From Candidatus Kaiserbacteria bacterium (GTDB lineage: Bacteria > Patescibacteriota > Minisyncoccia > Phycocordibacterales > Phycocordibacteraceae): DNA of 28,839 nt. Below, one piece after another: positions 1 through 28,839 of the stretch (positions are counted from its first letter, which is position 1; each line of letters starts with the position of its first letter). Both the position numbers and the translations under genes were made by a program. The stretch is from contig QIHK01000066.1 of the NCBI GenBank assembly GCA_003230945.1, positions 1 to 28,839 on the forward strand, written 5' to 3'. The notes below the pieces were generated by a model. It did not search any database, had not been told where the DNA came from, and saw only the letters and a program-made list of their open reading frames with translations.

Positions 1-2
1 TG

Positions 3-389
3 CAGGATGCGGTTAAGAAAAATGATGCTACCGCACTTACTCATATCATTTCGATAGCAAAAGGATATCGTATTGCAGCGACTGCCGTATTGGCACTTCC
101 TGTTCCATCTGAACTCGCTTCTGCCGATCTCGCACTCATTAACGCATTTGCGCGACTTGCAGGCATCATTCAGGATTTCGCTGTGGTGAATAGTGATCCA
201 CTTACCACTATGCTCGCTATTCAGCAATATCCAAAAGCTGTTTTAAATCTCTCCAATGCTTTTCTTGAGGTGCATAATGTGTATAAAACAGCAGGTATCT
301 CACTTGTAGATGGCACACCTGGCGCGGCGTTCGTTAATCTTATTCCTAATATCGTGACAGAACAAAAGACCACACACACAACGCCATGA
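3..389 (+). CDS. 5'-truncated hypothetical protein (C-terminal part)
   Basis: Frame is open from base 3 (QDAVKKNDAT...) through the track ORF 90..389. Its TGA overlaps the next ATG (ATGA 386-389). Confidence 0.8.
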   Translation, partial: QDAVKKNDATALTHIISIAKGYRIAATAVLALPVPSELASADLALINAFARLAGIIQDFAVVNSDPLTTMLAIQQYPKAVLNLSNAFLEVHNVYKTAGISLVDGTPGAAFVNLIPNIVTEQKTTHTTP

Positions 390-2149
390 ATATGAATTCT
401 ACACGTATAGTTGCTGTGTTTCTCATCGTGATTATCGTCACGCCAGCTTCTCTTTTCCTTGTTCCGCAACGTGCACACGCTCTTTTGGGTATCCCTATCC
501 CCAAACCCGTTATTGTAATTAGCGATCCATCATATACAAGTCTTCTTAAGCTTGTCAAAAGTACCATCACCTCAATTGAGAGTGCCACAAGTGCCGTCGC
601 AAATACAGCACTTGTAGTTGATAAATATGTACTTGAACCCCTTGCTTTTGCTACCTCCGGCAATCTTATTAAAAAAATGATAGCGGGCGTTCTAGATTTT
701 GTGGGGGGCACTACTAATGGCACTGGTCGACCACAATTTGTGCAAAATCTACAAGGTCATATGCGAGGAGTGGGAGATGTCCAAGCACTTTCATTTCTTA
801 CTGAGTTTAGTAATAATTCGAACTCGCCATTTGCCTCATCGATAGTGTCATCACTGCGTACCCGCTATCTTCAAAACTCTTCTTTGAGTGGTTTTTTCGC
901 GTCGAATCGATCTACTCTCTCGCAGTATTCACCAAATCAAAATGCTTTTCTTGCCGGTGATTGGTCGCAAGGTGGTGTTTCTGCATGGCTTGCTCTCACC
1001 ACACAAGATCAGAATAATCCCTATATGCTCCATGCTCGTGCTCAAGCTGAACTTGGGCAGCTAGTAGCTAATGCTACTAGTGCGCGACTCGCTGATCTTA
1101 ATTGGGGTCAAGGATTTCTCTCTTGGTGTGGTGCTGACTCAAGCATTTCTAGTGCTTCAGGTGTTGCTACCACGTCAGGTGGAGTTTCTGCGAGTGCTTC
1201 AGGTGTTGCTACCACGTCAGGTGGAGTTTCTGCGAGTGCTTCTTCTACAACAAAGTCTTCTTCAGGTCCACGGAATGCTCCTGGTGATGCTTGCACCAAT
1301 GCTGACGGATCTCCCGGCATTATTAAGACACCCGGTTCTACCATTAAAGATAGTCTCAGTAAAGCGCTTGGATTAAATGCAGATAAAATTGTTGCTTTCG
1401 GTAATCAAGTCGGTCCTGAACTAGGAACTATTTTTAGCAATATTGCTACTGTAATGCAAACGGTTAAATTTGCTACCACTATTCTTGGTGGGAGTAATCA
1501 GGGCCTTTCTAGTACCGGTATGATTGGTTCACCGGCGCGCGCAGCACTTCAAAATTTACAGAACAAATCAGGGTACCTTGGTACTACTCAAACATCAGTA
1601 AATAAAAATGCCTCTTCGCAGTTCTTTTCAGGCAAAAAACTACTTTCAAATATAAGACTCTATGAGGCGTCATGGAATACTATTGCTTCAGCGGCAAACA
1701 CTACTTCAACTGCTCTTACAAAGACAACAACTATTTGTAATGCAGCTGGGAATACTTCTCAGGGAACTGCAGCAAATAATGCTCGACTCTTAACAGTTGT
1801 GCCAGTGTTATCACAAGCATCTCGTGTAACGACACAAATAGCGACTGCCCGAGCGTTGATAGCAAAGATGAAGACAGAAGTAAATGCAACGAGTGCGAAA
1901 GCTTTGAGTGCCTACCAGGCAGATTTACAGACGTTACAGACAATGCCTCCCACATCTACTGATGTCGTAAATGCTCAAGAACAGTCTCAGGCATTTGTCG
2001 GAGCTACTATCGTTTCTTCCTCGTCTATGCCCCCTTTTGTAGTTTCTAGAGGTACGATTGTTGATCAGATGAATCTTCTTTTGAAAAATGCGATCACGGT
2101 TGAAATGAGTTGCTCAGCTAGTGGTTCCTCTAAAGGAAATCCCCTATGA
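386..2149 (+). CDS. Secreted/surface protein, 587 aa, Ser/Thr/Ala-rich, CPR-type
   Basis: Hydrophobic N-terminus ending in a signal-peptidase-like ..RAHA motif and a low-complexity S/T/A linker. ATGA overlaps with both neighbours imply one operon. Confidence 0.8.
   Translation: MNMNSTRIVAVFLIVIIVTPASLFLVPQRAHALLGIPIPKPVIVISDPSYTSLLKLVKSTITSIESATSAVANTALVVDKYVLEPLAFATSGNLIKKMIAGVLDFVGGTTNGTGRPQFVQNLQGHMRGVGDVQALSFLTEFSNNSNSPFASSIVSSLRTRYLQNSSLSGFFASNRSTLSQYSPNQNAFLAGDWSQGGVSAWLALTTQDQNNPYMLHARAQAELGQLVANATSARLADLNWGQGFLSWCGADSSISSASGVATTSGGVSASASGVATTSGGVSASASSTTKSSSGPRNAPGDACTNADGSPGIIKTPGSTIKDSLSKALGLNADKIVAFGNQVGPELGTIFSNIATVMQTVKFATTILGGSNQGLSSTGMIGSPARAALQNLQNKSGYLGTTQTSVNKNASSQFFSGKKLLSNIRLYEASWNTIASAANTTSTALTKTTTICNAAGNTSQGTAANNARLLTVVPVLSQASRVTTQIATARALIAKMKTEVNATSAKALSAYQADLQTLQTMPPTSTDVVNAQEQSQAFVGATIVSSSSMPPFVVSRGTIVDQMNLLLKNAITVEMSCSASGSSKGNPL
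1151..1242 (+). repeat. Perfect 42-bp tandem duplication (2 copies + 8 nt), in frame
   Basis: agtgcttcaggtgttgctaccacgtcaggtggagtttctgcg at 1151-1192 and 1193-1234, encoding SASGVATTSGGVSA twice. Confidence 0.95.
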
Positions 2150-2553
2150 AATATTTTGCACTAATTTTATTTAGTTTCTTTCTTTTTACAGGAACAATAA
2201 ATGTATCTATTCCTATCGCTCACGCGACTGCGCCATCAACTCAAACCTCTAGTCAGACAAAAAAGGTAACCAACAAGGTGGCAGAAAAGAAAAAGCTAAC
2301 CAATAAGGTGGCAGAAAAGAAAAAGATAGGCGATAAACCGACAAAAAAGAAAAAGAAAGGCGATAATCCGACAAATCCGACAAATCCTTCAAATGTTGAT
2401 AAAGTTAATGAAGGTTATGGTTTTCTCATGACAAAAATCATGAGTCTTTTTGCATGGCTTCTTGGTGTTGCTGCTCTTCTTCTCGATTGCTGCTCTTCTT
2501 CTCGATTATTCGGTGTACTATACCGTCGTCCATATGGGCACAATTACAAATAA
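2146..2553 (+). CDS. N-terminal fragment of the frameshifted VirB6-like gene (signal peptide + Lys-rich linker)
   Basis: Signal peptide ending ..IAHA and Lys-rich repeats. The sequence after LLLD is out-of-frame read-through to TAA 2551-2553. Confidence 0.6.
   Translation: MKYFALILFSFFLFTGTINVSIPIAHATAPSTQTSSQTKKVTNKVAEKKKLTNKVAEKKKIGDKPTKKKKKGDNPTNPTNPSNVDKVNEGYGFLMTKIMSLFAWLLGVAALLLDCCSSSRLFGVLYRRPYGHNYK
2261..2391 (+). repeat. Four degenerate 30-bp units followed by three 9-bp units
   Basis: Units at 2261, 2291, 2321 and 2351 (e.g. aaaaggtaaccaacaaggtggcagaaaaga / aaaagctaaccaataaggtggcagaaaaga). aatccgaca x2 + aatccttca at 2365-2391 encode NPTNPTNPS. Confidence 0.85.
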
Positions 2554-4231
2554 TCTCTCAACTGTCGGCACTACATGGCGTGTTTTGCGTGATATTGGCA
2601 ATATTATTCTTATATTTGGATTCTTGGCCATTGGTATTACGACCATCCTTCAAGTGAATTGGTATGGCGGTGGCAAAAAAATGATTCCGATACTTTTAGT
2701 GGCTGCAGTATTTCTTAATTTTTCACTTTTTATATCTGAAGCAGTTATTGATACTGGAAATCTTTTTGCAACACAATTCTATACACAAATAAATGGTGGT
2801 CAGCCCGCAAGTGCGGCTATCACATCCAATAGCATACAGAACGAAGGCATATCAAATAAAATAATGTCGCAACTTGGCCTTGCGACTATATATGGGGAAG
2901 CGCAGAATAACACTTTTTCCCTTTCAGCAAGTAGCTCATGGTTTACAGGATTCATGGGTATTATATTATTTTTGGTTGCTGCGATGGTGATGTTTTCTCT
3001 TGCAATTATCCTTATTATTCGATTTGTTATCCTCATCTTTCTTATTATTGTCGCTCCGATTGGATTTGCTGGGCTTGCTGTTCCAAAACTCGCCAGTGTA
3101 GCGAATTCATGGTGGAGCGAGCTTTTTAAACAAACAATAATAGCACCTATTTTACTTCTCATGCTTTATATAGCACTCAGAGTTATTACAGATGTTAATT
3201 TTCTTAGTTCATTTGGAGTGAAAGATAGTGCGACAGCTGCGGCTGCATGGTCGGGTACGCTAACTGGTAATTCCACTAATTTTTCAGGGATACTCCTTTC
3301 GTTCCTTGTTGCCATGGGTCTTCTTTTGGCTGTTACCTATTTTGCTAAACGTCTCGGTGCCACCGGCGCTAATTGGGCTACTAGTATGGGTAGTAAACTT
3401 TCTTTTGGGCTCACTGCAGCATCTACTAGTTATATGATGCGGCATACAATCGGTCGCGGTGCTAATCGTGCTAGAAATTATGTTAAAAAAACTTCATTCG
3501 GACAGTCAGAAATGGGACGGCATTTGTCGGGTGCTTTAAATTATGGTGCAAAAGCGAGTTATGATTTTCGTGGACCAAAGATAGCATCAAAGGGATTAAG
3601 GGCTGCAGGTATTGACGCAGGTACGGCAACAAAAGGCGGTTTTAAAGGATCGCTTGAAAAGGGGGTCAAAGCGCGTGTGGATTATGGAAATAGTCTTAAA
3701 CGGTCAAAAAAGCAGGAAGAGGCTCTGAAATCTGCGGAAGCGCAAAAAGAAGAACACAAAGAGAATTACCAGAGAACTAAATCTGGCCTTGAATCAGAAC
3801 ATGAGGCACAGCTCAAATCTCATAATGAAGGAATTGAAAAACAAAAAGAAAGAATTTCTACATTGGAAAAATTAAGAGATAAACAGCACCCATTTTTTAG
3901 TGAAGAATCTCTCAATGAAGCAAAAACTGCTCTCAAGAAGGAAAATAAATCTCGTGAGGATTTACAAAATATACAAAAGGAAGCAATTAAAGAACTTAAT
4001 GAGTCTTATAAAAAAGGTAAAAAAGATATTCAAGGAATTATTGAGTCTCGTAAAAGAGCACCGCAGGAGAAATATGTAAAAAGTTTGCATGGGTTCCTTT
4101 CCTCATTTGCTCGCTCGAGTGGAGAAGCTGCTCATAAAATTATTAAAAATGAAGTAAAAAAAGGTTTATCTGATGAAGATCTTGGGAAAATAGCAAAACT
4201 TTTTAAAGAAACTGATGAGCAAAAAACATAA
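2450..4231 (+). CDS. C-terminal fragment of the VirB6-like gene (multi-TM core + charged coiled-coil tail)
   Basis: Long ORF with many TM segments followed by a K/E-rich tail. The TTG start at 2450 is probably not real, and an in-frame ATG lies at 2534. Confidence 0.65.
   Translation: MHGFLVLLLFFSIAALLLDYSVYYTVVHMGTITNNLSTVGTTWRVLRDIGNIILIFGFLAIGITTILQVNWYGGGKKMIPILLVAAVFLNFSLFISEAVIDTGNLFATQFYTQINGGQPASAAITSNSIQNEGISNKIMSQLGLATIYGEAQNNTFSLSASSSWFTGFMGIILFLVAAMVMFSLAIILIIRFVILIFLIIVAPIGFAGLAVPKLASVANSWWSELFKQTIIAPILLLMLYIALRVITDVNFLSSFGVKDSATAAAAWSGTLTGNSTNFSGILLSFLVAMGLLLAVTYFAKRLGATGANWATSMGSKLSFGLTAASTSYMMRHTIGRGANRARNYVKKTSFGQSEMGRHLSGALNYGAKASYDFRGPKIASKGLRAAGIDAGTATKGGFKGSLEKGVKARVDYGNSLKRSKKQEEALKSAEAQKEEHKENYQRTKSGLESEHEAQLKSHNEGIEKQKERISTLEKLRDKQHPFFSEESLNEAKTALKKENKSREDLQNIQKEAIKELNESYKKGKKDIQGIIESRKRAPQEKYVKSLHGFLSSFARSSGEAAHKIIKNEVKKGLSDEDLGKIAKLFKETDEQKT
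2468..2505 (+). repeat. Perfect 19-bp tandem duplication causing a frameshift
   Basis: ttgctgctcttcttctcga at 2468-2486 and 2487-2505. 19 mod 3 = 1. Confidence 0.95.
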
Positions 4232-4242
4232 GATATTCTAAA

Positions 4243-5142
4243 ATGAGTATGAATGAAGAACAAAAACAAAAAGAATTAACTTTTGACGAAAGCATAAAAC
4301 AGGTAATGCAAACGTTACCGCCACCGATACATCGCTATCTTGCAAAGGGAGGGTATTCGGTATTTGCACATAGCCTCGTAAGTAAACATGCTTTGCATGG
4401 CAATCAAGGAAATATTCTTGAGCGGGAACTTGTATTGTTACTTATGGGGATAGAGACCCCTAGTCAGTTTTCTTCAGCGCTTGTAGATGAAGCATTTATC
4501 GCTGAAGACATTGTACTTGTCATTATGTCCGATATAAATCAAGAGATATTCACGCCGTTACTTGAAGAGATGAGGAGAGATAAAGAGAAGGGACAAAAGT
4601 CTGCAGAACTGACAGCACAATCGATTGCTCCAGTATCAAGTCACCAGTCGTCACACCTGCCAGAATCGAATAAAGAGGTGAATATGCCAGAGAGCCACCC
4701 TCATTTGGAGAATAAGATTCCGCGTACCGTCACCCCCCCTATTCAGCATACTTCTGCAGAGTTTGGCATTCCGCCACATTTAATTAAAGACTTTGAACAG
4801 CCATCTGCTACCTCTTCTTCTTCATCACTCCGCTCTCCATCGCACGTAGCGCCACTTCCTCCAAAGGCGGTTATGCCGCATAAGGATCAGTCCTATGGTT
4901 CTCCCCGTCCACTTGCACGGAAAAGAAAACCTCTTACTGCTCCACAACCACTCCCTCCACTCCCCACTCCCCACTCGCCAGTACCTCCTCCACAGAATCT
5001 TCCGGGAGTAATGCCAAAAGTGCCGAAAGCTTCTATTAATCGTTTAACTTCACAACAATCACCAAGTGTTCAAACACCAGATTCTACGGACGTATCCATC
5101 TATTCAGTTGACCCCTATCGTGAGTCGGTAGACGAAAATTGA
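4243..5142 (+). CDS. Hypothetical protein: helical N-domain + Pro/Ser-rich disordered tail ending DPYRE
   Basis: 299-aa ORF. The architecture resembles a Parcubacteria-type hypothetical family (from recollection, not searched). Confidence 0.8.
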   Translation: MSMNEEQKQKELTFDESIKQVMQTLPPPIHRYLAKGGYSVFAHSLVSKHALHGNQGNILERELVLLLMGIETPSQFSSALVDEAFIAEDIVLVIMSDINQEIFTPLLEEMRRDKEKGQKSAELTAQSIAPVSSHQSSHLPESNKEVNMPESHPHLENKIPRTVTPPIQHTSAEFGIPPHLIKDFEQPSATSSSSSLRSPSHVAPLPPKAVMPHKDQSYGSPRPLARKRKPLTAPQPLPPLPTPHSPVPPPQNLPGVMPKVPKASINRLTSQQSPSVQTPDSTDVSIYSVDPYRESVDEN

Positions 5143-5153
5143 ACTTTTAGTAG

Positions 5154-5182
5154 TTGCACTTTAGGCACTATTCCTATATATT
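5154..5182 (+). promoter_or_regulatory. sigma70-type promoter for rpsL-rpsG-fusA
   Basis: TTGCAC (5154-5159) - 17 nt - TATATT (5177-5182). The 5' leader hairpin aagtctcgc/gcgggactt lies at 5187-5208. Confidence 0.7.
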
Positions 5183-5217
5183 GCGGAAGTCTCGCTGTGG
5201 CGGGACTTTGAATATAA

Positions 5218-5628
5218 ATGGCAACTATCAATCAACTTTTGAAGAAACACCGAACCAATAAAATTCGGAAAACTAAAGTACTTGCGCTTACGCGTGGTTT
5301 TAATGCACTCAAGAATCGTCCGACATTTTATGCATCGCCATTCAAGCGTGGTGTCTGCACAAAGGTCACTACGAAGACTCCACGAAAACCAAACTCAGCT
5401 ATTCGTAAAATCGCTCGTGTTCGTCTTACGAATGGTATGGAAGTAACGGCATATATTCCAGGTGAAGGTCACAATCTTCAGGAGCACTCAGTTGTAATGC
5501 TTCGTGGTGGTCGTGTAAAAGATATCGGTGTGCAGTACACCATCGTACGTGGCAAACTTGACGCAGCTGGTGTTGATAAGCGTCGTCGTTCTCGTTCTCG
5601 TTATGGCACTAAGAAGCCGAAAGAATAA
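5218..5628 (+). CDS. rpsL: 30S ribosomal protein S12
   Basis: [23 protein letters not shown] and GHNLQEHS motifs. Confidence 0.99.
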
Positions 5629-5657
5629 TATATATTTTCATTTTCTAATTTTTCACT

Positions 5658-6122
5658 ATGCGTAGTCCACTCAAAAAAAAGCGTACCTGGAAACCTGACC
5701 TTAAATACGGTTCGGAAACTCTTACTCGTTTTATTAATGCCGTCATGCTTGACGGTAAGAAAGATATTGCACGTGGCATTGTCTACGATGCTCTTGCCAA
5801 GATAAAAGAGAGTGAAAGTGATCCACTTGAAACATTTGATACTGCGATTCGAAATGTTTCGCCACTTATGGAAGTGCGTTCGCGTCGTGTCGGAGGAGCT
5901 AATTATCAAGTGCCACGTGAAGTGCCCCAAGCGCGCCGTCTGGCTCTTTCTTTTCATTGGTTGATTACTGGTGCTCGTTCTAAGAAAGGTCGCCCTATGG
6001 CGGAGAAACTTGCTGAAGAACTCATGCTCGCTGCAAAAAATGAAGGAGAAGCAATTAAGAAGAAGGAGGACATGCATCGCATGGCTGCCGCCAATAAAGC
6101 ATTTGCCCACTTTGCGTGGTAG
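5658..6122 (+). CDS. rpsG: 30S ribosomal protein S7
   Basis: EVRSRRVGGANYQVP and HRMAAANKAFAHF motifs. Confidence 0.99.
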   Translation: MRSPLKKKRTWKPDLKYGSETLTRFINAVMLDGKKDIARGIVYDALAKIKESESDPLETFDTAIRNVSPLMEVRSRRVGGANYQVPREVPQARRLALSFHWLITGARSKKGRPMAEKLAEELMLAAKNEGEAIKKKEDMHRMAAANKAFAHFAW

Positions 6123-6164
6123 AGTCGAGTAACGCCTTGGCGCTTTTATTTTTATTTTTTACTT

Positions 6165-8312
6165 ATGAAACGAGATTATCCGCTTGAGAAAGTACGCAAC
6201 TTCGGTATCATCGCTCACATCGATGCTGGTAAGACGACTGTATCTGAACGTATTCTTTTCTATACAGGCTCCCAACACAAAATCGGTGAAGTGCACGAAG
6301 GTGAGACAACTACTGATTGGATGGAGCAAGAACGTGAGCGCGGTATCACTATTACTGCTGCCGCCATCACGTGCTTCTGGACACGTACCGATGAGCCTGA
6401 TAAATCTGACAAATCTAAGAAGTTTCGTTTTAATATTATTGATACCCCAGGACACATTGATTTCACTGCCGAAGTACAACGCTCAATGCGTGTACTCGAT
6501 GGGGCTATCGTCGTTTTCGACGGTGTTTCTGGTGTTGAGCCACAATCAGAAACTAATTGGCGTTATGCTGATGATGCAAATGTCCCACGTCTCTGTTTCA
6601 TTAATAAACTTGACCGAATTGGCGCCTCTTTTGAAAATTCCTATAAGAGTATTTTAGATCGGCTCTCTCCTAAAGCAATTCGTGTGCAAATTCCTATTGG
6701 TGAAGAAGCAAATCATGAAGGAGTTGTAGACCTTCTTACAATGAAAGGATTTACCTTTTCTGGAAATATGGGAGAGGAGGTAATTGAAGGGGAGGTACCG
6801 GAATCTCTTGTTGCAGTAGCAAAAAAATATCGTAATGAGCTCATCGAACGTATTGTTGAGCAAGATGAATCAGCGATGAATATGTATCTTGAAGGTACTG
6901 AACCTTCACTCGAAGAACTTAAAAAACTTCTTCGTAAGGGTGTTATTGCAAATGAAATTTTCCCCGTGTATTGCGGAAGTGCACTCAAGAATAAAGGTGT
7001 TCAGCTCATACTTGACGGTGTCGTTGATTATCTCCCTTCGCCACTCGATCTTCCACCAATTACCGGCATCAATCCGAAGACAGATAAGCCAGTTGAACGA
7101 CACGCATCTGATGACGAACCATTCACCGCTCTTGTATTTAAACTTCAAACAGACCCATTTGTAGGAGCTCTCACGTTCTTCCGTGTCTATTCGGGGACTC
7201 TCTCTGCCGGTTCGTATGTGTACAATTCAATGACTAACTCGAAAGAGAGAATAGGACGTATCGTACGTCTTCAGGCTGATAAACGTGAAGAAGTAGAACA
7301 GGTATTCGCAGGAGAAATTGCTGCAGCCGTTGGTCTTAAAGACACAAAAACTTCGCACACACTCTGTGATGAAGCGAATCCTATTATTCTTGAGGAAATT
7401 GTTTTCCCGGAGCCAGTGGTATCAGTACGCATCGAGCCGAAGACGAAGGCTGATCAAGAAAAGATGGGTGTTGCTCTACGCAAGCTCTCAGATGAGGATC
7501 CAACCTTCCGTGTTTCAAGTGATGAAGAAACAGGAGAAACTATTATTGCCGGTATGGGGGAGCTACATCTTGAGATTCTTATCGACCGTATGAAGCGTGA
7601 ATTTAATGTGGTCGCTGATACAGGTAGACCACAAGTGGCTTATCGAGAAACGATTTTGAGTTCTTCTGAGGCCGAACATAAATATATAAAACAAACAGGT
7701 GGTCGTGGACAATATGGTCATGTGAAACTGAAACTAAAGAAACTTGAACAAATTGATCCAGAAGCAAAGATTCCTAAAAATGTTAAACGAGAAGATCATT
7801 TTGAATTCATCAATAATATTAAAGGAGGGGTTATTCCACAGGAATTCATTCCAGCGGTAGAGAAAGGTATTCGTGAAGCAATGGCACGAGGTATTCTCGC
7901 TGGCTATCCGGTAGTCGATGTCTCCATTGATCTCTATGACGGTTCATTCCACGATGTCGACTCATCAGAAATTGCTTTCAAAATTGCTGCGTCACTCGCT
8001 TTTCAAGAGGCTGCGAAAAAAGCGAAGCCAGTCATCCTCGAACCGATTATGAAAATCGAAGTTATTATTCCAGAACAATTTATGGGAGATATCACGGGAA
8101 ATATCTCAGGAAAGCGTGGTGCCATTGAAAGCATGGAAGAGCGCGGTATAAATAAAGTTGTTCATGCAAAAGTACCTCTTTCTGAAATGTTTGGTTACAC
8201 CACGACACTTCGTTCTATGACTGAAGGTCGTGGCAGTATGACGATGGAATTCGATCATTATGATGTCGTTCCACAAAATGTTGCCACGGATATCATTTCA
8301 TCACGCGAATAA
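6165..8312 (+). CDS. fusA: Elongation factor G
   Basis: AHIDAGKTT, RGITI, DTPGHIDF, NKLD, KQTGGRGQYGHV and GSFHDVDSSE motifs. Confidence 0.99.
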   Translation: MKRDYPLEKVRNFGIIAHIDAGKTTVSERILFYTGSQHKIGEVHEGETTTDWMEQERERGITITAAAITCFWTRTDEPDKSDKSKKFRFNIIDTPGHIDFTAEVQRSMRVLDGAIVVFDGVSGVEPQSETNWRYADDANVPRLCFINKLDRIGASFENSYKSILDRLSPKAIRVQIPIGEEANHEGVVDLLTMKGFTFSGNMGEEVIEGEVPESLVAVAKKYRNELIERIVEQDESAMNMYLEGTEPSLEELKKLLRKGVIANEIFPVYCGSALKNKGVQLILDGVVDYLPSPLDLPPITGINPKTDKPVERHASDDEPFTALVFKLQTDPFVGALTFFRVYSGTLSAGSYVYNSMTNSKERIGRIVRLQADKREEVEQVFAGEIAAAVGLKDTKTSHTLCDEANPIILEEIVFPEPVVSVRIEPKTKADQEKMGVALRKLSDEDPTFRVSSDEETGETIIAGMGELHLEILIDRMKREFNVVADTGRPQVAYRETILSSSEAEHKYIKQTGGRGQYGHVKLKLKKLEQIDPEAKIPKNVKREDHFEFINNIKGGVIPQEFIPAVEKGIREAMARGILAGYPVVDVSIDLYDGSFHDVDSSEIAFKIAASLAFQEAAKKAKPVILEPIMKIEVIIPEQFMGDITGNISGKRGAIESMEERGINKVVHAKVPLSEMFGYTTTLRSMTEGRGSMTMEFDHYDVVPQNVATDIISSRE

Positions 8313-8351
8313 GAGCACCCGTTCTTATATATGAAGATAGGTTCTCCTGCT

Positions 8352-8795
8352 CTATGGGAGAAGCCCCGTAACATTCATTGTCGTAGTGAATTGTGATTGC
8401 ATCGTATTAATTTGAAGTGAATATCCTAATATAATGATGTTTGCAATCATCACAACAAGGAATAGGTGAAGGGCAAAATGTATAGCGGCGCTCCAGTGCT
8501 TTTTGTGTGGAAGATAGAATCCAAATACAAGAAATATTTCCCACAGAGAGAGTACAAATGCGAAGTACCATCCCCACAAAGAAGATAGTATAAGTTCACT
8601 GCCAATTAAATAAAGAAATATTCCGACACTAGCAAGACAAATGGTATTTATAATGAGCGGAAAGCGGAATGACTCGAGTAGTGGAAACAAAGCGGGGAAA
8701 AGTAGCTTTATTTTTTTTGGAAAAAATAATAAAGCTACTGCAAAAAATATATAGAAGAAAGATACAAGAAAATAAAGGATAGCAAGTATGTTCAT
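8352..8795 (-). CDS. Small integral membrane protein (about 4 TM), unknown function
   Basis: 147-aa ORF dominated by four hydrophobic segments, divergent from the SGNH gene. Confidence 0.75.
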   Translation of the reverse strand: MNILAILYFLVSFFYIFFAVALLFFPKKIKLLFPALFPLLESFRFPLIINTICLASVGIFLYLIGSELILSSLWGWYFAFVLSLWEIFLVFGFYLPHKKHWSAAIHFALHLFLVVMIANIIILGYSLQINTMQSQFTTTMNVTGLLP

Positions 8796-8831
8796 GCTCC
8801 AGTGAAATTTACAAGTGTTATATTAACACAA

Positions 8832-9641
8832 ATGGAAATACCATTTATAAATACTTTTTTATTATTACCTCCACTACAAATGGAGTCAATCATATTTTTA
8901 TATATTCCAATTGGAATTTTACTTCTTGTAAGTTTCTCTGCTATAAAACTCCTCATTATTTTATTCGCCAATAGATCGTTAACTGTTTATAAAACAAAAC
9001 CTTTACAGCTGAATATACAAGGGAGAAGTATCGCAATTTTTGGTGATAGCACTGCTGTTGGCACTGGTTCAAAAAATGTAGAAGAAACACTTGCTGGCAG
9101 ATTAGCTAAAGATTTTCCGCATACGAATATTATCAACCTTGCAGAAAATGGCTCAAAAACAATAGGTGTTTCGCAACAGATTCAAAGTCTTCATAATAAG
9201 AAAGTAGATATGGCCATTATCAGTACGGGAGGGAATGACATTTGGGCATACACCTCTTCTCGTAAACTTGTCGAAGATTTACGTTCCATTTTAGAGCAAG
9301 CAAAGGAGATTAGTGATCACCATGTTATTTTATTGTTTTTTGGGAATGAGGGTACCGCACCATTTTTTCCATGGCCGATTAGATCATGGCTCAATCATCG
9401 AACTGAATTGGTAAAGAATATATTCCTTTTTGTAGCCAATGAACAAAAAGTGCCAATTATTGATTTATTTTCGAATCCTCGTGAGAATCCATTTGTGATA
9501 GATCCAAAACGTTATTTTGCCGAAGATCGACTACATCCAAGTGGTGCTGGTTATGGAGAGTGGTACAAGCGTATGTGGCGCATTATGGTAGAGAGGGGAT
9601 ATTTGTACCACGATACAGATAGTGAGGGTTTTATTAAATGA
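8832..9641 (+). CDS. Membrane-anchored SGNH/GDSL hydrolase
   Basis: Block I GDSTAVG, block III GGND and block V DRLHP, with an N-terminal TM. Start 8832 chosen because TGtTATATT (8816-8824) lies 7 nt upstream. Alternative starts are 8802 and 8880. Confidence 0.88.
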   Translation: MEIPFINTFLLLPPLQMESIIFLYIPIGILLLVSFSAIKLLIILFANRSLTVYKTKPLQLNIQGRSIAIFGDSTAVGTGSKNVEETLAGRLAKDFPHTNIINLAENGSKTIGVSQQIQSLHNKKVDMAIISTGGNDIWAYTSSRKLVEDLRSILEQAKEISDHHVILLFFGNEGTAPFFPWPIRSWLNHRTELVKNIFLFVANEQKVPIIDLFSNPRENPFVIDPKRYFAEDRLHPSGAGYGEWYKRMWRIMVERGYLYHDTDSEGFIK

Positions 9642-9654
9642 TAGTATGTAGTGT

Positions 9655-10488
9655 ATGACACACAATGAACTGAAAGAATATAATGAATTTTATACGCGTA
9701 ATTCTGGGTATGTATCAGCCGAATTACAGGAAAAGATACGTACGACAAAAGTATTGATTGCTGGCTGTGGAGTGGGGAGTCCCATAGCAGAGGCTTTAGT
9801 GCGGCTCGGATTTGTTAATTTTCTTCTAGCGGATCTTGATGTTGTAGAAAAATCTAATCTAAATAGACAGGCATATATATATGCTGATATTGGCACCTCA
9901 AAAGTTGATGCTCTCGAAAAACGCTTAAAAGCGATTAATCCAGACGCCTCTGTTATAAAATATCCACACGGTATAACAAAAGAAAATGTAAAAGAGGTAG
10001 TACAACAGAGCGATTTTATTTTTGATACAATCGATTTTCTTGTTTTGTCTACTATTGTGGCTTTGCATGACGAAGCACACGCACAGAAAAAACCACTTAT
10101 AAGTGGCACCACAGCAGGATGGGGATCTGCAGCACTTTACTTTCCTCCTTCTGATGCCCCTTATTGTGATTTTCGAAAACTTTTTTCTCTTCCTCTTACC
10201 GGAGAAGTTGATACTGAATCTTATGTTGGTCACTATTCTCACTTAATTGAAAGCCTCGAAGGTGAGCTCGATCCTGTCGTTGTTAAAGTGATGGCAAAGG
10301 CTTTAACCATTATGGAAGACGGGAAACCCTGTCCTGCTTCACAGGTATCGGTGGGATCAGCTTCGTTGGCAGCACTCGCAACAACAATTACGATAAAAGT
10401 TCTTAACGAAGAACAGGTGACTTCTTCGCCACATCTTCTCATTGTAAATCTTTTGAAGACGGTAACAGATAAAGGAGTAGCACTCTAG
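9655..10488 (+). CDS. ThiF/MoeB/HesA (E1-like) adenylyltransferase family protein
   Basis: VLIAGCGVGS nucleotide-binding loop, DLDVVEKSNLNRQ, KVDAL..RLKAINP and FDTIDF. No CxxC zinc pairs. Confidence 0.9.
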   Translation: MTHNELKEYNEFYTRNSGYVSAELQEKIRTTKVLIAGCGVGSPIAEALVRLGFVNFLLADLDVVEKSNLNRQAYIYADIGTSKVDALEKRLKAINPDASVIKYPHGITKENVKEVVQQSDFIFDTIDFLVLSTIVALHDEAHAQKKPLISGTTAGWGSAALYFPPSDAPYCDFRKLFSLPLTGEVDTESYVGHYSHLIESLEGELDPVVVKVMAKALTIMEDGKPCPASQVSVGSASLAALATTITIKVLNEEQVTSSPHLLIVNLLKTVTDKGVAL

Positions 10489-10491
10489 AAA

Positions 10492-10528
10492 CAATTAGAG
10501 ACTGCCAAGAATTGGCAGTCTCTAATTG
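10492..10528. terminator. 17-bp perfect inverted repeat between convergent genes
   Basis: caattagagactgccaa (10492-10508) / GAA loop / ttggcagtctctaattg (10512-10528). There is no clear U-tract. Confidence 0.6.
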
Positions 10529-10547
10529 GCAGTTCTAAAAACAGTAG

Positions 10548-10664
10548 TTATCGTGCTCGTCGAGTACGAGTTGTGCGAGTTGCGCGAGTTCGCGCAGTTG
10601 TTTTTGTTGCAGTTCTTCTTCTATCTGTTGCCCGGCTCGTTGTGCGACGTCTTTCTGTTGCCAT
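10548..10664 (-). CDS. 38-aa Arg/Thr-rich basic peptide (protamine/histone-like)
   Basis: MATERRRTTSRATDRRRTATKTTARTRATRTTRTRRAR*. Start context cactATG matches rpsG and others. Lies 46 nt downstream of the co-oriented NIF3-like gene. Confidence 0.65.
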   Translation of the reverse strand: MATERRRTTSRATDRRRTATKTTARTRATRTTRTRRAR

Positions 10665-10710
10665 AGTGTCGTGAATATTTAATGTGGATAATTCGTAGAG
10701 GGCATGCACG

Positions 10711-11655
10711 CTAATGCGTCTTTCTCTGAACTCGAACAAAACCAGAAACCGGCACAATTTCGACTCCCTCTCTCTCAAACGTATCACATAGAAGGTTCAA
10801 TCCTATAGAGTCTGAGGACATGTGTCCTGTGGATATCACTTGGAGACCAATATCGCGACATCGATCTATAGCCTTCTCAGTAAGATGCATACAAATAACC
10901 GTGTCGATACCTTGTTTTTTCATTTCTGGATATACTTCCACTGGCCCCTCAATTCCACCAACAAAGTCTGTAAAGGTATATTTACCGAGTGGCGCGTCCG
11001 GCTCACCGGAAATAATAGTCGGAGAAATAATATTTATACCCTCATAATGAGCGTACTCTTCTATCTCAAGCATTGTGTCTATGGTGTTTTGTAGAGTTTC
11101 TGGTTGTTTTTTCTGTACATACTCATAGACGAAACGTGCACCAATATTGTCCGCAGGACTATGAATAGAAATATAATTTGTATCAAGATAATGAATCGAA
11201 TCATGAATCTGAGTGATATTACTTGAAAGAATATCGAGCTTGAGATCTTCAATGAGGTTATCGAATTTATCTTCGAGATGTCGTACATCCACCCCAAAAG
11301 CTAGAAGATTCTCAATATGAGAGTGTAGGGTGAGGTGCATTAGTCCATTTAATCTCCCTTCAGGATGATGCCCTATAAAGAGGTCTATCTCTTTCCCTTC
11401 TTTTTGTGACCATTGCAACATTGCGAGAATTTCTGCCGTTCCAATGTCTATCCCAACAACAGCGCGACGAACTTGCTTTGTGAGTGTAGACGAAAGAGCC
11501 ACAATACCGGTATCTGGGTACCTATTTTCAAAAGAACGTCCATCACCACTATCTATAATTTCTTTCCATATAGAATTTCGTGTTTTCTGCTCTCCGCGAA
11601 AATCATTTTTAATCCCTTCTCTTACGGATTCTTTCAAAATGTCGTAAATTGTCAT
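10711..11655 (-). CDS. NIF3 (NGG1p-interacting factor 3)-like metal-binding protein
   Basis: VVGIDIG, IDLFIGHHPEG, HSPADN, VICMH, GHMSSDSIGLNL and terminal SGFVRV motifs. Confidence 0.8.
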   Translation of the reverse strand: MTIYDILKESVREGIKNDFRGEQKTRNSIWKEIIDSGDGRSFENRYPDTGIVALSSTLTKQVRRAVVGIDIGTAEILAMLQWSQKEGKEIDLFIGHHPEGRLNGLMHLTLHSHIENLLAFGVDVRHLEDKFDNLIEDLKLDILSSNITQIHDSIHYLDTNYISIHSPADNIGARFVYEYVQKKQPETLQNTIDTMLEIEEYAHYEGINIISPTIISGEPDAPLGKYTFTDFVGGIEGPVEVYPEMKKQGIDTVICMHLTEKAIDRCRDIGLQVISTGHMSSDSIGLNLLCDTFEREGVEIVPVSGFVRVQRKTH

Positions 11656-11727
11656 AATACTAATTATAGTATGCTATAGAGAGGTGGTATTATCAAATTA
11701 ATAACTAATAAAAACGGTACACAAGGT

Positions 11728-12765
11728 ATGAATCCAAGTAAAAAAATAGATTTGATACAAGAAATAGCATCTTCATTACTGAAACGTGTTGTGATCCAAG
11801 CACCACTTATTCACTCAAACGAAATCAGTAAAGATTTGGATGCTCTTGAGAAAGAGATCCAATTTTTTATTGAAAATAAAGAGTCACTTCGTGACATTGT
11901 CCCTCTTTTCCTTTTGAGACGATGGACTGTTGCCAGTTTTCGGATGGCCTTAAAAAAAATTAAGTCAGCGAGAAAATATTCTATTCGGTATGATGACCGA
12001 TTCGCTAAACAATCACAATTCGCGGCTTTATGGGCATATCAGGCTTGCGGACTTACTCATACCATTAATTTTGTAAGGAAAATATCAAGTAATCTCGGTC
12101 ATTTCACACTGAATTCTCCTCATATTGAGAAGGGGGATGTTGTTCTTTCCTATAAATCAAGTGAATATTTAAAACACAATATTCTCTCGAAGATAATTTC
12201 TCTCTCAACCGGTAGCCATATTACTCATGCATTAATGGGTTTTAATAATGATGGGTCTCAAACCCTCGCATCTGCCAGTGCAGGGGAAAGTCTCGGTCTC
12301 GGTACTAGAAATGTTTCTCCCGAAAAAGGAGAACTGTTCATTATAATGAGATACATACCCTCAATAAATGGCGTTCCAAAGGAAAATGTTGTTGAGAGTA
12401 TGGAGTCGTTATACAACATAGAGTCGCCAAAAGCTTCATTTGCCGAATTTAAATCATGGATAGCTTTGGTCCTTGGTTCTATATATGTCATTACCGCAAT
12501 CTTATTTGAAAGATCTGTTTGTTTACCAAATCCCATAAAAGGGGAATCTTCTCTTTTCTGCAGTGAATTTGTTGATGATGTCTTTCGTAGAGCGGGTATG
12601 TACGTTTCTCCTCGGAGTGAATATACGGCAGTGGTTAGCCCTGTCGAATTATTCTATTCACCTCTCCTAGAATTTAAGGGGATTATATTTAATCCGGAAG
12701 ATAGAGAGACGTTCATAAAAGAATTTTCGAAAACATTTGACATGCCATTGAAATGTTTTGTTTAG
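11728..12765 (+). CDS. Permuted papain-like (YiiX/YebB, NlpC/P60-permuted, C92-like) enzyme with an extra N-terminal domain
   Basis: GDVVL..IISLSTGSHITHAL (His) precedes LFCSEFV...FRRAG (Cys) and SPVEL, i.e. the His-before-Cys permuted order. Confidence 0.75.
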   Translation: MNPSKKIDLIQEIASSLLKRVVIQAPLIHSNEISKDLDALEKEIQFFIENKESLRDIVPLFLLRRWTVASFRMALKKIKSARKYSIRYDDRFAKQSQFAALWAYQACGLTHTINFVRKISSNLGHFTLNSPHIEKGDVVLSYKSSEYLKHNILSKIISLSTGSHITHALMGFNNDGSQTLASASAGESLGLGTRNVSPEKGELFIIMRYIPSINGVPKENVVESMESLYNIESPKASFAEFKSWIALVLGSIYVITAILFERSVCLPNPIKGESSLFCSEFVDDVFRRAGMYVSPRSEYTAVVSPVELFYSPLLEFKGIIFNPEDRETFIKEFSKTFDMPLKCFV

Positions 12766-12867
12766 AGAATTCTTTACTGACCTCATTTAGACCACAAGAA
12801 TAAATTTCGTATAAACTACAATTTGTAGCATCTTATACACGTATATATTTGCATTTCAGCGCACTGT

Positions 12868-12957
12868 TGCGTATAGTTGCTGCTAACGCATCTTGGCGTC
12901 GCTCTTTGGCTTGTCTGCTTTTTCGAGTTGGCGAGCCGGTGGGTTTTTCCGACTCGA
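12868..12957 (+). promoter_or_regulatory. Structured GC-rich 5' leader of tuf-rpsJ
   Basis: Stem tcgagttgg (12923-12931) / ccgactcga (12949-12957) with an inner gagcc/ggttt helix. A smaller tgcgt..acgca stem lies at 12868-12890. Confidence 0.45.
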
Positions 12958-13002
12958 TCGGAACTGTTTGTTACTTTATTAAGTTATATTACCAACATCG
13001 TT

Positions 13003-14202
13003 ATGGCAGAATTTACACGCAACAAGCCACACATGAACGTGGGCACTATTGGCCACGTTGACCACGGCAAGACGACGCTCACCGCGTCGATTCTGAACGT
13101 ACTCTCAATGCTCAAGGGAGAGAATTACGAAGCGCGCGTTGAGCCAATTGATAAGATTGACAGCGCACCAGAAGAAAAGTCGCGCGGTATCACTATTGCA
13201 CTTCATCACTCGGAGTACGAGACACCGAATCGTCACTACGCGCACATCGATGCGCCAGGTCACGCCGACTATATTAAGAATATGATTACCGGTGCCGCCC
13301 AGATGGATGGTGCGGTACTTGTAGTTGCCGCGACTGATGGTGTTATGCCTCAGACACGCGAACACATCCTCCTCGCTAAGCAGGTGGGTCTCAAAAAACT
13401 CATTGTTTTCGTCAATAAAGTAGATATGGTGGAAGAGAAAGACCTTATTGAACTCGTTGAAGAAGAAATCCGTGAGCTTCTCACAAAGCAAGGATTTGAT
13501 GGTGAAAATACACCGATTATTCAAGGATCAGCACTTAAAGCGCTTGAGGCAAAAGATGTCTCAGACGAATATGCCCAGAAGGTTAAGGAACTCGTTGATA
13601 CGATGGATACCTACTTCGATCTTCCAGAGCGTGAGACGGACAAACCGTTTCTTATGCCGATTGAAGACATCTTCTCAATTGAAGGTCGCGGTACGGTAGT
13701 TACCGGTCGCATTGAACGTGGCGTTGTGAAGGTAGGCGAAGAAGTCGAAATTGTTGGACTCAAAGATACCGCTAAAACAACGGTTACTGGTATTGAGATG
13801 TTCAATAAACAGCTTCAGGAGGGTACAGCAGGCGATAATGCTGGTGTTCTTCTTCGTGGTACGAAGAAAGAAGACGTACATCGCGGTCAAGTACTTGCAA
13901 AAACAGGATCTATCACTCCGCATACTGATTTTGAGTCTGAAGTCTATATCCTTAATAAGGATGAAGGAGGTCGTCACACACCATTCTTCTCTGGCTATAA
14001 GCCACAGTTTTATATCGGTACTACTGATGTAACAGGAGAAGTAACTCTTCCGGAAGGAAAAGAGATGGTCATGCCGGGAGATACGGTCACTTTCAAAGTG
14101 AAACTTGTCTCTCCAATTGCACTTGAAGAACAGCGTCGTTTTGCTATCCGTGAAGGAGGTAAAACGGTGGGTGCTGGGGTTGTAACGAAGATAACAACAT
14201 AA
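13003..14202 (+). CDS. tuf: Elongation factor Tu
   Basis: [42 protein letters not shown] and [14 protein letters not shown]. The true ATG is at 13003, not 12877. Confidence 0.99.
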
Positions 14203-14218
14203 CACTCATCCTACTCGT

Positions 14219-14584
14219 ATGACGGAAACGAAAACAAAGCGAGCTCCGAAGAAGAAAAAGACAGAAGCCGCGCCCGTGGAGCACAAGCTACGCATTCGCA
14301 TTCGCGCGTACGAGCATAAAATTCTTGATCTTTCGGTGAAGCAAATTATGGACACTGCCGCACGTTTTGAGGCGACGGTTGTTGGTCCAGTACCGCTTCC
14401 AACTGAGATTAAGCGCTGGACAGTGAATCGATCGACTTTCGTTCATAAAGACGCACGCGAACAATTTGAGATGCGTATTCATAAGCGTCTCGTTGACATT
14501 ATGAACCCTGAGCCAAAAGTTATTGAGGCTCTCACGAATCTTAATCTTCCTTCGGGTGTCACTATCGACGTCAAGATGGTCTAG
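14219..14584 (+). CDS. rpsJ: 30S ribosomal protein S10 (Lys-rich N-terminal extension)
   Basis: LRIRIRAYEH, GPVPLPT and REQFEMRIHKRL motifs. Confidence 0.99.
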   Translation: MTETKTKRAPKKKKTEAAPVEHKLRIRIRAYEHKILDLSVKQIMDTAARFEATVVGPVPLPTEIKRWTVNRSTFVHKDAREQFEMRIHKRLVDIMNPEPKVIEALTNLNLPSGVTIDVKMV

Positions 14585-14600
14585 GAACTCTCGAATAGAT

Positions 14601-14636
14601 AAACAAAAACCGCTCTTAATAGAGCGGTTTTTGTTT
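14601..14636. terminator. Bidirectional intrinsic terminator after rpsJ
   Basis: aaacaaaaaccgctct / taat / agagcggtttttgttt, a 16-bp perfect stem with A/U tracts on both sides. Confidence 0.85.
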
Positions 14637-14641
14637 TCCAC

Positions 14642-14670
14642 TTGTGTAGCTTTGAACGAGCGGTTAGAAT
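14642..14670 (+). promoter_or_regulatory. Putative sigma70 promoter reading into the rpsJ-rplC interval
   Basis: TTGTGT (14642-14647) - 17 nt - TAGAAT (14665-14670). Confidence 0.5.
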
Positions 14671-14676
14671 AAGAAA

Positions 14677-14850
14677 TGAGGGCATACGATTTGGATACCG
14701 AAGAGGAGGGATGATTCCCAAGGCCTACGCCCCACGCCTACTGCAGATATTCTCGGATAGCCCAAATATAGAGAACAAAAAAACGCGGCGCGGGGCCGCG
14801 ATTTATAGTTTTCGAGCCTCGGAACAACTACGGTTGTACCGGGGTTTTTC
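14677..14850 (+). ncRNA. Candidate ~175-nt structured RNA of unknown family
   Basis: Bounded by the promoter above and a C(UACG)G hairpin (14817-14844) + UUUUU. Internal helices atttgg/ccaaat, ccga/tcgg, ggga-tgat-tccc and cgcggc/gccgcg. Confidence 0.4.
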
Positions 14851-14989
14851 ATATAAAACATAAGAATTATACTAAAGATTTTTGAAACTAGATTTGCCTT
14901 TCATAGAAAATATAAATGAGTTTCTATCCCCAATATCCTAAGATGTCATCTTAAGCACCCTATCTTAGGGGATGGGGAGGGTGTTATTG

Positions 14990-15018
14990 TTGCGTCTTCC
15001 TGTTTCCTAGTGTAGTGT
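14990..15018 (+). promoter_or_regulatory. Putative promoter for rplC-rplD-rplW-rplB
   Basis: TTGCGT (14990-14995) - 17 nt - TAGTGT (15013-15018). Confidence 0.55.
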
Positions 15019-15056
15019 GCATGAGACGCTATGTACGGCATTTAGCCGGACCAATG

Positions 15057-15094
15057 GCAAATCGCGCCACGCGATTTGTTGTGGCGCGATTTGC
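15057..15094 (+). promoter_or_regulatory. rplC leader hairpin (14-bp perfect stem, alternative pairing possible)
   Basis: gcaaatcgcgccac / gtggcgcgatttgc. The loop contains a second gcgatttg copy, and the stem ends 10 nt before the ATG. Confidence 0.6.
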
Positions 15095-15104
15095 TTTAAC
15101 TTAC

Positions 15105-15767
15105 ATGAAATTTATTCTTGCAAAGAAAGAAGGTATGACCCGAATTTTCGGTGAAGATGGTCATGCTCGTGCTGCAACTCTTCTTAAGACAGATGGAGTG
15201 ACCGTTACACAAGTAAAAGAAAAGAGCGGTGAGGACGGATATAATGCCGTTCAGGTTGGTTTTGGTACAAGAAAGACGAAGAATATTTCTAAGGCGGTAC
15301 TTGGTCACACAAAAGACAAAGGATATGCTGTCATTCGCGAGTTTCGTTTGCCAAATGAAGCAGAAGATACTCAAAATGGCATTACTGAAGTAGGAAGTGT
15401 TCTTGATGCTTCGATATTTGAAGTGGGTGATACCGTTACTGTTGCCGGAGTTACTAAAGGAAAAGGCTTCGCCGGAGTAGTAAAACGTCATGGATTTCAT
15501 GGCGGTCCACGTTCACATGGTCAAAAACATTCAGAACGTGAAGCAGGTTCTATCGGTGGTTCGGGAGGCCGTGCAGGAGGTCGTGTTGCTAAAGGCATGC
15601 GTATGGCGGGTCGAATGGGCGGTGACCGTGTTACGGTAAAAAATCTCACTATACTCGCTATTGATGTGAAAACTGGTGAAATTCTTGTGTCTGGTGCAGT
15701 CCCAGGGAATCGTGGCGCTGTTCTTGAAATCGTTGGGACATCGGTATCTTCGAATCAAGGCACATAA
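15105..15767 (+). CDS. rplC: 50S ribosomal protein L3
   Basis: MKFILAKKEGMTRIF, DGYNAVQVGF, TKGKGFAGVVKRHGF and MAGRMG. The start is at 15105. Confidence 0.98.
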   Translation: MKFILAKKEGMTRIFGEDGHARAATLLKTDGVTVTQVKEKSGEDGYNAVQVGFGTRKTKNISKAVLGHTKDKGYAVIREFRLPNEAEDTQNGITEVGSVLDASIFEVGDTVTVAGVTKGKGFAGVVKRHGFHGGPRSHGQKHSEREAGSIGGSGGRAGGRVAKGMRMAGRMGGDRVTVKNLTILAIDVKTGEILVSGAVPGNRGAVLEIVGTSVSSNQGT

Positions 15768-15778
15768 ATATATATACT

Positions 15779-16498
15779 ATGACTACCGAAAAAATTACTA
15801 CTCCAATAAAGAAAAAAGTTGCACCGAAAGCACTCGAAGCAGTGGTGTATTCAGCTACGGGAAAAGAAGTTTCAAAAATTGTTCTTCCTGAAGAAATTTT
15901 TAATGCACCATGGCGCAGTGATCTTGTTCACCAGGTGGTGACTGGTATGCAAGCAAATCTCCGTCAGAATCGTGCTCATACAAAGGATCGTTCTGAAGTT
16001 TCAGGTGGTGGTAGGAAGCCATGGAAACAGAAAGGTACCGGTCAAGCACGACATGGCTCAAAACGCTCACCAATTTGGCGTCACGGCGGTGTAACGTTTG
16101 GTCCGCGTAATGAGCGTGATTTCAGTGAGAAGATTAATCGCAAAATGCGTATTCAAGCACTCGCTTCGGTACTTTCAAGAAAAATAAAGGATGGTGAAAT
16201 TATTTTTGTTGATTCTTTAGACTTTTCTGTACCGAAAACAGCAGATGCGAAGAATTTTATTCTTTCTCTCGCAAAAGGCGCCTCTGTCAGTACGCTCGCG
16301 ACTAAAAGAAAGAATGCAGCACTCATTGCTCTTTCAAGTCATAATTCTCATGTCATAAAGAGTTTTGGCAACATTGGTAGTTTTTCTACTGAAGAAGTTC
16401 GCAATTTAAATCCGCTTAATATTCTTACTCATAAGTATCTCGTTATCGAGGATCCTGAAAATTCTCTTAAGCATCTCGTTAATCGTATGAGCAAATAA
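15779..16498 (+). CDS. rplD: 50S ribosomal protein L4
   Basis: HTKDRSEVSGGGRKPWKQKGTG and SPIWRHGGVTFGP motifs. Confidence 0.98.
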   Translation: MTTEKITTPIKKKVAPKALEAVVYSATGKEVSKIVLPEEIFNAPWRSDLVHQVVTGMQANLRQNRAHTKDRSEVSGGGRKPWKQKGTGQARHGSKRSPIWRHGGVTFGPRNERDFSEKINRKMRIQALASVLSRKIKDGEIIFVDSLDFSVPKTADAKNFILSLAKGASVSTLATKRKNAALIALSSHNSHVIKSFGNIGSFSTEEVRNLNPLNILTHKYLVIEDPENSLKHLVNRMSK

Positions 16499-16500
16499 AT

Positions 16501-16866
16501 ATGGCTATTTTTGGAACTACTACGAAGAAGACTGAAAAGAAGGCGAAACGCCTTGTTCATGCGCGCCAGGCGAAGCCGAAGGAGGGTAAGGAACACGAGA
16601 TTATTCGCGCGCCATGGCTTTCAGAGAAGGCACTTATTGATACCAGTAGGGGTATTTATACTTTCGAAATTCCAAGAACCGCAACAAAAGCTGATGTTGC
16701 AGGTGCTATAAAAGCAATTTATAAAGTTGACGCGAGACAAGTACGTATTGTTAATCTTCCTGCAAAACGTAAACCTATGCGCGCACGTCGTGGTATGGGA
16801 AAGAGAAGTAGGCGTCGCAAGGCCTATGTGTACTTAAACGCAGGAGACACCATTCAGTTCGCATAA
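16501..16866 (+). CDS. rplW: 50S ribosomal protein L23
   Basis: PWLSEKA, YTFEI..ATK and KAYVYL..G..I motifs, at the canonical position. Confidence 0.95.
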   Translation: MAIFGTTTKKTEKKAKRLVHARQAKPKEGKEHEIIRAPWLSEKALIDTSRGIYTFEIPRTATKADVAGAIKAIYKVDARQVRIVNLPAKRKPMRARRGMGKRSRRRKAYVYLNAGDTIQFA

Positions 16867-16876
16867 TTATTTTTAT

Positions 16877-17722
16877 ATGAAAACGTATCGACCAACCACC
16901 AAGAGCCGCCGCACAATGACCACGCTTCCCTTCAAGGAGCTTCTTTCGGGTGACAAACCATACAAACCGCTTATGAAGGTGCAGAAGCGTAATGCGGGCA
17001 GAAATAATGCCGGTCGTATTACGACACGCCATCAAGGAGGTGGTCACAAGCGTCGTTACCGTGATGTTGATTTCTCGTATAACAAGAAGAATATACCGGC
17101 AAAAATAGAAACAATTGAATACGATCCATTTCGTTCAGCTTTCATTGGTATTGCTCTTTATGCTGACGGTGCACGCCGCTATGTTACGTTGCCTAAATCA
17201 ATTGCGGTTGGAGATACCTTTATCGTTTCTGAAGACGCACCTGTTACGCTGGGTAATCGTCTTCCCATTGGCAAAATGCCAGTAGGTACATTCATTTACA
17301 ATCTGGAATTACGTCCAGGTGCTGGTGCCATCCTCGCGCGAAGTGCAGGTAATCACGCAGAAGTGATTGCTCACGATGCTGGGTATGCCCAGATTAAGCT
17401 CCCTTCGACTGAAATTCGTCGTGTTTCGGACCTCTGTTGGGCATCTGTCGGTTCTGTCGGTAATAAGGAACATAACCTTGTTGTTATTGGTAAAGCAGGC
17501 CGTTCACGTTGGATGGGTATTCGGCCAACAGTTCGCGGAAATGCTATGAACCCAGTTGATCACCCGCACGGTGGCGGTGAGGGCCGACAGGGTCGTGGAC
17601 TTCGACGTGCTAAGAGTAAATGGGGAAAGCCAACTGGCAAAGGACAGAAGACACGTACACCAAAAAAATACTCAAATGTATTCATTGTCTCTCGTCGTAA
17701 GGTTGGTAAGAAACGCAGATAA
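16877..17722 (+). CDS. rplB: 50S ribosomal protein L2
   Basis: GRNNAGRITTRHQGGGHKR, IEYDPFRSA and MNPVDHPHGGGEG motifs. Confidence 0.99.
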   Translation: MKTYRPTTKSRRTMTTLPFKELLSGDKPYKPLMKVQKRNAGRNNAGRITTRHQGGGHKRRYRDVDFSYNKKNIPAKIETIEYDPFRSAFIGIALYADGARRYVTLPKSIAVGDTFIVSEDAPVTLGNRLPIGKMPVGTFIYNLELRPGAGAILARSAGNHAEVIAHDAGYAQIKLPSTEIRRVSDLCWASVGSVGNKEHNLVVIGKAGRSRWMGIRPTVRGNAMNPVDHPHGGGEGRQGRGLRRAKSKWGKPTGKGQKTRTPKKYSNVFIVSRRKVGKKRR

Positions 17723-17732
17723 TTCTCTTTTC

Positions 17733-17780
17733 AGAAAGAATAAAACCCGCGAAGTATACTTTGCGGGTTTTATTCTTTCT
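17733..17780. terminator. Bidirectional terminator between convergent rplB and the DUF3298-like gene
   Basis: agaaagaataaaacccgc / gcgggttttattctttct, an 18-bp perfect stem extendable by gaag/cttt around a TATA loop. Confidence 0.85.
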
Positions 17781-17792
17781 ATCTATTAAGAG

Positions 17793-18584
17793 TTATGGAT
17801 ATTTTTGTTTAAGAAAAGATGAGATATTTTTTGTAGGAATACGTACGGTCTGAGGCCCTACGGCGTATCCGGCTACTTGGTAGGTAGGAAAGAGAAGTAT
17901 AAGTTTATTATTATCAAAGAAAAAATTCTTGAAATTAACAGCATTTGGGCTCGTGCCATCGGTAATCATACGAGTATTTACAAGACTGGGTAATTCTTTT
18001 GTTATTGACGTATACGAGAGCGTTGAAAGGGTGTTGAGGTAATCAGTGTTACTCACAAATATATCGTTGAGAGAGAGATTAGTACCTGTTGTCGTATCAA
18101 ACACGAAAGTCTTAAAGTAAACGTTCTTGCGGGTATCTCCGGTATTTTCATAGACAGTAAAGATATATGAAAGAGTATCTCTTGATGAGCCGATAAGATA
18201 CATAATCTGTAGTGTATGTATCTTATCGGCAGATAATGCCGATGATGTTGCTCCGGTAGGCGTAATTATATTTATATGATTGTTACCTCTCTTAAATTGA
18301 GTTACGGTCTGTAATACCCAGTTTTGGATACGTGAAATTGCTTCCTTGTTTGTTTGTGTACTTACCAAGTTTGAGAGAGGTGTTGTTGTAGGGAAATTTG
18401 CGACTATCGTATAGTGCAAAGTGCGTTCCTTATAGGGACTCGTTGTAAATGAGATGTTTGTCTCGGGAGTTTTCTGGATGTAGGAAGGAGTCCCTATAGA
18501 TTTTGGATATCCCATGACATATACCACTACACCAACGGAAACAATAAGAATCGCAATTATACTAATAAGAGAAGTTCGTTTCAT
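17793..18584 (-). CDS. Membrane-anchored DUF3298/DUF4163 (RsiV/PdaC-like) extracytoplasmic protein
   Basis: N-terminal TM (MKRTSLISIIAILIVSVGVVVYVMG) and C-terminal FFFDNNKLILLFPTYQVAGYAVGPQTVRIP motif. Start 18584 lies 7 nt after TGaTATACT on the minus strand. Confidence 0.8.
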   Translation of the reverse strand: MKRTSLISIIAILIVSVGVVVYVMGYPKSIGTPSYIQKTPETNISFTTSPYKERTLHYTIVANFPTTTPLSNLVSTQTNKEAISRIQNWVLQTVTQFKRGNNHINIITPTGATSSALSADKIHTLQIMYLIGSSRDTLSYIFTVYENTGDTRKNVYFKTFVFDTTTGTNLSLNDIFVSNTDYLNTLSTLSYTSITKELPSLVNTRMITDGTSPNAVNFKNFFFDNNKLILLFPTYQVAGYAVGPQTVRIPTKNISSFLKQKYP

Positions 18585-18630
18585 ATGGTCGAGTATATCA
18601 AGTAATAATACCAATGGTATAGGTGAGAGT

Positions 18631-18659
18631 TTGACGATTTTACTATATTCCTGTATCTT
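18631..18659 (+). promoter_or_regulatory. Internal promoter restarting the S10 cluster at rpsS
   Basis: TTGACG (18631-18636) - 17 nt - TATCTT (18654-18659). Leader hairpin cccgc/gcggg at 18668-18680. Confidence 0.7.
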
Positions 18660-18694
18660 TGCGGTATCCCGCTCGGCGGGTATTCATTTGCATT

Positions 18695-19036
18695 ATGTCG
18701 CGCTCACTAAAAAAAGGTCCCTATGTGGACATCAAACTCCTCAAGAAAATCGCTGATAAAAAACCTGCGGAATCGGAGGTAATTAATACGTGGGCGCGTG
18801 GAAGTCAGATTAGTCCAGAGATGGTAGGTTTCACCTTTGGTGTACATAATGGCAAACAGCATATCGAAGTACTCGTTTCTGAGGAAATGGTGGGACATCG
18901 CCTTGGCGAATTCTCTCCTACTAAGAAGTTTGTTCGTCATGGAGGTAAGATGCAGAAAGAAATGGAGAAGAAGCGACAAGAATCAGAAATCGCTGCTGCA
19001 AAAGCCGCTAAAGCTGCCCCAGCTGCTAAAAAGTAA
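18695..19036 (+). CDS. rpsS: 30S ribosomal protein S19 (Lys/Ala-rich C-terminal extension)
   Basis: [20 protein letters not shown] and [10 protein letters not shown]. The start is at 18695. Confidence 0.98.
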
Positions 19037-19072
19037 TACAAAGAGGCGTATTACACGAGAGATAAGACAATT

Positions 19073-19498
19073 ATGGCAAACACTCCAATTAAAACTGAAA
19101 ATAAATCTGTCGATCGAGCAAAAAGCCCGATAAGTGAGACAATGCCCCGCGAGGTGAGTGCAATACTTGAAAGTCATAACCAACCAGAACGTAAGGTACG
19201 TCTTGTTGCAAGGCTTGTGGAAGGAAAGAAAGTTTCAGTTGCACTTTCTATTCTTTCGTTTCTTCCAAAGCGTGCTGCTGCCCCTATGAAAAAACTTATT
19301 GAGAGTGCCGTAGCAAATGCAAAGCAACAAGGAGAGGATACCGATACCCTTCAGATAAAATCTGTTGTAGTTGAGAATGCTGGTATGTTGAAGCGCTATA
19401 TGCCACGAGCCTTTGGTCGTGCCTCCCTTATTCGTCACCGCAAGAGTCGCATAATTGTGACCCTTGCTTCGGCTGGACTAAAGCTTAAACAAGGCTAA
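19073..19498 (+). CDS. rplV: 50S ribosomal protein L22
   Basis: RKVRLVA, KKLIESAVANA and PRAFGRA motifs. An alternative start is at 19142. Confidence 0.95.
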   Translation: MANTPIKTENKSVDRAKSPISETMPREVSAILESHNQPERKVRLVARLVEGKKVSVALSILSFLPKRAAAPMKKLIESAVANAKQQGEDTDTLQIKSVVVENAGMLKRYMPRAFGRASLIRHRKSRIIVTLASAGLKLKQG

Positions 19499-19510
19499 TA
19501 ATTTTATACT

Positions 19511-20215
19511 ATGACGCACACCGTACATCCTTATGCACATCGTCTCGGCATTATCCGAGATTGGAAGAGTCGCTGGTTTGCGTCAGATAAGAAGAGTTTT
19601 CGTGAAAATATCGCCACCGACGAGGCTATAAGACGTTTTCTTACGAAGCGTTTACGTGGGACTCATACTTCCGGTATTGAAATTGAGCGTTCGGCAACTG
19701 AACTGCGTATTATTATCTCAACAGCCCGTCCTGGTCTCGTTATTGGTCGCTCAGGTGAAAATGCCACAAAGTTACGCAAAGAACTTGCTCGTGTGGTGAA
19801 GAAAATTGCTCCTACGGATGGCCGAACGCTTAAACTCGATATCAATGAGATTCGCCAGCCGGAAACGGATGCTGGTGTTGTAGCTTATATGATTGCTGAA
19901 GGTCTCGAGAAACGGATGCCGTTTCGTCGAGTACTCAAAGCAACGGTTGAAAAAGTTATAGCAGCTCGCGAAGTTGAGGGTGTCCGTATTGCCATTGCTG
20001 GTCGTCTTGGTGGTGCAGAAATGAGTCGCAAAGAAGAGCTCAAAAAAGGTCGTATTCCACTACAGACATTTCGTGCAGACATTGATTTTGCTCACGAGCA
20101 GGCTTATCTACCGTACGGTGTTATTGGTATTAAAGTTTGGATTTTCCGCGGTAATATCTTTCAAGATAAAAAAGCACCAGCACGTGCACTCAATCAATCA
20201 CCAGCACGTGGCTAA
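19511..20215 (+). CDS. rpsC: 30S ribosomal protein S3
   Basis: VHPYAHRLGIIRDWKSRWF, ARPGLVIG, AGRLGGAEMSR and YGVIGIKVWIF motifs. Confidence 0.99.
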   Translation: MTHTVHPYAHRLGIIRDWKSRWFASDKKSFRENIATDEAIRRFLTKRLRGTHTSGIEIERSATELRIIISTARPGLVIGRSGENATKLRKELARVVKKIAPTDGRTLKLDINEIRQPETDAGVVAYMIAEGLEKRMPFRRVLKATVEKVIAAREVEGVRIAIAGRLGGAEMSRKEELKKGRIPLQTFRADIDFAHEQAYLPYGVIGIKVWIFRGNIFQDKKAPARALNQSPARG

Positions 20216-20226
20216 CTCTTTTAACT

Positions 20227-20646
20227 ATGTTATTTCCAAAGAAAGTAAAGCATCGTAAGTGGCAAACACAGCGCAAAAGTAAAAAGCGTTTGAATCGTCC
20301 AGACACACGCGGTACTGATATAGCATTTGGTGCGTACGCTCTTAAAGCAACAACAGCGGCACGAATGACGAGTAATCAGATTGAAGCGGCACGAAAAGTG
20401 CTTACTCGCCATACTGCGAAGGTAGGAAAACTTTGGATTCGTATTTTCCCGGATCGTCCAGTAACGGCGAAAGCGGCGGAAGTGGGCATGGGAAAAGGAA
20501 AAGGCGATCCAAAGCACTATGTGTTTGAAGTACGTCCAGGACGAATCCTTTTTGAGTTGGATGGTGTTTCAGAAGAGATTGCCCGCACTGCGCTACGCAA
20601 GGCAGGTATGAAACTTCCTATGAGAACTAAAATCGTTACCCGCTAG
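20227..20646 (+). CDS. rplP: 50S ribosomal protein L16
   Basis: MLFPKKVKHRK, QIEAAR, LWIRIFPD and MGKGKG motifs. Confidence 0.99.
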   Translation: MLFPKKVKHRKWQTQRKSKKRLNRPDTRGTDIAFGAYALKATTAARMTSNQIEAARKVLTRHTAKVGKLWIRIFPDRPVTAKAAEVGMGKGKGDPKHYVFEVRPGRILFELDGVSEEIARTALRKAGMKLPMRTKIVTR

Positions 20647-20665
20647 TTGCGTTTATTTAAATTAT

Positions 20666-20866
20666 ATGGCAAAGAAAGAAGACATGACGAAGAAAACGGA
20701 TCAGGAGCTCACTAAGATGCTCGTGGAGCAACGCGCGCATTTGCGTAGTGTACGCTTCGCGGCAGCGGGTGCTAAACCAAAAGATTCAAGTGTTGCAAAG
20801 AAAATACGTATAATTATCGCTCGCATTTTAACTGAACAACACGCTCGTGTACTTCACGTATCATAA
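20666..20866 (+). CDS. rpmC: 50S ribosomal protein L29
   Basis: 66 aa with LRSVRF and KKIRIIIARILT, between rplP and rpsQ. Confidence 0.9.
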   Translation: MAKKEDMTKKTDQELTKMLVEQRAHLRSVRFAAAGAKPKDSSVAKKIRIIIARILTEQHARVLHVS

Positions 20867-20871
20867 TTACT

Positions 20872-21138
20872 ATGAAAACTACTTCAATAACCCACAAACA
20901 AACTTTTACTGGCGTTGTCGTTAAGACGGCAATGAAGGATACTATCACTGTCCGTGTCGATCGTTTTGTGAAGCATCCAAAATACAAGAAGTATCAAACA
21001 CTTTCGAAGAACCATCTTGTACACAATCCAGATAACACCGCAGTGGTTGGTGACACAGTCACTATTGTGAGTGTGAAGCCAGTTTCGAAATTGAAATGCT
21101 TCGCCGTACAGTCTGTGTCATCTAAAAGCAAAAAATAA
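20872..21138 (+). CDS. rpsQ: 30S ribosomal protein S17
   Basis: GVVVKTAMKDTITV, HPKYKK and KPVSKLK motifs. Confidence 0.97.
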   Translation: MKTTSITHKQTFTGVVVKTAMKDTITVRVDRFVKHPKYKKYQTLSKNHLVHNPDNTAVVGDTVTIVSVKPVSKLKCFAVQSVSSKSKK

Positions 21139-21139
21139 C

Positions 21140-21517
21140 ATGTTACAACCACAATCAATCGTTACCATAGCAGACAACTCCGGCGGTAAAGTCGCTCGGA
21201 TTTTTAAGGTCTTGGGTGGCAGTAAACGCCGTTATGCCCGTATAGGAGATACTGTTGTGGTCTCTATTCAAACAGCTGAACCACGTAAAGCGGTAAAGAA
21301 AAAAGATATTTGTCGTGGCGTAGTAGTACGTCAAAAAAAATCATTTGGGCGGAAAGACGGGTCCTATATTCGTTTTGATGAAAATGCTATTGTGCTTGTC
21401 GAGAAGCAGGGGAAAGAAATGGCTCCAAAAGGAAACCGCGTCTTTGGTCCAGTCCCGCGTGAGCTCACTGAGCTTGGTTGGCATGCTATTGCCTCTATGG
21501 CTCCAGAAGTCGTCTAA
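21140..21517 (+). CDS. rplN: 50S ribosomal protein L14
   Basis: ADNSGGK, DGSYIRFDENA and RVFGPVPREL motifs. Confidence 0.99.
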   Translation: MLQPQSIVTIADNSGGKVARIFKVLGGSKRRYARIGDTVVVSIQTAEPRKAVKKKDICRGVVVRQKKSFGRKDGSYIRFDENAIVLVEKQGKEMAPKGNRVFGPVPRELTELGWHAIASMAPEVV

Positions 21518-21527
21518 TATTTTCATT

Positions 21528-21746
21528 ATGCATGTAAAAAAAGGAGACAAAGTTATCGTTATTTCAGGCAAGGACAAAGGAAAGTCCGGAGAAATTGTCC
21601 GTGCTCTTCCTAAAGTAGGGAAAGTAATTATTGATGGTGTTGCCGTTGCTAAACGCTCTATGAAGGGTAAGAGCGGGGAGGTAGGGCGTATTATTGAGCG
21701 TTCTATGCCGATTGATGCATCGAATGTTGCTAAAATTTCAACATAA
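21528..21746 (+). CDS. rplX: 50S ribosomal protein L24 (short, 72 aa)
   Basis: MHVKKGDKVIVISGKDKGKSG KOW motif and PIDASNV. The start is at 21528. Confidence 0.95.
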   Translation: MHVKKGDKVIVISGKDKGKSGEIVRALPKVGKVIIDGVAVAKRSMKGKSGEVGRIIERSMPIDASNVAKIST

Positions 21747-21751
21747 AGCGT

Positions 21752-22306
21752 ATGAATATCACTAAAGAACGACAAAAAACATCTTATCTCGCACTTGCGA
21801 AACAATTTGGGTACACGAGTTCTATGCAATGCCCTCATATAGAAAAAATTATTGTTTCTACTGGTGTTGGTAAGAAACGCGATAAGAAAGTAATTGAGAC
21901 TATTAAAAACCGCCTCACAAAGATAACTGGACAGAAACCAAGTCCTCGTCCAGCACGCATGTCTATTGCGTCTTTTAAGGTACGTGAAGGCGATATTATA
22001 GGACTTCAGACAACGCTTCGCGGAGCTCGTATGTATGACTTCATCGATAAACTCATACACATTGCTATTCCACGTACAAGAGACTTTCGTGGTCTTAAGG
22101 CGACTGCCATTGATGAAATGGGGAATCTTACTATTGGCATTCGAGAGAATACTATTTTCCCGGAGATGGGAGATGAAGATATGAGAGATGTCTTCAGTTT
22201 GGCAGTTACCATTGTGACCAACTGCAAGACAAAAGAGGAGGCTGAAGCATTTTTCCGTCATATTGGTATGCCGTTACGTGTGCATAAAGAAAAAAAGAAG
22301 AACTAA
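21752..22306 (+). CDS. rplE: 50S ribosomal protein L5
   Basis: ITGQKP, SIASFKVREG, TLRGARMYDF, PRTRDFRG and GNLTIGI motifs. Confidence 0.99.
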   Translation: MNITKERQKTSYLALAKQFGYTSSMQCPHIEKIIVSTGVGKKRDKKVIETIKNRLTKITGQKPSPRPARMSIASFKVREGDIIGLQTTLRGARMYDFIDKLIHIAIPRTRDFRGLKATAIDEMGNLTIGIRENTIFPEMGDEDMRDVFSLAVTIVTNCKTKEEAEAFFRHIGMPLRVHKEKKKN

Positions 22307-22323
22307 CGCAGATTACATTTTGT

Positions 22324-22370
22324 TCGTATAGAAATACGGCGACCCGCAAGGTCGCCGTATTTCTATACGA
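22324..22370. terminator. 21-bp perfect inverted repeat after rplE (probable terminator)
   Basis: tcgtatagaaatacggcgacc / cgcaa / ggtcgccgtatttctatacga. Confidence 0.7.
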
Positions 22371-22463
22371 TATGCTGTATGAGAATTATTACCTTACTTT
22401 GTTTCAGATACTCTCTGAAATTTATATATGATTATATTGCCTATATAGTTATGTTTGGTGCGT

Positions 22464-22492
22464 TTGACGCCGTAAAGTCTTGGTGATACAGT
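22464..22492 (+). promoter_or_regulatory. Internal promoter restarting the spc cluster at rpsN
   Basis: TTGACG (22464-22469) - 17 nt - extended -10 TGaTACAGT (-10 at 22487-22492). Confidence 0.7.
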
Positions 22493-22523
22493 AGTCCCAC
22501 GCTCGTTCGGAGCTTTATTTTTT

Positions 22524-22793
22524 ATGGCTAAGAAATCACAACTCGCTCGTCTCATTAAGAGACAACGCCTCGTCAAAAAGTATGCTGTAAAGCGTGCTGA
22601 ATTAAAGGCGGCTGGTGATTCTGAGGGCCTTCAGAAGCTTCCGAAGAATTCTTCTCCAACTCGTTTAAAAAATCGCTGTGCCATATCTGGCCGTTCTCGC
22701 GGGTATCTTCGTATATTCGGTATTTCTCGTATTGAGTTTCGAAACTTGGCCCGTGAAGGTAAGATACCCGGAGTAAAAAAAGCATCATGGTAA
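22524..22793 (+). CDS. rpsN: 30S ribosomal protein S14, 89-aa Zn-independent (C-minus) type
   Basis: [27 protein letters not shown] and IPGVKKASW. Only one Cys is present. Confidence 0.97.
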
Positions 22794-23179
22794 CCGACCG
22801 TGTAGGTGATTTCATAATTCGTCTCAAGAATGCCGCAATGATTGGCAAGCGTGAGGTGGTACTCCCATACTCCGCCTATATCGTTGCCATAGCAAAAAAA
22901 CTTAAAGAGCTTGGTTTTCTTACTGAAATAAAGGTAAGTGATGATGAACACAAAACACTTAAAGTGATGCTCGCTTTTAATGAAAAAGGTGAATCAAAAC
23001 TTCGCGGTGTTCGCCGTGTCAGTAAACCTGGTCGTCGCTTGTACGCAGGTCACACTCATGCGCACACCGTTAAAGGAGGAACAGGTGCACGTATCCTATC
23101 CTCATCTTCTGGCATTATCTCAGATAGCGAGGCACGTAAAAATCGCATTGGTGGTGAGGAACTTTTTGAAATTTGGTAA
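22787..23179 (+). CDS. rpsH: 30S ribosomal protein S8
   Basis: [31 protein letters not shown] and GGEELFEIW motifs. Confidence 0.98.
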
Positions 23180-23181
23180 TT

Positions 23182-23712
23182 ATGAGTCGTCTTGCAAAAA
23201 AACCAATAGTTGTAGGTAAAGCTGACGTGTCCGTCAGTGGGGATACTCTCACCGTAAAGGGGCCAAAAGCAACACTTACAAAGCAAGTGCATCCATCTAT
23301 ACTCATTACCGTAGATACTGATTCTGTTTTAGTTTCATCTAAAGACCGTTCACGTCTTGCTAAAGCACTTACGGGTACGTATGCATCACATGTACGAAAC
23401 ATGATTCAGGGTGTGCAGACTCCGTATATAAAAAAGCTCATTCTCGAAGGAGTCGGTTTCCGTGTTGAAATTAAAGGGACACAGCTCGTACTCACTGTTG
23501 GTTTTTCTCACCTTGTTATGCTTGATATTCCTGAGGACGTTGCTACTAAAGTAGAAAAGAATATCATTACGCTCGAGAGTTCAAATAAAGAGTCTGTCGG
23601 ACAATTTGCAGCAAATATTCGCCGTGTAAAACCACCAGAACCGTATCTTGGGAAAGGTATTCATTACGAAGGTGAAGTTATTCGCCGTAAACAGGGAAAG
23701 AAAGCCGTCTAA
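23182..23712 (+). CDS. rplF: 50S ribosomal protein L6
   Basis: MSRLAKKP, VKGPK, GQFAANIR and PPEPYLGKGI motifs. Confidence 0.98.
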   Translation: MSRLAKKPIVVGKADVSVSGDTLTVKGPKATLTKQVHPSILITVDTDSVLVSSKDRSRLAKALTGTYASHVRNMIQGVQTPYIKKLILEGVGFRVEIKGTQLVLTVGFSHLVMLDIPEDVATKVEKNIITLESSNKESVGQFAANIRRVKPPEPYLGKGIHYEGEVIRRKQGKKAV

Positions 23713-23725
23713 CCCATCCATTAAT

Positions 23726-24076
23726 ATGAAACACATTCTTCCTACTAAAAATAATCTTCGTATTCGCCGTCATATGCGTGTACGTTCACAGATCGCTGGC
23801 ACTGCAGAGCGCCCGCGCCTCACGGTTTTTAGAAGTAATCGTTTTATATCAGCACAGATTATTGATGACGAAATAGGAAAAACTATTGTGTCAGCACATG
23901 GTCGTGAGAGTGGCGGTGCACAAATGGTTCAAGCAAAGGTAGTGGGCAGTTCTATCGCCAAGAGGGCGAAGAAGGCTGGGATTGATATGATTGTTTTCGA
24001 TCGAAGTGGTTATCAATACGCCGGACAAATAAAAACTCTTGCCGAAGCGGTACGTGCGGAAGGAATCACTTTCTAA
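23726..24076 (+). CDS. rplR: 50S ribosomal protein L18
   Basis: RPRLTVFRSN, AQIIDD, FDRSGYQYAG and LAEAVR..G..F. The start is at 23726. Confidence 0.97.
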   Translation: MKHILPTKNNLRIRRHMRVRSQIAGTAERPRLTVFRSNRFISAQIIDDEIGKTIVSAHGRESGGAQMVQAKVVGSSIAKRAKKAGIDMIVFDRSGYQYAGQIKTLAEAVRAEGITF

Positions 24077-24080
24077 TACT

Positions 24081-24695
24081 ATGACTACAACAACTATGGA
24101 AAAGCAGGATACAAAACAAGAAGGCGCCACTACACCGGGAAAAACTGAAAAACCGGTAACAGAATCGCCACCAGTTGCGCCCCACAGTAGCAAGGGCCGT
24201 GGCTCTGTTCGTGGTCGTACAGAACGCCCACGTCGCGCGCGTGCTCGCACACCACGCCCGCGTGGCGAGTTTGAGCAGGTGACCATTGATGCACGCCGTG
24301 TAGCGCGAGTTATGGCAGGTGGACGACGTTTTAGTTTTAGTCTTGTAGTTGCTATTGGTGATAAAAAGGGGCGTGTTGGTGTTGGTATCGGTAAAGGAGT
24401 TGATACGGCACTCGCTATTGATAAAGCCGTTCGTGATGCTAAGAAACATCTTTTTACCGTTCCTCGCACCTCTTCAGGATCAATTCTGTATTCAGTAAAA
24501 ACAAAATATGTTTCTTCTATAGTTGAAATCATTCCAAGTCCAGGACGCGGTCTTGTGGCAGGCAGTGCTATGCGTGTTGTGCTTGATCTCGCTGGTGTGA
24601 CTGATGTGGTTACAAAAATTCATTCCCGTTCAAAAAATAAACTCAATATCGCTCGTGCAACAATTCAAGCACTCAAAGAGCTTAGTACCCGTTAA
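24081..24695 (+). CDS. rpsE: 30S ribosomal protein S5 (long N-terminal extension)
   Basis: RVARVMAGGRRFSF, GRVGVGIGK, GLVAGSAMR and SKNKLN..RAT. The start is at 24081. Confidence 0.98.
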   Translation: MTTTTMEKQDTKQEGATTPGKTEKPVTESPPVAPHSSKGRGSVRGRTERPRRARARTPRPRGEFEQVTIDARRVARVMAGGRRFSFSLVVAIGDKKGRVGVGIGKGVDTALAIDKAVRDAKKHLFTVPRTSSGSILYSVKTKYVSSIVEIIPSPGRGLVAGSAMRVVLDLAGVTDVVTKIHSRSKNKLNIARATIQALKELSTR

Positions 24696-24704
24696 TGTTT
24701 TTCT

Positions 24705-25166
24705 ATGCAACTCAACACACTTATTCCTCGTACTAAAAATTTCAAACCGGCACCAGTCGGTCGTGGTGGTACTCGTGGAAAAACTTCTGGCCGTGGTGGC
24801 AAAGGACAAACGGCACGTGCCGGACATAAAATTCGTCCAGAAGCACGTGATCTCATTAAGAAACTTCCAAAACTTCGCGGACATGGAAAGAATCGTTCAC
24901 GTACCGTTCGTACAAATCGAATTCCGGCAACTGCTGTTTCGCTCACTTCTCTTGAAGTAGCTTATAAAGCAGGAGAGACAGTGTCACCGGCAACATTAGT
25001 TGCAAAAGGAGTTGTACGACGTGCGAAGGGTCGTCCGCCAGTCGTTAAAATAGTTGCTACTGGTAAAATTACCAAAGCACTTATTATCGAAAAGTGCGGC
25101 CTTTCAGAAACTGCTCGTGTAGCCCTTACAAAAGCAGGTTCTACAATGGGAGAGACGATAAAATAA
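24705..25166 (+). CDS. rplO: 50S ribosomal protein L15
   Basis: GRGGTRGKTSGRGGKGQTARAG and KKLPKLRG motifs. Confidence 0.97.
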   Translation: MQLNTLIPRTKNFKPAPVGRGGTRGKTSGRGGKGQTARAGHKIRPEARDLIKKLPKLRGHGKNRSRTVRTNRIPATAVSLTSLEVAYKAGETVSPATLVAKGVVRRAKGRPPVVKIVATGKITKALIIEKCGLSETARVALTKAGSTMGETIK

Positions 25167-25167
25167 A

Positions 25168-26442
25168 ATGCTTTCGCAATTTCTACACAAAATTAAACTT
25201 GCCTTTTCAGATAAGGAGATACGTACACGTCTTCTCTTTCTTGTGGCTGCTCTTGCTCTCTTTCGTCTTCTCGCCGCTATTCCTATTCCTGGTGTAGATA
25301 AAGCGGCTCTTGCAAATTTCTTCGCGAGTAATCAGTTTCTCGGTCTTTTAAATATTTTCTCAGGTGGCGGTCTTTCGCGTCTTTCTATAGTGATGCTTGG
25401 CGTGGGTCCCTACATTACCTCGTCCATTATTATGCAGTTGGCAACCATTGTATTTCCACAAATAAAAAATGCCTACTTTGAGGAAGGGGAAGCAGGTCGT
25501 GCAAAATTTATTGAATGGAGTCGCTTGCTTACGATTCCTATCGCACTTCTTCAATCTATTGCCTTCCTACTTCTTCTCGAGGGACAGGGCGTCATTGCCC
25601 ATCTTGGTACAGTTTCTCTTATTGCAAATATTGGTCTTGTAGCTGCCGGTTCAATGCTTCTTATGTGGATTGGTGAGCTTGTAACAGAGTTTGGTATCGG
25701 TAATGGAGTCTCTCTTATCATTTTTGCCGGTATTGTAGCCCGTGTACCATCAGCTATTTCACAAACCATCTTTGCTTCTACTGCAGCGAATATTCCAGCA
25801 TACTTGGCTTTTGGTGCTTTTGCCCTTCTTATGACGTATGCGGTTGTTGTGGTATCAGATGCTGAACGTTCAATTCCTATCGCTTACGCACGCGCCGTAC
25901 GCGGAGCTGCGATGCAACAGGGAGCGTCAACCTATCTTCCTATTCGTCTTCTTCAGGCCGGTGTTATTCCTATCATTTTTGCACTGTCTCTTCTTTTGCT
26001 TCCACAAATGATACTCTCAGTGCTTTCAGGACTACATCTTTCTTTCGCCTCTGGAGCTTCCCTTTGGTACACATCCTTTTTGTCTGATCCATGGAAGTAT
26101 GGTTCGCTCTACTTCATCCTTGTTGTACTCTTTACCTACTTCTATACAGCGGTTACGTTCGAGCCACATCGCGTTGCAGAGAATCTTCAAAAATCAGGTG
26201 CCTTTGTTCCTGGCGTACGTCCCGGTCATGAGACCGAATCATATATCGGTGCAATAGTGAATCGAGTAACACTTCCGGGCGCTGTCTTTCTCGGTCTTAT
26301 TGCTGTAGCTCCATCAATAATTCAAGGACTTACCGGTGTTACTACGCTTATCCTTGGTGGTACCGCCCTTCTTATCGGTGTACAGGTAGCCCTTGATCTA
26401 GCTCAAAAACTCGATGCACAAGTGTCTCTTCATGAATATTAA
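25168..26442 (+). CDS. secY: Preprotein translocase subunit SecY
   Basis: LGVGPYITSSIIMQL, WIGELVTEFGIGNGVSLIIFAGI, AGVIPIIFA, PGVRPG and GGTALLI motifs. Confidence 0.99.
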   Translation: MLSQFLHKIKLAFSDKEIRTRLLFLVAALALFRLLAAIPIPGVDKAALANFFASNQFLGLLNIFSGGGLSRLSIVMLGVGPYITSSIIMQLATIVFPQIKNAYFEEGEAGRAKFIEWSRLLTIPIALLQSIAFLLLLEGQGVIAHLGTVSLIANIGLVAAGSMLLMWIGELVTEFGIGNGVSLIIFAGIVARVPSAISQTIFASTAANIPAYLAFGAFALLMTYAVVVVSDAERSIPIAYARAVRGAAMQQGASTYLPIRLLQAGVIPIIFALSLLLLPQMILSVLSGLHLSFASGASLWYTSFLSDPWKYGSLYFILVVLFTYFYTAVTFEPHRVAENLQKSGAFVPGVRPGHETESYIGAIVNRVTLPGAVFLGLIAVAPSIIQGLTGVTTLILGGTALLIGVQVALDLAQKLDAQVSLHEY

Positions 26443-26474
26443 AATAAATTTTATTGTACATTAGGACTTAATTC

Positions 26475-26507
26475 CAAAATAGGTAGCTTTTTAAGCTACC
26501 TATTTTG
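26475..26507. terminator. Terminator after secY
   Basis: caaaataggtagctt / ttt / aagctacctattttg, a 15-bp perfect stem. Confidence 0.75.
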
Positions 26508-26533
26508 CGTTTCATGCTCTCATCCCGTACACT
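26505..26533 (+). promoter_or_regulatory. Promoter for adk-map (near-leaderless)
   Basis: TTGCGT (26505-26510) - 17 nt - TACACT (26528-26533). The ATG follows 9 nt later. Confidence 0.6.
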
Positions 26534-26542
26534 TACTCTACT

Positions 26543-27112
26543 ATGGATAAAGCACGAACTATCTTTTTTGTTGGAAAGCCAGGATGTGGGAAGGGAACCC
26601 AAGCGAAATTGCTTGCTAAAAAAACTGGGTGGACAATCATCTCAGCTGGTAATAAGTTTCGTGATTTAGCAGCTGAAAACACTCCTGTTGGGCGAAAAGT
26701 AAAAACTGAAAATGATGCAGGCCTTCTTCAGCCGTACTGGCTTGCTACCTACCTCTATTTGCAAGAACTTTTTGCTCTTCCTGATAATGCACCTATTATT
26801 TTTGATGGATTCAATCGTAAAGTACCGGAAGCAGAACTTGTTCTTGAGTCACTTAAATGGCTCGATAGATCATTCTCAATTGTGTATCTTGCTGTTTCTG
26901 ATGAAGAGGTACGTCGACGGCTCAATGAACGAAAAGAAGTATCTGGTCGAGTAGACGATTTTGCTCCTGAAGAACGCTTGAAGGAATATTATGAACATAC
27001 AGAAAATGCTATAGAGATATTTCGTGATGCGGAAGTGCTTATTGAAGTTAACGGTGAACAACCTCTTGAAAAGATTTCAAAAGAGATCAATACCGCACTC
27101 ACTCTTTCATGA
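26543..27112 (+). CDS. adk: Adenylate kinase (short-LID type)
   Basis: GKPGCGKGTQA P-loop, ISAG, IFDGFNR and R..GRVDD, at the canonical position after secY. Confidence 0.92.
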   Translation: MDKARTIFFVGKPGCGKGTQAKLLAKKTGWTIISAGNKFRDLAAENTPVGRKVKTENDAGLLQPYWLATYLYLQELFALPDNAPIIFDGFNRKVPEAELVLESLKWLDRSFSIVYLAVSDEEVRRRLNERKEVSGRVDDFAPEERLKEYYEHTENAIEIFRDAEVLIEVNGEQPLEKISKEINTALTLS

Positions 27113-27151
27113 TTTCAATATAAAAATAACTATAAAATTTACTACTAAAAA

Positions 27152-27919
27152 ATGATTATTAAAAATGATACACAGCGAGAAAATCTTATTGAGGCTGGTA
27201 GGCGTCTTGGAAATCTTCTAGAAGATTTACGCGGGAAAGTAGTATCTGGTATTTCTACTGAAGAGCTTGATGACTTTGCTGAGTCGACTATTCGAGACAG
27301 TGGCGACGAGCCAGCATTCCTTGGGTATACCCCGGAAGGGTCAACGCGTGCTTACCCTGCAACACTCTGCGTTTCAATAAATGAAGAAATTGTGCATGGT
27401 ATTCCAAATGAATCGCCTACCTATCTTAAAGAAGGAGATATCGTTGGGCTTGATCTTGGCCTCACCCATAAAGGAATTATCGTTGATGCAGCCATTACCG
27501 TGGCTGTTGGTATACCGAGTGAAAAAACAAAGAAACTCCTCTATGCGACCCAAAATGCCCTCACTGCGGGCATTGCTGCAGCATTGCCAGGTAATCATAT
27601 TGGTGATATTGGATACGCTATTCAGAAAGAGATTATAGACGCCGGTTTTTCAGTTGTAAAATTACTAGGAGGTCATGGTGTTGGTGAGCGGGTACATGAA
27701 GAACCATTCGTACCAAATTTTGGTCGTCGGGGTGCTGGAGAGGAGCTTTTTGAGGGTATGGTGCTTGCTCTTGAACCTATTAGTAGTGAAGGAAAGAATT
27801 CAATTCTCCTTGCCCCAGACGGATATACTTATCGTACTAAGGACGGCTCACGAAGTGCTCATTTTGAGCATACTATTCTTATTGAAAAAGATGGCCCGCT
27901 TGTGGTTACACAGCCCTAG
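27152..27919 (+). CDS. map: Methionine aminopeptidase type I
   Basis: CVSINEEIVHGIP, GHGVG..HEEP, LEP and SAHFEHT motifs. Confidence 0.98.
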   Translation: MIIKNDTQRENLIEAGRRLGNLLEDLRGKVVSGISTEELDDFAESTIRDSGDEPAFLGYTPEGSTRAYPATLCVSINEEIVHGIPNESPTYLKEGDIVGLDLGLTHKGIIVDAAITVAVGIPSEKTKKLLYATQNALTAGIAAALPGNHIGDIGYAIQKEIIDAGFSVVKLLGGHGVGERVHEEPFVPNFGRRGAGEELFEGMVLALEPISSEGKNSILLAPDGYTYRTKDGSRSAHFEHTILIEKDGPLVVTQP

Positions 27920-27984
27920 TATACTGTGACCGTTTTCGTTATACTCTCTCTATTACCGCCCACGGCGATTTTATTTTTATCTTT

Positions 27985-28590
27985 ATGACTTATCCAAAAA
28001 CTGAACGAACACTCGTTATTATTAAACCAGACGGCATTCAACGTACTTTAATAGGGGAAATTATAAAACGGTACGAGCGCGTTGGTATAAAATTAGTTGC
28101 TATAAAAATGCTTCTTCCAACAGAAGAAAAAGTTGAAAAGCACTATTTACTTGATCCCTCTTGGAAGAAGAATGTTGGAGAAAAATCAATTGCGAGCTAT
28201 GAGAAGAAGGGAATAACTCCGCCATCAACCGACCCTATTGCGGTCGGAAATATGGTTGTTGAGAAATTAAAGAAATACTTCACTTGTGGTCCCGTTATTG
28301 CGATGGTTTGGGAAGGAGCACATGTTGTTGAGGTTGTACGTAAAATTACTGGTGGTACGGAACCACGCTCGACCGATGTAGGTACCATTCGTGGCGACTT
28401 TGTACTTGATTCTTATATCATGGCAGATACTGATGACCGTGCTATAAGAAATCTCATTCATGCTTCTGGTACCGTCGATGAATCAGCTGCAGAAATAGCA
28501 CTTTGGTTTACCCCCAATGAAATTATAGAGTATAGCCTCATACAGGAGCAGATTCTCTATGATGTAAATATTGATGGAGTCCTCGAATAA
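27985..28590 (+). CDS. ndk: Nucleoside diphosphate kinase (long form with an internal insertion)
   Basis: ERTLVIIKPDGIQR, GPVIAMVWEG, GTIRGDF and NLIHASG (catalytic His). Confidence 0.95.
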   Translation: MTYPKTERTLVIIKPDGIQRTLIGEIIKRYERVGIKLVAIKMLLPTEEKVEKHYLLDPSWKKNVGEKSIASYEKKGITPPSTDPIAVGNMVVEKLKKYFTCGPVIAMVWEGAHVVEVVRKITGGTEPRSTDVGTIRGDFVLDSYIMADTDDRAIRNLIHASGTVDESAAEIALWFTPNEIIEYSLIQEQILYDVNIDGVLE

Positions 28591-28605
28591 ATAGATATAT
28601 AAAGT

Positions 28606-28642
28606 GATAACGAAGATCCGCGGAAGCGGGTTTTTTGTTATC
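28606..28642 (+). terminator. Intrinsic terminator after ndk
   Basis: gataacgaagatccgc-GGAA-gcgggttttttgttatc, a GNRA-capped stem with a U-tract. Confidence 0.8.
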
Positions 28643-28680
28643 CACCTCTTTTTTTAAGGGGAGTGGAGTATAATCATAGA

Positions 28681-28825
28681 TGGAGCTACTTCGCACGTCA
28701 TGCAACTTGATCTTTTAAAGGGAACTCAATATTCACGCTTGCCTCCGCGAGTCCTTTAGGATTCCATGGCGGCGATGAGAGTACCCACGTAGCATACATA
28801 AGTTGCTATACCCGAAGTAGTTCCA
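28681..28825 (+). ncRNA. ssrS: Probable 6S RNA (compact)
   Basis: TATAAT at 28669-28674, 6 nt before a 13-bp closing stem (28681-28693/28813-28825). Second stem gcaactt/aagttgc, central bubble, then gggaactc/gagtaccc helix followed by CCCACG, and a terminal hairpin tcc-ttta-gga. Confidence 0.6.
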
Positions 28826-28839
28826 GAAAAGCTCCGACT

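Follow-up and report, generated by a model that had tools for sequence, protein, structure and literature searches.

Several described classes of RNA resemble the element that we analyze here. The orphan structured non-coding RNAs (motifs of the Weinberg/Breaker type, such as raiA, which were discovered by comparing intergenic regions across genomes) and the trans-encoded small RNAs are intergenic and have their own promoter and intrinsic terminator, and the Weinberg/Breaker-type motifs combine a multi-helix, covarying fold with invariant nucleotides in their loops and junctions. The S10-operon leader of E. coli, which is an attenuator mediated by L4, is alike in size (about 170 nt), in having several hairpins and a terminator hairpin, and in its proximity to the genes for L3, L4, L23, and L2. 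The RsaE/RoxS-type small RNAs of Firmicutes have an invariant run of C in a hairpin loop and a Rho-independent terminator, and 6S RNA has a similar length. To our knowledge, almost nothing has been described about the non-coding RNAs of the CPR (Patescibacteria) beyond the universal ones.

Our element differs from each of these. It matches none of the 4227 models in Rfam 15 in sequence or structure and has just four known members, all from one CPR genus, which sets it apart from the Weinberg/Breaker-type motifs. In E. coli, the leader follows the operon promoter and precedes rpsJ, whereas our element lies after rpsJ and before the promoter of rplC; moreover, over 98% of the genus lacks our element. 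Compared to the RsaE/RoxS-type RNAs, it has one C-rich loop only and folds in a much more elaborate way; it is not homologous to them, and we could find no G-rich target for it. And it lacks the rod with a central bubble that characterizes 6S RNA: the 6S model (RF00013) gave no match, and the consensus fold consists instead of a junction domain and two hairpins.

The window (the whole stretch of 28,839 nt that was analyzed) comes from a Candidatus Kaiserbacteria (CPR) assembly of 570 kb in 76 contigs. The rpsJ-rplC junction is fixed in most bacteria. In the window, this gap is 520 nt, while the order's other families have 37-167 nt, so the preliminary description of this DNA was right to place an inserted RNA there. 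We propose that positions 14678-14849 of the forward strand form a stand-alone gene whose product is a structured small RNA (about 172 nt), and from the sequence comparisons we put the probability of this at about 0.7. The features of the region, in window coordinates, are:

14202: end of tuf
14219-14584: rpsJ
14601-14636, + strand: rpsJ terminator hairpin, palindromic, with a 16-bp stem; upstream of the RNA gene and separate from it
14633-14670, + strand: promoter region, with the conserved GTTTTCCAC followed by the -35 box, a 17-nt spacer, and the -10 box
14642-14647, + strand: -35 box, TTGTGT
14665-14670, + strand: -10 box, TAGAAT, 17 nt from the -35 box
14678-14849, + strand: predicted small RNA, about 172 nt, from GAGGGC (putative 5' end) to U5 (3' end)
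14689-14767, + strand: 5' domain, a three-way junction
14689-14706 with 14749-14767, + strand: long irregular helix, enclosing two hairpins
14689-94 with 14762-67, + strand: helix P1
14696-701 with 14753-59, + strand: helix P1b
14703-06 with 14749-52, + strand: helix P1c
14708-14719, + strand: hairpin P2, enclosed by P1, P1b, and P1c
14722-14738, + strand: hairpin P3, also enclosed by P1, P1b, and P1c, with the C-rich loop UACGCCCCA (invariant as ACGCCCCA)
14741-14746, + strand: junction palindrome, CUGCAG
14771-14813, + strand: the P4 part, whose stem is 14771-78 with 14806-13 and which carries the GC hairpin
14784-14800, + strand: invariant GC hairpin, followed by AUUU
14817-14849, + strand: intrinsic terminator, with 11 bp and one internal mismatch, a UACG tetraloop (hairpin 14817-14844), and U5 (14845-14849)
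14777-14783 in plus-strand coordinates, - strand: A-run that, with a hairpin, forms a minus-strand hairpin plus U7
14866-14871 in plus-strand coordinates, - strand: TATAAT, proposed antisense promoter, not conserved
14850-14924: AT-rich spacer between the RNA's terminator and the REP-like repeat
14925-14985, strand not assigned: REP-like repeat, located past the RNA (and outside it) and ahead of the rplC promoter
14990-95 and 15013-18, + strand: rplC operon promoter, TTGCGT-N17-TAGTGT
15019-15104, + strand: rplC leader, about 85 nt, with a long hairpin at 15055-15094
15105: ATG start of rplC

Within the genus, the rpsJ-rplC gap can be as short as 151 nt or exceed 1500 nt, and the gaps that we compared (L008-L026) contain unrelated ORFs, from 60 to more than 460 amino acids long, that depend on the species, each of them 3' of the rpsJ terminator. 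Because the lengths vary and the ORFs are unrelated in different species, the junction is, judging from these genomes, a hypervariable slot in this genus, or a hotspot for accessory cassettes inside the ribosomal protein cluster. Hairpins equivalent to the rpsJ terminator hairpin were found 3' of rpsJ in the relatives as well. Part of the enlargement of the gap in the window is due to the REP-like repeat. This palindromic repeat of about 45 nt (CTAAGATG-N-CATCTTA plus CTATCTTAG) has five copies in the genome (window 14925-14985; G000:C12:3076-3163 and 3845-3881; G000:C5:11858-11889; G000 is the window's own genome). A gene for a Y1/IS200-like transposase of 223 amino acids (C12:3169-3840; Pfam Y1_Tnp, E = 1.5e-6) is flanked by copies in opposite orientations, so that the repeat and the transposase look like a REP element with its RAYT.

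Using blastn and covariance models, we found the same unit of promoter, RNA, and terminator upstream of rplC in two other genomes (G083 and G104) and in a metagenome contig (Ga0209066_10003570, or L051). These three homologues score 146-209 bits, and the covariance model hits overall score 137-209 bits. All four known copies are from the same CPR genus, and all are upstream of rplC on the same strand. The RNA is present in 3 of the 259 genomes of the family, and a covariance model search found it in none of 150 genomes from across the order. Two scans of viral contigs with covariance model rescoring, and blastn against phages, gave no match. The layout in L051 is that of the window, and the -35 box of rplC is about 25 nt after the RNA's terminator. 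In G104, the gene upstream of the RNA is a sugar transferase instead of rpsJ. In the L3 tree, a single origin (vertical descent with losses) is not told apart from transfer of a cassette, and the accessory genes of the window do not co-occur informatively with the RNA.

In G083 and G104, an orphan gene of 157-160 amino acids lies directly after the RNA, between it and rplC (L038:1739-2218 in G083 and L039:828-1298 in G104). It has its own promoter-like site, and the differences between its two copies by codon position (43/27/75) indicate purifying selection. It matches no Pfam family, and in a set of 5.8 billion protein clusters it has just 2 members. The structure predicted for it is of low quality (mean pLDDT of 63.9), and no fold matched this model with an E-value of 0.001 or less.

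The preliminary description had read a TTGTGT-N17-TAGAAT promoter ahead of the RNA, and the homologues agree with this: the register is kept in all four sequences, with TTGTGT, TTGTGA, TTGCCG, or TTCACG as the -35 box, 17 nt of spacer, and TAGAAT or TACAAT as the -10 box. GTTTTCCAC is invariant ahead of the promoter in all four. The -35 box in the window is weak (3 of 6 positions match the consensus), which is why a simple promoter scan, with its threshold, does not list this promoter; what supports it is that its position is conserved in four sequences. The RNA itself is conserved from an invariant 5'-GAGGGC onward, 6-7 nt after the -10 box in each of the four sequences. This is where a transcript from that -10 box would be expected to start, and we infer that GAGGGC (14678) is the 5' end of the RNA.

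At the other end, the C(UACG)G hairpin followed by U5 that had been proposed as a terminator is present, and the homologues have UUCG-capped stems in its place, with compensatory changes in the apical part, followed by U4-5. The long irregular helix and the two small hairpins, one with a C-rich loop, were likewise located where they had been described. We aligned the four sequences and wrote a consensus structure of 39 pairs by hand. In this structure, 94.8% of the pair cells are standard pairs, as compared to 30-55% if the register is slid. Seven pairs are changed on both sides across the four sequences: helix 1 (96.9% paired) has four pairs that are changed in this way, and P2 and P3 have one each. 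None of 500 shuffles reached the observed covariation score, but this control overstates the support, as there are just four sequences and two of them are close sisters; covariation has little statistical power for the same reason. Thus, the conserved fold has good qualitative support from the alignment that falls short of statistical proof. The window and L051 differ from each other by at least three of the double changes. As neither of these two has the orphan ORF, the fold appears to be selected independently of that neighbor.

The same helices of the 5' domain were recovered when each of the four sequences was folded alone (minimum free energy). The fold z-score of the RNA region is -4.35; by strand, the z-scores are -3.6 for the plus strand and -1.3 for the minus strand, and the plus strand has the lower folding energy in 4 of 4 sequences. 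The fold is specific to the plus strand, because many of its pairs are G-U pairs, which become C-A mismatches on the minus strand. Within P4, a block of 21 nt that comprises the GC hairpin and the AUUU is identical in all four species. We also noticed that the junction palindrome CUGCAG is CUCGAG in G104. Because the central two bases are swapped, the palindrome remains self-complementary; this could hint at dimerization of the RNA, or it could be chance, as it is a single event.

The element does not appear to encode a protein. Its variable columns are distributed as 19/16/12 across codon positions 1, 2, and 3, with no excess at the third position (unlike the neighboring orphan gene), and the copies differ by indels of 5, 3, 2, and 1 nt, across which the reading frames are not homologous. 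None of nine candidate ORFs across the element was found in a collection of 15 billion proteins.

Nor does it belong to a known class of RNA. The preliminary description could not match it to tRNA, tmRNA, SRP RNA, or RNase P RNA, and our searches bear this out. No Rfam 15 family matched anywhere in the window at its gathering score, and with the limit relaxed to E = 10, the hits inside 14642-14871 were just noise (E = 0.07-5.5, with 12-21 bits versus cut-offs of 50-80). ARAGORN found no tRNA or tmRNA genes in the window. The RNase P RNA (RF00010) of this genome is elsewhere, at C53:2114-2497. The element had no match to the SRP RNA models (RF00169 and RF01854), and a universal RNA would not be confined to 3 of 259 genomes of the family; more broadly, it is too rare to be a housekeeping RNA. 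As a side note, SRP RNA (RF00169) was not detected in the window's own genome or in G083, G104, G017, G024, or G006, two of which are complete or nearly so, and the large SRP model (RF01854) had no match in the window's own genome. Possibly, the models miss it because SRP RNA has diverged too far in this genus. Also, the 23S rRNA match in this genome (G000:C12:10314-14066) spans 3753 nt, versus 2925 positions in the model, pointing to about 0.8 kb of inserted sequence. The assembly contains no 16S rRNA.

The predicted transcript has what one would expect of a trans-encoded small RNA: its own promoter, its own terminator, no coding capacity, and conservation. Our verdict is that it probably represents a new small RNA family with a narrow distribution (four species), which agrees with the earlier suggestion of an undescribed small RNA: on the plus strand, there is a discrete unit from promoter to terminator, with a covarying structure and no Rfam match.

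The main rival is that the element acts in cis, as a leader, attenuator, or riboswitch. Transcripts from an upstream promoter would stop at the terminator or read through it depending on a ligand or ribosomal protein, and read-through would add to the expression of rplC-rplD-rplW-rplB or, in G083 and G104, of the orphan ORF. This would account for the constant linkage to rplC (4 of 4 copies are upstream of it, on the same strand), and a junction domain followed by a terminator is reminiscent of riboswitch architecture. Also, CUCGG occurs in both the 3' strand of P1b and the 5' arm of the terminator, so an alternative pairing is conceivable. However, rplC has its own promoter and leader beyond the terminator. 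These are present in all of the relatives that have the RNA, and they are homologous in relatives from the genus that lack it (for instance, those with gaps of 151-216 nt). With the rplC promoter (14990-15018) downstream of the RNA's terminator, the RNA is not an rplC leader of the S10/L4 type, and the antisense-controlled attenuator of the L3-L4-L23-L2 unit that had been suggested does not hold up as stated. Furthermore, the gene that is immediately downstream varies: in two of the homologues, the orphan gene with its own promoter-like site intervenes before rplC, and the other two copies have no such gene. This does not fit a riboswitch, and neither does the terminator: its stability is very high (10-12 bp, UUCG-type cap), and we saw no conserved antiterminator for it. 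We also considered mimicry of rRNA, but blastn-short against the genome found no similarity to its 23S rRNA. The duplex energies between the RNA and the rplC leader were no better than those of shuffled sequences, although this method over-extends on long RNAs. Given the separate promoter of rplC, the variable downstream gene, and the stability of the terminator, we consider a role in cis to be unlikely. If ribosomal proteins do regulate this operon, then the rplC leader is a better candidate for their autoregulation than the RNA is. The leader is conserved across the genus, as is its long hairpin, which shows covariation; after the hairpin comes UGCUUUAA, which we take to resemble a boxA/Nus-factor site.

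The preliminary description also raised the possibility of a sense-antisense pair, in which an antisense RNA of about 85 nt, running from the minus-strand TATAAT (14871) to the hairpin and U7 (14777), would control the plus-strand RNA or its terminator. Both of these minus-strand signals exist in the window, where the GC hairpin looks bidirectional on account of the A7 and the U-rich flanks, but neither of them is present in G083, G104, or L051. In the homologues, the A-run is replaced by U6 or by GACGUUU, and the sequence past the terminator cannot be aligned. There is no -35 box on the minus strand, and the conserved fold, being rich in G-U pairs, is specific to the plus strand. The signals stand as a description of this one sequence, but nothing supports the pair, which we think is quite improbable. 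The confinement of the antisense signals to the window, and the lack of a conserved ORF, also speak against a pair like those of type I toxin-antitoxin systems.

Least probable of all, to the point of being far-fetched, is that the element is a functionless remnant of an old cassette or a mini-gene for one of the open frames of 65-100 amino acids that cross it: the slot does turn over rapidly, and one frame per strand is free of stops in some or all copies, but at 73-80% identity the copies still show compensatory changes and invariant loops, and the coding evidence given above is against these frames.

Returning to the stand-alone small RNA, we can sketch how it might work. As an accessory cassette, it would occupy the variable slot that separates the rpsJ terminator from the rplC promoter. 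Its own promoter, of the sigma-70 type, would drive its transcription, its strong intrinsic terminator would stop it, and the folded RNA would presumably act in trans. The invariant tracts that are predicted to be single-stranded are the 5' GAGGGC, the loop ACGCCCCA, AUAGCCC, and the hairpin loop GCGGG. The G-rich tracts (GAGGGC and the GCGGG loop) probably make tertiary contacts with the C-rich ones (ACGCCCCA and AUAGCCC), which could take the form of helices, and GCCCC with GGGGC is a candidate for such a contact. The tracts of all of these candidate pairings are invariant in the four sequences. Such contacts would form a compact domain that could bind a protein or a small ligand. A second option is that the RNA base-pairs with mRNAs through its C-rich loop. 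Our search of its own genome for antisense targets yielded only 11-13-mers, with the best complementarity at 12-13 nt, which is the level expected by chance. Invariant loops and junctions seem to be more like those of protein- or ligand-binding RNAs than of simple base-pairing small RNAs. A more speculative extension, which we regard as possible but doubtful, is that the element is a new class of compact, tertiary-folded RNA (binding a protein or ligand, or catalytic) and that it is an RNA-only cassette that travels among the hypervariable slots in the ribosomal protein operons of Kaiserbacteria.

In summary, this RNA is a cleanly delimited candidate for a CPR non-coding RNA, with a promoter, start, fold, and terminator that are each backed by comparison, its conserved structure is unusually rich, and its distribution is very patchy. 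Its practical value will be modest until a function or a partner is found. The analysis also identifies the rpsJ-rplC junction as a cassette slot in this genus. If the RNA is indeed a travelling RNA-only cassette, then these minimal genomes would exchange accessory RNA genes as they do accessory protein genes.

Follow-up and report, generated by a model that had tools for sequence, protein, structure and literature searches.

The window analysed here is the whole of a stretch of DNA of 28,839 nt, which fully covers one contig of a 0.57-Mb genome in 76 contigs, and its forward strand ends in the gene of a small structured RNA. We consider it very probable, from sequence comparison, that 28681–28825 forms the rod of this organism's own 6S RNA, an orthologue of ssrS that has diverged from the rest of the family and is shorter. 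Membership of the family is argued from transitive, sub-threshold and reciprocal matches of covariance models. The RNA is therefore placed as a new divergent member of the known 6S family and not as a new kind of RNA; Rfam already recognises 6S RNA in some Patescibacteria. Few global regulators work on RNA polymerase itself, 6S RNA being one of them, and the CPR/Patescibacteria have tiny genomes with few regulators. Among the papers searched, none links 6S RNA with the CPR or Patescibacteria, and the one that mentions Patescibacteria deals with SRP.

Overall structure of the rod

The preliminary description of this DNA had drawn a rod composed of a closing stem (P1), a second stem (P2), a two-sided central bubble, a third stem (P3) with CCCACG on its 3′ side and an apical hairpin, and all of these elements are present where they had been placed. 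The minimum free energy calculated with RNAfold for 28681–28825 (145 nt) is −55.1 kcal/mol, and the structure with this energy is identical to the rod as drawn. Dinucleotide shuffles of the same sequence (n = 200) gave −32.8 ± 3.5 kcal/mol, corresponding to a z-score of −6.3, with none of the 200 folding as well.

In this fold P1 consists of 13 base pairs, one of them G·U, between 28681–28693 and 28813–28825. P2 pairs GCAACUUG at 28702–28709, which is invariant in the genus, with UAAGUUGC at 28799–28806. The central bubble follows, with an A/U-rich 5′ strand, AUCUUUUAAA (28710–28719), and a 3′ strand, ACGUAGCAUACA (28787–28798), the latter aligning to 'CCCACCUgga' of Rfam 6S. The 5′ strand of P3 (GGG-A-ACUC, 28720–28727) holds the GGGAG motif of the 6S consensus and aligns to Rfam 6S positions 59–65, 'GGGagcc'; it pairs with GAGU-A-CCC at 28779–28786, a strand that is part of the CACCCAC motif and is indicated by covariation as well as by the fold. 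CCCACG, at 28784–28789, overlaps the end of this 3′ strand. The rod is completed by P4 and an irregular apical hairpin (28733–28776). The U-rich single strand on the 5′ side of GGGAG is kept throughout the order.

An internal loop, GAUGAG...UUCUGA, flanks the apical hairpin across the order (columns ~75–82 and 104–110 of the order-level alignment; e.g. loci L064, L066 and L073). Its counterparts are GGUGAG...UCCGA in the genus and GCGAG...UUCCAU in the window (28746–28750 and 28762–28767). To judge from the bases involved, the loop looks like tandem sheared G·A pairs or a kink-turn-like box C/D pairing. GGUGAG is presumably also present in E. coli 6S at the position corresponding to the apical internal loop.

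The RNA has its own promoter and terminator signals

The perfect TATAAT that had been reported just before the rod is present at 28669–28674 and, from a reading of the sequence, transcription is predicted to start from it at ~28680–28682. In 55 of 56 homologues a TAnnnT box (mostly TATACT, TATAGT or TATAAT) precedes the RNA by no more than 28 nt, and within the genus the −10 box lies ~6–7 nt ahead of a conserved GGAGC. A simple promoter scan of 28400–28839 gave no −35 hexamer beside the −10 box at 28669–28674 and no −35/−10 pair on the forward strand.

Further upstream, TTATCCACC at 28638–28646 is the window's copy of a conserved motif, TT(T/A)TCCAC(A/C), which recurs ahead of the RNA in many homologues from the genus (L035–L056) and lies 21–23 nt 5′ of the −10 box, a distance too great for a normal −35 element. 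In several relatives TTGACA precedes the RNA gene's −10 box by just 7 nt. The motif and the close TTGACA would represent either an unusual promoter architecture or the site of a regulator.

At the other end of the gene the last 14 nt of the window, GAAAAGCUCCGACU (28826–28839), appear from the sequences of relatives to be the start of an intrinsic terminator that is cut by the end of the contig. The relatives carry GAAAAnCCGC...GCGGnUUUUC immediately 3′ of P1, and a crude test detected an intrinsic terminator in at least 43 of the 56 homologues. A simple scan called no terminator in 28400–28839, including at the hairpin at 28616–28636. Because the window ends inside the 5′ half of the relatives' terminator, the primary transcript would be longer than the rod, ~180–190 nt unless it is trimmed, and 145 nt would be the length of the rod only. 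The compact or 'minimal' RNA of ~145 nt proposed in the preliminary description thus holds for the rod but not for the whole transcript, which probably also bears the terminator hairpin.

There is no forward-strand open reading frame in the RNA region, nor was a tRNA or tmRNA found there. SRP RNA was considered and rejected, there being no match to RF00169 on the region and none genome-wide at E ≤ 0.01, and no SRP motif in the apical hairpin. The possibility that the region is the leader or coding part of a downstream gene failed on three counts: the RNA is flanked by a conserved −10 box and a terminator of its own, the gene on its 3′ side differs among relatives and there is no open reading frame on the forward strand. 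Judged by these signals the RNA is an independent small-RNA gene, separately promoted and terminated.

Genomic context

Towards the end of the window the order of genes is secY, adk, map (Peptidase_M24), ndk and then the RNA gene. SecY is closest, at 82–86% identity, to the proteins of MAGs that bear the label Candidatus Kaiserbacteria (Parcubacteria/Paceibacterota, Patescibacteria). The conserved upstream neighbour of the RNA gene is ndk (27985–28590, forward strand), which encodes a nucleoside diphosphate kinase of 201 aa (Pfam NDK, E 1.3e-36). The 135-position NDK profile is matched by this protein in two stretches, and relative to a typical Ndk there is an insertion that is absent from some genus members (e.g. 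G016, 158 aa). The ndk transcript appears, from the sequence, to end at a terminator-like hairpin with a U-run (AUCCGC-GGAA-GCGGGU, then U6; 28616–28636, forward strand), a hairpin that is covered by weak Rfam matches to terminator-containing leaders.

On the 3′ side of the RNA, many genus genomes have a gene for a β-CASP/MBL ribonuclease, and several have another (membrane) protein. The open reading frame that follows the RNA in many relatives encodes a β-CASP/RMMBL ribonuclease (L003, 12–1421 on the reverse strand, with equivalents in L034–L056). The 6S RNAs of B. subtilis are reported to be matured and degraded by RNase J1, likewise a β-CASP enzyme (PMC10578484). The adjacency of the ribonuclease and the 6S gene may be a coincidence. 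The ribonuclease gene has a −10 box of the TGnTAnnnT type ~7–9 nt before its ATG (L035, L036, L041, L048 and others), and it looks from this spacing to be leaderless, in agreement with the leaderless cassettes noted earlier in the window.

Distribution in the genus, order and class

A BLAST search with the RNA against 60 relatives returned one homologue only, which is likewise located just 3′ of ndk, and when a 26-nt motif was searched for with up to three mismatches in 300 genomes of the order, the window was the sole match. Sequence alone does not carry beyond the genus. Two covariance models were used: R1, made from the genus alignment, and R2, a rebuilt version that draws on 47 sequences of the genus and order and leaves P2 out. 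When 151 genomes from across the order were searched, R1 had full-length matches in 37, one in each save for two in tandem in one genome (G118). In a class-wide sample of 151 genomes R2 matched 54 (~1/3), each of them once, and in the genus it matched 55 of 61 genomes (45 of the 46 of high quality), always near ndk. The RNA lies directly 3′ of ndk in 27 of the 29 genus loci examined. Each matched genome of the genus has exactly one match, except for G010, where there are three; this assembly is 5% contaminated and its matches to ndk also number three. Matches of the models on the antisense strand (21–27 bits) are an artefact of the symmetry of the rod and were excluded.

The tandem genes of G118 are 6S-like and ~200 nt apart (locus L081, G118:C42, 1290–1367 and 1501–1672). 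The upstream copy is the best RF00013 match of that genome, at 26.9 bits (G118:C42:18120–18277), and in the downstream copy the apical hairpin is perfect and very long. The pair recalls the 6S-1/6S-2 paralogues of Bacillus.

Conservation and covariation

Covariation was assessed in a MAFFT alignment of 26 genus sequences that was not fitted to any structure. With the pairs of the rod laid on this alignment, 92% of cells are paired, compared with 36–50% when the 3′ partners are slid by 1–3 columns. Changes on both sides are seen in 17 of 29 pairs, and the observed values were reached by none of 500 shuffles. The compensatory changes fall in P1 (7 of 9 aligned pairs, with 98% of cells paired), in distal P3 (three pairs) and in P4 (7 of 7 aligned pairs). 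Both strands of P2 (GCAACUU/AAGUUGC) are invariant in the genus and, because of this, covariation says nothing either way about this stem. The complementarity of the P2 strands in the genus is non-random (z −2 to −4); outside the genus, in order sequences, the complementarity of the 5′ and 3′ strands does not clearly exceed that of shuffles (mean z −0.7). GGG and CCCAC/CACCCAC are invariant, or nearly so, in both the genus and order-level alignments. The rod and bubble, for which conservation in relatives had been proposed as a check, are thus conserved, with covariation.

Relationship to the 6S family

The 6S family is represented in Rfam by RF00013, which has a gathering cut-off of 46.4 bits. 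The RNA region has no Rfam match at gathering thresholds and, in a search of 340 nt, no 6S match even at E ≤ 10; a search of the window's whole genome with RF00013 likewise gave no match and no second 6S candidate. None of the 151 genomes of the order has a match to RF00013 over the cut-off. For the 6S RNA of the preliminary description, which had named the Rfam model as a check, the outcome on the window sequence itself is, taken alone, a refuting one.

The link to the 6S model is made by the homologues. RF00013 is the sole family that recurs among them, matching 16 of 40 at about 13–35.4 bits, all below the cut-off. These matches comprise 6 of 20 order-level loci, cut to ~160 nt (17–24.6 bits), and 10 of 20 class-level loci, the best with 35.4 bits and E 8e-5 and most with alignments spanning model positions 1–187. 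They have the same strand and span as the R1 and R2 matches, and the best genome-wide sub-threshold RF00013 matches in G118 and G085 coincide with the matches of our own models. The comparison also works in the reverse direction. In a sample of 151 Patescibacteria belonging to other families, seven have an RF00013 match above the cut-off, and R2, the training of which lacked the RF00013-detected Patescibacteria loci, matches 9 of 12 such loci at the same place and on the same strand, four of these (L242, L244, L245 and L248) being above the Rfam cut-off. On the above-cut-off 6S RNAs of Patescibacteria (e.g. L242, L244 and L245) the E-values of R2 range from 1.5e-5 to 7e-3.

The homologues share the core GGGAG...CACCCACCUGG with the Rfam 6S consensus; on the two sides of the central bubble the consensus reads GGGagccc ... 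gggcaCCCACCUgga and the window GGGAA ... UACCCACGUAG. The motif GGGA(G/A)C...CCCAC, which had been put forward as characteristic of 6S RNA, is indeed found in the Rfam 6S consensus. The identification as 6S RNA is supported in that it withstood tests able to refute it, namely those of gene status, of covariation and of homologue and reciprocal model matches.

Alternative explanations

That no RF00013 match in the order or class homologues reaches the gathering score is what would be expected if the RNA were a conserved rod-shaped housekeeping RNA of the CPR and not a functional 6S RNA, having another protein partner, with GGGAG and CACCCACC either retained or convergent; binding to core RNA polymerase in the manner of Ms1 would then be possible. 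We regard this as unlikely. Full-length RF00013 alignments (1–187) put GGGAG, CACCCACCUGG and both stems in register, R2 matches RNAs of Patescibacteria that score up to 73 bits with RF00013, and no other RF00013 candidate was found in the organism's own genome.

It seems more improbable still that the element acts in cis, as a leader or riboswitch-like structure for the downstream gene, which in many relatives is the β-CASP ribonuclease. The position of a β-CASP/MBL RNase gene on its 3′ side in many genus members would agree with such a role, as would the arrangement of a closed multi-helix structure followed by a terminator, which is that of transcription-attenuating riboswitches. However, the terminator stands by itself as a perfect hairpin and offers no competition to P1, and the downstream gene is provided with a separate −10 box, located between the terminator and the ATG. 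Several relatives retain the RNA and ndk but have a different gene (for a membrane protein) at the downstream position, the RNA occurs as a single independent unit in other orders, and the similarity to Rfam 6S also argues against a leader. A chance hairpin, or the functionless relic of a mobile inverted repeat, is suggested by the palindromic look of the 13-bp closing stem and by nothing else; with the z-score of −6.3, the single-copy and syntenic occurrence, and the conservation with compensatory changes in genus, order and class, this explanation has practically no probability left and is already refuted.

A predicted hairpin in the 3′ strand of the bubble competes with P2

An alternative hairpin, H3, can form at 28789–28809 through the pairing of GUAGCA (28789–28794) with UGCUAU (28804–28809), as indicated by forced folds and by order-wide covariation. 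H3 and P2 are mutually exclusive, 28804–28806 being used by both. The window's RNA folds with −54.3 kcal/mol when P2 is present and −52.7 kcal/mol when H3 is forced, a gap of 1.6 kcal/mol. With the 5′ strand blocked in silico, as it would be by a bound pRNA, the window's RNA adopts H3, and so do 23 of 25 genus RNAs.

Among the order's other families a small hairpin, CCUAG...CUAGG, directly follows CCCA in 24 of 29 sequences, and the layout in the 29 order homologues is a closing stem, a long A/U-rich 5′ strand, GGGAG, P3, the apical stem, CACCCA and the hairpin. Across the order the 3′-bubble hairpin covaries, both at position 4 (A-U 12, G-U 5, G-C 5, C-G 2) and at position 6 (U-A 6, C-G 5, A-U 4, G-C 3, U-G 1). 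Its pairs were tabulated by a custom script because both types of alignment are faulty for the order-level sequences, MAFFT placing their closing stems wrongly and the R1-guided alignments misplacing the hairpin.

An outer helix, (A)GGGUU...AACCC(U), is often seen beyond the ends of the model in the other order families (L064, L067, L072, L074, L078–L080 and L092). The 6S RNAs of those families would on this basis be ~160–175 nt long, and the outer helix would have been lost in the window's genus.

In E. coli-type 6S RNA, the synthesis of pRNA opens P2, and nucleotides of the 3′ bubble together with the 3′ strand of P2 form an extended hairpin that drives release, whereas in 6S-1 of B. subtilis the 3′-bubble hairpin is constitutive (PMC8876501). 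In vitro, 6S-1 RNAs truncated so that their arms are short still go through the cycle of binding, pRNA synthesis and release (PMC8876501), which makes a compact natural 6S RNA plausible. Modelling of the window's RNA suggests a competition between the 3′-bubble hairpin and P2 like that of the E. coli-type switch, where pRNA triggers release.

Proposed mechanism

By analogy with the 6S RNAs of E. coli and B. subtilis, we infer that the rod would mimic an open promoter and occupy the active-site cleft of the σ70-type holoenzyme, with P1 standing in for the downstream duplex DNA and P4 and the apical hairpin for the upstream DNA. The genome encodes three genes of the σ70 family, one of them, of 450 aa, of the primary type and the other two shorter. 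On a rise in NTPs, RNA polymerase would copy the 5′ strand of the bubble and the 5′ strand of P2, from ~28712 back toward 28696, into a short pRNA. The product of ~28696–28712 is predicted to read ...AUCAAGUUGCAUG... Its synthesis would free the 3′ strand of P2, allowing H3 (28789–28809) to close with the 3′ strand of the bubble, and the formation of H3 would then release the 6S RNA, an arrangement of the release hairpin that is of the E. coli type. The invariance of ACGCAACUUGC in the genus would be explained by its lying in the presumed template region of the pRNA. Binding to σ70-RNAP, the synthesis of pRNA and the 'global brake for a regulator-poor cell' of the preliminary description are all attributed to this RNA by that analogy.

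A tentative proposal, which we hold to be somewhat more doubtful than secure, is that two changes occurred in the genus: the outer closing helix was lost, and a constitutive hairpin of the B. subtilis type became a switch of the E. coli type, in which one half of the hairpin stays masked by the invariant P2 (GCAACUU/AAGUUGC) as long as no pRNA is made. If this is true, two release mechanisms that were thought to separate bacterial lineages can interconvert within one order, and the whole of the 6S cycle is carried by a natural RNA of 145 nt. It would also make 6S RNA a near-universal core gene of the class, a Paceibacteria-like CPR lineage, that is missed by current annotation.

The type of release hairpin apparently changes within the order. 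A 6S gene would have been kept in the window's lineage although annotation based on Rfam reports none, and a working covariance model together with a fixed landmark, the position 3′ of ndk, can now be used for annotating ssrS in the class. The natural 145-nt rod, with its predicted competition between P2 and the hairpin, would be a handy minimal system for studying pRNA-driven release.

Comparison with known systems

Ms1 RNA of Actinobacteria is also a 6S-like rod associated with RNA polymerase (PMC9130861). It differs in that the core enzyme is bound by Ms1, and it belongs to another phylum; the Rfam Ms1 model has no match on the window region or on the 40 homologues tested. The Patescibacteria 6S RNAs that exceed the Rfam cut-off (L242 with 73 bits, L244 and L245 with 58–59 bits) share the phylum and the core motif with the window's RNA, but they come from families outside its order and, unlike the window's lineage, resemble the Rfam seed closely enough for automatic annotation.

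The 6S-1 RNA of B. subtilis resembles the RNAs of most other families of the order, in which the 3′-bubble hairpin is present in the free RNA (CCUAG...CUAGG after CCCA). It is unlike those of the window's genus, where the hairpin shares nucleotides with P2 and would, by prediction, be the minor state.

With E. coli-type 6S RNA (SsrS, RF00013) the window's RNA has in common the rod, made of a closing stem, P2, a two-sided central bubble and a terminal stem, and the GGGAG...CACCCACCUGG core, which is identical to the family consensus. In both, nucleotides of the 3′ bubble can pair with the 3′ strand of the opened P2 (PMC8876501). Both are also single-copy genes with their own promoter. The differences are that the rod is 145 nt here and ~184 nt there, that the window's sequence falls below any reportable RF00013 threshold, and that the predicted release hairpin has 6 bp and not 9. 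The gene lies 3′ of ndk, whereas that of E. coli is upstream of ygfA, and it ends in an intrinsic terminator, while the 6S RNA of E. coli is processed from a longer transcript.
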